DNA of 64,000 nucleotides, taken from positions 128,001 through 192,000 of the forward strand of contig CAWETW010000004.1 of NCBI GenBank assembly GCA_963812155.1, in the 5' to 3' direction. Both the position numbers and the translations under genes were made by a program. How positions within the stretch are numbered: position 1 is the stretch's first letter; each line of letters opens with the position of its first letter. The notes under the pieces are model-generated. The model was not told the DNA's origin, did not search any database, and saw only the letters and a list, made by a program, of their open reading frames with translations. Shown here piece after piece: positions 1-64,000 of the stretch. The stretch comes from Vulcanimicrobiota bacterium. GTDB lineage: Bacteria > Vulcanimicrobiota > Vulcanimicrobiia > Vulcanimicrobiales > Vulcanimicrobiaceae.

Positions 1-9
1 GGCTGCGCG

Positions 10-44
10 AAAAGAAAAGGGGCGCAGCATTTGCTGCACCCCTT
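10..44 (-). terminator. Intrinsic terminator of the S53 peptidase gene
   Basis: Minus strand reads AAGGGGTGCAGCA-AA-TGCTGCGCCCCTT followed by TTCTTTT, just downstream of the stop at 71. Confidence 0.8.
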
Positions 45-70
45 CGAAACGCGTCGAGCGCGTTGGTTTG

Positions 71-1281
71 TTAGAAGGCGCCGACGCCGTTGGGCGAACC
101 CCAACCCGTCACACCGTCGTAGCCGGTACCCGGCTTGCAGATGTAGGGATAGGCCGGCGGGCAGGTTCCGTTGAGGCCGCCCGTCGTGACGTCGTTGAGC
201 TTCGATGCGTTGATGCCGGTCTTCCAAATGCTCTTGGCATTGAGTGTGGTTACTGTGGTTGCCGGCGAGCGCGTAGACCGCGCCGATGATCGGCGACGCA
301 ACGCTCGTGCCGCCGAATGCCGTGAAGCTGCCGTTGAGGAATACCGCTACCGGGAAGGCCGGATTCGCGACTGCGGACACGTCGGATTCCGAGCGCGTCG
401 TGCAGCCTACGTCGTTTTGGTATGCCGGCTTGACCACCAATGCGCTGCAGCCGCTGCCCGCGCCGATCCAGCCGGCTTCGGTTCTCGGGCTGGCCTTCGA
501 GAGGGTCGTTCCGCCGACGCAGACGACGGTCGAATACGAGCAAGGCTGCTGCGCGCCGTAGCCGGAGTCGCCGGAACTGGCGACGATAACCGTGTGCGCG
601 TGCTTGTAGTTGGCGTTCGTGGCCTTGAACTCGCCGCCGCCGTACGAGTTGCTCGACCTGTCCGGCGCCTTGCGTGAAGGCTTGCTTCTCGGCAATCCCG
701 AGGTTATTGAAGCTGTTGTCGGTCGCTTCTACGAGCACGATGTGGCAGTTCGGGCAGATCGCCGACACCATGTCGACGTCGAGAGCTTGCTCCCCATCCC
801 AGCCGCTGTTCGTCGGAGGATAGGTCGTGCCGCCGGTTTGGTTGACTTTCTTAAAGCATCCGTTTGCCGTCGTGCAAGCCGACAAGCCGTAATGCGAGCG
901 ATAGGCGCCGAGATCGCTTTCGGCGTTCGGGTAGCCGAACGCGTCGACGATTCCGACGATTTGGCCGGTGCCGTTCGTCGACGACGGCAGGTTGTAGGCC
1001 GTCTGCAGGTCGCTCGGTCCGTACGAACCGGCATCGGGGTGCATGCGGTTCGGGATGACGTCGGTGCGGATCCACGCGAAGCAGCGCGCGTATCCCGGGC
1101 GCAAGTTCACGGCGGAGCAGACTTGTTGCGCGTTCATGGTGCCGTTTCCGAGAGCCATCGCTCCGGCCGTTCCGCCGGTCGTGCCGGTGGGCAGCGTGGA
1201 GTTCGTGGCGCCGCCGGAACATGCGGCGAAAATCGCGGCACATGCGGCAACCGCAAGCGCGCGAACGTAATGTCCGTTCAA
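71..1281 (-). CDS. Secreted/lipoprotein S53 (sedolisin-like) subtilase; two apparent frameshifts (~655, ~250)
   Basis: Lipobox-like FAAC signal; EQALD, SSGDSG and FGGTS catalytic motifs spread across frames; C-terminal GYDGVTGWGSPNG. Confidence 0.85.
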
Positions 1282-1403
1282 GGGGAGAGCCTCCTCATTC
1301 GAGAGTGTGTCAGGGGGTCGCCCTACTGTAGCACCGTCAAACCTTTATCGGGTAGGCGATTCACACTTAGATGCGAATCGAATCTAGCGCCGCGCTGCGA
1401 ACC

Positions 1404-2937
1404 TTAAAAAGCACGGGCTTGCCGGCTCTGCTCGGGCCACACGCATGCACCGTTCGACCACGTTTCCAGCACGCTGCATTGCGTGAATTGCGTGCCGTTT
1501 TCGAAGGGATCGCGATCGAGCACGACCATGTCGGCGCAGAGTCCGGGCCTCGAGGTTTCCCGTTTCCGATTCGGCGTAGCCGAAGCGCGCGGCGCTGGTG
1601 GTATACATCGCCAGCGCGCGTTGCCGCGCCAGCGCTTCGGCCGTCTCGTGATGCTCGACCGACGCCTGCATGCCCGCCAACGGATTGAGTTCGCACACCG
1701 GACTGTCGTCGCCGCCGCAGAGCGTCGCGCCGGCCGCTTCGATGCGCGCAAACGCGTTCATCGAGCGCTTGCGCCGCTCGCCCAGCCGCGTTTCGTACAT
1801 TCCGCCGCGCCCGGCCCAGAGCGCGTCGAACTGCGGCTGCATCGAAAGGTAAATGCCCATGCGCGCGCAGGCGTCGATGTGCTCTTGCGTTGCGAGCTCG
1901 AAGTGCTCGATGAAGTGGCGGCATCCGCGCGGCGACGGTTTGCCCGCAAGCACGCGTTCCCACACGCGCACGCTTTGCTCGATCGCCGCGTCGCCGATCG
2001 CGTGCACGCCGGCCGCGATGCCGAGCGCCTCGGCCTGCGCGTAGTACGCGAGCAGTTGGTCGTCGGAAAAACGGAGCGCACCGCACGTAGCGGCGTCCGC
2101 ATAGCGCTCGCAGAGTGCGGCGGTGCGGCTGCCGATCGAACCGTCGAGAAAAACGTCGCCGCCGACGTACGGGAGCCCCAGCCCGCGCGCGAGCTGCGCG
2201 TCGGGTTCGCAGATCTTCGGGTGAATTTTCGCCGGAAGCGCGCGCAGCGCGGCGATTTCCTCTGCGTACGCGATCGAGCGGAAAGCCGACGAGCTGCGCG
2301 TGCAGATGCAGCGCACCGCGCGACAGCGCGAGATCGATCGCCCGCCGCTCGGCCTCGCGCCGCGTTCGCATCGGGAATGTGGGCGAGAAAGGCCGCCTGC
2401 GCGCGCCAGTTCGCTTCGTGAAAAAGACGCCCGGTCGGCGCGTCCGCAGCGTCGCGCTCGATGCCGGGCGTTTCCGGCGGGAGATCGAGCCATGCGAGCG
2501 TAGCGGCATTCGCCAGACACGAGTGGCCGTCGATGCGCGTCAACAGCGCGAGCGCGCCGCCGTGAAAACGCTCCAGCGGACGCGCATCGGCTTCCGCACG
2601 ATCGTGCCAGGCGCTGTCGTCGTACTGCCCGGCAAGAACGAAGCCGGCGTCTTGTGGCACGCGCGCCACCGCCGCGGCGAACTCGTCGTAGCCGCGCACG
2701 CCGCCCGAAATTGCGCGGACCGAGAAAATAGCCGGTGTCGGTAAGGTGCACGTGGCAGTCCGCAAATGCCGGCAGCACGGTCGCGCCGTCGAGATCGATG
2801 CGTTCGGCGCCGATGCCGGCGGCGTCTTCGCCGAGCGCGACGATCGTGCGTCCGTCGACGAGCAACGAGTCGTATCGCCGCAGTTGCGCACTGCCGGCGT
2901 CGAAAGAGTAGACGCGCGCGTTATGGAACAGCCTCAC
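1404..2937 (-). CDS. Amidohydrolase family 3 (YtcJ-like), several frameshifts
   Basis: DLDGATVLPAFADCHVH, DGHS, FLDGSIGSRTAAL, HAIGDAA, IEHFEL, GGDDSPV, ADMVVLDRDP motifs in successive frames. Confidence 0.85.
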
Positions 2938-2951
2938 CGGGTGAACATACG

Positions 2952-4145
2952 GTGAGCGGCCGCGGGCTTCTTCTCGGAATCGTAGCCGGCGCGAGCGCCG
3001 GCTACCTCACCGTGCGCGCCGTCCAGGCGCTGCGCGAGTGGCGCGAACCGTCGCCCCCGTGCACGCCGGACCCATTGGCATACGCGCGATTTCGCCGCAA
3101 GCTCGAACTCCTGGAAACGGTCCGCGGTGCGTCCGTCATCGGCGCCGTCGCGTACGGCGCCGCCGGCGACGCGCTCGACCGCGCCGCTGCAGCCCGCTCC
3201 CGCGCTGCTCCGTCCGGCATTCTACTTCGGCGGCGCTCGCGCTTGCGACGGCGATCGCGGAACTTCCCGCCGCATTCGTCCAAGACTACACCCTCGAGCG
3301 CCGCTACGGTTTGAGCGAGCAGACGCGCGAAGACTGGGTCGCCGACTACGCGAAAAGCGCCGGGCTCTCGATCGCGCTCTCGGCGGTGGTTGCGACGCTG
3401 TTCGGCATCGCCGTGCGCCGCGCGCCCGCGACCTGGCCGCTGCTCGCGAGCGCCGGCGCCCTTCCGCTTTTCGTGCTCGGAAACGTGGTCGTTCCGATTT
3501 ACGTGCTTCCGCTCTTCAACGCGTTCGAGCCGCTGACCGGAGAACTCGAGCAGCAGCTTCGCAGCGCTCGCGTCGCGTTACGGCGTCGGCGATGCCGACA
3601 TTCTGCGCATGGACATGAGCCGGCAAACGCGCAAAGCCAACGCGTTCGTCACCGGAATCGGACGCACGCACCGCATCGTTCTCGGCGACACGCTGATCGA
3701 CGGATTCGAACCGCGCGAGATCGAGTTCGTCGTCGCACACGAGCTGGGACACTACGTGAAGCGCGATACGTGGCGTTCGATCGCCGTGGGCGAACTGCTC
3801 GTGACCGTGCTGCTGGCGATCGCTCACGCGTTCACGCCCGCGGGCGAAGCGGACGAGTTGCGGGACCGCCCCCTGCTGATCGCGCGGCTCTACGCCACCA
3901 TGCTCTTTGCCGGCCAGGCCTTACGGCCGCTGCTTTTTGCTTTTTCGCGCTCGCGGGAATGGGCTGCCGACCGTTTTGCGCTCGAGGCGACGCGCGATCC
4001 GGCCGCGGGCGCGGCCGCGTTCCGGCGATTGCGCGACCGCAATCTTGCAGACGCCGATCCCCCGGCGTGGTACGAGGCCTTGTTCAGTTCGCATCCGTCG
4101 CTTCGGCGCCGTATCGAAGCGCTCGACGCAGCGGCGCCCGACTAA
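2952..4145 (+). CDS. M48 (Ste24p/HtpX-like) membrane metalloprotease, frameshifted
   Basis: TM segments; DMSRQTRKANAFVTG, AHELGH, SRSREWAADRFA and SHPS motifs. Confidence 0.85.
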
Positions 4146-4148
4146 GCT

Positions 4149-4430
4149 TCAGCCGTCGTAGGAATCGCGTACGCTTTCCAGCCGCGTTTGCCCTCGAACG
4201 GGAAGGCAGTCGCCGTCGAGCACGTCCACGTCGAAGCCGGGATAGACGGCGTTGAACCGTTCGCGCTTCCAAATGGCGACCGTCCACGCGTCCTTCGCGG
4301 CGCGCTCGTAGGGCCAGGTCGGCATGCCCTCGCGATCGGATCGCACGTCGCGTCCGTCGAGATGCTGAATCTTTACCAGGAAACCTTCGATCTGCGAAAT
4401 ACGAAGCTCGACGCGTCCGACCTTAGCCAT
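4149..4430 (-). CDS. Small conserved-looking hypothetical protein (93 aa)
   Basis: ATG preceded by GGAGA; overlaps the stop of the upstream gene; globular composition. Confidence 0.7.
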   Translation of the reverse strand: MAKVGRVELRISQIEGFLVKIQHLDGRDVRSDREGMPTWPYERAAKDAWTVAIWKRERFNAVYPGFDVDVLDGDCLPVRGQTRLESVRDSYDG

Positions 4431-5847
4431 GGCCTTCTCCTCCAACGCCGGCGCGCAGCCAGGCGACGAGTTCGGTCTTCGGCGTCACCGGCGCCCCGCT
4501 GCGCAGCTCCTGCCGAAACTCGCCGAACGTGCCGAAGGCCTCGGCGATCGCGTCGTGTTTGTGGATCGATTCGTAGTTGACCTGACGTGCGCCGACGAAC
4601 GTGTCGTCGCCGAAATCGGCGTACATGTCGAGCGCGCCCGCCAGCATGCCGCGAACGACGTCCTCGACGAACTTCGGATTGTGGTGCGCCTTGTTCACGA
4701 TAAAGAACTCGTCGGGCCGCTTCAATAAGTCGTAGGTTTCGCTCGACATCGCGTTTTCGACGATTTCGACGAGATCTTCGGCGCGTATCGCCTCGGATGC
4801 GGTTGCGCTCGTCCCGACGAGAATCGAGCCGCGTCCGCGCTGGTTGTGCGTCGCCACCGGCAGCGCATCGAGCGCGCGCTGCGCGTCGGCTTGCGAAAAA
4901 CCGGCCTCGCCTAGCTCGCGCAGGGAGTGTTCGCGCATCATCGCTTGCGCGCACGGACACGCCGTCATTCCCTCCGCTTCGACGCCGACGACGCTTCGCG
5001 CACCGCGGGCATTTGCCGCGGCGATTGCAACGAGCGTGTAGGTTTCCTCGCCGCGCCTGCCGCTGACCGGCGTCCAGCGCTCCAGCCCGAACTCCGCGCG
5101 CAGGGTGACCTCGGCTCCCGCCGCGCGCTGTTCGCGCACGACTTCCCGTGCGACCGTTTCGGCGATGCGCTCGACGCGAGACGGCAGCGTATCGCGATCG
5201 AGCACGTCCAGAATCGCGGCTTCCAAGATTTCCGTAAAGCGCGACATGTGCAAGCCGGCTTTATCGGCGGCGAGGTCGGCGACCATCGAGAAGACCGCAC
5301 TGTAGAGGCGGTCGCGCCCGTCGATCTCGATTCGCACCGCGCGCCGAATTCCGTCGACGCCGACGCGATTGAGCGACAGCCGCACGTCGGGCTCTTCTTC
5401 CTGCCGGTCGGCCGAGAAATGTAGGCTGCGTTCGCGCCGGCGAACGCTTCCGTTGGCCGAGGCCTCGACGAGATGCGGCGCGATTTCGGCGAGCGGAACG
5501 GCGTTGAACGGCCGCCGTTCGAGATCGTCGCGCACGACGCGCCCGTCGACCGCGAGGACGTCGATATCGATCGGCCGCGGAGCGAGCTTGCGCGTACCGG
5601 CGGCGCGCCCGACGGCAAGTTCGACGTCGCGCGCAAAGCGATCGAAATCTTCGGGCCCCAGCCCGGTGCGCAGCGACGCCGCGACGTTCAAATACGGCGG
5701 CCCTTCGGCTCCGCCGGCGGCTGCGGACTCGTAAAACGCCGAAACGACGGCGACCTCCGCGCGCGCGCGCAGCCGCTGCAGCGCCGCCAAGATATTCCCT
5801 TGGCGATCGCCGAGATTCGAACCGATGCCCACGACGATCTCGTGCAT
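4423..5847 (-). CDS. folK-mptA: Fusion of N-terminal HPPK (FolK) domain and GTP cyclohydrolase IB/MptA (FolE2 family)
   Basis: IGSNLGDR, YLNVAA, PRPIDIDVL (FolK); GLHMSRF, GMTACPC, THNQRG, LLKRPDE, NPKFVED, NYESIHKHDA (FolE2/MptA) in one continuous frame. Confidence 0.9.
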   Translation of the reverse strand: MHEIVVGIGSNLGDRQGNILAALQRLRARAEVAVVSAFYESAAAGGAEGPPYLNVAASLRTGLGPEDFDRFARDVELAVGRAAGTRKLAPRPIDIDVLAVDGRVVRDDLERRPFNAVPLAEIAPHLVEASANGSVRRRERSLHFSADRQEEEPDVRLSLNRVGVDGIRRAVRIEIDGRDRLYSAVFSMVADLAADKAGLHMSRFTEILEAAILDVLDRDTLPSRVERIAETVAREVVREQRAAGAEVTLRAEFGLERWTPVSGRRGEETYTLVAIAAANARGARSVVGVEAEGMTACPCAQAMMREHSLRELGEAGFSQADAQRALDALPVATHNQRGRGSILVGTSATASEAIRAEDLVEIVENAMSSETYDLLKRPDEFFIVNKAHHNPKFVEDVVRGMLAGALDMYADFGDDTFVGARQVNYESIHKHDAIAEAFGTFGEFRQELRSGAPVTPKTELVAWLRAGVGGEGHG

Positions 5848-5854
5848 CGGACGC

Positions 5855-6733
5855 CTAGGGAACCTCGCCCCACCGCGAGAGCGCCGAGAGACGGTCGAAC
5901 GTGCTCGCAAAGAACTCGCTCAAGGCCGTTTCCGGAGCATCGCTGCGCCGAACGTCGTCGTAGCGCAACACGAACTCGCCCAACGCATCGCTCCAAAACG
6001 CGGCGGCGGGCGCAATCGATGCGCGCTCGGCACCCGCCGGTTTGGGATACGCGTAGCACCAAAACGCCGGTTCCGGAAAACGCGCGTCGCCCGGCCAGAA
6101 CCCCGCGCAGATTTCTTCGGCATCCATTGCACGCGCCATGATGACGTCGCCGCTCGGCGGGGTTGCGGGACGGCCCGAAAAGCGCGCGTACGCGAGGTCG
6201 AAGCTTCCGAAGAAAAACTGCACGAGCGAATGGCGGCGACGGAACGGCGCGCGGTACCGTTTCATCGCCGTGTCGGCTTGCAGGAGCACGCGATGAAAGC
6301 GGTTCGCAGCATCGGCATCGTATGCGGCGTGCCGCTCGTCTTCGTCGAACGGTATCGGATCGGGGACTTCAACCGGCATCCTCCAAAAGTGCACGTGAAT
6401 GTCGAGTTCCGTCAACGCCTGCACGAACCAGCGATAAAAGGCCGCGACGCTGCGCGGCTGCAGCGCGAGCCTTCTGGATCGGCCGTCGCTGGTGACGATT
6501 GCGACGAAGTGCTCGACGAAGTCGAAGTCGATTTGGAAGGTGCGCTCGCGGTAGGGCACCGGCCCCGTCGTTAGTCCGAGCGGCGTTACGTAGAGCGCGA
6601 CGTGCGCCCATTGCGGCTCGGACGGAGCGAGCGCCAGGCGCACTTTTCCCGCCATCTGCACGCACATGTGCAGCGTATCGCAGGTATCGCGCCACTGCGC
6701 CAGCGGCAGCGCCGGCCACGCTTCGTCGTTCAT
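5855..6733 (-). CDS. DUF5996-like hypothetical protein
   Basis: WPALPL..W..T..TLHM..Q..GKVRL, FFGSFDLA..RFSGR, AGFWPG, EPAFWCYAYP pattern recognised from memory of the family. Confidence 0.75.
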   Translation of the reverse strand: MNDEAWPALPLAQWRDTCDTLHMCVQMAGKVRLALAPSEPQWAHVALYVTPLGLTTGPVPYRERTFQIDFDFVEHFVAIVTSDGRSRRLALQPRSVAAFYRWFVQALTELDIHVHFWRMPVEVPDPIPFDEDERHAAYDADAANRFHRVLLQADTAMKRYRAPFRRRHSLVQFFFGSFDLAYARFSGRPATPPSGDVIMARAMDAEEICAGFWPGDARFPEPAFWCYAYPKPAGAERASIAPAAAFWSDALGEFVLRYDDVRRSDAPETALSEFFASTFDRLSALSRWGEVP

Positions 6734-6824
6734 TGCGCGTGATTTGCCATATGGCCAATGCCCTTCGCGCCGGGACCGGGATTCGCTTCCCCATAAGGCG
6801 TAATCGAACGGCTGGAGAGATGTG

Positions 6825-7880
6825 ATGACCGCGCCGCTCTATCCCTACGTTCTCGATCCGAAACTGACGCCCGCAATTTGGGGCGGCGGAGAGTTGGTTT
6901 CGGAATACGGAAAACACGGCGACCCGAATGCGAAACTGGGTGAGTCGTGGGAGTGCTGGGACACCAACCGCGTACTCGACGGGTCGCTTCAGGGCGAGAG
7001 CGTTGCAGATTTGCGCGCGTCGTTGGGACCGCAGTTGCTCGGCAATCTCGACGCGCATCGAATCTTTCCCATCCTCACGAAGATCATCACCGCACACGAT
7101 TGGCTTTCGGTGCAAGTCCATCCCGACGACGCCTACGCACAACGCGTCGAGCGCCAGCCCAACGGCAAAACCGAATGCTGGTACGTCTTCTCTGCGCAGC
7201 CTGGAGCGGAGCTCGTGCTCGGCTGGAAAGCAGACACGTCGCGCGAGGAGTACGAACGGCGCGTCGCGGACGGCACGCTCGGCGAGATTCTGCGCCGAAT
7301 TCCGGTCAAGGCCGGCGACACCGTCTATATTCCGGCCGGAATGGTGCATGCGATCGGCGCCGGCGTCGTCCTATTCGAAACGCAACAAGCGTCGGACCTC
7401 ACCTACCGGATGTTCGATTGGAATCGCGTCGGCAGCGACGGCAAATCGCGCGAACTGCACGTCGCAAAGGCCGCCGACGTGCTCGACTATCGCGCCGGTG
7501 CGACCGGCGCACTCGAGCAGGTGCCGTATCACTTTGAAGGGCTGGATCGCGTTGCCCTGATAGCCGATCCGCGCTTCGTGGTCGAGCGCGTCACCGCAAC
7601 GAGCGACCCCGCCTCGCTCGCGACGAATGGGCGTCCGCTCATCCTGATGTCGCTCGAAAGCGCGCTCGAGGTGACGTCGGGCGAAACGGCGATCGCGTTG
7701 ACACCCTACCAAACCGCGCTCGTTCCCGCCGCCGCAGAACGATGCACCGTGCGCGCTCTCGATGGCAGCGCACCGTTCATGCTCGTGACGCCGCCCGCCC
7801 GTCCCGACGAACTGGCGATTCGCTTGATGGCGGCGGGCGTCGACCAAACGACCGTCGACCGATTCACGGCGCAGTTCTAA
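6825..7880 (+). CDS. manA: Type I mannose-6-phosphate isomerase
   Basis: [43 protein letters not shown]. Confidence 0.9.
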
Positions 7881-7920
7881 GGAACGCATCCAGCCGCGCC
7901 CCACGAGCGTTGTGAGAGAT

Positions 7921-8418
7921 ATGAGCGATTCCACTCTTCAAACCGCAACCTTCGCCGCCGGCTGCTTCTGGGGCGTCGAAGACGCGTTTCGCCGGATTCC
8001 CGGCGTTACGGATGCGGTCTCCGGTTATACCGGCGGCCGGACCGAACGTCCGACCTATCGCGAGGTCTGCGGACACGGTACCGGGCATGCCGAGGCCGTC
8101 GAGGTGACCTTCGATCCGTCGCGGGTGAGTTACGAGCAGCTGCTCGACGTATTTTGGAATCTGCACGACCCCACGCAACTCAACCGGCAGGGTCCCGACG
8201 TCGGCGATCAGTACCGTTCGGCGATCTTCACGCACTCACCCGAGCAGATGCAAGCGGCACTCGCCTCGAGAGATGCCGAGCAAACGAAACTTCGCCGCCC
8301 AATCGTCACGCAAATTCTCGAAGCGCCGGCATTCTGGCGCGCCGAAGATTACCACCAGCGTTACTTCGAAAAAAACGGCGGCGGCGCGTGCCACATTCCC
8401 GCGGGACGGCAGTCGTGA
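7921..8418 (+). CDS. msrA: Peptide-methionine (S)-S-oxide reductase
   Basis: [35 protein letters not shown]. Confidence 0.95.
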
Positions 8419-8885
8419 AGCGCGGCGCATTCGTCGCAAACGTCGCCACGCTGCTGGTCGCCGGCTCGGCGTTGCGAGCGCTTGCGACGCCCGAGACGTA
8501 CGCGGTGACGCACACCGACCAGCAGTGGCTCGCGTTGCTCGGGCCGGAGCGCTACGCGATTCTGCGCCAAGGCGGGACCGAGCCGGCGAACTCCAGCGCC
8601 CTGATCGGCGAAACGCGGCGCGGGACGTATCGTTGCGCGGGCTGCAACCTGACGCTGTTCAGTTCGAAGACGAAATACGATAGCGGCGACGGATGGCCGT
8701 CGTTCTGGGACGTCTTGCCGAACGCGATTCGCAAGCAAGCCGACTACTCACTCATCGACGAACGCACCGAAGTCCATTGCCGCCAATGCGGCGGCCATCT
8801 CGGACACATCTTCGACGACGGCCCGCCGCCGACGCATCTGCGCTACTGCATCGACGGCTTGGCGTTGCGATTCGTCCCGGCCTAG
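8415..8885 (+). CDS. msrB: Peptide-methionine (R)-S-oxide reductase with N-terminal export signal
   Basis: [41 protein letters not shown] overlap with msrA. Confidence 0.9.
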
Positions 8886-8908
8886 TGTCGACACTAGCGT
8901 TCCGCTCC

Positions 8909-8933
8909 TAGGAATAGCCGGCTTCCGGTCTAA
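8909..8933 (+). promoter_or_regulatory. Putative ECF-sigma promoter (TAGGAAT-N12-GTCTAA)
   Basis: Resembles sigmaE-type GGAAC...TCTAA; near-identical motif at 21075-21100. Confidence 0.45.
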
Positions 8934-8957
8934 TGCTGCCGCCAAAAGGAGGCAGCG

Positions 8958-9425
8958 ATGCGAGGATTGGCGATTGCGGTAGTTGCGTTGGCGGGAAGCG
9001 TCGCGCTCGGCGCGTGTGCGAAATCGAACAACTCCGCGAATGAAGCGTCGAGCGCGCCCGAATCGACGCCCGCGACGTCGGCGGCACCGGTTTCCTCGAG
9101 CGGCGCGTCGCCCGGCGCGACGACGTACACCGCCAATTGCGCGAGTTGCCATCAGCCGGGTGGGAAGGGGTTAGCCGGCTCCTTTCCTCCGCTCGCCGGC
9201 AACCCGGTCGTGTCCGGCGATGCGCAGAAGGTGATTCACATCGTGAAATACGGCCTCAGCGGAAAGATCATGGTGGGGCCCGATGCCTACAACGGCATGA
9301 TGCCGCCCTGGGGCACGCAACTTTCCGACGACCAGATCGCCGGGGTCATCACGTACATTCGCTCGTCGTGGGGTAACGGCGCGTCGCCCGTGAGCGCCGC
9401 CGAGGTCGCCGCCGTCAAGAAGTAG
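8958..9425 (+). CDS. Monoheme cytochrome c lipoprotein
   Basis: AGGAGG RBS; lipobox LGAC; CASCH heme motif; FPPLAG; MMPPW axial Met. Confidence 0.9.
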   Translation: MRGLAIAVVALAGSVALGACAKSNNSANEASSAPESTPATSAAPVSSSGASPGATTYTANCASCHQPGGKGLAGSFPPLAGNPVVSGDAQKVIHIVKYGLSGKIMVGPDAYNGMMPPWGTQLSDDQIAGVITYIRSSWGNGASPVSAAEVAAVKK

Positions 9426-9660
9426 AGTCGTTGATCGACTGCGACGAGAGACTCGCGTACGTTTTTGTGTTTTTCTGTCCTTTGCAGGGCGCCGGCCCGG
9501 CGTTGGGCAGTTGGAACGAAACGCTCCCATCGCTGGGAAGCGCTGCAGCCTGCGGCGGAACGACGTTGCCGCTTTGCCCCGCGCAGCCGGCCAAGAACGC
9601 CGCCGCGGCGAGCGATGCGAAGCGATTCCGTGACGGTGCGCGCTCGGTGAAATGGAACAT
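9415..9660 (-). pseudogene. Truncated secreted lipoprotein (N-terminal 81 aa)
   Basis: GAGGAG RBS; lipobox LAGC; frame ends inside the cytochrome c gene. Confidence 0.55.
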
Positions 9661-9810
9661 GATGGTCTCCTCAACGGATCGGGACGTCCGCTGTTGCGGA
9701 CTCCCGGCATCGTATCGCCACCGCCGAGTCCGAGAGTATGGGGGGCACCCTACCATTGCGGCGCGGCGCCCCCCATACCGGCAAACGTCGGGGCGCGTTA
9801 TCGTGAGCGG

Positions 9811-10086
9811 GTGCCCGTCAGCGACGAGCTTCGCACTGCCGTTTTGCGCCGTCTGCGCCGCCTCACGCGCGCCGAGCGCAGCGTCGTTACGCGCGCCGCG
9901 ATCGTGGGGCGCTCCTTCGGCGTCGACGAGGCGCGAACGCGAAATCGCAGAGCTTGCAGCCAGGGGAAACTCCAATCTGGAAATCGCGCGGCGTCTTTCG
10001 ATCTCTCACAAAACGGTCGAGAAACATCTCGGCTGCGTCTATCAAAAACTGCACATCACGTCGCGTTCGCTGCTAAGAGCGAGTAG
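9811..10086 (+). pseudogene. LuxR-HTH regulator remnant (LAL/MalT-type fragment joined to the HTH)
   Basis: RLRRLTRAERSVVTRAAIVGRSF in one frame, then REREIAELAARGNSNLEIARRLSISHKTVEKHL in another. Confidence 0.65.
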
Positions 10087-10114
10087 CAGCACCTCGCTGC
10101 GGAGAGTGGTACAC

Positions 10115-10540
10115 ATGGATCCTGACGTACTTCGGGACGTCGCCGGTTACGTCGCCATAATATGGTTGCTGTGGCTCGCTCTCAACTTGCCCGCGCAATG
10201 GCTGCTCGGAGTTGCGACGCGAATGGATCACCCCAGCCGGCGCACGCTCGCCATCATCGGTGCAGCCGTCGCGATTGTCGGTGCGGCGCTGATTGTCGAC
10301 CTCACGTTCTACCCGTACGACGGAACCGTCTCGCACACGCTGCTGCTCCTTGCAACGCTCGCCATTTTTGGCATAGCGGCGAACGTGGCGTTCTTCGTCG
10401 CGCTTTTCCATTTCACGGGAATCGCGGCGCGGGTGGCATTGCTCGCGGCCGGCGGCGGCCTCATGGTGCTCGGCGTCATGGCCTTCGGCCTTCGTTCGTT
10501 CGGCTACGGCCTACAGCACAGCTTAGGAGGCTGGCCGTAA
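10115..10540 (+). CDS. Hypothetical 4-TM membrane protein
   Basis: GGAGAG RBS; four hydrophobic segments. Confidence 0.6.
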   Translation: MDPDVLRDVAGYVAIIWLLWLALNLPAQWLLGVATRMDHPSRRTLAIIGAAVAIVGAALIVDLTFYPYDGTVSHTLLLLATLAIFGIAANVAFFVALFHFTGIAARVALLAAGGGLMVLGVMAFGLRSFGYGLQHSLGGWP

Positions 10541-10581
10541 CGCGTTGTGAACGCGTCCTCGATCGCGGTAGCGCGATTGGA

Positions 10582-10656
10582 TGGAGCCGACGGCCGGGAT
10601 TGAACCGGCGACCTATTGTTTACGAAACAATTGCTCTACCGCTGAGCTACGTCGGC
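10582..10656 (-). tRNA. tRNA-Thr(CGU)
   Basis: GCCGACG acceptor stem, D-arm GCTCAGCGGTAGAGC, anticodon arm ATTGT-TTCGTAA-ACAAT, GGTTCAATCC T-loop, encoded CCA. Confidence 0.95.
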
Positions 10657-10796
10657 AGCGAAACGCGGGCGGCGCCATGGCCGCCGGGCCTGGTTCCACC
10701 TGACTCGAGCCCGGGACCTTCCGCGATCGTACGAGTCACGCCGTTTTTGATGCTGCCATGATGGCGCCTCGAGCGCTCGCTCGATATGATGGGCGC

Positions 10797-11447
10797 ATGA
10801 TGAAGTTTACCGCCGCCCTCGCCGCCGTCGCAGCCCTCGTTTTGCCGTCGCTCGCCGCCGCCGACCAGAACGCCACCTACTTCGGACCCATCAACCCGGC
10901 CGAGAAGTCGTTCGTGGCCTCCATCCAATCCTACCTCATGCAGCATTATCCGACCGCCGCCGACGCCGAAAAGGCAGGCTACGTCCGGTACACGAGCGAG
11001 GACGACACCGGAGCGATCAGTTACGCAAACCGCCAATGGTCGTCGGCCGACGTCGAGCATCCGAGCCAGCTGTGGTACGACAAGAACGGGCAGCTGCTCG
11101 GGGCCGACTATTCGGTGCTCCTGAGCGCAAGCCCGAAGCGTCCGGCCCTCTGGGGCGTCAATCCCGGGCGCTGGGTCGAATTCGACGGCCACATCCATTG
11201 GGTCACCAAGAATCCGGAAAGCGGCGCGATGACCTACGATCAATGGGCGTGGGACAAGAAGTTTGCGGCCGCGGGCGGCAACGTCGACGATCCGAACGCG
11301 CAAACGCTCGTCGCGATGAAGCGCGTTCCGGATGCGTCCCGCGTCGTGACGATCTTCCACTTTCCCGCGATCTGGGACCTCATCGTGTGGGTGAAACCGA
11401 ATCCGAAAGGCGCATTCGCCGAGAAGAATCCGCTGGTAACGCCTTAG
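10797..11447 (+). CDS. Secreted hypothetical protein
   Basis: Sec signal ending AAA; TATGAT -10 box just upstream (short or no leader); globular body. Confidence 0.75.
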   Translation: MMKFTAALAAVAALVLPSLAAADQNATYFGPINPAEKSFVASIQSYLMQHYPTAADAEKAGYVRYTSEDDTGAISYANRQWSSADVEHPSQLWYDKNGQLLGADYSVLLSASPKRPALWGVNPGRWVEFDGHIHWVTKNPESGAMTYDQWAWDKKFAAAGGNVDDPNAQTLVAMKRVPDASRVVTIFHFPAIWDLIVWVKPNPKGAFAEKNPLVTP

Positions 11448-11713
11448 CGCTCGCCGCCGCGTTCCACGTCGGCGTCGTGGAACGTTCCTCGTTTCGCGCT
11501 TTCGTCGAGTTCGAGGTCGTCGAGAAAATAGTACACGATCTTACGGTCGGGGAATCCGACCTTGGCGAGCGACCGTCCGCCGATCTCGACGACTTCGTGA
11601 ATGTGCCCTTCGCGCTGCGCGTATGCGTAGTTGATCGCCGCGTACTGCGGGTCCCCAGGCTTGGGATGCGCAATCGCCTTCACGCCGCGCAACGGCGTAC
11701 GATGCCGGTGCAT
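11444..11713 (-). CDS. Small hypothetical protein
   Basis: Protein-like composition; converges on and overlaps the stop of the upstream gene. Confidence 0.55.
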   Translation of the reverse strand: MHRHRTPLRGVKAIAHPKPGDPQYAAINYAYAQREGHIHEVVEIGGRSLAKVGFPDRKIVYYFLDDLELDESAKRGTFHDADVERGGER

Positions 11714-11754
11714 GCCGACCGAGGTTCGACGCGCGGCGCTCCGAAACATGGCGT

Positions 11755-12297
11755 ATGTTGATTCCTTTTCGCGGCAAGCGGCCCCGCATCGACCCGTCGG
11801 CCTTCGTCGCTCCGACCGCCGTGCTGATCGGCGACGTGGAGATCGGCGCAGAATCGAGCGTCTGGTTCGGCGCGGTGCTGCGCGCCGACAACGGCCCGAT
11901 CCGAGTCGGCGAGCGAACGTCGATTCAGGACAACGCCGTCGTTCACGTCAGCGAGCACGGCGCCACGCTCATCGGCGACGACGTCACGATCGGACATGCG
12001 GCCGTCATGGAGGATTGCGACATCAAACCGCACGCGCTCATCGGCAGCAACGCAACGTTGCTCAACGGCTGTACGATCGGTGAGGGCGCGTTGATCGCCG
12101 CCGGGAGCGTCGTGGGAGAGCGCGCCGAGATTCCACCGCGCGTGCTCGCTGCGGGTGCGCCCGCAAAGGTCAAAAAAAACCTGGAAGGTGAAGCTGCGAC
12201 CTGGATCGAGATATCCTCCGGCGAGTACGTGAAATTGTCGCGAGCGTATTTAGCGCAAAGTATCGGTGCCGCCGAAGACCAGGAGATCCGCATTTAG
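11755..12297 (+). CDS. Gamma-class carbonic anhydrase family protein (YrdA/PaaY-like)
   Basis: Hexapeptide repeats; LIGDVEIG, VLRAD, IQDNAVVH, VTIGH. Confidence 0.9.
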   Translation: MLIPFRGKRPRIDPSAFVAPTAVLIGDVEIGAESSVWFGAVLRADNGPIRVGERTSIQDNAVVHVSEHGATLIGDDVTIGHAAVMEDCDIKPHALIGSNATLLNGCTIGEGALIAAGSVVGERAEIPPRVLAAGAPAKVKKNLEGEAATWIEISSGEYVKLSRAYLAQSIGAAEDQEIRI

Positions 12298-12761
12298 TGG
12301 CCGTCCGCGACGCAATCGCGCAGTTCATTCAAGAGCAGGGGCACCGCGTCGAAACGGCGAGTGTCGGCGACGCCGAGGAGCTTTGCGAACTCATCTTTCG
12401 TACGCGCGGCCAAACCTTCTCGCTAGCGGTTTCCGAACTGGAACCGCAACGCTTCAGTTTGTCGACGGCGTACGAGGTTCCCGACACGGTGCGCGACCCG
12501 AGGCAGGTCCGCGACGCGCTGCAGGAACTCGAGGGCGACGATCCTGCAGTGCGCTTTACGCTCGCGCACGACGATACGATCTTTATCATCACCCTCGAAT
12601 CGCGCTCGATCGGGGTGGACGCGCTGCTCGAAGGTTTTTGGGGCATCGTCGGCCGCGTTCGTCAATCCGGCAGCGCCGCCGTCGAACGCATGCTGGACCG
12701 CAGCGAAAGCAAAGCGGCCGCCGACAAGTTCATCCGGCAGTTCACGAAGGGCAGCCTATAG
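12297..12761 (+). CDS. Hypothetical protein, YbjN/T3SS-chaperone-like fold suspected
   Basis: Translationally coupled to the gamma-CA gene; acidic ~150 aa with alpha-beta pattern and C-terminal helix. Confidence 0.6.
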   Translation: MAVRDAIAQFIQEQGHRVETASVGDAEELCELIFRTRGQTFSLAVSELEPQRFSLSTAYEVPDTVRDPRQVRDALQELEGDDPAVRFTLAHDDTIFIITLESRSIGVDALLEGFWGIVGRVRQSGSAAVERMLDRSESKAAADKFIRQFTKGSL

Positions 12762-12771
12762 GGCTGAAGCG

Positions 12772-13189
12772 GTGAGCGACAGCGACCACCTCGCTCCGAT
12801 CGAAACGGCGATCGAAGACGAGGGATTGATCTTCTCGCGCGACGACGATGCCGATGCGCTCCGAATCACGTTTAAGAGTGAAGGCGATCGGTACTTCGTC
12901 GTCGGCTATCGCGACGACCCGAACTTCGTCATGCTCGGATCGGGATGGGCGCTTCCGCCGGAAATCGCGCTGCAGCGCGCCGGTGCTCGCCGCAAACTCG
13001 CTCAACGTGCGAAAGAAGTTCGTCAAATCGGCCATCTGGGAAGAGGAACGCGACGCGCTCTTCACCATCGAACTTTGCGTGAGCGACGCCGAGGAGATCC
13101 GGCCGCACTTCGGGCGCCTCCTCGACGCCTTGCGCGACACCGCCGTCGAATTCTTCGCCGAACTCCGCAACGGTAGTGAGGAACCCTAG
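12772..13189 (+). CDS. YbjN-like hypothetical protein (frameshift ~12980)
   Basis: IEDEGLIFSRDDDADALRITF...LAANSLNVRKKFVK pattern typical of YbjN-like proteins, split over two frames. Confidence 0.6.
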
Positions 13190-13287
13190 GGAGCGCTGAT
13201 TTAGTCCAAATCTAGGAAGCGATGGCCGAAGTTTGCTTTAGCAAATGAGGCCGAGCTGACAACGAGTTGGGCTAAATCAGAGTTCCC
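13189..13287. repeat. Palindromic intergenic element family A, copy 1
   Basis: 21-bp imperfect terminal IR; core AAATCTAGGAAGCGA...GAGCTGACAACGAGTTG shared with 22211-22314. Confidence 0.85.
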
Positions 13288-14661
13288 TCACGCAACTGGG
13301 AAGTGCGATTCGTCCCCATAGGGCACGAAGGTCGTGAACTCCGCCTGGAAGCGAAGTTTCGCCGTCCCGGTCGGCCCGTTGCGGTGCTTGGCGATGATAA
13401 ACTCGGTGACGTCGGCGTCGGGCGCTTCGGGATTGTAGTAGCCGTTACGGTAGAGAAAAGCGACTACGTCGGCCTCTTGCTCGATCGATCCGGAATCGCG
13501 AAGGTCGGCGAGCATCGGACGTTTTTCTTGGCGCGTTTCGACCGCGCGGTTGAGCTGCGCCAGCGCGACGATGGGAACGCCAAGCTCCTTCGCCGTCACC
13601 TTGAGCGTACGGCAGATCTCCGAAAGCTCTTCGTTGCGGTTGACGTTGCGCACCAGAATGCCGGGACGCATCAACTGTAAGTAGTCGACGAAGATCGCGC
13701 CGAGCGCGGAGCCGGCCGTCTTCTTCAGGAGGCGGCAACGGTTGCGCACGTCGCTGACGCTGAGCGCACCCACGTCGTCGAGATAGATCGGCAGATGGTC
13801 GAGGGTCTCCATCGCTCGCGAGATGCTCTCCCATTGGTGCTCTTTGATCAGGCCGCGGCGCATATCGTTCATCGAGATGCGCGCCTCGGAACAGATGAGC
13901 CGCTGGATCAGTTCGTTGTTCGACATTTCCAGCGAGAAGAACGCGATCGGCTCGCCGGCCTCGCGCGCGGCCGCCACCGCCATATTGAGCGCGAACGACG
14001 ATTTGCCCATGCCGGGGCGAGCCGCAATGATGATGAAGTTTCCCGGCTGGAAACCGGTCGTCATCGCATCGATGTCGGAAAAACCCGACGTGAGCCCGGT
14101 GCGGCCGCCGCGCAAATGGTAGAGCCGATCGATGCTGTCGAAGGCATCTTTGAGCAGGCTCTTGACCGGCTTGAATTCCTTCGGCCCACGCTCTTCGCCG
14201 ATTTGGTAGACGAGTTGCTGCGCACGATCCAGCGCGCCGGCGACGTCCTCCTCTCCTTCATATCCAAGCTGCGTCACTTGCGTGCCGGCGCCGATAAGCG
14301 AGCGCAGCGCCGCCTTTTCTTTGACGATCGTCGCGTAGAAGCGCGCCGACGCTGCCGACTGTACGGTGTCCATCAGCGCGCTGAGATACGAAATGCCGCC
14401 GACTCGGTCGAGTGCGTCGCGATTGCGCAATTCTTCGCTGACGGTGATCTTATCGATCGGTTCGTCGTGCTCGAAGAGGAATACGAGCACCGAAAAAATC
14501 GTTTCGTGGACGTGCGCGTAAAAATCGGCCGGCTTCACGAGCTGTCCGACTTCGCTCATCATGCCCTTGTCGACGAGGATCGAACCGAGAACGGCCATTT
14601 CCGCCTCGAGGTTGTGCGGCGGAATGCGGTCGATCGGCGAAGGTAACGGTTGCGCGCTCAT
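13288..14661 (-). CDS. dnaB: Replicative DNA helicase
   Basis: PPHNLEAE, AARPGMGKS, FSLEM, VDYLQL, QLNR, LRDSGSIEQEAD, KHRNGPTG. Confidence 0.97.
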   Translation of the reverse strand: MSAQPLPSPIDRIPPHNLEAEMAVLGSILVDKGMMSEVGQLVKPADFYAHVHETIFSVLVFLFEHDEPIDKITVSEELRNRDALDRVGGISYLSALMDTVQSAASARFYATIVKEKAALRSLIGAGTQVTQLGYEGEEDVAGALDRAQQLVYQIGEERGPKEFKPVKSLLKDAFDSIDRLYHLRGGRTGLTSGFSDIDAMTTGFQPGNFIIIAARPGMGKSSFALNMAVAAAREAGEPIAFFSLEMSNNELIQRLICSEARISMNDMRRGLIKEHQWESISRAMETLDHLPIYLDDVGALSVSDVRNRCRLLKKTAGSALGAIFVDYLQLMRPGILVRNVNRNEELSEICRTLKVTAKELGVPIVALAQLNRAVETRQEKRPMLADLRDSGSIEQEADVVAFLYRNGYYNPEAPDADVTEFIIAKHRNGPTGTAKLRFQAEFTTFVPYGDESHFPVA

Positions 14662-16634
14662 TGACGTCGAGCGGCTTTCCGGCGCGCCGGATGTGAACGC
14701 CTTGTGGACCGCCTGTGCATATGCAATTCTTGCATCACCCGGGCGACGCTTGCGACCGCCGCGACGTCGATTCCGGCGAGCGACCGGTCCACCTCGTGCG
14801 CGTTTTCCTTAGGCAACAGCACGCGCCGCATACCCGCCTGGCGCGCGGCATAGAGCTTCTCGATCACGCCGCCTACGCCGCGAATCTTTCCCTGAATCGA
14901 GAGTTCGCCGGTGATCGCTACGTCTTGCGGCAGCGGCGTCTTGGTGATCGCGGAGTAAAGCGCGAGGAAGATGGCCAGACCGGCGGAGGGACCGTCGATG
15001 TTGCCGCCGCCGACGACGTTGATGTGCAGGTCGAAGTCGGCCGTATCGATGCCGGCGAGCGCGCGCAGCACGCTGGTCGCGTTGAACACCGAATCCTTGG
15101 CCATCGTGCCGGCCGTGTCGTTGAAGCGTATTCTCCCCTTGCCCGCCTGTGATGCCCGAAATGCGACCGCCTCGATTTCGATGATGCTTCCGAGATAGTG
15201 CAGCACGCCCAGCCCGAACGTCTTTCCGATTTCCCGGCGCGCGCGCGCTTTCACTTGCGTATGCTTCACGAGCCGGCTGGTTTGCACGACCGCCTGCACG
15301 TCGCTCTCTCGAATCGCGGGACGCTTGGCGGCGCCGCCGCGCTTGCGGGGGGCGAGCCGGTAGAGTGCCTGCCCGTACGCATCGGCGACGATCTGCACGG
15401 CCTTACGCCCTTCGATCGTGTAGGTGGCGATCGTGCGCGCGACGATTTGCGCGGCGCGCGATCCGAGCCGTTCGATCGCATCCTGGACGATCCTCACGAC
15501 CTGCTGCTGCGTTAGCGGCGAAAAGAAGATTTCGGCGCAGCGCGAGCGGATCGCAGGATCGATGTCTTCGGGTTCGCGTGTCGTCGCGCCGATGAGGATG
15601 AAATCGGCGGGCGCACCTTCGCGAAAAAGGCGTTTGACGTACTCGGGTACGTTCGGAGCGGTTTCGTCGAAATACGACGATTCGAACGTCACGCGCTTAT
15701 CTTCGAGTACTTTAAGCAGCCGCGATTGCAACGACGCATCCATTTCACCGATTTCGTCGATGAAAAGTACCCCGCCGTGCGCCTTCGTGACGAGGCCGAG
15801 TTTCGGCTCGGGGACGCCGGCCTCGGCAAATTCGCGCCGGCTGCCCTGGTAGATCGGGTCGTGCACGCTGCCGAGCAGCGGATTGATCGTTTCGCGCGGA
15901 TCCCAGCGCAACGTGCTTCCGCTGGCCTCGACGAACGGCGCGCTCTTGGCAAACGGCGTATACGGGCGCGTTTTGGCAACCTCGAGCGCCAATCGTGCGA
16001 CGGTCGTCTTGCCGACTCCGGGGGGTCCGTAGAGGATGACGTGCTGCGGATACGGCGACGAGATCTTCGCGAGCAGCGCTTTGATCGCGGCCTCTTGTCC
16101 GACGATGTCGCGCAGCGACTGGGGACGCAGCTGCGCAAGCGCCGACGCGGCCAGCGTGCGTCGCGAGAGCGCGTCGAGTTCGTCGAGTTTCGCCTTCGTA
16201 GACGGAGTTTCGGGTCCACCGCTCTCGCGCAGCGCTTCGAGCTTGAGATCCTTGAGGTACTCATCGTGACGTTCCGACATCTTCTCGGTGACGCGCTTCT
16301 CGATCGCATCCTCGGCGTGGCGCTGCGCCAACGCGTCGGCCATCGCTTCCTCGATCTCGGCGATGACCTTGCGCTGCTGGGCGCGCGTCGTTGCGCGTTC
16401 GAGCGTCGGATCCTCGAAGACCAGGCGCGCAAGTGCGCAGAGACGATCGGATAGGTGATGCGAGCGCATCATGCGCAGCGCGTTGACTTTACCGGCGCGC
16501 AGAACGAGCTTATCGGATCCGTGCAGCGCGGTGAGCATCTCGTAGAGCGCGCTTACGTAGCGGTTGAGTTCGTCTTCGACGCCGAACTTGCGGCGGAGGC
16601 GCGACACCGGCGACTGGCGCGCGTTTGCGGCCAC
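14658..16634 (-). CDS. lonC: Lon-family ATP-dependent protease (LonC type)
   Basis: GPPGVGKT, AHGGVLFIDEIG, DGPSAG catalytic Ser; rplI-lonC-dnaB context. Confidence 0.9.
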   Translation of the reverse strand: MAANARQSPVSRLRRKFGVEDELNRYVSALYEMLTALHGSDKLVLRAGKVNALRMMRSHHLSDRLCALARLVFEDPTLERATTRAQQRKVIAEIEEAMADALAQRHAEDAIEKRVTEKMSERHDEYLKDLKLEALRESGGPETPSTKAKLDELDALSRRTLAASALAQLRPQSLRDIVGQEAAIKALLAKISSPYPQHVILYGPPGVGKTTVARLALEVAKTRPYTPFAKSAPFVEASGSTLRWDPRETINPLLGSVHDPIYQGSRREFAEAGVPEPKLGLVTKAHGGVLFIDEIGEMDASLQSRLLKVLEDKRVTFESSYFDETAPNVPEYVKRLFREGAPADFILIGATTREPEDIDPAIRSRCAEIFFSPLTQQQVVRIVQDAIERLGSRAAQIVARTIATYTIEGRKAVQIVADAYGQALYRLAPRKRGGAAKRPAIRESDVQAVVQTSRLVKHTQVKARARREIGKTFGLGVLHYLGSIIEIEAVAFRASQAGKGRIRFNDTAGTMAKDSVFNATSVLRALAGIDTADFDLHINVVGGGNIDGPSAGLAIFLALYSAITKTPLPQDVAITGELSIQGKIRGVGGVIEKLYAARQAGMRRVLLPKENAHEVDRSLAGIDVAAVASVARVMQELHMHRRSTRRSHPARRKAARRQ

Positions 16635-16646
16635 GGCCGTCTTCAG

Positions 16647-17093
16647 TTACGTAGCCACGACGTCGACGGTCGTTTTGGCGACGACGTTCTTGTGGAGCTT
16701 GATCTCGACCGGGTAGGATCCCAGCGCCTTGATAGAGCTCTTGAGCTCGATTTTATGCTTGTCGATGGTGACCGCCAGCGACTGCGCAATGGCCGACGCC
16801 ACGTCGGCGTTGGTGACGGCCCCGAACAGCTTGCCGTTGCCGCCCGCTTTGGCTTTGACCGCGAGTTTGGCCGTTTCCAATCTCGCCGCCAGCGCTCGCG
16901 CGTCGTCGAGCAGCTGCGCGTCGCGCCTCAGCTGCGCCTTGCGTTGAGAACCCAGCCGCGCCAGTGCACCCTTGTCGGCTTCGGTCGCGAGTTTGCGGGG
17001 GAGAAGGAAGTTACGGGCGTAGCCCTCGGCAACCTCGACGACGTCGCCGCCCTTCCCGAGCGACGTCACGTCGGCGAGAAGAATGAGTTTCAC
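16647..17093 (-). CDS. rplI: 50S ribosomal protein L9
   Basis: MKLILLADV..LGK.GDVVEVAEGYARNFLLP; KLFGAVT. Confidence 0.97.
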   Translation of the reverse strand: MKLILLADVTSLGKGGDVVEVAEGYARNFLLPRKLATEADKGALARLGSQRKAQLRRDAQLLDDARALAARLETAKLAVKAKAGGNGKLFGAVTNADVASAIAQSLAVTIDKHKIELKSSIKALGSYPVEIKLHKNVVAKTTVDVVAT

Positions 17094-17099
17094 GTGCCG

Positions 17100-17351
17100 T
17101 TACTCCGAAACGTAGGGGAGAAATGCGATCACCCGGGCGCGCTTGATCGCGACCGTCAACAGCCGCTGGTGCTTCGCGCAATTGCCGGAGATGCGCCGCG
17201 GCACGATCTTGCCGCGCTCCGACACGTACTTCTTCAAACGGTTGACTTCGCGATAGCTGACGTCGGCGATCTTGTCGGCGCAGAACGTGCACGGTTTGCG
17301 TTTGGGACGCCGGTCTTTGACCGCGCGCTTGGTCTTGGTCTTGGTTGCCAT
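17100..17351 (-). CDS. rpsR: 30S ribosomal protein S18 (Zn-ribbon C+ type)
   Basis: [41 protein letters not shown]. Confidence 0.97.
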
Positions 17352-17361
17352 TGGTGTCCTT

Positions 17362-17464
17362 TCGACTAGGTGGTCGCCGGTCGAGGATTCCGCTCCGCCG
17401 TGGAGGCGAGAACGGGGACTCGACCCTAGCCAGGTGACGCGACCATTTCGCGGCACCACCGGCG
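17362..17464 (-). promoter_or_regulatory. Structured 5' leader of rpsR-rplI (unassigned RNA)
   Basis: Several strong nested helices between an extended -10 (TGGTAGGAT, ~17543-17551) and the RBS. Confidence 0.45.
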
Positions 17465-17468
17465 AAAA

Positions 17469-17514
17469 TGCCGTCCTTCGCTTACGGCGCTATGCGCCTT
17501 CGCTCAGGATGACA
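17469..17514. repeat. Palindromic repeat family B (…CTTCG…GCTCAGGATGACA), copy 1
   Basis: Hairpin TGCCGTCCT/AGGATGACA; 13-mer GCTCAGGATGACA shared with 26269-26281. Confidence 0.7.
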
Positions 17515-17626
17515 GGGTGCCGGCCGGTGCGGCAACAGCGCCCATCCTACCACGCGCCGTCACGGCAAGCCAGCCCAAAGACTACCGAACGTGCGTTCGT
17601 AGCTTTTCGAAATAATTCCCTGGTGG

Positions 17627-17938
17627 TTAGTGCGGTCTGCGGGCTTCCCCGGCCCGGTAACGGTAGACGATCCGGGCCTTGGTCAGGTCGTAGGGCGACA
17701 TCTCGAGTTCGACGCGGTCGCCCAGCAACAGCTTGATGCGATGCCTCCGCAGGCGGCCGGCAATGTGCGCAAGGACGGTGTGGCCGTTCTCCAACTCTAC
17801 CGCGAAGGTCGTGCTGGGGAAGACTTGCTTGATCGTCCCGAAGAGCTCGAGCGGGGCCTCCTTGGAGGTGTCGGGGACGCTGGGTGCACTGTTGGTTTCG
17901 CGGCGGGGGCGGCTTTTTCTACGACCTGGACGGGCCAA
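17627..17938 (-). CDS. infA: Translation initiation factor IF-1 with basic N-terminal extension
   Basis: FAVELENGHTVLAHIAGRLRRHRIKLLLGDRV.LEMSPYDLTKARIVYR; AAGGAG before TTG. Confidence 0.9.
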   Translation of the reverse strand: MARPGRRKSRPRRETNSAPSVPDTSKEAPLELFGTIKQVFPSTTFAVELENGHTVLAHIAGRLRRHRIKLLLGDRVELEMSPYDLTKARIVYRYRAGEARRPH

Positions 17939-18192
17939 ACGAGCTCCTTCTGAGACGGCGGGCGAAGCGTGGGTAGTATCTCACACGACGCCGTGCCCGA
18001 ACAAGGCTGACGGCCGGAACCGGTCCCGGCCGAGTGCAGATTCTTGGGCCTCCCTGGCACCATTGGCGCAGGAATGGTGTATAGTGTTGGGGTTACCCAG
18101 GTTTCGAAGTCCGCAAAGTCACGTTCCGCGTCACTAGCGAGTCGGATCCGGAGAACATCAATCACACTCTTTCAGGAGACTCGTTAGTTTCG

Positions 18193-18498
18193 ATGTATAC
18201 CAATGAAATGCTCACCTGCGTGGACTGCGGACGTCAGTTCCCATTCACCGCGGGCGAACAAGAATTCTTTGCGATGAAGGGCTTCACGAATAAGCCGAAC
18301 CGTTGCACCGATTGCCGCGCCGCCCGCAAGGCCGGACGCTCGCAAGGTGGCGGCGGCGGCGGCGGCGGCGGTCATCGCGAGATGTTCAAAGCGACGTGCA
18401 GCCAGTGCGGCGGTGTCGCCGAGGTCCCGTTTCAGCCGCGCGGCGACAAGCCCGTCTATTGCCGCGATTGTTTCTCCTCGCGTTCGGGTTACCGCTAA
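18193..18498 (+). CDS. Zinc-ribbon / CxxC-x17-CxxC domain protein
   Basis: LTCVDCG..F.FTAGEQEFFA.KGF.N.P.RC.DCR, Gly linker, CSQCG..AEVPFQP....PVYCRDCF. Confidence 0.9.
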   Translation: MYTNEMLTCVDCGRQFPFTAGEQEFFAMKGFTNKPNRCTDCRAARKAGRSQGGGGGGGGGHREMFKATCSQCGGVAEVPFQPRGDKPVYCRDCFSSRSGYR

Positions 18499-18513
18499 AC
18501 GCGGTCCGCGCGA

Positions 18514-18729
18514 TTGAGCGAACACGCCGAGAGCCCGCGTCAAGCGGGCTCTCGTGCTTTACCGGCCTCGTCGCGCAAGAACGGCGGTCCGCGTTCCTGC
18601 TATAACAAGAACGGCTCGCCGAAGACCGCCTTCGCTACCAAGAAACTTGCGGAGCGCGCCATCCCAAAGAGTAGCGTGCGCTTACGCCCTTATGCATGCC
18701 TCGACCACGGCTGGCACCTAGGACATTAA
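18514..18729 (+). CDS. Possible small Cys/His protein (start uncertain)
   Basis: C-terminal C..K...K.AF.T...A...Y.C..HGWHLGH pattern; the 5' part overlaps the terminator. Confidence 0.35.
   Translation: MSEHAESPRQAGSRALPASSRKNGGPRSCYNKNGSPKTAFATKKLAERAIPKSSVRLRPYACLDHGWHLGH
18529..18560 (+). terminator. Probable intrinsic terminator
   Basis: GAGAGCCCGC-GTCAA-GCGGGCTCTC followed by GTGCTTT. Confidence 0.65.
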
Positions 18730-18759
18730 AGAAGGCCCGATTTATCGAGTCTTCTCTTA

Positions 18760-20229
18760 TTAGAAGAGGTTCCAGAGATACTGGTTGTAGACTTCGTGAT
18801 GGTATTGCACTTCTTGCGCCTTTACGAAGCTCCCGAGTAGGCGCGGGCAGCGATCGGCGCTGGCCTGTTTGAGGTCGGCGTAGCGCGCTTTGACGTCGTG
18901 GCCGAGCATTTCCGTCGTCCACTTCGAGTTGCGAAAATCGGCGAGCGCATCGTAAATGTTGTCGGGCAGGTAGTGCTCGGCTTGGCGAAGGTTGGCGTCG
19001 TCGCTGATGCTTCCGTGCAAACCGGTCTTGAAAACGGCGAGCATCACCATGTACGGATTGGCGTCGGGCGCGACCGATCGAAGTTCCACACGCGAACTGC
19101 GCTCGTTGCCGATCGGAACGCGCACCATCGAGCCGCGATCGACGGCCGAAGCCTTGATTTGATTCGGCGCTTCGAAGTGCGGGTCGAGCCGGCGGTACGA
19201 GTTCACGCTCGAGTTCAGCATGAGGCACACGTCGGGACCGTGCGTCAGAATCCGGTCGACGAACTGCCATGCAAACGGTGAAAGCCGCTCGGTGCCTTGC
19301 GGATCCCAAAAGAGATTCTTGCCGTCTTTGCTCACCGAGACGTTGGTGTGCATCCCGCTGCCGTTCACGCCGACCACCGGCTTAGGCAAGAAACTTGCCG
19401 TCATGCCGAGGCGCGTTGCGACCTGACGGCAGATCAGTTTGTAGAGTTGAATCTGATCGGCGGCCGCGACGACTTCGCCGTAACCGTAGTTGATCTCGAA
19501 CTGCGAGGGCGCGACTTCGGGATGATCCTTTTCGTTTTGAAAGCCCATCGCGCGCTGCACTTCGGCGACCGAGTCGATGAACGTCCGCAACGGATCGCCG
19601 GGCAACGAGTGGTAGTAGCCTCCGGTGTTGACGTATTCGAATCTGCCCGTTTCGTGGTAGCGCCGTTCGGCGTCGAGTCCTTGGAAGAGAAAGCCTTCGA
19701 TTTCGTTGGCGGCGTTGAGCGTGAGACCGTCGGCCGCGTAACAGTCGTTCGAGAGTTTTTTGAGCGCGCCCCGGATGTCGCCGGCAAACGGCGCACCGTC
19801 GCGATCGAGCACGTCGGCGAAGACGAGCACCTTCCCCGGACCGAAGATATCGGCCGGCCCCCAGTAAAAAGCGCTCCAATCGAGCGCCAAGCGGAGATCG
19901 CTTTCACGCTGCGGCGTAAAGCCGCGTATCGAGGATCCGTCGAAGGTGAGATTATCGTGCGCGCCGAGCAAGAATTTCTTGTCGTAGTCGAGCATGTGCA
20001 GGCGCCCTTCGAGATCGCTGAAGAGCACGGTCACCGCTTTGATGCGCTTTTCGCCGGAGAGATAGCCAAGGCGCTCCTCGGCCAGCTGATGCGCCGCCGC
20101 GCGATCCTTGCGCTGACGCTTCACGCCAAGGTTGAAGTCCTCGAGTTCGGAGTACGTCAGGGCGAGAAAATCGCGAAGATCGGTGGGATTGTGTGGTTGC
20201 ATTCTCGTCGTCATCCTCGTTCGTTGCAT
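18760..20229 (-). CDS. glnA: Glutamine synthetase type I family (start 20229, 20214 or 20202)
   Basis: FDGSSI, EIEGF, HPEVAPSQFEI, PKP..GVNGSGMHTN, NSYRRL, RVELRS, ANPY. Confidence 0.93.
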   Translation of the reverse strand: MQRTRMTTRMQPHNPTDLRDFLALTYSELEDFNLGVKRQRKDRAAAHQLAEERLGYLSGEKRIKAVTVLFSDLEGRLHMLDYDKKFLLGAHDNLTFDGSSIRGFTPQRESDLRLALDWSAFYWGPADIFGPGKVLVFADVLDRDGAPFAGDIRGALKKLSNDCYAADGLTLNAANEIEGFLFQGLDAERRYHETGRFEYVNTGGYYHSLPGDPLRTFIDSVAEVQRAMGFQNEKDHPEVAPSQFEINYGYGEVVAAADQIQLYKLICRQVATRLGMTASFLPKPVVGVNGSGMHTNVSVSKDGKNLFWDPQGTERLSPFAWQFVDRILTHGPDVCLMLNSSVNSYRRLDPHFEAPNQIKASAVDRGSMVRVPIGNERSSRVELRSVAPDANPYMVMLAVFKTGLHGSISDDANLRQAEHYLPDNIYDALADFRNSKWTTEMLGHDVKARYADLKQASADRCPRLLGSFVKAQEVQYHHEVYNQYLWNLF

Positions 20230-20319
20230 CCTCCAAGCCGGTGCGGGTTACTCACGCGATTTGGAAGCACGCGGACAAGCGCCTTTGTCCATCGGTGACG
20301 CCGAATCTGTGGTTTTGGC

Positions 20320-20365
20320 TAAGGAAGGCTCGGTTTAGTCCAACTCGTCTTCGGCTCGCGCCTCA
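20320..20365. repeat. Palindromic element family A, half copy (inverted)
   Basis: Reverse complement TGAGGCGCGAGCCGAAGACGAGTTGGACTAAACCGAG matches the 3' half of 13189-13287. Confidence 0.7.
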
Positions 20366-20995
20366 GATACCGAACGACGGATAGACGCCGTGTATTCCCG
20401 TAATGATGAGTTCGATGGCGATGGCGAGGATGAGGAAGCCCAAGATGCGATCGATCGCGCCCAAGACGCCCGGGCCCATGCGTCTGGCCAGCGGCCCGCC
20501 GACTCGCAGCAGCACGTAGACGAGCACGCCCATTGCAACAATCGCGCTCACGATGCCGATCATCCAGGTCGCCGGATCGGGGCGCGCCGCCAGCGCCATG
20601 ACCACCCCGATCGCCCCGGGACCGGCAAGCATCGGCATTGCCATCGGGCTGAACGCGATATCTTGCTTCTCGCCGGCCTCGGCGTTCTCGGCAGCCGTCA
20701 AACGGCTGGACGCCGTCACCATCGTCCATGCGGTGTGCGCGACGATCAGGCCGCCGGCGATGCGCAATGCGGCGAGCGAAATCCCAAAGAACTCGAGAAC
20801 GAAGGAGCCGGCAAGCGCGAACGCCACGAGGATCGCGATCACGAAGAGTGCGACCCGCAGGGCCGTGGAGTTGCGCTCGGCTTCGCTGTCGCCGCTGGTG
20901 AGGGCAAAGAATACCGCAAGTCCGCCGATCGGGTTCACGATCGGAAAGAGGGCGGCGAACGCGGTAATCGCCGCGCTCGCGACGGCGGGAAGCAT
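20363..20995 (-). CDS. MarC family membrane protein
   Basis: LFPIVNPIG, FFGISL.ALRIAGG, PMAMPMLAGPGAI, RILGFLILAIAIE. Confidence 0.92.
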   Translation of the reverse strand: MLPAVASAAITAFAALFPIVNPIGGLAVFFALTSGDSEAERNSTALRVALFVIAILVAFALAGSFVLEFFGISLAALRIAGGLIVAHTAWTMVTASSRLTAAENAEAGEKQDIAFSPMAMPMLAGPGAIGVVMALAARPDPATWMIGIVSAIVAMGVLVYVLLRVGGPLARRMGPGVLGAIDRILGFLILAIAIELIITGIHGVYPSFGI

Positions 20996-21074
20996 TGCGG
21001 CGCGGTACGGGTTCGCGGTTGGCCCGACCTTCCTCGGGTCACGCGCGACGCCGCTCCTTCGCTCTTTTCATTCA

Positions 21075-21100
21075 TAGGAACCCGCCGGAAAACCGTCTAA
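21075..21100 (+). promoter_or_regulatory. Putative ECF-sigma promoter (TAGGAAC-N13-GTCTAA)
   Basis: Matches the motif at 8909-8933; lies upstream of a GGAGG RBS. Confidence 0.45.
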
Positions 21101-21125
21101 ACGCCACTGCCCTGGAGGGCCCGAC

Positions 21126-21548
21126 GTGAACGCAATGTCCCGCCGTTTCGTCACCGTTTCCGCCACGATGCTGACGTGCGTGGCGCTGCTTACGGCCCGC
21201 GCTCCAGCGGAGATTCTGATCGCGGTGGGCGACAGCGTGACGGTCGCCAACGAACCCGTGAGCGACTGTAACGCGAAGGCCAAGACGGCCCTCGGCAGCG
21301 TCCTTCAGAACGCCGGCGACAACGGCGCAGGCGTGTGGCTCGCGTACGGGCCGTCCGACGCTTCGGGACACTCGTCGGCCACCGCCGCCATTCATTGCTA
21401 CCCGCTCGACAACGGCTACAACGTGAGCTTCACGTGCGCCGTCGAAGTGCCGCCCAATCCCGACACGGCCACGACGCTGTGCACGAAACTCGCTGCGGCA
21501 TTCCCGTCTCTGAAAGCCGCCCTCGTGACGGGTCAGAGCGGACGATGA
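21126..21548 (+). CDS. Secreted Cys-containing hypothetical protein
   Basis: Signal peptide; four Cys in the mature part; paralogous to the next gene. Confidence 0.75.
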   Translation: MNAMSRRFVTVSATMLTCVALLTARAPAEILIAVGDSVTVANEPVSDCNAKAKTALGSVLQNAGDNGAGVWLAYGPSDASGHSSATAAIHCYPLDNGYNVSFTCAVEVPPNPDTATTLCTKLAAAFPSLKAALVTGQSGR

Positions 21549-22213
21549 GGGCGTCGATGCAACGCATTCGCTTCACCGTCGCGTACGCGCTGGTCGCCGT
21601 CGCGGCGCTCGCGTTTGGATCGCCTGCGCCCGCCGCCGTGCAAATGTCGACCGGCATCCGGTACGTGATTCCAACCGGTACCGTCGCCAACTGCAGCGAC
21701 AAGGCCAAGACCGCACTCGGCGCTTACCTTCAGAATCCCGTTGAGAAGACGGCCGGCGGTGGCGAATGGTCGGCAACCGGACCGATCGGCGTCACTGGAC
21801 CGGTCACGGCCGGCGCCGTCGTACGCTGCCTGGCAGCCGCGAAGGGTTACGCCGTAACGTTTACGTGCGTGGTGCAGATTCCGGGAAATCCCTACGATGC
21901 CGACGCGCTCTGCCTCGACATCGCGCACAACTTTTCTGGCAAGCCGGTGAAGCCGCTGCCCACGCCTTCGCCGTTGCCGACCGGCTGCACGCCGGCGAAT
22001 CTCGTCGGCACGTGGACGTCCGACGACAAGCCCGGCCTGACGTTACAAATGGACGTCAACGGCGGTCTCACCGATAGCGACGGCGTCTCCGGCAACTGGA
22101 ACCTGTACGGAAGTACTGCATCGCTTACGTACTACGGCACGCATTCAATGACGCTTTCGCCGGATGGAAAACATTTGCGCGGCAGCGGCTACAACTTCAC
22201 CCGCAAGTGCTAA
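21545..22213 (+). CDS. Secreted Cys-containing hypothetical protein, paralog with extra C-terminal beta domain
   Basis: ATGA overlap; C.DKAKTALG..LQN...C....GY.V.FTC.V..P.NP..A..LC shared with 21126-21548. Confidence 0.75.
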   Translation: MRASMQRIRFTVAYALVAVAALAFGSPAPAAVQMSTGIRYVIPTGTVANCSDKAKTALGAYLQNPVEKTAGGGEWSATGPIGVTGPVTAGAVVRCLAAAKGYAVTFTCVVQIPGNPYDADALCLDIAHNFSGKPVKPLPTPSPLPTGCTPANLVGTWTSDDKPGLTLQMDVNGGLTDSDGVSGNWNLYGSTASLTYYGTHSMTLSPDGKHLRGSGYNFTRKC

Positions 22214-22314
22214 AAAGCGCTGATTTTTTGCAAATCTAGGAAGCGACGAACGAAGTTTACTACGGTAAACGAGTTCCGAGCTGACGACGAGTTGCGATAA
22301 ATCAGCGCTTTTTA
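22211..22314. repeat. Palindromic intergenic element family A, copy 2
   Basis: TAAAAAGCGCTGATT.../...AATCAGCGCTTTTTA terminal IR; conserved core with copy 1. Confidence 0.85.
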
Positions 22315-23004
22315 GGTTCCGTAGCGTCTTTGGCGGAGGGCAAAGGCGTCCAATGCGGTTTGCAGGTGCGTTTCGTTGAAGTCGGGCCAATAGATCGGCG
22401 TGGCCCAAAACTCGGCATAGGCCGATTGAAAAAGCAAGAAATTCGATAGCCGAAGTTCGCCGCCCGTGCGAATCACCAAATCGGGATCGGGCAGGCCCGC
22501 GGTATACAGGCGGCTGCCGACGGCGTGTTCGTCGATGGAATCGGCATCGCGCAATCCGCTGCTCACTTCCCGCGCGAGCGCGCGCACGGCGTCACCGATT
22601 TCGCTGCGCCCGCCATAGTCGATCGCCAGGTTGAGCGTCACCCCGTCGTTGCGCTCGCTTTCGTTCACGAGCGCGTCCAGCGCCGTGCGCGTGCGCGGTG
22701 GAAGACGGTCGTTACGGCCGCACAGCCGCACGCGAACGCCTTCACGTGCGAGCGCGCGCAGTTCGCCGACGGCGGCGCGCGCGCACAGGTCCATGAGCAG
22801 ACTCACTTCGGCTTGCGGACGGTTCCAGTTCTCTTCCGAGAAGGCGAAGGCGGTGACGACGCGTATCTGGGCGCGGCGCGCCGCGCGCAGCGTTTTCCGC
22901 AGCGCGCGAATGCCGCGCTTGTAGCCGTAGGCAATCGGCAGGCCGCGCTGCGTTGCCCAGCGGCGGTTGCCGTCCATGACGATCGCGACGTGGCGCGGCG
23001 TCAC
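22312..23004 (-). CDS. uppS: cis-prenyltransferase (undecaprenyl diphosphate synthase family)
   Basis: PRHVAIVMDGNRRWA, FAFSEENWNRP, YGGRSEI, PDLVIRTGGELRLSNFLLFQSAYAE, WPDF. Confidence 0.95.
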   Translation of the reverse strand: MTPRHVAIVMDGNRRWATQRGLPIAYGYKRGIRALRKTLRAARRAQIRVVTAFAFSEENWNRPQAEVSLLMDLCARAAVGELRALAREGVRVRLCGRNDRLPPRTRTALDALVNESERNDGVTLNLAIDYGGRSEIGDAVRALAREVSSGLRDADSIDEHAVGSRLYTAGLPDPDLVIRTGGELRLSNFLLFQSAYAEFWATPIYWPDFNETHLQTALDAFALRQRRYGT

Positions 23005-23360
23005 GTCGTCGCCAGCTTGCGGGCGGACGGTGCATCGGCACGCTCGTGCACGTCGCGGACGACGGATTCCAGTTCGTCGACGTAGGCGAGAAAACGCTTG
23101 CGTCCCCGTTTGGTGATGCGATAGAGCGTTACCGGGCGTCCCGAACCGCGCAGCTTCTCGGTGGTCACGATACCGAGATCGGCAAGCGCGTGCACGTGGC
23201 GATTAAGATTGCCGTCGGTGAGATCGCAGGCGGCTTGCAGATCGGTGAACGTCAGTCCATCGGAGTGCGCGATCAAACACGTGCAGATGGCCAGCCGCCC
23301 TCGTTCGTGGAAGATGCGCTCCAGCCCGGGGTAGGCGAAAGGCGCTTCGCGCTCGTTCAT
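23001..23360 (-). CDS. Winged-helix transcriptional regulator (HTH_34/ArsR-MarR-like)
   Basis: IFHERGRLAI, LTFTDL...CDLTDGNLNRH, T.Y.IT..GR..F..Y. Confidence 0.85.
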   Translation of the reverse strand: MNEREAPFAYPGLERIFHERGRLAICTCLIAHSDGLTFTDLQAACDLTDGNLNRHVHALADLGIVTTEKLRGSGRPVTLYRITKRGRKRFLAYVDELESVVRDVHERADAPSARKLATT

Positions 23361-23956
23361 GACGCGCGCTGCCGCCAAATGAGGGTGCCGATCGCGATTT
23401 GCCCGATGCCGAAGCCGAGCGGCATCACCCACCATGCGAGCGAGTACTCCGAGAACCGCGTCACGAGAAAAATCAGCGCCAGCGCCGAGAAGGCTAACGT
23501 TACGGAAAGCGTCGCCGCCGGGATCGCGCCGCGCGAAGCAAACAAACCGAGCGCGTATACCGCGAACCACATTCCGGGAAGCAAGACGTAGGCTTGATGG
23601 TCGAGGAGCGCAACCGTGAGCGCGCCGCCCAGCGCCACGCTCGGTGCGATTGAGCGGGCCGCCGTGCGGAACTGGCTCTGTACCCCCGGTCCGCGGTGCT
23701 TCATCATCCAGACCGCGACGGCGCCGTAATTGAGGGCGAGGGCGACCGCCAGGCACGACATCCAGATCGTCACGTAGGCGTGCAGCGCTTCGGGCGTAGC
23801 CGGCAGCGGAGCGACGGTGAACTGCACGTATCCGGCGATCAAGGCGGCAAGACCGCTGGCGAAGGCCGCCGGCCCCGAGTACCCTTCGAAGCGTTGCACG
23901 TGAGCCAGCCGATCCCGGACCTCGGCCAAATCCGACAGCGCCTGCTGCAAGTCCAT
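23357..23956 (-). CDS. Six-TM membrane protein
   Basis: Hydrophobic segments; translationally coupled to the regulator and uppS. Confidence 0.8.
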   Translation of the reverse strand: MDLQQALSDLAEVRDRLAHVQRFEGYSGPAAFASGLAALIAGYVQFTVAPLPATPEALHAYVTIWMSCLAVALALNYGAVAVWMMKHRGPGVQSQFRTAARSIAPSVALGGALTVALLDHQAYVLLPGMWFAVYALGLFASRGAIPAATLSVTLAFSALALIFLVTRFSEYSLAWWVMPLGFGIGQIAIGTLIWRQRAS

Positions 23957-23968
23957 CCTTATCCTTTG

Positions 23969-24006
23969 CTTTGCATCACAAAGCCTTTATTCTTTGTATC
24001 ACAGAG
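23969..24006. promoter_or_regulatory. Tandem palindromic operators CTTTG-N5-CA(A/G)AG
   Basis: CTTTGCATCACAAAG (23969-23983) and CTTTGTATCACAGAG (23992-24006) directly upstream of the operon. Confidence 0.7.
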
Positions 24007-24036
24007 TAAAGCTGATGGCAAGCGGGTGCTCCGCAA

Positions 24037-24447
24037 TTAGCAAGCGAGGCAACGGATGTGCCGGGTGGCGCGGGCGTATTCGTGCAGTTGCCGGTCGCGC
24101 GTCATCAGCTTGGCCCCAAGAGACGCTGCCGTCGAGACCAGGATTCGATCTGCCGGATCGGCGTGCAGACGCCCGGGAAGGGTCGTCGCGCCGGCGGCAG
24201 TTGCGGGCGTGAGGGTGGCCGTCACGACGCCCCGGCGGCCGAAAAGTGCGCGCACGTAATCCGCGACGGGCATAGCCAGCGCGAGCCTGCCCGTTTTGAC
24301 GAGCACTCCAATCTCCCACGCACTAATAGGCGAGAGCAACAACTCATTTCGCGAAGCGGCATCGTCGATAGCCGCGGTCACGGACTTCGAGAGCCGGCCT
24401 TCAACGGCCCAGACCGCAGCGTGGGTATCAAGCAAAATTGGGTTCAT
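24037..24447 (-). CDS. vapC: VapC-family PIN toxin
   Basis: ILLDTHAAVW, SPISAWEI, HADPADRILV, LMTRD. Confidence 0.9.
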   Translation of the reverse strand: MNPILLDTHAAVWAVEGRLSKSVTAAIDDAASRNELLLSPISAWEIGVLVKTGRLALAMPVADYVRALFGRRGVVTATLTPATAAGATTLPGRLHADPADRILVSTAASLGAKLMTRDRQLHEYARATRHIRCLAC

Positions 24448-24727
24448 CTGCCTCCCACTCGACACCGGTCGGCGAGATCAGGTCACCGGCTTTAACGATG
24501 ACCCCGCTCAACGAACCACAGAACGCTTCGGCATCCGAAATGGGCAGGAGCCGCGCTACCGGCCGTCTGTGTTTTGTAATAACGATTTCGGCGCCCAATC
24601 GCTCGACCTCGTCCATGATTTCGAGACAGCGCGCCTTGAATTCGGCGGCCCCGACTTCGCGAGACCGCAGCATCAGCAACGATACCGGGTTTTCCGATTT
24701 TTTCGACCCTTTTTTATTTGTGGTCAT
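24428..24727 (-). CDS. Phd/YefM-family antitoxin
   Basis: VGAAEFKARCLEIMDEV....EIVITKHRRPVARLLP; overlaps vapC. Confidence 0.9.
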   Translation of the reverse strand: MTTNKKGSKKSENPVSLLMLRSREVGAAEFKARCLEIMDEVERLGAEIVITKHRRPVARLLPISDAEAFCGSLSGVIVKAGDLISPTGVEWEADEPNFA

Positions 24728-24796
24728 ATGTTATTACCACTATATCAAGGCCAGATTTTGTCCGTCGACCGGCCCGCGGCGCCGGCCCGGCGCCTG

Positions 24797-24825
24797 TTGC
24801 ATCGCCGCTGGCCGTATGCTATAGT
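24797..24825 (+). promoter_or_regulatory. Sigma70-type promoter
   Basis: TTGCAT-17 bp-TATAGT with extended -10 TG. Confidence 0.8.
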
Positions 24826-24837
24826 GGCGCTCACATT

Positions 24838-24912
24838 ATGTTGAACCTGGTGTCCGCGCAATCGTATTATTATCCGACCGGCTTCCATCGGCTCGGCGTG
24901 CTATTGCGTTAA
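24838..24912 (+). CDS. Attenuator leader peptide MLNLVSAQSYYYPTGFHRLGVLLR
   Basis: 24 codons with TAT-TAT-TAT at 24865-24873; starts just after the promoter and precedes a terminator. Confidence 0.8.
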   Translation: MLNLVSAQSYYYPTGFHRLGVLLR

Positions 24913-24934
24913 CGAAAGACTAAGAGGAACCAGC

Positions 24935-24973
24935 AAAGCCGTCTCGCCGATGCGAGGCGGTTTTTTTGTTTTT
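24935..24973 (+). terminator. Attenuator terminator
   Basis: AAAGCCGTCTCGC-CGAT-GCGAGGCGGTTT followed by TTTTGTTTTT, upstream of the HDO gene RBS (AAGGAG). Confidence 0.9.
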
Positions 24974-24986
24974 GTAAGGAGATTGC

Positions 24987-25760
24987 ATGTCCGCCACAAT
25001 CGATTCCGTTCCGAGCCTCGCCGCCTTCAGGCGATCCGTCGCCGGCTGCATCGAAGGCCATCCGATCGTGCGCGCTAACCGCTACGCGGCGTGGTTCTCG
25101 CGCGGGGACGCGACGCTCGACGAACTGCGGGCCTTCACGGTGCAGTTTTCGGTTTTTAGCCATCTCTTCATTGAGGCACAGCTGCGCAAGTGCATCAACG
25201 CGCCCGACATGCAGAGTTACCGGGCCGGCAAGGAGATTCTCCTCAACGAGTTGGGGGTAGTCTTTGCGCCTTCGGGCAGCATCGAAGGCGGAACGTTTCG
25301 CTTCTCGGCGGGCCACTTCGAATGGCTCGCCCGATTCGCCGAAGCATTGGGCCTCGAGTGGAACGACATCGGAAAGCGTTCGCTCGGAACGCCGGCGACG
25401 CTGGCCTTTTGCGACGCGCTCATGGACTGGTATGGGTCGAGCGATCCGTCGACGGCGGCGGGAGCATCGCACGCGATCGAACACTGGGCTGCCGCAGGAT
25501 TTTGGAAGGAGTTGATCGCCGGTTTACGGCTCGTCAAAGCCCGCTCGTTACCGGACCTTCCGCTCGGCTTTTGGACGTGGCACGATGCGCTGGAAGATCA
25601 ACATGCCGCCCACACCGACGAGGAGCTTTGCGAAGCGTTCAAGAGCCCGGGTTTTTCGCCGGACCGATTCATCGCCTCGGGACGTGCGATGCTCGATGCC
25701 GTAGCGGAGTTCTGGAATGGTCTGGACGAGTCTCGTCTGATGCGATCGACGGCAGCGTAA
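24987..25760 (+). CDS. Heme-oxygenase-like diiron oxidase (PqqC/CADD/TenA superfamily)
   Basis: HP...N.Y..WF..G..T.DELR.F..QF; candidate metal ligands in NELG, GHFEW, AIEHW and WHDALEDQH; FWNGL end. Confidence 0.85.
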   Translation: MSATIDSVPSLAAFRRSVAGCIEGHPIVRANRYAAWFSRGDATLDELRAFTVQFSVFSHLFIEAQLRKCINAPDMQSYRAGKEILLNELGVVFAPSGSIEGGTFRFSAGHFEWLARFAEALGLEWNDIGKRSLGTPATLAFCDALMDWYGSSDPSTAAGASHAIEHWAAAGFWKELIAGLRLVKARSLPDLPLGFWTWHDALEDQHAAHTDEELCEAFKSPGFSPDRFIASGRAMLDAVAEFWNGLDESRLMRSTAA

Positions 25761-25779
25761 GAACGTGAGGGCGGGTGAC

Positions 25780-26145
25780 TTACTCCGGCGGCTGCCACAG
25801 TTCGATGGGATTCCCCTCGGGGTCGTGCAGACGAGCGAAACGTCCAACGTCCGGATAGGACTCCGGGTCATTCACCTCAATTCCCGCCGATCGCAGTTGC
25901 TCGATCGTTTTGTCGAGATCGCGCACTCGAAAGTTCACCATCCAGGCTTTGCGAGTGTCGCCGAAATAGTCGGTCGTTTCGGGAAAAGGCGTGATAAGGG
26001 TCGGTCCGGCCTCTTGTTGCCACACGTCTGTGCCCTCGCTCGTCGGCGTGAGCGGTATCCCTAAGTGCTCGAGGTACCAACGACCTAAGGCTTCCGGATC
26101 GTGAGCTCGGAAGAACAACCCTCCGATCCCGGATACTTTTTCCAT
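25780..26145 (-). CDS. VOC/glyoxalase family protein
   Basis: VSGIGGLFFRAHDP, MVNFRVRDLD, GRFARLHDPEGNPIELWQP. Confidence 0.9.
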   Translation of the reverse strand: MEKVSGIGGLFFRAHDPEALGRWYLEHLGIPLTPTSEGTDVWQQEAGPTLITPFPETTDYFGDTRKAWMVNFRVRDLDKTIEQLRSAGIEVNDPESYPDVGRFARLHDPEGNPIELWQPPE

Positions 26146-26214
26146 ACCATTCTTTCATATTGATGCGGCCGACGCACCTTTACGAAATGAAAAAGCCCGA
26201 GCGAAAATCGCCGG

Positions 26215-26281
26215 CCCTTCGACTGCGCCTGTCCTGAGCGGAGCGTGCGAAGCACGCGTAGTCGAAGGGCTCAGGATGACA
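26215..26281. repeat. Palindromic repeat family B, copy 2 (nested)
   Basis: CCCTTCGACT...AGTCGAAGGG hairpin with GTCCTGAGC/GCTCAGGAT arms; ends GCTCAGGATGACA. Confidence 0.75.
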
Positions 26282-26290
26282 AGTAGAAAG

Positions 26291-26746
26291 CTAAAACGGG
26301 ATCTCGTCGTCGAGTTCGTCGCCGAAACCATCGCCGCCCGGCGATGCGGCCGGCGCTGCGGCGCCGGCGCGTCCGCCGTTGTGACCGCCGTACTCGGCGC
26401 TGTCGTCACCGCCGCCTCCGGCGGAGTCGCGGCGCGAGCCGAGCATCTGCATGTTGTCGATGACGACTTCGGTGGCTTTGCGTTTGTTGCCGTCTTTGTC
26501 GTCATAGGAGCGAATGACGAGGCGCCCCTCGACGAGCGCGTTCATCCCCTTCTTGAGGTACGTGTTGCACGTTTCGCCGAGACGATCCCACGCGACGATG
26601 TCGACGAAGGTCGTCTCCTCTTTGTTGCGCGGATTGTTCACCGCCAGCGTGAATTTCGTGACGCCTTTCCCCGACTGCAAGTAGCGGATCTCCGGGTCGC
26701 GCGTCAAGTTGCCGACCAGAATCACTCGATTGTACGAACCTGCCAT
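26291..26746 (-). CDS. ssb: Single-stranded DNA-binding protein
   Basis: NRVILVGNLTRDPE, VEGRL, acidic DDEIPF tail. Confidence 0.97.
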   Translation of the reverse strand: MAGSYNRVILVGNLTRDPEIRYLQSGKGVTKFTLAVNNPRNKEETTFVDIVAWDRLGETCNTYLKKGMNALVEGRLVIRSYDDKDGNKRKATEVVIDNMQMLGSRRDSAGGGGDDSAEYGGHNGGRAGAAAPAASPGGDGFGDELDDEIPF

Positions 26747-26785
26747 CGCTTTCTCTCTTTCGCTCTTTCGATTATGCCTGCAGGG

Positions 26786-27136
26786 CTAGAACGCTGGGAC
26801 GGGGGCGGGCGGCGTCGCTGCCGCAACGGCAGCCATGTGCGCAATCATCTTCGCATCGAGCTTCACAACGAGGGCGCGCAGGACGTCTTCGTGCAGCTTT
26901 AGCAGGCGCTCGAGTTCTTTCGATCCGGCGCCGTCGCTCTGGAAGTGCATGACGACGTAGTAGCCCTCGCGCACGTCGGCGATCTCGTAGGCGAGCCGCT
27001 TCTTTCCGAGCTTCTCGACGTTGACGACTTCCCCGCGCTGGTTTTTCACGATCTCGGCGATCGCGGCGGCGCGCTCCTCGACCTCGTTTTCCTCGAGGGA
27101 GGGGCGCAGAATATAGGTTACCTCGTAATCGGTCAT
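26786..27136 (-). CDS. rpsF: 30S ribosomal protein S6
   Basis: YEVTYILRP, LGKKRLAYEI, EGYYVV, DVLR. Confidence 0.97.
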   Translation of the reverse strand: MTDYEVTYILRPSLEENEVEERAAAIAEIVKNQRGEVVNVEKLGKKRLAYEIADVREGYYVVMHFQSDGAGSKELERLLKLHEDVLRALVVKLDAKMIAHMAAVAAATPPAPVPAF

Positions 27137-27156
27137 GATTTCCCATCTACGGACGT

Positions 27157-27196
27157 CCGCTTGGCGGACGGCCCGCCTAGCGCGGCGGGCAGCGGG
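27157..27196 (-). promoter_or_regulatory. S6:S18 ribosomal protein leader
   Basis: Minus strand CCGCT-GC-CCGCC-loop-GGCGG-G-CCG...AGCGG: hairpin flanked by GC and CCG within an outer stem, as in the S6:S18-binding leader. Confidence 0.6.
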
Positions 27197-27368
27197 TGAG
27201 CCGCGGGCCGCTCGGGCCCCGGAACTCCCGCATCCTATCACACGTTTCGGGGCGCCAGCAATGACCCTCGGGCGGCATCTCGAACTCAATTCCCACCCGT
27301 TGCTCAGGAAACCCGAAGCCGGCTTGCTTAGGCTTCAGCAAGGAGACTAAAGGGAATAGCAACCTAGA

Positions 27369-30300
27369 GTGCCGATCGCTAAGTTCGCCGTCCACCGACG
27401 CGTAGCCGTCTCGATGATCGCACTCGCGATCGTCGTCCTGGGCGTCTTTGCGGTTCCGCGACTTCCGATTTCGCTGCTCCCCAACTTTACTCAACCGGTC
27501 GTTACCGTTTCGGTAACGTACCCGAACGTCGGCCCGCAGCAGATGGAGACGCTGATCACGCGTCCCATCGAGAACGCCGTCAGCCGCGTCAACGGCATCC
27601 AGCAGATCAACTCCAGCAGCTCCGAAGGCAACAGCAGCGTCACCGCGCAGTTCTACTTCGGCACCAATATCGATACGGCCGCGGTCGACGTCCAGGAACA
27701 AGTGTCGCGCATTTGGGGGACGTTGCCCAACGACCCGAACCTTCAGCAGCCGGTCATCACGAAGTTCGATTCCAACTCGCTGCCGGTCGTGCGCATGTTC
27801 GTCACGGATCCGAACATGACGCTGCGCGATCTCGGCGACCTGTTCACGAACGTGTTGAGCGACCAGTTCTCGTCCATCAACGGCGTCGCGGCGGTGACCG
27901 TCGGCAACGACCAGCAGCGCGCGATCATGATCGAGCCCAACACCGACGCTTTAGCGGTGAACGGCATCTCGCTGCAGCAGATCATGCAGCGCATCGCCGA
28001 AGAGAACATCAACCTGCCGGCCGGCGTGGTGCAGGTCGGCAAGAGCGAGTACTTGGTTCGCGCCAGCGCGCTGCTGCAATCGGCCAAGGAAACCGGGCAG
28101 CTCATCGTCACCACCAAGAACGGCGCGCCGATTCGCCTCGATCAAGTCGCCAAAGTCAGCGACTCGATCCTCGAGCAGCGCACGTTCCAGCGACTCAACG
28201 GCACGCCGGCGGTCGGCGTCACCATCAATGCCCAACCTGACGCCAATATCGTGGCGACCGCCGTTGGCGTCAATGCCAAGATCAAGGAACTGCAACAGCG
28301 CTATCCCGGCATGCACTTCGCCGTCGTCTTCGGACAGGAAGGCTACATTCGCGAAGCGATCGCTGCGCTCGAGCACACCGCCATTTACGGCGCGATTCTC
28401 GCCATCGTGGTCATCCTGCTCTTCCTGCACTCGTGGCGTTCGACCCTGATCGTCGCGGTATCGCTTCCCGTCTCGGTGCTCGGCACGCTCTTCGCCGCAT
28501 ACGTCTGCGGCTATTCGCTCAACATCATGACGCTCGGAGGGTTGGCACTCGCCGTAGGCTTGATCGTTGACGACGCGATCGTCGTCATCGAAAACATCTA
28601 CCGGCACATGGCGCGCGGACAGACGCCGATGGAGGCCGCCGAGACGGCAACCGCCGAGATTTTCTCAGCGGTCCTCGCGTCGTCGATTACGGTCATCACC
28701 GTGTTCGTGCCGCTCGTGCTGATTCCGGGATTGCAGGGCCTGATCTTCACGCCGTTCGCCGTGATGGTCATGGTCGCGGTAGGACTCTCGCTGCTCGTGG
28801 CGGTCACGCAAGTGCCGATGCTCTCGTCGGTGATTTTGCGGAAGAAACCGGCAGGTACGAACGGTGCGGCGACCAACGGCAAAGGGCGCGGCGCGTACGC
28901 GCGCTTTTCACGCGCCTTCGACCACCACTACGAGCGGTTCGCTCAATGGTACACGCGGCTGCTCGGCCGCGCGATCGATCGGCCCGGCATCGTGTTCGGC
29001 ATCGCCGGCGCCGTCATGCTGGTGACGCTCGTCGCCGCCGCGCTGGGAGCCGTAAAAACCGAGCTCTTTCCCTCGTCGAACTCCGGCTTCGCTCGCTTCA
29101 ACCTGCAAATGCCCACCGGCACGGCCCTTTCCGGCATGAACCAGGTCACGATCGACGTCGAGAACCGCATGCGCAAAGACGCGCGCGTGTCGGACGTTGG
29201 ATCGCTCGTGGGCTCGAGCGGTCCGGTCGGCGGCACGCAGGTCACCAACGTCGCGAGCCTTTCGGTGACGCTCAAACCCGGGGTCGTCGGCAATCAAGCA
29301 CAGCGCTTCGTCACGCAATGGACGGCTGCGCTGACAGGTTCGCGTTCGGCGAGCAGCCGCGGCCACGGGACCACGTCGTTCACACCCCAGCAAATCCGGC
29401 AGCTTCGCGCGAGCTTCGGAAATCCGATACCCGGGCTGCAAGTCTTTGGCCGCACCGTCGACATCGTGCAAAACATCATTTCGCGCGGGCAGGACGCGCT
29501 GCAGATTCAAATCTTCGGACCCGACATCAACAAACTCTACGATCTCGCCGAGTTTACGGCCATCCCCAAACTCCAGTCGTCGATCGTCGGTTTGCAGCCG
29601 CCTCAGCCCGGCATCACGACCGCGCAGCCCGAAATCGACGTGAGCGTCGACCGCGCAACCGCCGCGCAGCTGGGCGTGAGCACGCAAACGATTTCGCAGG
29701 TGGTCGACATCGCGACCGCCGGACAAACCGCATCCTTCATGCAAATCAACGGAACGCAATATCCAATCGAGGTGCAGTTGCCGGCGGCTCAGCGCCGCAG
29801 CCTGCAGACGATTCAAAGCCTGATGATTCCGGTCTCGACCGTCGCGACGGGATTGGTCGTCAACAACTCCTCGACGGCGCCGATCTCCGCCGGCACGAAC
29901 GGGGCCCTCTCGCTCAACACGGCGTCGGGCCCGAACGGCAGCTTTACGTTGCAGACGATGCCGCTCTCGGAACTGGCGAAGATCACCTTCGGCGCCGGGC
30001 CCTCCGAAATCACGCGGCAGAACAAGCAACGCGAGATCGACATCAACGCCGGCTTGAACATTCCGCTCGGCGACGCCGTTACGCAGGCGACCAAGGTCAT
30101 GAACTCGATCACGCTTCCGCCGGGTTATTACTGGGCCTTCGGACCGCAAGTGCTGCAGCAGGGGCAAACCTTTTCGAGTCTCGGACTTATCGTCGCGCTG
30201 GCAATCGTGCTCATTTACATGCTGCTGGCGTCGCAGTTCGAATCGGTACTGCACCCGCTGGTCATCATGGTCGCCGTCCCGCTGGCGTCGGCCGGCGTCG

Positions 30301-30803
30301 TTTTCGGCATCTTCTTCCGCAACTTGATCTGGCAAGCAGGCGATGCGATCTTCCGGCAACCGTACGCGCCGATGGCTTTTGGCCTGACGGCCTTCATCGG
30401 GGTCTTGATGCTGGTCGGCATCGTCGTCAAGAACGCCATTTTGGTCGTCGAGTTTAGCAATCAGTTGCGCGAGCGCGGCATGAACGCGCGCGACGCGGTG
30501 CTGCACGCGGCGCCGATGCGCCTGCGTCCGATTCTCATGACGACTTGCGCGACGATCGGCGGCATGATGCCGATCGCGCTCGGAATCGAGGCCGGCAGCC
30601 AGACCCAGTCGCCCCTGGGAACCGTCGTCATCGGCGGCCTCGCGGTGTCGACCACGCTCTCGCTCATCGTCGTACCGACGCTCTACCTATGGGCCGCGCG
30701 GCACGTCGAGCCGCGCATGGGCGGATTCCATCGCGGCATCGATCAGGCGTCGGAGCGCCGCGCCGCAGATTTCGTCGAAGAGCCGATCAGCGCAATCGAA
30801 TAG
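27369..30803 (+). CDS. RND efflux permease (AcrB/HAE1-like)
   Basis: ITRPIENAV, GLIVDDAIVVIENI, GIVVKNAIL, RLRPILMTT; 12-TM layout. Confidence 0.95.
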   Translation: MPIAKFAVHRRVAVSMIALAIVVLGVFAVPRLPISLLPNFTQPVVTVSVTYPNVGPQQMETLITRPIENAVSRVNGIQQINSSSSEGNSSVTAQFYFGTNIDTAAVDVQEQVSRIWGTLPNDPNLQQPVITKFDSNSLPVVRMFVTDPNMTLRDLGDLFTNVLSDQFSSINGVAAVTVGNDQQRAIMIEPNTDALAVNGISLQQIMQRIAEENINLPAGVVQVGKSEYLVRASALLQSAKETGQLIVTTKNGAPIRLDQVAKVSDSILEQRTFQRLNGTPAVGVTINAQPDANIVATAVGVNAKIKELQQRYPGMHFAVVFGQEGYIREAIAALEHTAIYGAILAIVVILLFLHSWRSTLIVAVSLPVSVLGTLFAAYVCGYSLNIMTLGGLALAVGLIVDDAIVVIENIYRHMARGQTPMEAAETATAEIFSAVLASSITVITVFVPLVLIPGLQGLIFTPFAVMVMVAVGLSLLVAVTQVPMLSSVILRKKPAGTNGAATNGKGRGAYARFSRAFDHHYERFAQWYTRLLGRAIDRPGIVFGIAGAVMLVTLVAAALGAVKTELFPSSNSGFARFNLQMPTGTALSGMNQVTIDVENRMRKDARVSDVGSLVGSSGPVGGTQVTNVASLSVTLKPGVVGNQAQRFVTQWTAALTGSRSASSRGHGTTSFTPQQIRQLRASFGNPIPGLQVFGRTVDIVQNIISRGQDALQIQIFGPDINKLYDLAEFTAIPKLQSSIVGLQPPQPGITTAQPEIDVSVDRATAAQLGVSTQTISQVVDIATAGQTASFMQINGTQYPIEVQLPAAQRRSLQTIQSLMIPVSTVATGLVVNNSSTAPISAGTNGALSLNTASGPNGSFTLQTMPLSELAKITFGAGPSEITRQNKQREIDINAGLNIPLGDAVTQATKVMNSITLPPGYYWAFGPQVLQQGQTFSSLGLIVALAIVLIYMLLASQFESVLHPLVIMVAVPLASAGVVFGIFFRNLIWQAGDAIFRQPYAPMAFGLTAFIGVLMLVGIVVKNAILVVEFSNQLRERGMNARDAVLHAAPMRLRPILMTTCATIGGMMPIALGIEAGSQTQSPLGTVVIGGLAVSTTLSLIVVPTLYLWAARHVEPRMGGFHRGIDQASERRAADFVEEPISAIE

Positions 30804-31547
30804 TCATCGTAAGCGAACGAAGAATGCCAACGTCATCGCGGTTCCGACCGCAATGACGATTCCCCGCGCGATCGGCTGCGGAACGCGCCGGAAGAAGCGC
30901 GCGCCGAAGTAGCCGCCGGCAAGCGCGATAACCGCCATCGGCAAGGCAAACCGCCAGTCGACGATGCGAGCGATCACGAACGGCACCAGTGCGATTCCGT
31001 TGATCGAGACGGCCAGCACGTTTTTGACGGCGTTTTGTGCGTTGAGATTCGGCAGGCCGGAAAACGCCAGTACCGCGAGCATCAAGATGCCCATGCCCGC
31101 GCCGAAGTATCCACCGTAAATCGACACGAAGAACTGCACGACGAGCTGCCACGGCGCGTGCCTCGGCACTTCCCCCGGACGCCGTAACCAGGGGCTGACG
31201 GCGAACACCGCGGTCGCGAAGAGCAGCAGCCACGGAATCATGCGCTCGAACAGCAACGGCGGCGTGATCAAGAGGGCGATGGCCCCGAGCAGTGCGCCCA
31301 CGAGGCTCACGACGACCAACGGCAACAGCAGTCCGCGATGCGCCGCAACCTCTTCCTTGTAGCCGCGCGCGCTGCCGATCGTGCCGACCCACATCGCTGC
31401 GTTGTTGGTGGCGTTGGCCGAAATCGCGGGCACGCCGGCGAACAGCAGCGCCGGAAACGAGAGAAAACTGCCGCCGCCGGCGACGCTGTTCATCGCGCCC
31501 GCGAAGAACGCCGCCACACACGGGAGCGCGATCTGTACGGTCGTCAA
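30804..31547 (-). CDS. TauE/SafE (TSUP) family permease
   Basis: NSVAGGGSFLSFPALL, ANATN, YGGYFGAGMGI. Confidence 0.9.
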   Translation of the reverse strand: MTTVQIALPCVAAFFAGAMNSVAGGGSFLSFPALLFAGVPAISANATNNAAMWVGTIGSARGYKEEVAAHRGLLLPLVVVSLVGALLGAIALLITPPLLFERMIPWLLLFATAVFAVSPWLRRPGEVPRHAPWQLVVQFFVSIYGGYFGAGMGILMLAVLAFSGLPNLNAQNAVKNVLAVSINGIALVPFVIARIVDWRFALPMAVIALAGGYFGARFFRRVPQPIARGIVIAVGTAMTLAFFVRLR

Positions 31548-31563
31548 ACGCGCTAGGGAGGCT

Positions 31564-33729
31564 CTAAGGAGCGACGCGCTCGCGCTTGGTGACGCGATAG
31601 ACGTGGCGCACGTTCTTGAGCGATTCGAGTCGCGTGATGATGCGGTGTAAATGTTCGAGGTCGCGAATTTGGACGGTGAGGCTGGTGGCGGCCACGCCGT
31701 CGCGCCGCACTCGCGCCGTCACCGAGCTCACCTGCGTCTTCAACTCGGCGAACACGGCCATGATGTCTTGCAGTAACTGCGCGCGGTCATCGGCTTCGAC
31801 TTCGACGTCGACGGCGTGCGTGAGATCCGCGTCGGTATTCCATTGCACCTGGAGAATGCGTTCGGGCACCGTTCCGTTGAGCCGTGCCACGTTCGGACAG
31901 TCGGCGCGGTGGACGTTCACGCCGCGGCCGATCGTGACGTACCCCATGATCGGATCGCCCGGAACGGGGCAGCAGCACTTCGACAGGCGCACGAGCACGT
32001 CGTCAACGCCCGCGATGCGGACGCCGCTCGATTTGCGCCCCCCGCGCCGGACCGGCGTCTTGCGCCCGATTTTGGTGAGATCGACGACGTTGCCGCTGCG
32101 AACTTCGTCGCGCACGCGATTGGCGACCGCGGTCGCCGAAACGTCGCCGAAGCCGATGGCTGCGTAGAGATCCGCCGGCGTGGAATAGTTCAGCCGCGAC
32201 GCGATGCGCTCGATGAGTTCGCCGCGAGCCGTGTCGACGCGCACGCCGCTGCGCACGAGTTCGTGCTCGAGCGACTCCTGGCCGGCCAGCACGTTCTCCT
32301 CACGGCGTTCTTTTCGGAACCACTGCTTGATCTTGTGTTTTGCGCTCGACGTTTTGACGATCGAGAGCCAGTCGAGCGAGGGATGGCCGCTCGTCTTGTT
32401 GACCAGAATCTCGCAAATGTCGCCGTTGTTGAGTTGCGAGTCGAGCGGTACGATGCGCCCGTTGACCTTCGCTCCCACGCAGTGATTGCCGACGTCGGTG
32501 TGCACCGAATAGGCGAAATCGAGCGGCGTACCGCCGGCGGGCATCGAAAAGACGTCGCCGCGCGGCGAAAACACGAATACCTGAGAGTCGAAGAGATCGA
32601 GCTTGAGGTTTTCCATGAACACGCGCGAGTCGCGCATGTCTTTCTGCCATTCGAGCAGCGCGCGCAGCCAGGAGAGCTTGTTTTCGAACTGATCGGCTTT
32701 GCCGCCCTCTTTGTAGCGCCAGTGCGCCGCGATGCCGTATTCGCTCGTACGATGCATGTCCCAGGTGCGAATTTGAATTTCGAGGGGTTCTCCCGTGGGC
32801 CCCACCACCGTCGTATGCAACGATTGGTACATATTCGGCTTCGGCATCGCAATGTAGTCTTTGAAACGGCCGGGCAGCGGCGTCCATAGCGCGTGCACCG
32901 CTCCGAGGGCGCCGTAGCAATCCTTCACCGTATCGACGATGATGCGAATGGCGGTCAGATCGTAGATCGTCGAAAAATCGCGTCCCGATTTGATCTTCGT
33001 GTAAATCGAATAGAAGTGTTTGGGGCGGCCGTGGATCTCGGCTTGGATGTTCATCGCCTTGAAGTCGTCGCGGAGCCGTGCGATCGCTTCTTGCACGTCG
33101 GCCTCACGCTCGCGCCGCGTCTTGGCGACAAGTTCGACGATTTCGCGGTACGGATCGGGGTCGAGGTAACGCAGACAATCGTCCTCGATCTCCCACTTGA
33201 TCTTCCAGATGCCGAGACGGTGGGCGATCGGCGCGTAGATGTCGAGGGTCTCCCGCGCGATGGCTTGCTGCTTGGCGGGCGGCAAACTCGACAGCGTACG
33301 CATGTTATGCAGACGATCGGCGAGCTTGATGATGATGACGCGGATGTCCTTGGCCATCGCCATGAACATCTTGCGAAGGTTTTCAACCTGCGCGTCTTCC
33401 TTGGACTGATACGGAATGCGCGTGAGTTTGGTGACGCCTTCGACGAGTTGCGCGATCTCGTCGCCGAATTCGGCCGCCACCTGCTCGCTGGTGACCGACG
33501 TGTCTTCCACGACGTCGTGCAGCAGCGCCGCGGCGATCGTCTCGCGGTCCATCTCGAGTTCGGCCAGCACGCCGGCGACTGCTAACGGATGCTCGATGTA
33601 CGACTCGCCCGACGCACGGCGTTGGCCCTCGTGAGCGGCGTCGGCGACCTCGTAGACGCGCGTCAGCCACGCCCCGTCGGCGGACGGGTCGTAGCGATGC
33701 ACGCGCTCGACGAGTTCTCGGATGGTCAT
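31564..33729 (-). CDS. rel: Bifunctional (p)ppGpp synthetase/hydrolase Rel
   Basis: H.GQ.R.SGE.YI.HP, LLHDVVED, KLADRLHNMRT, RPKH, YQSLHT, EIQIRT; TGS and ACT domains. Confidence 0.97.
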   Translation of the reverse strand: MTIRELVERVHRYDPSADGAWLTRVYEVADAAHEGQRRASGESYIEHPLAVAGVLAELEMDRETIAAALLHDVVEDTSVTSEQVAAEFGDEIAQLVEGVTKLTRIPYQSKEDAQVENLRKMFMAMAKDIRVIIIKLADRLHNMRTLSSLPPAKQQAIARETLDIYAPIAHRLGIWKIKWEIEDDCLRYLDPDPYREIVELVAKTRREREADVQEAIARLRDDFKAMNIQAEIHGRPKHFYSIYTKIKSGRDFSTIYDLTAIRIIVDTVKDCYGALGAVHALWTPLPGRFKDYIAMPKPNMYQSLHTTVVGPTGEPLEIQIRTWDMHRTSEYGIAAHWRYKEGGKADQFENKLSWLRALLEWQKDMRDSRVFMENLKLDLFDSQVFVFSPRGDVFSMPAGGTPLDFAYSVHTDVGNHCVGAKVNGRIVPLDSQLNNGDICEILVNKTSGHPSLDWLSIVKTSSAKHKIKQWFRKERREENVLAGQESLEHELVRSGVRVDTARGELIERIASRLNYSTPADLYAAIGFGDVSATAVANRVRDEVRSGNVVDLTKIGRKTPVRRGGRKSSGVRIAGVDDVLVRLSKCCCPVPGDPIMGYVTIGRGVNVHRADCPNVARLNGTVPERILQVQWNTDADLTHAVDVEVEADDRAQLLQDIMAVFAELKTQVSSVTARVRRDGVAATSLTVQIRDLEHLHRIITRLESLKNVRHVYRVTKRERVAP

Positions 33730-33781
33730 GACACTATCCGCCCATTATAGCGCGCCGTCCAAACGGCGCCAGCCCAACGGC

Positions 33782-34294
33782 CTAGGGGGATCGAGGCGCC
33801 GCCGACGGGGGCGGCCCGGATGCCGGCCGCTCGAGCGTCTCGACGTCGAGTTTGTCCTTGAAAAAGATGGTGGCGATCTTGCCGTCAGAGTCTAGGATCA
33901 TCCACATGTAGATGTTGCCTTCCAGGCACTGCATCTGGTAGATATAGCCCTGCGAGCCGGACGGAATGTCGGCCGCGCTGAACGGCCCGACGAAGCTCAT
34001 ATCGGTGAGCGGTCCCAGCGCCGATAACGCGTGGGCCACGTCGTTGACCTTGTCGTCGGTAAGTTTCGGCAGAACTTCGGCTGCATACAGGCGTTTGTTG
34101 ATGCTGCCGGCTTGCCATGCGACGAATTGCTGACGCGCGATTTTAGTGATTGCCGGGTCGGCGACGGGCGCCGCCGTCGGGGCGGGCGTCGGCGTCGGAC
34201 GCGCGCCCGCCGGCGCCGTCAATGCTACGACGATCGCCAACAGAGCGAACGCATGACGAATCGGTTGCGGCTGCACGAGGATGCGACGGCTCAC
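33782..34294 (-). CDS. Secreted hypothetical protein
   Basis: Signal peptide, Pro/Thr linker; GTGA overlap with apt. Confidence 0.7.
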   Translation of the reverse strand: MSRRILVQPQPIRHAFALLAIVVALTAPAGARPTPTPAPTAAPVADPAITKIARQQFVAWQAGSINKRLYAAEVLPKLTDDKVNDVAHALSALGPLTDMSFVGPFSAADIPSGSQGYIYQMQCLEGNIYMWMILDSDGKIATIFFKDKLDVETLERPASGPPPSAAPRSP

Positions 34295-34803
34295 GCGCGC
34301 ACGAACGAAACGACGTCGACGCCCGGAATCTTCTTGCGTCCGTCGAGCGCGGTGAGTTCGATGAGGACGGCGATGCCCTCGACGTGCGCGCCGAGACGCC
34401 CGAGCAATCGCAGCGTCGCCGCCGCGGTGCCTCCGGTCGCAAGCACGTCGTCGACGACCAGCACGCGGTCGCCCTCGGACAGCGCATCGGAATGCACTTC
34501 CAACGCGTTCGTGCCGTACTCCAGCGCATACTCTTCGCTAATCGTCGTGTACGGCAGCTTGCCGGGCTTGCGAATCGGTATGAAACCGGCTCCGAGCACG
34601 TAGGCCACCGGCGCGCCGAGAATGTAGCCGCGCGCTTCGACGCCGACGACGTAATCGATCGAGCGACCGCTAAAGTGCTCGACGAAAAGATCGACGGCTC
34701 GACGAAAACCCTCTTTGTCTTTCAGCAGCGGCGTAATGTCGCGAAACAGAACGCCGGCCAGCGGAAAATCGGGAATCGATCGAATAAGGCTTTCGATTTC
34801 CAC
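34291..34803 (-). CDS. apt: Adenine phosphoribosyltransferase
   Basis: IPDFP..GVLFRDITPLL, EARGY, RKPGKLP, VVDDVLATGGT. Confidence 0.97.
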   Translation of the reverse strand: MEIESLIRSIPDFPLAGVLFRDITPLLKDKEGFRRAVDLFVEHFSGRSIDYVVGVEARGYILGAPVAYVLGAGFIPIRKPGKLPYTTISEEYALEYGTNALEVHSDALSEGDRVLVVDDVLATGGTAAATLRLLGRLGAHVEGIAVLIELTALDGRKKIPGVDVVSFVRA

Positions 34804-34857
34804 GAAGCCTCGGTGTTCGCGCAACGATTCGGGCGGCCTTTTCGCGAAGAGGACGCT

Positions 34858-35655
34858 ATTCGGCGATCATCGCGCGCCGAACCGCCCCGCCGGCGGCTTG
34901 GCGCCTTCTTACGCAATCGTGACTCCGCCCGGCTGCTCGTTGCGTTCGCCGCGGCGCTCGCATTGCACGAAATCCTGGCCGCATTGATTCCCTCCTCGGC
35001 GCCGCACCGCGCATCGCAAGAAGTAGCCGTCAGCCAGGTGAGCGTCACGCGCCTAATGCCGACGCCGAAACCGGCTCCCACGCCACGCCGGATGCCGGTA
35101 ACGCGCGCTCGCACGGCCGTCGCGGTCACAACACCACGCGCAACGCCGGCACCGCAAGCACCCTCCGGTCGAAACGTTGCGGCTCGCGGCGGCGCGGCAC
35201 GGCCAAAGCCGCCACAGGTTTCGCATGCAAAGCCGATCTGGGACCTTCCAACGGGCGGCCGAGGATCCGCCGCGGGAAGCGCGGCCGGCTCCGGAAGCGC
35301 CGGAAGCGGGGCCGGCAACGGCTCGGGCGCCGGTGCGCAACCGTGCGGCTACGTGGAGTTTTCGGATCCGAACGGTTCGCGCTACGACCCGAACAACGGC
35401 GGCTATTGGGTCGACGTGGCGATGACCGTGCACTTCGCCGACCGCCGCACCGAGTCGCTGCTGCTCGATTACGCGTGGTTTTACCCGAACTCGGCATCCA
35501 ATCCGTGGGCGCAACAAAATCTCGACGACCCTAACTTTCCGACGCGGTTTCAGAGTCCGCCGCCGGGCAAACGCGCGAGCGAGCCGCCGCTCGTGCTGTA
35601 CGTCATCGCGCACTCGAACGGCGACGGGCTCACGCTGCTCAAGAGTTGCCCTTAG
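34858..35655 (+). CDS. Membrane-anchored Pro/Gly-rich hypothetical protein (TonB-like layout); start uncertain, possibly ATT
   Basis: TM helix with ALALH, Pro-rich then Gly-rich linker, C-terminal globular domain with two Cys. Confidence 0.6.
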   Translation: MRRSSRAEPPRRRLGAFLRNRDSARLLVAFAAALALHEILAALIPSSAPHRASQEVAVSQVSVTRLMPTPKPAPTPRRMPVTRARTAVAVTTPRATPAPQAPSGRNVAARGGAARPKPPQVSHAKPIWDLPTGGRGSAAGSAAGSGSAGSGAGNGSGAGAQPCGYVEFSDPNGSRYDPNNGGYWVDVAMTVHFADRRTESLLLDYAWFYPNSASNPWAQQNLDDPNFPTRFQSPPPGKRASEPPLVLYVIAHSNGDGLTLLKSCP

Positions 35656-36191
35656 GCTTCGTTCGACGTCAGGTGCGGCACGATGCGCTCGCGCAGATCG
35701 CCGTTCCACCGCGCGACGAACGAGTGAAGGATTCGCGCGGTAAGGCCCCAGATGCGGCGCCCTTCGAAGTCCAACACGAGGCTGCGCAGCCGCAACCCGC
35801 CGTACTCGACGCTTCCCCGCTGCAGACCGCCCTCGACGATCGTCGCGAGCGGGACGAGAAAGACGCCCGCGGTTTCGTCGCCGTCGATCGTGAGATCGCC
35901 CGCTTCGACCAGCGCGACGAACGGCGTCACGTCGAAGTTGTTCCTTACGCGCTGATGCAGCGTCGGCAGTCGCTCGACGATCGTCGCGCGGCCGCTCTCG
36001 ATACCGACCTCTTCGTGCAGTTCGCGCAACGCCGTCGCTTCCAAGCCTCCATCTTCGGGGTGCGCCCTGCCGCCCGGAAGACCGATCTGTCCCGGATGGT
36101 CGCGCAGGTGCGCGGCCCGCTCCACGAAGACGACGCCGTGCGGAAACGCGCGAAAAATCGCGATGACGACGGCGGCTTGGCGGCGCGGCAT
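35652..36191 (-). CDS. Nudix hydrolase, CoA pyrophosphatase-like
   Basis: LRDHPGQIGLPGG....ED.....TALRELHEEVGI; IWGLTARIL. Confidence 0.9.
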   Translation of the reverse strand: MPRRQAAVVIAIFRAFPHGVVFVERAAHLRDHPGQIGLPGGRAHPEDGGLEATALRELHEEVGIESGRATIVERLPTLHQRVRNNFDVTPFVALVEAGDLTIDGDETAGVFLVPLATIVEGGLQRGSVEYGGLRLRSLVLDFEGRRIWGLTARILHSFVARWNGDLRERIVPHLTSNEA

Positions 36192-36244
36192 CACCCGATA
36201 ATAGCGAAGCGGGGCGCGCTCCGGCAACCACCGAAGCTGCGCTC

Positions 36245-36619
36245 GTGAACGATCTGGCCGAACGAGAGTGCGTACCGTGCCGCGGCGGCGTGCCGCCGCT
36301 GACGCGCGAAGCGATCGCGCCGCTGCTGGAACTGCTCGAACCGGGCTGGCGCGTGCGCGACCGGCCGCACGGCGAGGGCGTCGTGCTCTCGCTCGAGCGA
36401 ACGTACCGCTACGCGAATTTCGCCGAGGCGATGACCGCCGCCGTCGCGATCGGCGAGATGGCCGAGCGCCAGCGCCACCATCCCGATTTGCACGTGGCCT
36501 GGGGTCGCCTCGGCGTCGAAGTGTGGACCCACAAAATCGGCGGCCTCACCGAAAGCGACTTTATCTTCGCGGCCAAATGCGACGCGATCGCCGCAACGCT
36601 CGCAACGCCGCCCACGTAA
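36245..36619 (+). CDS. phhB: Pterin-4a-carbinolamine dehydratase
   Basis: CVPC, AERQRHHPDL, WTHKIGGLTESDFIFAAK. Confidence 0.9.
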   Translation: MNDLAERECVPCRGGVPPLTREAIAPLLELLEPGWRVRDRPHGEGVVLSLERTYRYANFAEAMTAAVAIGEMAERQRHHPDLHVAWGRLGVEVWTHKIGGLTESDFIFAAKCDAIAATLATPPT

Positions 36620-36655
36620 CCGCCGGCCCGAGTGTTCCGGCTTCGCCGGATTACG

Positions 36656-37066
36656 TCAGGTGCACCCTTCTTCGACGTGGCAGCGCACGAGAAACTCCGT
36701 TCCGCTCGGGTGCGATATCGTCACCATCGCGATGAACGCGACCTTCTCGTCTTCGGGCGCGACGAGGACTACCACATGTCCTCGATTGACCGAGACGTCA
36801 AGCCGGGGATCGCTGCTGCTGGCGCTCCAATCGGACTTAGGCAAGAGGCGAAAGATCGCGCTCGACGCGTCTCTCGTCGTGCCGGAAATCAGCGTGATCA
36901 CCGCTTCCTCGAGATGCGGGGCGTTCGCAGCCGGGGCGATGGCGGCAATCGAGGCGGTCTCTCCGGCACTGGCTGCCGGCACGACGAGCGTTTTTATCGC
37001 GGGTGAACATCCGGCGGCGCCTAAGACCACACCGGCGGCAGCGCAAGCCATCTCTTTACGGTTCAT
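36656..37066 (-). CDS. Hypothetical lipoprotein
   Basis: AAGGAG RBS; lipobox AAGC. Confidence 0.55.
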   Translation of the reverse strand: MNRKEMACAAAGVVLGAAGCSPAIKTLVVPAASAGETASIAAIAPAANAPHLEEAVITLISGTTRDASSAIFRLLPKSDWSASSSDPRLDVSVNRGHVVVLVAPEDEKVAFIAMVTISHPSGTEFLVRCHVEEGCT

Positions 37067-37185
37067 TCGATCTCCTTTAGCGCGTCGAACTGCTTTACTC
37101 CCGCTTCGCGAAAGTCCCGGAACGATCTTGTCGTTTGCGCGGCGCGTAGCAGTTGGGTCTTCGACTTCATTCGTCAGGAGGCCCC

Positions 37186-38400
37186 ATGCAAATCGCTACC
37201 GCCGCACCGTCGCGCCGGACGCTCGAGTTCGGCATCTATCGCGACGGAGACAACAACCTCGACGCGATCCAGGAAGCGACGCTTTCGCAAGCGCTGCAGA
37301 CCAGCGGCCGCGACGCGCGGATCGAGTTTACCGTCGAAGACACGACGTCGCTCCACGGCGGCGAGTTGCACACCGACGAGTTCACGATTGCAGACGGCGG
37401 CATCGGACACGTGCACCGGGAAGCTCCGAAAAGTATGAGCGACGAAGACACGCTCGCCCGGTTCGTCGCGCGCACGCTCGACAACGCCGAGAAAAACGGC
37501 GCCAAGCAGACGTGGATCGATCTGGTAGACCACGGCGGCGGTGATGGCGGCGGACTCCAAACCGGCGACGGCCGCTGCATGCCGATGCCGGCCATCGCGC
37601 AGGCGGTCGCCGACGGCATTGCGCTGCACGCGCGCGCCCATCCCGAAGATGCCGGCCGCGGCGTCGAGGGGGTCGTTGCCAACCAGTGTCTCATGGATAC
37701 GATGGGATTTGCCGACGCGCTTTCGCGCGCGGGCGTGAAATGGTTGGCGGCATCGCCCGAGACGATGCTCGCGCCGGGCGTCCCCAGCGGCGTGGCCCAC
37801 GCCATCGCATCGCACGAAACCGATCCGCACGCGATGGCCGAAGCGATCGTGTCGGAGGTGATGAACGCTCGCTACGATGCCGGTGGATTGGGAACGTTTG
37901 GCCCGGCGGCCGCATTCGACGTTCTGGATCTCGACAAGCGCAAAATCGACGGCGCCGAATCCGCGATCCGGCGCTTCAACGACGAGGCGGCCACCGAAGC
38001 AAGCCGCTCGCCGGTTCGCGCGTCACTGCGCGACGACGTGCGCGCGATCGACGGCATGGCGCGCTTTCCGGGTGCCGGCAGCGACATGCCGTGGCATGCC
38101 GACCGTCCCGCGATGGCCGTGTACGACACGATTGCGGGCGACGGCCGGCTCGGCGCGACGCTCCGCCGTGACGCGGCGGCTGCGCGCGATGCGGTCGGTT
38201 CGCTCGTGCTCGCCCATCGCGAGAGCGACGACTTCCGCGCCTTTGGCGGAGCCGACTACGGCGATTGCGCCGGACCGACGGTGCACGCTCCCCTTACCCG
38301 CAGGCAGATCGATCCGTGGGCAAAGCGCGGCATCAGCGAAACCGACAACGCGTTCTACCGCAGCGTGCATCAAGACGCATTCGTGCGCGCCGTCGCGTAA
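37186..38400 (+). CDS. Clostripain-like (C11) cysteine peptidase
   Basis: YRDGDNNLD, MSD..TL..F, DHGGG (His), ANQCLM (Cys), ASPE; AGGAGG RBS. Confidence 0.8.
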   Translation: MQIATAAPSRRTLEFGIYRDGDNNLDAIQEATLSQALQTSGRDARIEFTVEDTTSLHGGELHTDEFTIADGGIGHVHREAPKSMSDEDTLARFVARTLDNAEKNGAKQTWIDLVDHGGGDGGGLQTGDGRCMPMPAIAQAVADGIALHARAHPEDAGRGVEGVVANQCLMDTMGFADALSRAGVKWLAASPETMLAPGVPSGVAHAIASHETDPHAMAEAIVSEVMNARYDAGGLGTFGPAAAFDVLDLDKRKIDGAESAIRRFNDEAATEASRSPVRASLRDDVRAIDGMARFPGAGSDMPWHADRPAMAVYDTIAGDGRLGATLRRDAAAARDAVGSLVLAHRESDDFRAFGGADYGDCAGPTVHAPLTRRQIDPWAKRGISETDNAFYRSVHQDAFVRAVA

Positions 38401-38413
38401 CGGCGTTGCGCCG

Positions 38414-39394
38414 CTACGGTCCGTCGGCGCAGGCGTGGTACGCGTTCGAATACATCGGCTGGATGCTGTATTGCGTGCCGCCCAGGCCGATCTTCCACTG
38501 ATACGTCTCGCACAGGTCGGCTACTTCCGAGTTGTACGTGAAGTTGTACCACGCAAGTTTCGGACCCGGATCCGTAATAGATTCGAAGGTTTCGTGCGCG
38601 AGCGTCGATACGGTCGAGTTCGTAAGCGCACTCGCACCCCGGGATGCACGCGACGCGCAAAAGCTCACCATTTGGTAGGGCTCGATCGAAACGATCACCG
38701 GGTCGGAAACGTCCGGAAACGAAACGCTCTCGTGATAGGCGCAGAAGTTGAATCGCTTCGGGTGGTCGGGCGAATAGCAGGCGCGCGACCGATCGAAGCA
38801 CGTGTCGCTGCCCTGCGGTAAAAAGATATGATACAGATTGGAGTAGCCCGCCTTATACGCGTTCCGCGCCAGCGCCGCATGCAGCACCGTGAGCAGGTCG
38901 TTTTGATAGAAAAGTTTGGTGTAGGTCGAATACTTCACTGAGAACGTTCCGCCCAGGGTATACGCGGTGGGCGGCGATTTCGTGTACTGAGTCAGCATCT
39001 GCGCGAACGCACTGCCCGTCAGATTCTTTTGAAAGCCTTCGGGGTCGCCCCAGCAGGTCTCGCCTCCCCCCTTGCAGTTGACGTAGACGTTGAACGAGGC
39101 TGCCTGCGTCATCAGCGGACCGCCCTTATCGTCGAGATCCGCGGGGTAGACGGGTTTGTGATCGGGGGCGGTATTCGGCTTGGTGCGACGCAGCGGCATG
39201 AGATGATAGGAGAGCACGCGCGCTCGTTGCGCCATGTGGGCATCGTTTTGCGACACCTCGAGTGCGGCCGGTGCGGAGATTTCGCGCGAAGTGCCGCCAG
39301 CCGTGCCGGGCATCACCGGTTGCGATGCGCCGCAGGCTGCCAGAAAAGTGCCGGTAACGAGAGCGACGCCGGCGCGAACGAAAAACGATGACAT
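38414..39394 (-). CDS. Secreted lipoprotein, Phi-1/EXORDIUM-like
   Basis: Lipobox LAAC; GGPLM, FCAYH, AHETFESITDP, EVADLC. Confidence 0.75.
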   Translation of the reverse strand: MSSFFVRAGVALVTGTFLAACGASQPVMPGTAGGTSREISAPAALEVSQNDAHMAQRARVLSYHLMPLRRTKPNTAPDHKPVYPADLDDKGGPLMTQAASFNVYVNCKGGGETCWGDPEGFQKNLTGSAFAQMLTQYTKSPPTAYTLGGTFSVKYSTYTKLFYQNDLLTVLHAALARNAYKAGYSNLYHIFLPQGSDTCFDRSRACYSPDHPKRFNFCAYHESVSFPDVSDPVIVSIEPYQMVSFCASRASRGASALTNSTVSTLAHETFESITDPGPKLAWYNFTYNSEVADLCETYQWKIGLGGTQYSIQPMYSNAYHACADGP

Positions 39395-39405
39395 GGGACC
39401 TCCTT

Positions 39406-41364
39406 TTAACGCAGATGTGGCACGTTGCTCGGATAGATCGGCCGATTGATAATGCGCTCGAGCGACGCCGCCGGCGCTTCGAGCGCCAATCGGCAGAAGC
39501 CGTCGAAACTCTCGCGAATTGCCTCGCCTTCGGCAAAACGTTCGTTGTCGCGCATGTCGACCTTCGCTTTCACGGGCAAGAAGCGCACGAAGCGCCCTTC
39601 GTCGTCTTCGCCCGTTTCGACGAGCCCGGCGTCGCCGAAAATGCGCAGCGAAGCGGAAATCGTGCGGTCGCGAACTTTATCGAGGTCCAGCTTGCCCGCG
39701 ATGTCGGCGTTGCCGCCGCGCAGCACGCCCTCTCGCGCGAGCGAACGCATTGCGCGATAGATTTCGCGCAGCGTATGCAGCGTCGGCGCGTCGAGATCGA
39801 TGAGGTACTCATTGAGCGCGCGATCGCTTTCGCCGTACAGTAAGTGAATCTGGGCCGGCGCTCCGTCGCGCCCGGCCCGCCCCGCTTGCTGATTGAACTC
39901 GGCAAAATCGAAGTTCAAGTGATAGAGCACCACGTGGCGCACGTCGGGCAGATCGATACCTTCGCCGAACGCCGACGTTGCGATGACGATGCGCAGCGCG
40001 CCTTCGCGAAAGAATCGCTCGACCTCGTGCCGGTCGGCCGTCGGCATTCCGGCATGATAGAACATCACGTCGTTTCCGACGTCCTTGCGCAATGCGGCCG
40101 CAACCTCGGCCGCATCCTTGCGCGAGTTGCAGTAGACGATGCCCTTCTCACCGGCAGCGAATAGATCGCGCAGGTAGCCGACCTTGTCGCGCCGGTTGCG
40201 GGCGTCGGCGACGTGCAGATTCTCCCGGATGGTTGGATCGATCACCCATGCAGTAATGCCGAGCGCTTCGACGATCTTACGAAAGGCCTCGTCACCGGCG
40301 GTCGCGGTGAGCGCCAGCACCTGCGGATGTCCGAGCGCCGCGATTGCCGCACCGAGCCGCGCATAGGCCGGCCGGTGGCGCGACTCGTGCACGTGATGCG
40401 CTTCGTCGACCACCAAGAACGACGGCCGGCTGCTGCCGGTAAACGCGTCGCGATGGAACTCGAGAAACTCCGGCGTCGCCAGGACGACGTCCCACGCGCC
40501 CTCGCGCAGCGCTTCGAACAGATCGCTGCGCTCGGCGTTATCGATCGACCCGTTGGCACGGTAGATGCGCAAGCCGAGCGGATCGAGCGTGCGCGCGAGC
40601 GCCTCGTACTGATCGTTCGCCAGCGCTCGCAACGGATAGACGACGAGCGTCTTGGCTCCCGCCCCGAAGGCGCGCAGCGCCGCCGGAAGTTGAAAGCAAA
40701 ACGACTTTCCGCGACCGGTCCCCAGCACGGCCAGCGTATTGCGGCCGGCATCGACGCGTTCGAGCACGTCGCGCTGCGCCGCGTGCGGCTGCGACGTTCC
40801 GAGCAGCGCGCGCACGACGCGCTCGGCGTCGCCGTCCCACGATTCACGAAGCGGCGCGCGCCCGCGGTCGCGCTCGGCCAGATTCGCGGCGGGATCGCGT
40901 TCGACGAAGATGTTGACGCCGCGATGCTTTTCGCCGCCGCCGGTCAGCGACGCGACGCGCGCGCGATACACGACGCCGCCGTCCATGGCGGGCGCGAGAT
41001 GCGCGGCCATGCCGGCCCCGATGTATCCCAGCATGAGCGCGCCGTATCGAACGGCGATGGCGTTGGGGTCGTACGAATTATCCGGCTCGCGGACGAGCTC
41101 CACGTCGCTCCCGCCTGTTAAGCCTTCGATCGTGTCCTGGCGCCCTTCGAAGGTTACGCCTTTGATCTTGGTGTGAAACGCCTGCGCTTGCGCGATGCGC
41201 GCGTACGGGTCGCGCAGATACTGTTGGCTTTTTGCGTAGGCGCCCTCGACGAACGCATCTCGCTCCCCCGAAGCCGGCGAAGAGACGCCGGATGGCGGTG
41301 CCGATCCGGTGAACGCCGCGAAGGCCGCCTCGAACGCCGCCTCGGAGGGCGTCGGCGGCGGCAG
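39406..41364 (-). CDS. HIRAN domain + RecQ-like DEAH helicase (start non-canonical or uncertain)
   Basis: FHTKIKGVTFEGRQ...LVREPDNSYDPNAI...LGYI (HIRAN); GTGRGKS, DEAH, LTATA, YHAG, SAFGEGID, QQAGRAGRDG. Confidence 0.88.
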   Translation of the reverse strand: MPPPTPSEAAFEAAFAAFTGSAPPSGVSSPASGERDAFVEGAYAKSQQYLRDPYARIAQAQAFHTKIKGVTFEGRQDTIEGLTGGSDVELVREPDNSYDPNAIAVRYGALMLGYIGAGMAAHLAPAMDGGVVYRARVASLTGGGEKHRGVNIFVERDPAANLAERDRGRAPLRESWDGDAERVVRALLGTSQPHAAQRDVLERVDAGRNTLAVLGTGRGKSFCFQLPAALRAFGAGAKTLVVYPLRALANDQYEALARTLDPLGLRIYRANGSIDNAERSDLFEALREGAWDVVLATPEFLEFHRDAFTGSSRPSFLVVDEAHHVHESRHRPAYARLGAAIAALGHPQVLALTATAGDEAFRKIVEALGITAWVIDPTIRENLHVADARNRRDKVGYLRDLFAAGEKGIVYCNSRKDAAEVAAALRKDVGNDVMFYHAGMPTADRHEVERFFREGALRIVIATSAFGEGIDLPDVRHVVLYHLNFDFAEFNQQAGRAGRDGAPAQIHLLYGESDRALNEYLIDLDAPTLHTLREIYRAMRSLAREGVLRGGNADIAGKLDLDKVRDRTISASLRIFGDAGLVETGEDDEGRFVRFLPVKAKVDMRDNERFAEGEAIRESFDGFCRLALEAPAASLERIINRPIYPSNVPHLR

Positions 41365-41368
41365 CGCG

Positions 41369-42688
41369 TTACGGCTTGGCTTCTTCCTCGCCGCCGGCGC
41401 GCTCGGCCGGAGGTTCTTCGAACTCGTCGAGGTTGAGGTTGATCTCTTCATGCCCCTGTTGGATTGCCTCGTCGTGCAGCCCGGCGTTTTGCGCGTCCAG
41501 CGGATCGATCGACTCGGGCTCGTTCGATGCGAGCTCTTCCACCGCGACCGCGCCGGCCTCTGCCTCGCGCCTCTTGCGGTAGCGCGAGGGAGCCGCCGGT
41601 ACGACGGTGCGCGCCGATTTCGCCTTCTGGCGCCGGTCGCGGCGCGCGGCGACGATATCCTCGCGCGCCAGACCGCCGCGACTTTGCAGCGCCGTCGATT
41701 CCGAACGCGTGCGCGAGGTCGCCGTGCGATCCGAGGCCGCGAGCCCCGCACGGCGCCGTTTCACCGCCGCTTCGAGCTGCCGTTTGCGGAAATTGAGCAC
41801 GAGCGGAGCCGAAAAGAAGATCGAGTGGTAACCGCCGGAGACGATGCCGACCAGCAACGCGAAGGCGAAGTTCTTCAGGCTCGCGCCGCCGAGCGCGAGC
41901 AGCGCAACCAGCGTGATGACGACCGTTGCCAGCGTGTTGAACGAGCGCGTCATCGTCTGCTTGATCGACTCGTTGACGATCACGTCGTAGGGCGCGCCCG
42001 CCATCACCTTGGTATTCTCGCGAATTCGGTCGAGAATGACGATCGTATCCATCACCGAGTAGCCGATGACCGTCAGCACCGCCGCCAGGAACGCGTCGTC
42101 GGCCCGCCGGTCGGCCAGCGCGTAGATGCCGATCATCATCGCAGCGTCGCGCACCAGCGCGATGACGGTGACGAGACCGAAAATGTAGTTCCAGCCGAAG
42201 CGGAACGCGATGTAGAGGAACTGGATGCCGAGCGCGATGACGAGCGCCCACAGTGCTTTGATGAGATACTCGCGGCCAAGCGACGGTCCGACCGCCGTGA
42301 TCGACGACTGCGCTCGGTCTACCGGCGCAACGGTGTTGAGTGCGTTCCACATCGGCGCCGAATCGTTGGCAAACGCCGTCTGCGTCTCGATGACGAAGCC
42401 GGTTCCACCGGTGCCGGCGGTCGTGACGGACTCCTCGGTGAGGCCGAGCCCGGAAAGCGCTTTCCTCACCTGATCGCTCGTGGTCGGGCGCGTGAACTTC
42501 ACCGAGATATCGGTGCCGCCGGTAAACGACAACCCGAGCCGCAGCATGTGGGAGGGCTGGAAGCCTTGGCCGCCTTGGAAACCGTGATAGATCATCGAAC
42601 CCAAGCCGAGGGCGATGACGAGGTACGAAATCGCCGAGACGATGCGGAACCATCCGACGATATTCCAGTTCAGTCTGCGAAAGAGCAT
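41369..42688 (-). CDS. secF: Protein translocase subunit SecF with long charged C-tail
   Basis: LGLSFTGG, VGPSLG, GYSVMDTIVILDRIREN, TMTRSFNT. Confidence 0.95.
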   Translation of the reverse strand: MLFRRLNWNIVGWFRIVSAISYLVIALGLGSMIYHGFQGGQGFQPSHMLRLGLSFTGGTDISVKFTRPTTSDQVRKALSGLGLTEESVTTAGTGGTGFVIETQTAFANDSAPMWNALNTVAPVDRAQSSITAVGPSLGREYLIKALWALVIALGIQFLYIAFRFGWNYIFGLVTVIALVRDAAMMIGIYALADRRADDAFLAAVLTVIGYSVMDTIVILDRIRENTKVMAGAPYDVIVNESIKQTMTRSFNTLATVVITLVALLALGGASLKNFAFALLVGIVSGGYHSIFFSAPLVLNFRKRQLEAAVKRRRAGLAASDRTATSRTRSESTALQSRGGLAREDIVAARRDRRQKAKSARTVVPAAPSRYRKRREAEAGAVAVEELASNEPESIDPLDAQNAGLHDEAIQQGHEEINLNLDEFEEPPAERAGGEEEAKP

Positions 42689-44055
42689 TACGCCGCGCCC
42701 CCCGCCCTGGCGAAGACGCCGATGTCGTCCCGCTTGACGCCGTAGAGTTCGGGCGCCGTTGCCACGTCGTTATCCACCAGCGCATCGACGAAGAAGCGCG
42801 TGATGAAGACGGCGGTCACCAGCGAGACGACCGTACCCCAGAAAAGCGTGAAGGCGAAGCCCTTCACCGTTCCGGTGCCGAGCATGTAGAGCACGCCTGC
42901 GCCGACGATGGTCGTGAAGTGACTGTCGAAGACCGCCGAAAACGCGCGCTGGAAGCCGACGCGCACGGCCGCGCGCATGGACTTTCCGTTCCACAGTTCT
43001 TCTTTGATGCGCTCGAAGATCAGCACGTTGGCGTCGACGGCCATGCCGATGGAAAGCACGAAACCGGCGATGCCGGGCAGCGTGAGCGTCGCGTGCGAGA
43101 CGGCGAGAATCGCCATCATCACGAGCACGTAGATCGCCAGCGCGAGGTCGGCGAGCAATCCCGGCAGACGATAGACGAGGATCATAAAGATGAGGACGAG
43201 CGCGAGCCCCAGGATCGACGCTTGCAGCGACTGCACGAGATCGATTTTGCCGAGCGTCGGTCCGATCGTTTCCTTCTCGACGATTTTCGTCGTCACCGGA
43301 AGCGCACCGGCGTTCAACTCGTTGGCAAGCGTCACCGTCTGCTCTTGAGTAAACGCGCCGTGGATCTCCCCGCTGTCGAAAATTGCGCCCTGAATCACGG
43401 GCGCCTCAACGTAACGATGGTCGAGAAAGATGCCCAAGAACTTGCCGAGGTTCGCCGTCGTCAGCTTCCCGAACTTGGCGGGATCCTTCGTCTGGAACAG
43501 TACGTTGGGCTGACCGCTTTGATCGAAGCCGGCCTGCGCCGCTTTGAGATCCTTGCCCGAATAGACGACGTTTCCGCTCGCCGCGTACGCGCCTTGCGCA
43601 ACGTAGGCTTCGGCCTGCGCTTTGTCTTTGGCGGGTGCGTTGGGGCTGGCGAGCACGGCGAGTGCGGCCTGCGCCCGCTGCTCGACTTGCGGCGGAACGA
43701 TCTTGTAATCGAGCACGGCGACTTCTTTGAGCACGCGCTCCGCTTCGTCAGGATTCTTGACGTTCGGAAGTTCGACCAAGATGCGGTCGCTGCCGACGTT
43801 GCTGATCGACGGCTCCGCCACGCCGAGCCCGTTGATGCGCCGGTCGATGACCTCGCGCGTCTGGGCCTGCACCTGCGTGGTGATGACGGGGACCTCGGGC
43901 GTGGGATAGAGCTGCAGCAACAGACGCGATCCGCCTTGGAGATCGAGCCCCAAGTGAATTTTCTGCTGCACGGGTAAGACCGCCCAGATCGAAAGGGCGA
44001 TGACGGCGAGGATGACCAGCGCCTTGAATGGCGTCTTGAGCGTGTTCCAGTTCAT
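42688..44055 (-). CDS. secD: Protein translocase subunit SecD
   Basis: LGLDLQGG, RINGLGVAEP, IGPTLG, LTLPGIAG, GMAVDANVLIFERIKEE. Confidence 0.97.
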   Translation of the reverse strand: MNWNTLKTPFKALVILAVIALSIWAVLPVQQKIHLGLDLQGGSRLLLQLYPTPEVPVITTQVQAQTREVIDRRINGLGVAEPSISNVGSDRILVELPNVKNPDEAERVLKEVAVLDYKIVPPQVEQRAQAALAVLASPNAPAKDKAQAEAYVAQGAYAASGNVVYSGKDLKAAQAGFDQSGQPNVLFQTKDPAKFGKLTTANLGKFLGIFLDHRYVEAPVIQGAIFDSGEIHGAFTQEQTVTLANELNAGALPVTTKIVEKETIGPTLGKIDLVQSLQASILGLALVLIFMILVYRLPGLLADLALAIYVLVMMAILAVSHATLTLPGIAGFVLSIGMAVDANVLIFERIKEELWNGKSMRAAVRVGFQRAFSAVFDSHFTTIVGAGVLYMLGTGTVKGFAFTLFWGTVVSLVTAVFITRFFVDALVDNDVATAPELYGVKRDDIGVFARAGGAA

Positions 44056-44184
44056 AGGCGTCCGAAGAGAGCGGTGCAAACAAAAGGCCCGTACGGATTC
44101 TCGCCGGGCCGGAGGACCTTAACGTTCAGCCGTGACCAGCCCTGCCGCGGCGGTCAAACGCCGGAGGCATGAGGCAGGAGCGGC

Positions 44185-44412
44185 CTACCGAGCGCAGTTC
44201 TTCGGGGCCGGCTTCGCTTGGCGCGAGGGAGCGTGCGCCGGCTTGGGACAAGCCGCCCGCGACACACGTCCGGGAAGGCGGCCGATGGCATATTGCTCGA
44301 CGGTCATGCCGCTTGCCGCTCCCAATGCCGAACGGCTGGGCAGCGAACTATAGAGGGTGCTGCACCCCGAGAGCATTGCGGCAAGGACGAGTAGGGTGAG
44401 CGAGCGGCGCAT
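44185..44412 (-). CDS. Small hypothetical lipoprotein
   Basis: GGAGG RBS; lipobox LSGC. Confidence 0.55.
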   Translation of the reverse strand: MRRSLTLLVLAAMLSGCSTLYSSLPSRSALGAASGMTVEQYAIGRLPGRVSRAACPKPAHAPSRQAKPAPKNCAR

Positions 44413-44489
44413 CGCGCAATTCCTCCGAAGCGGCTAACTGCGGGAACATCCAAGTCTTTCCCTCCTCGGGGCGCGCAAACGAGGGCCGG

Positions 44490-46535
44490 TCATCGCGACA
44501 TTGCCGGCAGCGCCGGCTCGCCGAATACCTCGCACGGACGCAGTTCGAGTTCGGACGGAAGTTCGGCATAGGCGTAGACCGGCACGCGCAGTCCCGATCC
44601 CAGCACAAAATCTGCGAGCATCGGACGCAGCGCCGCAGTGCACACGATCGCGCAACGCTCGCGCGCCGTGCGCGCGGCGTACCGCTCGATGCTTTCGCGA
44701 AGCGCGGCGAGTGCGGTGGGCGCAATCGAAGCGGCGGCCTGACCGCTCCAATTCGCGACGAGCCGTCGCTCGAACTCGGCGTCGAAGATGGCCGGTTCGA
44801 GCGATGCGAGGTCGCGCGTCCGCAACAGATTCGGGACGATCGCGCGACGTGCCGATTCGGCGAGTTCGCGCGGATCGCGGGTTGCGGCCTCGAGCATCGC
44901 TTCCAACAAACGCACCGGGTCGCGCGGCCAAATGCCTTCGCGCAGCAACAACCCGAACGCACGATGCACGCATCCGATCGGCAGCGCATCGCCGCCGATC
45001 TCTTTGACCAGCGCGGGAACGCTCGACCGAAGATGCTCGAGCAGTGTCTGCAACTCTTGTCGGCCGACGAGTTCGGCAGCGTAGCTGCGAGCGATCTCGG
45101 CCAGGTGCGAACCGAGCACCGAGATGGGATCGAATACGAGCGCGCCGGCGTTGACGGCGCGCTCGCGCATTGCCGGTGCGATCCATGCCGCCGGCAAGCC
45201 GTACACCGGCTCGCGTTCGACGGTCGAGGCGATTGCCTGCAACACCGCTTCATCGGCGACGGCCAGCACGCGCTCCAAATCGAGGCGGCCTTGCGCGACC
45301 GTTCGGCCGCGCACGGCAATGGCGTAGACATCGGGCTCGAGCGCGAGCTGGTCGCGCAGCCGCACGCCGGGCAACACGACGCCGATATCGGCCGCAAGCG
45401 CGCGCCGCACTTCGCCGATGCGATCGAGCAGCGCGTCGGATAACGGCGCAACGAGAAGCCTCGCGACGTCGCCACCCATTTCGACGGCGATCGCGTCGAC
45501 GCCGACGAGCGCGAGGGCGAGTTCCGGCCGCCGCATGACGGTGCGGCGTGCGCGCTCTCGATCGAATGCTTCGATCGACCGCTCACGTTGCCGCCGCCGT
45601 TGCGCTGCGTGCGCGACGAAAAACGCACCGGCGCCCAGCACGAGAAACACTGGACGCGGCAGCGCCGGCACGAGCGCCAGCGCGAGCAGCAAACCTCCGG
45701 CGCTGCGCAACACATCGGGTCGCGCAAAGAGTTGCGCGGCGAGGTCGGCGCCGAGCGCGCCGTCGGAGGCCACGCGCGTCACCATCATGCCCATCGCCGT
45801 CGAGATGAGGAACGCCGGAAGCGTCGTGACGAGAGCGTTGCCGATCGAGAGCAGCGCGAACGTGTTGAGGGCGTCCAGAGGCGCCAGACCGTGATAGGCC
45901 ACGCCGACGACGAGCCCGCCCGCCAGGTTCAGCGCGACGATAACGAGCGCGGCGACCGCATCGCCTTTGACGAATTTCCCGGCGCCGTCCATCGCACCGT
46001 AGAAATCGGCCTCCCGTTGCACGGCATCGCGCTTGGCTCTTGCATTGGCGGCGTCGAGGGCGCCGGCGTGCACGTCGGCATCGATCGCCATTTGTTTTCC
46101 CGGCATGGCATCGAGCGTGAACCGCGCTGCCACCTCGGCCACGCGCTGAGACCCGCTTGCAATAACGACGAACTGAATCGTCACCAGGATTGCAAAGACG
46201 ATTACGCCGACCACGAGATTGCCGTGCACGACGAAGGCGCCGAACGCCGGAATGATGCTTCCCACGGCGCCGGGCGTGGCTCCGGCGGTCAGGATCAGCC
46301 GCGTCGCCGAGACGTCGAGCGAGAGCCGGAAGAGCGTCGCCACCAGCAGCGCCGGTGCGAACGCGGAGAACTCCAGCGGATCGTCGACCGTGACCGCCAG
46401 CAGCAGCACGAGCGCGGATCCAAAGATGTTGATGCCGAGGAGCACGTCGAGCAGCGTGGGCGGCAACGGAACGATGAGAATCGCGACGACGCCCAGCAGC
46501 AGCGCTGCAAATGCGTAGACGGGAAGGCGCGTCAC
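44490..46535 (-). CDS. flhA: Flagellar export protein FlhA
   Basis: FSAFAPALL..TLFRLSL, RVAEVAARFTLDAMPGKQMAIDAD, EADFYGAMDGAGKFVKGDA. Confidence 0.95.
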   Translation of the reverse strand: MTRLPVYAFAALLLGVVAILIVPLPPTLLDVLLGINIFGSALVLLLAVTVDDPLEFSAFAPALLVATLFRLSLDVSATRLILTAGATPGAVGSIIPAFGAFVVHGNLVVGVIVFAILVTIQFVVIASGSQRVAEVAARFTLDAMPGKQMAIDADVHAGALDAANARAKRDAVQREADFYGAMDGAGKFVKGDAVAALVIVALNLAGGLVVGVAYHGLAPLDALNTFALLSIGNALVTTLPAFLISTAMGMMVTRVASDGALGADLAAQLFARPDVLRSAGGLLLALALVPALPRPVFLVLGAGAFFVAHAAQRRRQRERSIEAFDRERARRTVMRRPELALALVGVDAIAVEMGGDVARLLVAPLSDALLDRIGEVRRALAADIGVVLPGVRLRDQLALEPDVYAIAVRGRTVAQGRLDLERVLAVADEAVLQAIASTVEREPVYGLPAAWIAPAMRERAVNAGALVFDPISVLGSHLAEIARSYAAELVGRQELQTLLEHLRSSVPALVKEIGGDALPIGCVHRAFGLLLREGIWPRDPVRLLEAMLEAATRDPRELAESARRAIVPNLLRTRDLASLEPAIFDAEFERRLVANWSGQAAASIAPTALAALRESIERYAARTARERCAIVCTAALRPMLADFVLGSGLRVPVYAYAELPSELELRPCEVFGEPALPAMSR

Positions 46536-47545
46536 GGCGCGGCTTTGCGAGTGCGGCGCAACGCCGCAACGATTTCCGCGACGGCGACGTAGTGCGCGCG
46601 CGCAATCGGTTCGCCGATCGCACCGTCGCGGTAGAGTGCGCGCGCCAACGGCGCGTTCTCGACGATTGCGACGTTGAACCGTTCGGCCAACGAACGCACG
46701 CGCCGCGCCGTTTCGCCGGCGGCGCGGACGGTGACGACGGGCACGCACACCTTCGGCGGTCCGTACTCGAGCGCCACCGCAACGTGCGTCGGATTGACGA
46801 CGACGAACGACGCTTCCTTGACCAGCGCAATCGCGCCGCGCGAGAGCGAACGGTGCAGCGCGCGCCGGCGGCCGCGCGCGAGCGGATCGCCTTCCTGTTC
46901 CTTGGCCTCCCGGCGACGTTCGTCGAAACTCATGCGCAGTTTGCGAAGCCACGCGTTGCGCGCCGTGGCGTACTCGGCAAACGCAAACATCAGGCCGGTC
47001 GCGACGGCAGCCAAGGCAACGCGTCCGGTCGCGCGCCACGCCACGGCGGCTGACGCAGCGGCGTTCGACGCGGCCGTCAGCCGCGAAGCGGCTTCAATGA
47101 ATGCGGGCACCATGGCGGCGGTCGCGACCGCGAATGCGACGGCCGCCCGGCCGGCGTGCGCGAACGTCTCGCGCGAGACGATGCGCTTGCAGCCTGCGAC
47201 CGGATCGAGACGTTCCAGTTTGATGCTCGGTGCGTGAAAACGCAATCCGCCGGCCTGGACGACCGTCGCTGCGACGGCCGCCATTGCCGCGCACGCCGTC
47301 GGAACCATCGCGCAGGCCGCCGCGGCTGCGGCAAACATCCAGGCCCCGTCGCCGCGTGCCGAGGCGACGATCGCCCGCCCCGCAATCGCCGCAAAGAACG
47401 GCGCGACGCCGCCAACCGCAAGTGCTGCCGCTGCGAACGCGAGATTCGCGCCGAGCTCTCCGGATCGCGCGACGTCACCTTCGCGCTTGGCTCGTTCGAT
47501 GCGCGCAGGCGTCGCCTCGAAAGCCTTCTCCCCATCGCCGCTCAT
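46532..47545 (-). CDS. flhB: Flagellar export protein FlhB
   Basis: EK...ATP.RIE.AKREGDV.RS.E, LRMS..E...E.KEQEGDP, NPTH autocleavage motif, ENAPLARALY. Confidence 0.93.
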   Translation of the reverse strand: MSGDGEKAFEATPARIERAKREGDVARSGELGANLAFAAAALAVGGVAPFFAAIAGRAIVASARGDGAWMFAAAAAACAMVPTACAAMAAVAATVVQAGGLRFHAPSIKLERLDPVAGCKRIVSRETFAHAGRAAVAFAVATAAMVPAFIEAASRLTAASNAAASAAVAWRATGRVALAAVATGLMFAFAEYATARNAWLRKLRMSFDERRREAKEQEGDPLARGRRRALHRSLSRGAIALVKEASFVVVNPTHVAVALEYGPPKVCVPVVTVRAAGETARRVRSLAERFNVAIVENAPLARALYRDGAIGEPIARAHYVAVAEIVAALRRTRKAAP

Positions 47546-48261
47546 CGGATGAGTCCGTGAGGAATCGCCGCTACGGGCGTCACCGCCGTCAACGTCAACG
47601 CCGGCGCCGTCATCACCGCGGCGACGATCGCCGCGGCAAACGCCAATGGAAAGACCAGCGTGAAACTTCCAAAACGCGGTACCGCGCGGGAGAGCGCGCC
47701 GATGGCGATCTGGACGACGAACGCGAGGCCGATCGCCGGCGCCGCGACCGCGATGCCCACGCCGACGATCGTGAGGGCCCACCCGACCGCGTACGCCGCC
47801 CACGCGTGCGCGTCGATGCCGGCCCCGGGCGGAATCAATGCGAAACTTCGCGCAAACGCCGCAATCGTCACGCGATAGGCGCCGCTCAGAAAGAATCCGC
47901 CGGTATACGCAAGCGACCAGACGCGGCCGAACCCGCTCGGCGCGACGATCTGCAGGCTGGGAGCGATTGCCTTCACGCCGACGTAATCGTCGATGGCCCG
48001 GCCGCCGGCGTACGCGCCGTCGTAGACGAGCGACGCCGCCATGCCGATCGCCGCACCGAGCAAAAACTCGATCGCAAGCGCCGGTACGGCTTCGGCTCCC
48101 AGCGGCGTGCGCGACGCGCGTACCGCCGGTGCGATGGCGACTGCCAAGAAAAGCGCGAACGCCGCGCGCACGCCCTGCGGCACGCTCGGATGCGAAAAGC
48201 CGGGAGCGCGAAACGCAAATCCGGCGCAGCGCGCGAAAACGAACAGCGCGGTCGCGCTCAC
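47542..48261 (-). CDS. fliR: Flagellar export protein FliR
   Basis: FAR..GF...APGFS..SVP..VR; EFLLG; GALSRAVP; operon position. Confidence 0.88.
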   Translation of the reverse strand: MSATALFVFARCAGFAFRAPGFSHPSVPQGVRAAFALFLAVAIAPAVRASRTPLGAEAVPALAIEFLLGAAIGMAASLVYDGAYAGGRAIDDYVGVKAIAPSLQIVAPSGFGRVWSLAYTGGFFLSGAYRVTIAAFARSFALIPPGAGIDAHAWAAYAVGWALTIVGVGIAVAAPAIGLAFVVQIAIGALSRAVPRFGSFTLVFPLAFAAAIVAAVMTAPALTLTAVTPVAAIPHGLIR

Positions 48262-48524
48262 CCGCCGGTGAGCGCCGGAATAGCGGCCGTCGCGCGTTCG
48301 AAGAGCCCCGCAAGCAGATGCATCGCGGCCGCACCGAACGTCGCGGTGACGGCTCCGATTGCGACGATCTTCGGCAAGAGCGTCAGCGTTTGTTCTTGCA
48401 CTTGCGTGGCTGCCTGCACGACGGCAACGGCGGTTCCGACCAGCGCGGCGACCGCGAGCACCGGCAGCGAGATAGCGGCCGTCGCTATCAGCGCATCGCG
48501 GAGTAAAGCTTGGAAGACGTCCAC
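48258..48524 (-). CDS. fliQ: Flagellar export protein FliQ
   Basis: QAATQVQEQTLTLLPKI. Confidence 0.93.
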   Translation of the reverse strand: MDVFQALLRDALIATAAISLPVLAVAALVGTAVAVVQAATQVQEQTLTLLPKIVAIGAVTATFGAAAMHLLAGLFERATAAIPALTGG

Positions 48525-48548
48525 GTCTTCGAAGCTACGCGCGCGCGG

Positions 48549-49457
48549 TTACCGGTGCGTTGCCGAAGAGTATCCCGGCAGCCGCCATGCACTGGCTGCC
48601 AGCAGCGCCGAGACGATCGCGCGCGTCGCGGGCGACCGGTTGAGCGTGTAAAAGTGCACGCCCGGTACGCCCGCCTGAAGCAGTTCGACGGCCTGCATCG
48701 ACGCGTAGGCGACGCCCAGCGCCTCGACGGCTGCGGCATCGCCGCGGCGCAGCGTCATCTCGACGTGCAGCTTGGGCGGAATGCTCGCGCCGCAGAGCGC
48801 GACGAAGCGGCGAATTTGATCGAAGTTCGTGATCGGCATCAATCCCGGAAGCATCGGCGTTGAAATGCCGGCCGCTCGCACGCGGCGATCGAAATCGAAA
48901 TAGAGCGCGTTATCGAAAAACAGCTGCGAGACCAGGAAATCGGCGCCGGCATCGACCTTTTCTCGAAGGCGCTCGAGATCGCTCGCTTCGCTCGCGGCTT
49001 CTGGATGTTTCTCCGGATAGCATGCCGCGCCGATGCAGAAGTCGTAGTTGCGCCGCAGCATCGCGATGAGGTCGGTTGCGTGCGCGAAACCGCCGGGCGG
49101 CGGCTCGAACGCTGCCGCCGTTGCGGGCGCGTCGCCGCGCAGCGCGAGGACGTTGGCGATGCCGGCTCGCGCGAGATCGTCGAAGAGCATGCGCAGTTCG
49201 GCGCGGGTCGAGCCGACGCAGGTCACGTGCGCGACGACCGTCATGCCCGTTTCCGATTGAATCTGTTTCGCGAGCGCGACCGTGCGCGCGCGCGTCGATC
49301 CGCCGGCGCCGTAGGTGATCGAAACGAATGCCGGCCGCAGCGGCTGCAGGGCCGCAATCGTTTCGAAGAGGCGGCGCGATCCGTCGTCGTCCTTGGGCGG
49401 AAAGAACTCGAAGGAGAAAAACGGCCGAACGCTCGCGAGCGCGTCGCTAATTCGCAT
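48549..49457 (-). CDS. metF: 5,10-methylenetetrahydrofolate reductase
   Basis: SFEFFPPK, SITYGAGGST, HVTC, LALRGD, ACYPEKHP, KVDAGA, QLFF, HFYTLN. Confidence 0.95.
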   Translation of the reverse strand: MRISDALASVRPFFSFEFFPPKDDDGSRRLFETIAALQPLRPAFVSITYGAGGSTRARTVALAKQIQSETGMTVVAHVTCVGSTRAELRMLFDDLARAGIANVLALRGDAPATAAAFEPPPGGFAHATDLIAMLRRNYDFCIGAACYPEKHPEAASEASDLERLREKVDAGADFLVSQLFFDNALYFDFDRRVRAAGISTPMLPGLMPITNFDQIRRFVALCGASIPPKLHVEMTLRRGDAAAVEALGVAYASMQAVELLQAGVPGVHFYTLNRSPATRAIVSALLAASAWRLPGYSSATHR

Positions 49458-49470
49458 GCAGCATGCTTCG

Positions 49471-49864
49471 TTAACGAAAGCTCGCCGTCACGCCTCCGCA
49501 GACCAGCGCCCAGCCGTCGACCATGACGAACAGCAGCAGCTTAACTGGGAGCGAAACGACCGGCGGGCTGAGCATCACCATGCCGAGGCCCATCAGAATC
49601 GCCGCGACCGCGAGATCGATCGCAACGAACGGTAGGTAGAGCGCGAAGCCGATTGCGAATCCGCTGCGCAGCTCGCCGACGACGAACGCCGGAACGAGGA
49701 CGTCGAAAGGAGCGCGCTGCGCCGCTTCGTGCGGCTGGTGCGCGATCCGCTCGAAGAGCTGCACGTCCGCTGCGCGCGCTTGGCGCAGCATGAAGGTTTG
49801 GAGCGGGACGGCGGCGCGCTCGAGCGCTTGCGATTGCGACAACGCTCCGCGCGCGTAAGGATCA
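49471..49864 (-). pseudogene. fliP: FliP, C-terminal half only (cut at the junction)
   Basis: PLQTFMLRQ, LVPAFVVGELRSGF.IGF.LYLPFVAIDL, LGMVMLSP..VSLP.KLLLFVMVDGW; N-terminal half absent. Confidence 0.9.
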
Positions 49865-50796
49865 ACAGCGACCGTTGCCGATCGTGCTCGCCGACTCATC
49901 CTCGCCAAAGGCGACGGTGCGGTTTCCGTGGAGCCGCGAGGAGAGCGCGGCGACCTGGGGCAACCAGCAGGTGTCGATCTGGGTGAGAGATCCGGCCGTC
50001 GTCACGCTCACCGTCACCGATGCCTCCGGCGCGACGGGGACGACGACGGCGACCGTCAACTTCGCGGACTCCACGTCGAACGGCGACGAGTTCGCGTGCG
50101 CGCACATCGGCACGCCCCCGCCGGCGCCGTCGGTCCCGGTTCAGGTCTCGTCGGGCTCGACCGACGCGCAGGCGCGCTCGCTGTTTGCGGCGGCGTTCTG
50201 CCGGCTGGCGGGCGTCACGTGCACGGGCGACATCATTGGCGGGACGCCATCGCTGGCAGACGAGGGTAGGCGCCTGCTCGTCGAGCGCAAGATCGAGCAG
50301 CTGAAGGAGCGCATCGAGGAGCTGCGCCGCGATATCGCTGACGCCCTCGCCAGCGAGCGGCGCCTCGCTGACGAGGCCGCGGCGACCGATGACCAGTCTG
50401 AGCGGACGCTGCTGATCGTGCTGGCCAAGATCGCCCACAAGGGCGCACAGGAGGATGAAGAGCTCCTCGACAAGGACATCACCGAGCTCAACGCGCTCGA
50501 CCACAAGGACCGCGCGCTTGTCCACCAGCTGAGCAGCAAGGTGCGCCCCGCCCGAGCCGCCCCGGCCACGCCTCACGTTCGACGTGGTGGCGGTCATCCC
50601 GTTCCGTATCGCCGCGGGTACCGGCGCTGCGGTCAACGGGAACCTAAGCGCGGGCGCGACGCAACTGTTGCGCCGCTACGGCCGGCTGCACCTCACGCTC
50701 TACACCTACACCCTGACCGCGACCGGGAAGCGCACCGTCACGTCACGCGCCGTGACCATCCACGTCCCGAAAGCCCATCGAACGACGCGCCGCTGA
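49865..50796 (+). CDS. 3' part of a secreted/surface protein (PKD-like strand, coiled coil, C-terminal beta domain), frameshifted
   Basis: VTLTVTDASGATGTTTATV; C-terminal LSAGATQLLRRYGRLHLTL...SRAVTI style seen in actinobacterial surface proteins. Confidence 0.5.
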
Positions 50797-52038
50797 CGTC
50801 GACCGCGTCCGGGGGCGGGCGGGATGCGCTCAGCGTCCGCTCGCAAGACTCCAGGTGACCGCTCGCCGAGGTCATCGGGCACTCCGTGGCCGGTCGGCGG
50901 TCTTCGACAGGACGTACTGCAGCTGACCATGCGATCGTCTTGTTCTGACGTCCGCGCTCTTTTGGGCGTACCCGCGGCGATCACTGAGTCATTCTCGGCC
51001 CTTACGGCAGGCCCCAAACGCACCAGCCACCTTTGATTGGGCTAGGTCCCGCCCGGCGGCAGGTCGACGCGGTAACCGGCCTCTACTCCAGGTTGGCCCC
51101 TTCCCGGGATCGACCAATGCGAGTCGCAGGCCTACACGATCACCGCCACGAACTCGTCGACCGGCGCCCTCACCCCGAAGATGTACGTCGGCGTGGGCGA
51201 CAGCTACACGCTCGTCGTCCCCCGCCGGGCGCGTACACGCTGAAGGACTCGCGGATGCCCGGGACAGGCCCGGCGACGGTCACCACAGTGCACAGCACGA
51301 CCGCAAACACGTACTGCAACATGCCGTGAGGTCCGTCCCCATCATCGGCGATTCTCGACTCCGCCCACCATCCCTGGTCCCATGCGCGAGCCAAGGTAAG
51401 CAAGAGTCCTCGAGGTCCCGCTCGAGGATCCGCTGCACAGCGACGGCAGAGTACGGGTCGCGGCCGATTAGTGTAGCCGGGTCACCCCTCGGTGGTCCCG
51501 AGCTGGCACTCGAGCCGCCGGGCTTCGCGCTGATCCCCGCAACCTCGCGAGCTGTGTGCTTTGCGCATCGAGTGCCACGGAGGGCGTTCATCCGGTCGCC
51601 CGCGTTCGTCGGCGGCGCGGGCGTCGTGGCACGCAAGCTGCGCAGCTCCCTGTTCGAGATGCCGAGCAGCTCGGCCACCTCGCCAGGCTGCAGGCCGGAG
51701 CCGAGGAGGTCCTCTACCGCCTCAGGCCTGGGCGCGCTGAGCTTCGGCTTGGGCGCGCTCCCAGGCGGCTTTGGCCTCGGCAAGCCGGGCCACGGCCCCG
51801 GAGAACAAACGCGCCGCGGCAGTACGGGTCGCTAGGCGTTCCTTCGTGGCCGCCGCCTCCTGGGCAGCGAGCTCCCGGAGCCGTCGTGTGGCTGGGTCGT
51901 CAGCAACGCGTGCATGGGTGCGAGCGTAGATCGATTAGCCATAATTAGTTCCTCTCGAGCCAGGGCTCGGAATGTGACAAGAGTAGCCGAATATTGTCAG
52001 AGTATTTCAAGCACTAGCTGGTATTAGCTTTTGTGGGA

Positions 52039-52081
52039 GCAAGATATGCGATCAGTACAACTGATCGCGGTGGATGCTTGC
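52039..52081 (-). mobile_element. Putative oriT (RP4/MOBP-type nic site)
   Basis: Perfect IR GCGATCAGT-ACA-ACTGATCGC next to TATCTTG^C on the minus strand (RP4-type YATCYTG^Y), just upstream of mobC. Confidence 0.7.
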
Positions 52082-52121
52082 CCTGGGGGGCGGCGCATGC
52101 CACGCTGGGACGGTGGGAGAT

Positions 52122-52634
52122 GTGCCGGGGACGGTGCGCCCGGCCGGGGAGCCGGGCGGGGACGGGGGGCGTGACGGACCGGTCTTGGGTAAGGCCGGGG
52201 CCACCGCGACGGCGCGTCCCGGAGGCCGGTTACGGCGTCGGCCGGGTGGGCGCCGGCGCGTAGTCGGTGTGCGCCTGTCGCCGGAGGAAGAGGCTTGGAT
52301 CGTGCCCCGGGCGGCGGCCGAGGGCCTGTCGGTACAACGGTTCCTGGTCGAGTCGGCGCTGCCCGAAGGCCGTCCCTCCCTCCTCGCCCGGCGCGCCCTC
52401 TGCCGCGAGTTCTTGGCGGTGGCGAGAGACCTTCACGGGGCCTGTGTGAACTTGAACCAGCTCACTCACCTTGCCCATGTGAGGCGCGATGTCCCGAGTG
52501 GGGCCGACGAGGTCATGGCCGAAGTGCGGGCTGGAGGTAGGCGCATTGTCGAACTGGCGGCGCTCCTCAGCGCCCGTGGAGGGGGCTCCCCCGGGGGAGG
52601 CGGAGGCGTGAGGCACGAGGGGGCGGAGGCGTGA
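52122..52634 (+). CDS. mobC: MobC relaxosome accessory protein (start uncertain)
   Basis: VGVRLSPEE...I..RA...GLSV..FL (RHH) and L.G..VNLNQL motif; overlaps the relaxase start. Confidence 0.85.
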   Translation: MPGTVRPAGEPGGDGGRDGPVLGKAGATATARPGGRLRRRPGGRRRVVGVRLSPEEEAWIVPRAAAEGLSVQRFLVESALPEGRPSLLARRALCREFLAVARDLHGACVNLNQLTHLAHVRRDVPSGADEVMAEVRAGGRRIVELAALLSARGGGSPGGGGGVRHEGAEA

Positions 52635-54297
52635 TCGCGAAGGTGACGCGGGGCCAGCAGCCCTCGGGCGCGGTGCGCTACTTGTTCGGCCCTGGGCAGG
52701 TACAACGAGCACGAGGACCCCCATGTCGTAGCGGCCTCGGCGTCGCTCCGGGTGGAGGCGGGCCTGCGGCCGACCAAGCCCGAACTGGAGGAGCTGGCGG
52801 CGGCTATGGACTTCCCTGCCGTGTTGTTCGGCACGGAGGTCCCCGGCGGCGCCTGCTGGCACCTGTCGCTCTCCACCAAGGCGGGGACGGACCGCGAGTT
52901 GTCGGACGCCGAGTGGGCCGAGGTGGCCAAGGAGGCGATGAGCCGGCTCGGTTTTGAGGCCTCCGGGCACCAGGCGGCGTGCCGCTGGGTGGCGGTCCGC
53001 CACGGCCGCTCCAGCGCCGGCAACGACCACGTCCACGTCGTCGTGGACCTGGTGCGCGAGGACGGGAAGGTCGCCGCGCACGGCCAACGACTTCAAGCGC
53101 TTCTCGGCCCTCTGCGCCGACATGGAGCGCCGCTACGGGCTCAGTGCCGTCGAGGGGCGGGCCAAGAAAGCGGCCATGCCCGGGCTCACCCGGGCCGAGG
53201 CGGAAAAGGCGCGCCGCACCGGACGGGCCGAAGCGGAGCGGGCCGAGCTCGCCCGGGTGGTGCGCGCTGCGGCCACTGTCGCCGCCAGCGAAGCCGAGTT
53301 CGTGCGGCTCCTCCGGGACGCCGGGCTGGCGGCCAGGCCCCGTTACGACCGCGTCGGCGGGCATCGCGTGGTCGGCTACGCGGTGGCCGAGGAGCCCTCC
53401 GACGGAGGGGTGGCGGTCTTCTTCGGTGGGGGGAAGCTGGCGAGGGACCTCTCGCTCCCGGCCCTACGGGACCGCTGGCGCGACGGCGAGGCCGAGAGCC
53501 AGGAGGCCGCCGCCGAGTGGGCTGGTGCAGCCCCGGCGACGGGCGTGCACGAGGCCCCTCGGGCCAGCCGGCACCTCACCTACCGCTGGGCCGAGGCGAG
53601 AGAGCGTTGGGGCAAGACGGCGCTTCGGGAAGAGCACCAGGCGTCCGCCCAGCGCTCCCCGGCCCGGTGGAGAGAAGCGACCGAAGGCCTGGGCGAAGTG
53701 GTGCGCGAGCTGGGCGCCGTCCCCGCCGAGGACGTGACCACCTGGCGAGCGGTCGCCTCCGACGCGGCGGGGGTGCTGGCTGTCTTATCGGGGCGCTTGG
53801 AGCGCGTCCCCGGGCCACTGGCCCACGCCTCGGGCCTGCTCGCCCGCTCGGCCCAAGGGCCTCGGCAAAGGCCAGCGAAAGTTCGCTGCGTCCCGCGCGG
53901 CACCATCAAGTCGGTGGCCGCCCTCATGGCCCAAGCGGACCTCGACGAGGACACGCCGGCCGCCTGGAGGCTTCTCTTGGCCGAGATGCTCCGGGTGGCC
54001 CAGGCGGTCCACGACGCCCACTTGGCGCGCTCGGAATCTCAGCAGGCTGGCCGCCTGGCCGACGAGGCACGGAAGGCCCTGGACAACGTGAGGGCGCGCC
54101 TCGGGTCGCTGGAAGCGCTCCGGGCCGAGCTCCTCGCGGTAGTCGAGCCTGCCCAGGGGGAAGCCGGACGCGGACAGGAGGAGGCTGCGAGGCGTCAGCG
54201 CCGACGGGCGGGCAAAGGTGCGCTGCGGCCAGAGCAGTTCGCTCGGACGACAACGGGGCGGGCACCGCCGAAACGGTCCTCGGAAGTGGGGAGGTGA
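52631..54297 (+). CDS. MOBP-family relaxase, two frameshifts (~52700, ~53080)
   Basis: MIAKVTRG....GAVRYLFGPG (catalytic Tyr), WHLSLS, LSDAEW, WVAVRH....NDHVHVV; FGGGKLARDLSLP.LR..W. Confidence 0.9.
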
Positions 54298-54719
54298 GCG
54301 TGGCAGAAGCGTGCTGGGACGAACGCTCCGTGCCTCCCTGCTGGCGTACCTGGTTGACGCAGCCTGGCAATGAGAGACGTAGCCGTGACTTTTGGCGCTC
54401 GCGCGACATTATGTGCGCTAGAGCAGGGTCGAAAGTCGACGCCTTATCCGTCTGATATGCATGATTCCCGCCCGAGTTGGGATGGTAGTCGGTAGGGACA
54501 TTCGGTATTCGCGACTGCCCCGGTGCGGCACCTCGGAGATGCGGCGCTGCTGGGATATGGGGACGCTCGACGTGCGTGGCAGGGGTCGCTTTTTAGCCGC
54601 GCCGTCTCGGCCACCCTCTGCGCCGTGCACGCCGACGCGGACGCCCAGGCGCTCGACTACCTCGAGCGACGGGCGCTGTGCGTTCGCCGGGGAGCCGGGG
54701 GGCTCCGCCGCATCGGGGC

Positions 54720-55462
54720 ACCGGGACTTCCTCGCCGTCGCCAGTCGGTCTAGCCAATCGCTGAGCAGCTGTCGCTCTGCAGGGGACAGGACGCCGGGTG
54801 CCTCGGTGAGCAGTGCCCGCAGCGCGACGGCGTGCACCGCGACCCGTTCAGCCGCCGGTGCCGCGTCGGGTCCTCCGTTTGGGGTCTCGGCGGAGGCCGG
54901 AACGGTGATGGCGGTGAGTATCGCCTCGCGCATGGTCTCGGAGAGCCGCGGGTCGCGTTCCTCGGGTGGGGTGGCGGCGAGAGTGAGCGTGACGCCGGTA
55001 CCCGCGGCGTGGATCAGGTCCGTGGCGTGAGCAACATCGACACGGAGCCGCCCGGCCTCGGCGATGCGGGCGACGAGCCCCTGCAGCACCGCAACGCCTT
55101 CGTGTATCACTGATCTGGACGCAGCGACGGACGGGGCGCTGTACAGCGAGCGCGAACGCGTCGGGGTGGGCAAGGCCGAACGCGATGTGGAGATCCCACC
55201 CTCGCCGCAGGTCCTCGACTGGGTCGTTCGTAAGTGCGCGGGTCGCCTGTTCTCGCACGTGGACGGCGAGCGTCTCGCGAGCGACCACGTCGAGCAGTCC
55301 CTGCATGTCGCCGAAGTGGCGATAGATCGTGGGCGGTTGCACCCCGGCGGCGGCGCTCACCGCTCGCGTGGTCACCGCGTTGCGTCCGCCGGTCGCGAGC
55401 AGTTCGGTGGCGGCGCGCACTATGCGGGCTCGAGCGTCCGGCCTCGGGTCCCTCGATGACAT
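54720..55462 (-). CDS. TetR-family regulator, frameshift ~55150; 3' end approximate
   Basis: [39 protein letters not shown]-terminal [16 protein letters not shown]. Confidence 0.85.
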
Positions 55463-55531
55463 CAGCGGAAACAATATCGCGTTATCGCTGTTGACTATCA
55501 GTGCTGTCGGTAATACGTTAGCGATGATAAC
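55458..55531. promoter_or_regulatory. TetR operators and divergent promoter
   Basis: Imperfect palindromes GTTATCGCTGTTGAC (55481-55495) and GTTAGCGATGATAAC (55517-55531); TTGACT-17-TACGTT. Confidence 0.6.
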
Positions 55532-55656
55532 AGCGAGATCGGATTCGCAAGCGCTGCGCGCCTCGCCGATGAGGGCTGGGATCTCGTGCTCCTGCCGTCG
55601 CGGTCGAGAGGCCGAGCGAGGTGCTCCTGAGGGACTGATCGCAAAGGAGTTGCCGA

Positions 55657-56500
55657 GTGATCTTCGTGACGACGGCCGGCAAGGTGGGTTCGGCGGCGGC
55701 CCGCCTGATCGCCCAGCGAGACGTTCCTGTGCGGGTACTCGTCCGCCACCCCGAGAAGGTGGCCGCTCTCGCCCAAGCCGGAGTCGAGATCTTCCCGGGC
55801 GATCTGGATTCCCCCGAGAGCATCGACCAGGCGATGCGGGGTGTCTCGAGGGTGGTCCTCGTCACTTCGCCGGTCCTCTCACAGGAGCTGAGCGTGATCG
55901 ACAGTGCCGAGAGGGCCGGCGTCGAGCACGTCGTCAAGATCACCAACAAGAGCCGACGCGGACTCGCCGATCGCCCGCCGCCGCATCCAGAGCGAGATCG
56001 AAGACGCCCTGGTCGCCTCGGGACTCTCCTACACCCTTCTGTGCAACAACGCCTACATGCAGAACTTTCTGATGATGGCGCCAGGGATAGCCAAGACAAG
56101 CACCTTCAGCACCGCGACCGGCGACGGTCGGGTTGGGCACGTCGATGTGCGGGACGTGGCCGCCGCCGCCGCCGAGATCGCGGTGTCCCCCGCCGGCCAC
56201 GCCGGAAAGAGGTACTGGCCGACGGGGCCGGAGTCGCTTTCGGGCAACGACGTGGCCGAGATCTTCACCAAGGTCCTTGGCCGACCGATCACCTTTTACC
56301 CGATCTCCTTTGAGGAACAGAAGCAAGCGATGACCGACGTCGGTCTCCCGGTGCCCGTCGCCAAGGACAACGCCCTGGCGGTCGCCTGGATGGCCGACGG
56401 CGATTGTGACTACGTCACCGACGATGTGCCACACATCCTCGGCCGACCGGCTGGCTCATTCGAGCGGTTCGCCATCGACTACGCCGAGGCGTTCTCGTGA
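55657..56500 (+). CDS. NmrA/atypical SDR NAD(P)-binding protein, frameshift ~55950
   Basis: [42 protein letters not shown]. Confidence 0.85.
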
Positions 56501-56603
56501 GGTACGGCGGCGGCGGCCCTGACCCCGCCAGGCGTCGTCCCGGCTGTGGCCACGAGCAGGACCTTCGCAGCAAGAGGGAACCAACTAGCAGAAAGGGCAC
56601 CTG

Positions 56604-57059
56604 ATGAGCATCAACACGGAAACGACGAGCCGGACCAAGCACCTGCTCGCGCTCATGACGAGGGGTGACGATCTCTTCAACGCACGGGACTGGCAAGCGT
56701 TGGACGACGTGCACCACCCGGACATGATCGCGTTCATCCCCGGGAGCGCAGAGCCGATCTACGGACGGAAGGCCCATGGCGCGGCGATGCAGCAGCTGGT
56801 CCGGATGTTCCCCGACGTCCGCGTCCACACCCCGTACCCGGTCCAGTTCGGAGGCGACGACTGGATCACCGTGGTCACCAACGCCACGGGGACATTCACG
56901 GGAGAGATGGCCCTGCCCGACGGCAACGTGGTCCCGCCGACCGGAAAGGCGTTCGACCTCGAGTTCGCCCAGACCAGCAAGTGGGAGGGCGACCAGCTCA
57001 TCGTGATCTCTGCCTTCTGGAACTCCGCTGTCCAGAGGCGGCAAATCGGCCTCGCCTAG
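56604..57059 (+). CDS. SnoaL-like ester cyclase / NTF2 family protein
   Basis: FNARDW, FPDV, TGTFTGEM, PPTGKAF. Confidence 0.88.
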   Translation: MSINTETTSRTKHLLALMTRGDDLFNARDWQALDDVHHPDMIAFIPGSAEPIYGRKAHGAAMQQLVRMFPDVRVHTPYPVQFGGDDWITVVTNATGTFTGEMALPDGNVVPPTGKAFDLEFAQTSKWEGDQLIVISAFWNSAVQRRQIGLA

Positions 57060-57819
57060 CAGCGAAGGACGCCGGCTTGTTCGGAGCGAGCGGATGCAGG
57101 TTCCTGCAATCCACCTGACTGTCCGTCACTCGTCGGCGGTGCGTCCATCGGAGGGGAGGTGACGACGGCCGCTGTGGGCTCCGACACGTCGCAAGGGGTA
57201 GAAATGGTGCTCCACGCCTGGCGCTTAACCCGCCCATACCTACCCGCCGTCCAGGCAGCCGATCAAAAGCTCGGCGTCAGCAGCTCCAACGAAGTCGGAA
57301 GCACTCGGATCGACATACGATTCTCACTCACCGAGCTGGTTGGTACGAAATCGACGACTCTCCCAGAACGTGAGCGTGGAACTCTGGAGCCACCTTGCCC
57401 CCGACCGCCGGCTCAGGGAAGCCATAACGACGCCGGATTCGTTCATCAGGACGTTGTCGGATTTGCAAATATTCGATACCGTAAACCCCAGCGCGATTGG
57501 CACTTTCGAGTGAGGTAAAGGGAGAACGCCGACCTTGGTCTGAACAATATGTGCGTGGTTTTCTGTTCTGACGCAGGCTAAATTTGCCTTGAACCAAAGG
57601 CGGCAAGAACCGTCTGGTCGGTCGTGCGGACGCTCCGCTCGACGCGAGCGTTCTGGACGCCAATCTGTCTCTCGAGCACCTTCAGCTGCAACTCCCACTC
57701 CTTGGCTGCCACTTATGGGTCGGCCTCGATGGCCAACGGGAGTTGGCCTCCCGCTAGCGCGGTGTCAACACCGGTCTAGCCCGCCGACAGCCGACAGCCA
57801 GAGCTTCGTGGTGTAGAAC

Positions 57820-58640
57820 GTGTTTGTGGCCACGAGTGAGCTATTGCGCTTCTACGAGACGCCGACCGAGTTCACCGACCTCGGACGAAGAGCGGTAATG
57901 GCCGCTGAGCTGCCGAGCGGCCCGCAGCAGTTGGGCGAAGTCGTGCGCGGTCTGCTCGTGCACAACTACCAGGTGAAAGTTCGTGGCCTGGAGGTGCCAC
58001 CAGAGCGGATGGCGCACATGCAAACGGTTGGCGCCGAGCGGATTCTTGGATAACGTTATCGGCCCCGACGCCAGCCCTCTGGCAGTCGAGCGTCCGCCTG
58101 AGCGCCGCATGGTGGGTTTCTCTTACCACTTAGCGCTCCTGCACTGTGCGCTGCTTCGTAACGCCGGGACCCCGAGCGCGGGTGAGATGTGGCTTTGCGA
58201 GTTACTTCGAGCCCGGCCTGTGGATCGACCACTGGGTGGTCGAGTGGTGGGACGGAAGAGGCTGGCGTCTCAACGACCCACAGACGGGATGGGGCGACCT
58301 CTCTGAGGAGGACTTCCGGAATGGCGTCACGGCATGGAGTTTGGCTCGAGCCGTCCCAAGCCAAGCTGGTTCCTACGGTAACGGAGAGTTGTGGGGCTCG
58401 GACGAACTGCGCGGCAGCCTCATCAACGACGTAGCGGCTCTCAACAAGGTCGAGATCTCAGGCTGGTACTGGTGCCAACGCCTCCGCGTGGAACCCATAG
58501 CTGGACCGCACGAGGAGCTCGACACGTCGCTTGACGTCCTCGCGCGCCTGGGCGCGGCAGCGGCGTCGATTGCCGAACTCAACCAAGCTTACGAGCTGTA
58601 CCCGGATGTTCAGCCGCCATCAAACGCCGTAGCGCGGTAA
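57820..58640 (+). CDS. Transglutaminase-like domain protein, frameshifted
   Basis: VVRGLLVH, RPPERRMVG, ARVRCGFASYF, DHWVVEWW...GWRLNDPQ, DVAALNKVE. Confidence 0.75.
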
Positions 58641-59309
58641 GGGAACGCCCTCCCTGGATTAGGTTCGGTCCCGATCCCCCGGCCGGTAGCGGCGTCGTTC
58701 GGGCGCTCGGACCATGCATAGATAACTTTGGCAGTTCTGGGCAGGAGTGCCCGTCAACCTCCGCACCTGCGCGCACCGAACGTCCGATGGCTCATGGCCG
58801 AAGACCGCGCCCTATTCGGCCGATCCCGGCAGCCATGTCCAAGAAAGCCTGACTTTCGGGCTCCAGCACAGATTGTCGGCCGTTGGCCCGGCAATATGAG
58901 CGTTCGTTCCGGAGCGCCCCGAATCGAAAATTCCCCTGTTCGCTCAGGCAATATCCGTCGATCTGCATGTGCACGAGTCCCCAAACGCCGCCAAAGGATC
59001 CCGCACAAAAAGGGGTGTTATGGACGGCTCAAGTGGGCGATTCTGGACGGCGGGTTGGTCGTCTCAGCGGAGAAAGACGGACTGGTGCGCCAGCCTTTCA
59101 CGTTGGCGTCCGCGACGTTTCCCAGAACCAGGTGCTCAACTCTGTGGTGAGGACCGCATAGCTTGCCGAGGTGTGGCTCAGCTCGTACAAGGTCAGTGGT
59201 CCAGCGGGAAGCGTCTGTTTGAAGGGCACCTGAGCCTCCCTAGGCGAGGCGGTCGAGGGAGTCGCGAGCGCCTGAACCTCCTGTGGCGCTTGCAGAGTTG
59301 GCGAACGGA

Positions 59310-59973
59310 TCAGGCGACCTGGCGCTGCAGGAGGTGCATGGAGCCGATGGGCCTGAAGGTCGCATCCAAGAAGCTCCGTACGCTTGCCGCGTTGCCCGGG
59401 CTGACGCATGCGACTACCAGGGATCCACAGGGGGGAAGGGCGAGCGCTGCCTCCACGAGCGCCGCGGCCTTCCCCACGCCCGCGTCGGTCCGCCTCGAGG
59501 CCTCGATACTCAACTCGGGCAGCCCAGCGACGCCGCGTGCGAGGATCGCCACGGCGGACCGGTCGGGGTCGTCGAAACCGTACACGTCGAGATCGTCCCT
59601 GAAGTTCGCCGCGATCCTCACTCTCGGATGGCTGAGCAGATCGCGTCGTGGGACGAGCTTGCCGCTGCCACCGCCTCCCCGGCCACGAGCTACGAACAGA
59701 AGGTCGAGGCAACCGATCCGGGACCCCGGCCCAGCGATGGCGGTAATGAGCCGGGGGTCGTGAGCGCCCCCGTACCCGTTCGCACCGACTTCCCCGCAGC
59801 CTGTCGTCGGTGATGTCGTCACCGAGACAGAAGACGGCGTGCGCCGTGAAAGCGACGACGGCTTCAAGCCCTGAGCGCCACCGGGGCGCGCGACTCCAAC
59901 CGCCGTCGGGTTTAGGAAACCGTCCCTGGTCTGCGTCCTCGATGACCTTGGCGAGCCGGTGTACGGGGTTCAT
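59310..59973 (-). CDS. GNAT-like hypothetical protein (actinobacterial type), frameshifted
   Basis: GRFPKPDG, VVAFTAHAV, HPRVR.A...RDD, RGVAGLPELSIE, VSPGNAASVRSFL..TFRPIG. Confidence 0.65.
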
Positions 59974-60185
59974 ACGGGAGCGATGTTACCAATCCGTTCG
60001 CGGTGCAGAACGCCCACGTCGATGAGAAGAATATGCGTGCTGATTATGGCCTGTCGTACAAGCAAAGTTGGCGGGCATCCCGGCGGCAAGAATCCGTCGA
60101 CGGCGCGCCCGCTTCACCTGTTCGAGGTGTTCTGTGTGCCAGTTCTGGGGGCATCCCTGATTCGCAAAATCCGGTCGTCCTAAGA

Positions 60186-61004
60186 ATGACGCGGAAAGCG
60201 TATCCGAACGCCGGGTCGGTGACCGTCTCCGCGCACGAACTATCGTTGAGCCGGATGGCGGAGACTCCACGCCAAGTAATTCGACGGCCCGACGGCCAGC
60301 CGTATTCTCCCGGCACCCTCACCGAGACCGTCTACGTGTTGAAGTCGACCGATCAGTGGCTTCCTGACGAGGGTCCAGACGGTGCCATCTGGTCCGGCGG
60401 CCACGGCCGCATCAAGAGCAACCAGCACCCCGCCCGATACATCCTCGACACCGACGGGACGGTCCTCCGTCCGCCGCTACCAGGCGGTGAAGACGTTCGC
60501 GGACCAACTATCTCGCGGCGCATGACCGGGCGACGAGCTCAGCGACGAACTCGGCGACAAGCTCAGCTCATTGCCTGCGCTCAGGCAGTGGCCGAGCTGG
60601 CCGAGCATCGGGAAATCCAACCCCTCCGGGTCCACGACGTCGAACACGACCTGGAGATTCACGCCGTCTTGGGCGCCATCGTGAGGCGCTGGAAGACCCC
60701 GGCCAGCTACATCAGCACCGCCGCGGTGAACATGCCGAGAAAGGAGCTGCACCTGGAACACGTCGTCCCGATCCGGGTCCTGGTGGACCGGATGATCATG
60801 GACCCGACCGAGTGTCAGGAGCTGCTCGAGACGGCGGTGGTCATCGCCCGCGTCACGCCGGCCGAACACCGGGAGCTGGGTGGCATCTTCACGCACACCC
60901 AGGAGCTGTACGGCCGGATGCTCAAGGCGCCTGTCTCGGAGCTGCCGGACCTTGGGTGGGAGCGGTACCCAGGGACCTCGATCACAGTCCAGCCGACGTC
61001 GTAG
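60186..61004 (+). CDS. Hypothetical protein with HNH-like EHVVP...T..EH motif
   Basis: Long intact ORF; LHLEHVVPI...RVTPAEHREL; start uncertain (60003, 60186 or 60255). Confidence 0.6.
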   Translation: MTRKAYPNAGSVTVSAHELSLSRMAETPRQVIRRPDGQPYSPGTLTETVYVLKSTDQWLPDEGPDGAIWSGGHGRIKSNQHPARYILDTDGTVLRPPLPGGEDVRGPTISRRMTGRRAQRRTRRQAQLIACAQAVAELAEHREIQPLRVHDVEHDLEIHAVLGAIVRRWKTPASYISTAAVNMPRKELHLEHVVPIRVLVDRMIMDPTECQELLETAVVIARVTPAEHRELGGIFTHTQELYGRMLKAPVSELPDLGWERYPGTSITVQPTS

Positions 61005-61420
61005 TTACCGTGCGCCTGATTGAGGGCCTCTCATGTGCCGGTCGGAGGCGCGCCAGAACTGCCGATTCGCGCCTCGACCCCGACACCACCGTCTGAGCCC
61101 TCGACCGACGCCGGATTCGGCGATCACGGATTCCTGGTCTAAACAAACGAGTTTTCGGCTCGTGCGAACATGGTACGCCAGAAGCTCAATGACAATCACT
61201 GGTCGCACATTCGGTATCGCGTATCAAACAAGATCGGTGGACCTGACCGCGGCGCGAACCGTCGATCTGGTCGGATTCTGATCCTAGAATAAGGCATTTT
61301 CAGCGGCGCAGAAGCGGCAGTTATGCCGGTGATCCTGGCAAGTAGATCCGGGATATGCCGGTGATCCGTGGGCGATTTTAGCCTGTCGTCGGCAACGCCC
61401 AGGACCACCGGTCGATCGGG

Positions 61421-61738
61421 TCAGGGCCCAGGGGCTACCTCCGTTCCGTACTCGTAATGTCGCCGGGCGTCAGCGGCGCTGAGGCCAAGCTGAGCGCCGA
61501 TCGTCGACCATGGCACCGACTGGTCCCGGGCGGCGGCCACGACTTGGGCGATCCTGGCCTCGACCTGAGCCGAAAGGCTCGCTAAGGCATGGAGTTCTGC
61601 GCCGGCATCACCGACCCACATCGGCGAGCGCAGGATGGTGAGGCTGACGACGGCCTCGTCGAGCACGGCAGCAGAACACTCGTCGATGAGGGGCCGGGCG
61701 GGGTAAGCCCGGCGGGGGTCGTCGGTGCCCCGGCTCAC
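61421..61738 (-). CDS. Small helical/HTH-like hypothetical protein
   Basis: GGAGG RBS; VAAARDQ.VPW.TIG.QLGLS...ARRHY. Confidence 0.65.
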   Translation of the reverse strand: MSRGTDDPRRAYPARPLIDECSAAVLDEAVVSLTILRSPMWVGDAGAELHALASLSAQVEARIAQVVAAARDQSVPWSTIGAQLGLSAADARRHYEYGTEVAPGP

Positions 61739-62096
61739 GACTTAGCCTCCTCCACGCCGGCGACCAGGCGCTCGTAGAGCTGAGCGCTCCTGTAGCGAGT
61801 GCGGTGGGCCAGCGCCGGCGCAGTTCCGACCAGAGAGGGCAACGTGTTCGGCTCGCTGCGCCCAACGCCGTCACAGCCGTCTACGGAAGTCGAGGCTTGG
61901 CCCAGAGGTGCCAACCCGAGAGTCGGCTCGGTCTCCCGACTGCATCGCCCGGCCTGTTCCTGTCCCGATGTTGGAGGGCCAAATGGTACGACAAAACGCC
62001 GTGGAGCCCGGATAATAGGCTGCTGGCAGGAAGTGTGCTCAGCGCCTTCTCAAACTCTGTGTACCACGCAAGGCCCCGGCGTTACCCCCGCCACCG

Positions 62097-63322
62097 CTAC
62101 GGCCCGTACTGCCAGAGCCCGGGAGCCCAAGCTGTGATAGCGGCGACCGGTGCGTCGGGGGTACCAGCACGCCCATAGTCCTGGGCATTGCCGAAGCCGA
62201 ACACACCCCCCTGTGACGCGCTGGCCATCCAGTAGCCCTTGTCGTCAGGGGTTAGGGCGATCCCCACGATGTCGCTCACCCGGATGTGCTCACCCGGCAG
62301 GGAGCCGTAGAACTTGACCCCGGTGCCGAAGGTGAAGACCCCCCCGTCGGCGCCGACGAGGGCGTAGCCCGTCCCCGTGTGACGACAAGATGGCGTCCCG
62401 GATGTTCTTCACGTGGATCCCCAGGCCGGGCAACGAGCCGTGAAAATGGGCCGTGCCGAAGGTGAACACGCCACCGTCCCAGCCCACGAGCAAGTAGCCG
62501 TGCCCGTCGGCGAGGCCACCATGCCGACGATGTGCTCGGTGCGGATGCCGATGCCGGGCATCGAGCCGTAGAACTTGGCGTCACCGAAAGTGAAGAAACC
62601 GCCGTCTGCGCCCACCAAGTAGTAGCCCTTGAAGTCGGGGGTGGCGGTGATGGCGACGATGTCCGAGACGTGCTTGCCCAGGGCGGGCAGGTCCCCGTAG
62701 GACTTGGCGTCGCCGAAGGCGCTCACGCCGCCGTTGGCCGTCGCCACCCAGTAGCCCTTCCCGTCAGCGGTGCTCGCCATGCCCACGACCGGCCCGCTGG
62801 CGGCTGAGGTAGTCGGCGTCCCCGAGCGGCTTGGCGTCCTCGTAACCGAGGACACGGCCGTTGGCTGTGGCCAGCCAGAACGAAGGGCGGTAGACATACA
62901 GAGGCGACGCCGTTCGTCGCAACCGACGGGGCAAAGACACCAAAGCCGTTGTAGTTGCAGGGCATGCCCGGCGTTGGGCGCGATACGCTGCGGTGCACGT
63001 CGCGGCGCCGGTAACGGTGTTGACGGGTTTGGGGCCGCCGCATTCGTGGGTGAAAGTCACCGTGCCCCCGTTGGGTACGGGGCTCACAGTGGCTGTGAGC
63101 GTCACCGGCTGGCCCTAGGAACACCGCGTTGGGCGACACGGACAGGGTCGTGGTCGTCTTGGTGGTGGCGAAGACGAACGTCACGTGCTGGACGGCATCG
63201 GGGGCGACCCCGTTTGTCGCCGTGACGGTCACCGTGTAGGTGCCTGCGGCGCTCGGGGGCGACGACCCGGTGATCAGCGCTCCGCCGAAGATGTTCGGCG
63301 TAAAGGTCAACCCCGGTGGCAG
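62097..63322 (-). pseudogene. 3' part of a surface protein with Ig-like domains and TxDGKGYW..DGGVF.FG repeats; frameshifted and 5'-truncated
   Basis: LPPGLTF...AGTYTVTVTATNG, TTTTTL, repeated VVGMASTADGKGYWV / TPDFKGYYLVGADGGFFTFGDAKFYGS. Confidence 0.8.
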
Positions 63323-63638
63323 GGGCGCACCAAGAAAGAGATCATCCGGGTGCTCAAGCGCTACATCGCCCGCCAGGTTTACCCCTACGTCATCGCCGCC
63401 GTCTAAAACGGCGCTCGCTCTGGCGACGGGCCTGGCCCGAGAATCGGCTGACAGCCCCCGGCTTGTCCTTAGAACGATTTGCCGGCCCGCCGCCAACACC
63501 CCTCTCATGACCTCGTCGACGGGGACTGCTGGCCTACTAAGAGCTTGCCTTTATGGCCCATCCCTGTCTTGCCGCATCCCCCGTCGACGACCAACCAGGA
63601 AGACCCGAAAATGACCCCTTGACATTCCTAGGAGCATC
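63320..63638 (+). mobile_element. IS110-family remnant: transposase C-terminus plus right end
   Basis: QGRTKKEIIRVLKRYIARQVY* (stop 63406); end CTTGACATTCCTAGGAGCATC resembles actinobacterial IS110 termini. Confidence 0.75.
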
Positions 63639-64000
63639 GATCCCGGATTCCTGGCCTAGACAAACCAGGTTTAGACGCTTGTCCACATAATGTTCGAAAG
63701 TACAACGATAATCGGGTCGCTCGTTATGTCCCGGCTCACCGAGTGGATTCGCCGAGGCTAAGCGATCCCGAGCCGTCGATATCTCAAGTCCTTCTGGATA
63801 TGTCCTCGCCGATGTTATGCGTGGATCTTGGTCCCGGCGAGGACGCGTTATCTGAGGTTGTCTTCGGCGTAGTTGCTGTCGCTTTGTTGGTTGGTCAGCT
63901 CCAGCCTTCGGGCTGTACGATGCGTGGTGGACCGTGGCCTAGAGTCGAACGCCCGCCCCATGGGTACTGCGCGCTGGCGCCCGGCCCGTTCAGCAGCCCC

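Follow-up and report, generated by a model that had tools for sequence, protein, structure and literature searches.

The window, by which we mean the whole 64,000-nucleotide stretch analysed here from a Vulcanimicrobiota genome (source genome G000), contains a single gene for a heme-oxygenase-like diiron (HDO) protein preceded by a compact leader, the parts of which are collected in Table 1. The initial annotation had listed a promoter, a 24-residue leader ORF with three TAT codons, a protector hairpin, a terminator, a ribosome-binding site and the gene, and all of these are present in the sequence or in the folds computed from it. A generic consensus promoter scan of the window did not return the promoter-like site; hexamers resembling its TTGCAT and TATAGT occupy the equivalent position in most homolog leaders, as judged by eye and uncounted. 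Divergent from the leader, at 24037-24727 on the reverse strand, lies a Phd/YefM antitoxin and PIN toxin pair that recurs, among the loci inspected, only in the closest relative (G143). This pair and a glyoxalase gene, both flanking the HDO gene, were considered as parts of the system and set aside because they are not conserved beside the homologs of the family.

Table 1. Parts of the leader and the HDO gene, in window coordinates
Feature	Position	Strand	Details	Basis
Promoter-like site, sigma-70 type	24797-24825	+	-35 TTGCAT at 24797-24802, 17-nt spacer, -10 TATAGT at 24820-24825	sequence
Leader peptide ORF, 24 aa	24838-24912	+	three tandem Tyr codons (TAT) at 24865-24873	
Protector (anti-antiterminator) hairpin	24855-24910, ends approximate	+	lies over the Tyr codons	minimum-energy fold of the full leader, ribosome-free
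Antiterminator 5' arm	24886-24897	+	pairs with the terminator 5' arm and loop	constrained folding; homolog alignment
Intrinsic terminator with U-tail	24935-24973	+	hairpin at 24935-24964 in the scan	terminator scan; near-invariant in homolog alignment
RBS of the HDO gene	24976-24982	+		sequence
HDO gene, 257 aa	24987-25760	+	3His/3Glu set; proposed pterin-independent phenylalanine 4-hydroxylase	predicted fold, ligand columns, distribution, synteny

The tyrosine leader and its predicted switch

TAC is the favoured tyrosine codon of the source genome, as had been surmised from the region: TAT accounts for only 29% of Tyr codons across 1202 long ORFs, none of which (0/1202) contains three consecutive in-frame TAT codons. 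When the genome was scanned for ORFs with a codon run followed by a terminator, two sites were returned, one of them the HDO leader. The other, at C1:~494780 on the forward strand, is a candidate Thr-type attenuator, in which a strong terminator follows a short ORF containing a run of Thr codons. A second TAT-type run (C3:286813), considered as an ilv leader, was rejected because it falls within a membrane-protein ORF. No Rfam family matched the HDO leader significantly (best E 0.051), and the unconstrained fold of 24828-24990 is of unexceptional stability (z -0.98), so that the case for an attenuator is built on conservation and geometry and not on folding energy.

Conservation was assessed across 301 sampled genomes of the phylum, 56 of which encode the HDO protein, every one in the host family; G024 was dropped as a weak match, leaving 55 carriers. 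Thirty loci were returned initially, and all 29 with upstream DNA carry a leader with three to seven Tyr codons and the same terminator. A further 20 family loci include 18 with at least three Tyr codons, one with two (G296) and one in which the run is lost and the terminator kept (G111). The Tyr-rich upstream ORF and terminator that the initial annotation expected of homologs are thus found, with at least three Tyr codons, at 47 of 49 host-family loci, a count that covers 49 of the 55 carriers. Metagenome loci, excluding one human-derived locus of 80, also have Tyr leaders, of diverged sequence and including some on low-GC contigs. The source names attached to close homologs indicate Eremiobacterota. 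Genus g16 (L264-L268, L184) has a variant leader with three scattered Tyr codons in place of a run, and a different terminator loop.

Ribosome-mediated attenuators such as trpL, pheL and hisL combine a short leader, a run of cognate codons, a protector, an antiterminator and a terminator. The HDO leader has the same layout, with the difference that it would sense Tyr and that its target would be one oxygenase gene, not an operon for de novo biosynthesis. Left free of ribosomes, the full leader reaches its minimum energy as protector hairpin plus terminator (-46.2 kcal/mol). The footprint of a ribosome was simulated as a mask during folding, placed one base late in the window; with the Tyr codons of the window leader masked, the antiterminator arm pairs with the terminator 5' arm at -21 to -24 kcal/mol. 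Across homologs, the nascent RNA masked on the Tyr run folds into an antiterminator (-18 to -31 kcal/mol) occupying 9-13 bases of the terminator arm, and a mask at the leader stop codon reduces the antiterminator to 0 to -6 kcal/mol and allows the terminator to form. This behaviour, an antiterminator on Tyr stalling and its collapse at the stop, was obtained by constrained folding for 28 of 28 folded homologs and for the window, and in 24 of the 28 the leader stop codon lies 21-26 nt upstream of the terminator. In the finished transcript the terminator usually remains the most stable form, which means that the switch must operate co-transcriptionally, as classical attenuators do.

The 13 pairs of the antiterminator are intact in 90.5% of alignment cells, compared with 23-54% in slid controls. 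Covariation in the antiterminator is weak because its core is nearly invariant: it is seen at 1 of 13 pairs, with 6 compensatory cells against 2.6 in shuffled alignments (3/500) and an overall score matched by 188 of 500 shuffles. From these alignments and constrained folds, the leader appears to be a real and conserved Tyr-sensing, ribosome-mediated attenuator, as initially read, and we infer that it attenuates transcription in vivo. Its predicted induction by Tyr starvation implies that the HDO gene should supply Tyr.

The HDO protein and the functions it may replace in its host family

The AlphaFold model of the protein is of high confidence (pLDDT 95), and its top Foldseek and VIA matches all belong to the HDO/PqqC/TenA group, with CADD first in the Foldseek list. 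Comparison of the model with CADD, HrmI, FlcD, PqqC, BesC and UndA gives Z-scores of 20-22 at 12-16% identity. The fold is thus shared with the characterised set CtCADD/NePabS, HrmI, FlcD, BesC, UndA and PolF (top entries Z 20-22, rmsd 2.3-3.2 Å over 211-230 residues), from whose solved members the window protein differs in having only 12-17% identity and 21 inserted residues between its first and second ligands. The model therefore predicts a heme-oxygenase-like helical bundle of the HDO/PqqC-CADD type. The six predicted ligands, E88, H110, E165, H199, E203 and H206, are retained by 88-89 of the 92 homologs in the alignment, and H110 and the last four ligand positions align with those of BesC and pABA synthase. 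The initial reading of a PqqC/CADD-fold gene with an E/H/E/HxxxExxH ligand series agrees with both the model matches and this conservation. A 3His/3carboxylate pattern is the HDO pattern (available portion of PMC13108848) and is common to the characterised set and the window protein, for which we predict a dimetal 3His/3Glu site.

Searches by sequence place the protein outside named families. Pfam gave only sub-threshold PF14518 and PF03070; no NCBIfam model matched, a single-sequence search of the PDB and a search of the GenBank phage collection each returned no match, and the ESM Atlas returned only hypothetical, TenA-like and PqqC-like clusters. The pterin-dependent hydroxylase domain PF00351 (Biopterin_H) has no match in the HDO protein or in the source genome. 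One homolog, P0124, is fused to cytochrome b5 and sits on long branches with the copy on a giant-virus MAG contig (L168).

HMM searches of the source genome, which is 83.85% complete, detected none of TyrA, PhhA, prephenate dehydratase and chorismate mutase; tblastn with relatives' TyrA, prephenate dehydratase and chorismate mutase likewise found none of these three. The genome does encode DAHP synthase and chorismate synthase, the latter split (C1:208671-209727). An hppD-fahA-hmgA cluster lies at C1:112318-118081, unlinked to the HDO gene and with hppD split over two frames; the two split genes suggest assembly indels. In the window itself a pterin-4a-carbinolamine dehydratase gene (36245-36616, forward strand) lies 10.5 kb from the HDO gene in this genome without phhA, and we count its presence against a pterin-independent Phe hydroxylase.

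The anti-correlation with tyrA that had been offered as a check is borne out in the host family. Among 207 genomes, which are incomplete and, as kin, not independent, 9 carry both HDO and tyrA, 46 HDO alone, 108 tyrA alone and 44 neither; within one genus (n=59) the corresponding numbers are 7, 21, 23 and 8. Seven tyrA matches weaker than E 1e-10 were scored as absent, which with the kinship of the genomes means that Fisher values exaggerate the exclusion; the family tallies take in genomes flagged as unpublished (G248; G178, G231, G233, G264, G275). Among the nine double carriers the HDO is broken in two (G124, G214), and the genome that has lost its Tyr run (G111) is another. phhA was found in none of 206 family genomes. 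The 44 genomes with neither HDO nor tyrA count against the Phe-hydroxylase reading. In genus g2 (n=19), HDO, TyrA and PhhA were not found, although chorismate mutase and prephenate dehydratase were present in 3 of 3 genomes tested; a third Tyr route or auxotrophy is possible there.

Searches of 54 carriers for chorismate mutase gave a match in 11, nine of these being the tyrA-positive carriers, and none in 43; all 18 tyrA-positive control genomes have it, and the second chorismate mutase Pfam family was found in 0 of 80 genomes. Prephenate dehydratase was present in 5 of 54 carriers. The 43 carriers with no chorismate mutase found are apparently unable to make prephenate. Two genomes (G118, G229) encode chorismate mutase and prephenate dehydratase in the absence of TyrA; they could make Phe and would therefore need a step from Phe to Tyr. 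Elsewhere in the host family, prephenate dehydratase was found in no genome of genus g4 (n=45), even where chorismate mutase adjoins tyrA; either the members of this genus are apparently auxotrophic for Phe and synthesise Tyr alone, or they use a different dehydratase.

Homologs beside genes of the homogentisate pathway

A GTDB scan recovered at least 480 relatives among 600 candidates, of which the best 80 were kept, mostly from Gamma- and Betaproteobacteria with some Myxococcota, Binatota and others. Among these best 80 of at least 480, at least one of hppD, hmgA, fahA and maiA lies within the fetched flank at 69 loci and at least two at 64 (hppD at 60, hmgA at 62, fahA at 60, maiA at 56). 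Metagenome homologs that share 52-65% identity with the window protein are in many cases found immediately 5' of hppD, and P0279 is a clean in-frame HDO-HPPD fusion; other long matches are apparent frameshift read-throughs into hppD or hmgA. No Tyr leader was found at any of the 79 proteobacterial-type loci with upstream DNA, from the same best 80. Neither a conserved aminotransferase nor a conserved reductase was seen among HDO neighbours, and the latter is counted against a Phe hydroxylase.

Fifty genomes drawn from the best 80 of at least 480 relatives (G304 and G313 are unpublished) were tested for the two established routes to Tyr: TyrA exceeded the cut-off in 47 and PhhA in none. The absence of phhA from HDO genomes is only weakly informative. 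Across Methylococcales phhA was found in 0 of 201 genomes and HDO in 28 of 201, which makes the phhA control uninformative there, and in the family of G329 (n=166) phhA occurs in 14 genomes and HDO in 3, never together, although an overlap would rarely be expected by chance anyway. In the same family, phhA-phhB abuts maiA-fahA at 9 of 14 phhA loci, convergent to maiA, and HDO directly follows maiA, co-directionally, at 3 of 3 HDO loci; the two share the slot by maiA but differ in orientation. PhhB is linked to phhA, a pterin-recycling dehydratase flanking 14 of 14 phhA loci, in contrast to 1 of 196 HDO loci.

A quick, midpoint-rooted maximum-likelihood tree of 68 rows, in which clades were judged without a formal test, groups the Tyr-leader sequences together (SH-aLRT 98) within a clade that includes hppD-linked homologs (91), a placement consistent with recruitment from catabolism. 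Homologs also occur in other settings. On several phage-like contigs (L162-L164, L169, L247; L242-L244, L248), HDO is accompanied by a glyoxalase-type gene, a dehydrogenase and an FAH-family gene near glutamine synthetase, possibly as an auxiliary metabolic cassette. A homolog on a Gloeothece verrucosa plasmid (L128, 11893-14788) neighbours genes for a 2OG-Fe dioxygenase and a cysteine-desulfurase-like protein, and another cyanobacterial homolog (P0277) is fused to a UbiA prenyltransferase; cyanobacterial homologs possibly have a biosynthetic use.

Candidate reactions and their consequences

Substrate, product and electron donor of the HDO are proposals here, the first two drawn from distribution and synteny. 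The product must feed HPPD in tyrA-positive operons and must also relieve Tyr starvation without prephenate, and this dual demand leads us to para-hydroxylation of the Phe skeleton. In our judgement the HDO is probably a pterin-independent phenylalanine 4-hydroxylase, converting L-Phe to L-Tyr, that was recruited from catabolism to supply Tyr. The substrate could instead be phenylpyruvate, hydroxylated to 4-hydroxyphenylpyruvate and then either passed to HPPD in catabolism or transaminated to Tyr for supply. This is the main rival, and it loses nothing on distribution, the whole of which it fits equally; the HDO-HPPD fusion and the operons without a conserved aminotransferase fit it at least as well, and the frequent position of HDO directly 5' of hppD in metagenome loci is also in its favour. 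We nevertheless think it rather unlikely, because characterised HDOs mainly use fatty or amino acids (available portion of PMC13108848), because the known peripheral route runs from Phe to Tyr and then to 4-hydroxyphenylpyruvate with general aminotransferases (available portion of PMC1173090), and because HDO takes the place of phhA-phhB beside maiA. The tight link to hppD would also suit salvage of Tyr or 4-hydroxyphenylpyruvate from some other aromatic (such as 4-hydroxyphenyllactate, or tyrosine bearing a halogen or other modification) or an accessory role in the homogentisate pathway, as would those viral and marine loci in which the partners of HDO are the glyoxalase-type, dehydrogenase and FAH-family genes instead. 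However, a rare substrate would not allow the loss of chorismate mutase and TyrA in 43 genomes, Tyr starvation should not switch on a helper of Tyr breakdown, and the hppD-fahA-hmgA cluster of the source genome is not linked to HDO; we regard salvage or an accessory role as improbable.

The initial annotation had held that the enzyme supplies Tyr, naming as its first route an O2-dependent oxidative decarboxylation of prephenate or arogenate in place of TyrA. The general claim is supported by the conserved leader and by the tyrA anti-correlation; the named route has the same anti-correlation on its side, together with the UndA-type oxidative decarboxylation known in the superfamily (available portion of PMC13108848), but it is contradicted by what the carriers appear to lack. 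Neither chorismate mutase Pfam family was found in 43 of 54 carriers, the source genome has no chorismate mutase by either search, and homologs coexist with tyrA inside operons for Tyr catabolism, so that we consider it very improbable. Least credible of all is a self-sacrificing enzyme of the CADD kind, with its own Tyr as the source of pABA, even with CADD at the top of the Foldseek list and with Tyr33, kept in 84 of 92 homologs, aligned to the sacrificial Tyr of the pABA synthase chain. The column of the amino-donor Lys (Lys152/Lys159, available portion of PMC11965152) is Leu176 here, with Leu also in the profile and 82 of 92 homologs, for which reason we do not class the protein among pABA synthases; sequence identity is 15-16%, folate genes were not seen in its context, and the consumption of Tyr during Tyr starvation would be the wrong logic. 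The second option of the initial annotation, a pterin-independent Phe hydroxylase, is the one that distribution and synteny favour.

As a Phe hydroxylase, the HDO would be a non-homologous, O2-dependent substitute for PhhA that hydroxylates L-Phe at C4 and takes the electrons for its re-reduction from a general cellular donor, not from a pterin; the fusion of P0124 to cytochrome b5 is a hint that such a donor is needed. By extension from HDO chemistry, substrate would meet a diferrous site, O2 would yield a peroxo species, the ring would be attacked and the site would be re-reduced. The available portion of the 2026 HDO review (PMC13108848) lists no aromatic C-H hydroxylase among HDO reactions and gives no ring hydroxylation, which leaves the proposed chemistry without precedent in the superfamily. 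In many bacteria the enzyme would open Phe catabolism, from Phe to Tyr to 4-hydroxyphenylpyruvate and on through HppD, HmgA, MaiA and FahA. In the host lineage its gene would have left a catabolic operon and gained a ribosome-mediated attenuator. With Tyr-tRNA scarce, a ribosome stalled on the Tyr run would let the antiterminator form and HDO be transcribed; with Tyr plentiful, a ribosome at the leader stop codon would cover the antiterminator arm and the terminator would form. Cells without chorismate mutase or TyrA may in this way make Tyr from imported Phe.

The conversion of Phe to Tyr is attributed to the pterin-dependent PhhA/PAH family. PhhA/PAH (PF00351), with PhhB, resembles the HDO in its proposed reaction, pathway position and maiA-fahA neighbourhood, and differs in its fold and in using mononuclear iron with a pterin co-substrate (available portion of PMC3458870) where the HDO has a predicted dimetal 3His/3Glu site. 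Phh, an aminotransferase and Hpd constitute the peripheral route from Phe to homogentisate (available portion of PMC1173090), and Table 7 of the same source, as far as available, predicts attenuators ahead of tyrA operons, so that attenuation of Tyr supply itself has been predicted before. What sets the window HDO apart from known HDOs is its context in primary metabolism and its apparent control by amino-acid attenuation; we found no description of the HDO family or of the Tyr leader in open-access papers. To the earlier reading the present analysis adds the chorismate mutase test, the tyrA profile and the comparison of the phhAB slot.

We think it probable, then, that these proteins constitute a second, unrelated class of Phe hydroxylase: a pterin-free diiron HDO, spread over several phyla and some viral contigs, that carries out aromatic C-H hydroxylation, opens the homogentisate pathway to Phe in genomes that lack phhA, and serves as the sole Tyr route under a Tyr attenuator in one soil lineage. 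The leader would be a Tyr biosensor without an Rfam match, and the amino acid that it appears to sense may indicate the product of an orphan enzyme family. If the assignment is true, aromatic hydroxylation joins the HDO repertoire, and a cofactor-simple Phe hydroxylase would be useful in metabolic engineering. A pathway hole would be filled in hundreds of genomes, given the size of the GTDB set, and predictions of auxotrophy would change, because Tyr synthesis would be possible even where tyrA and phhA are both missing.
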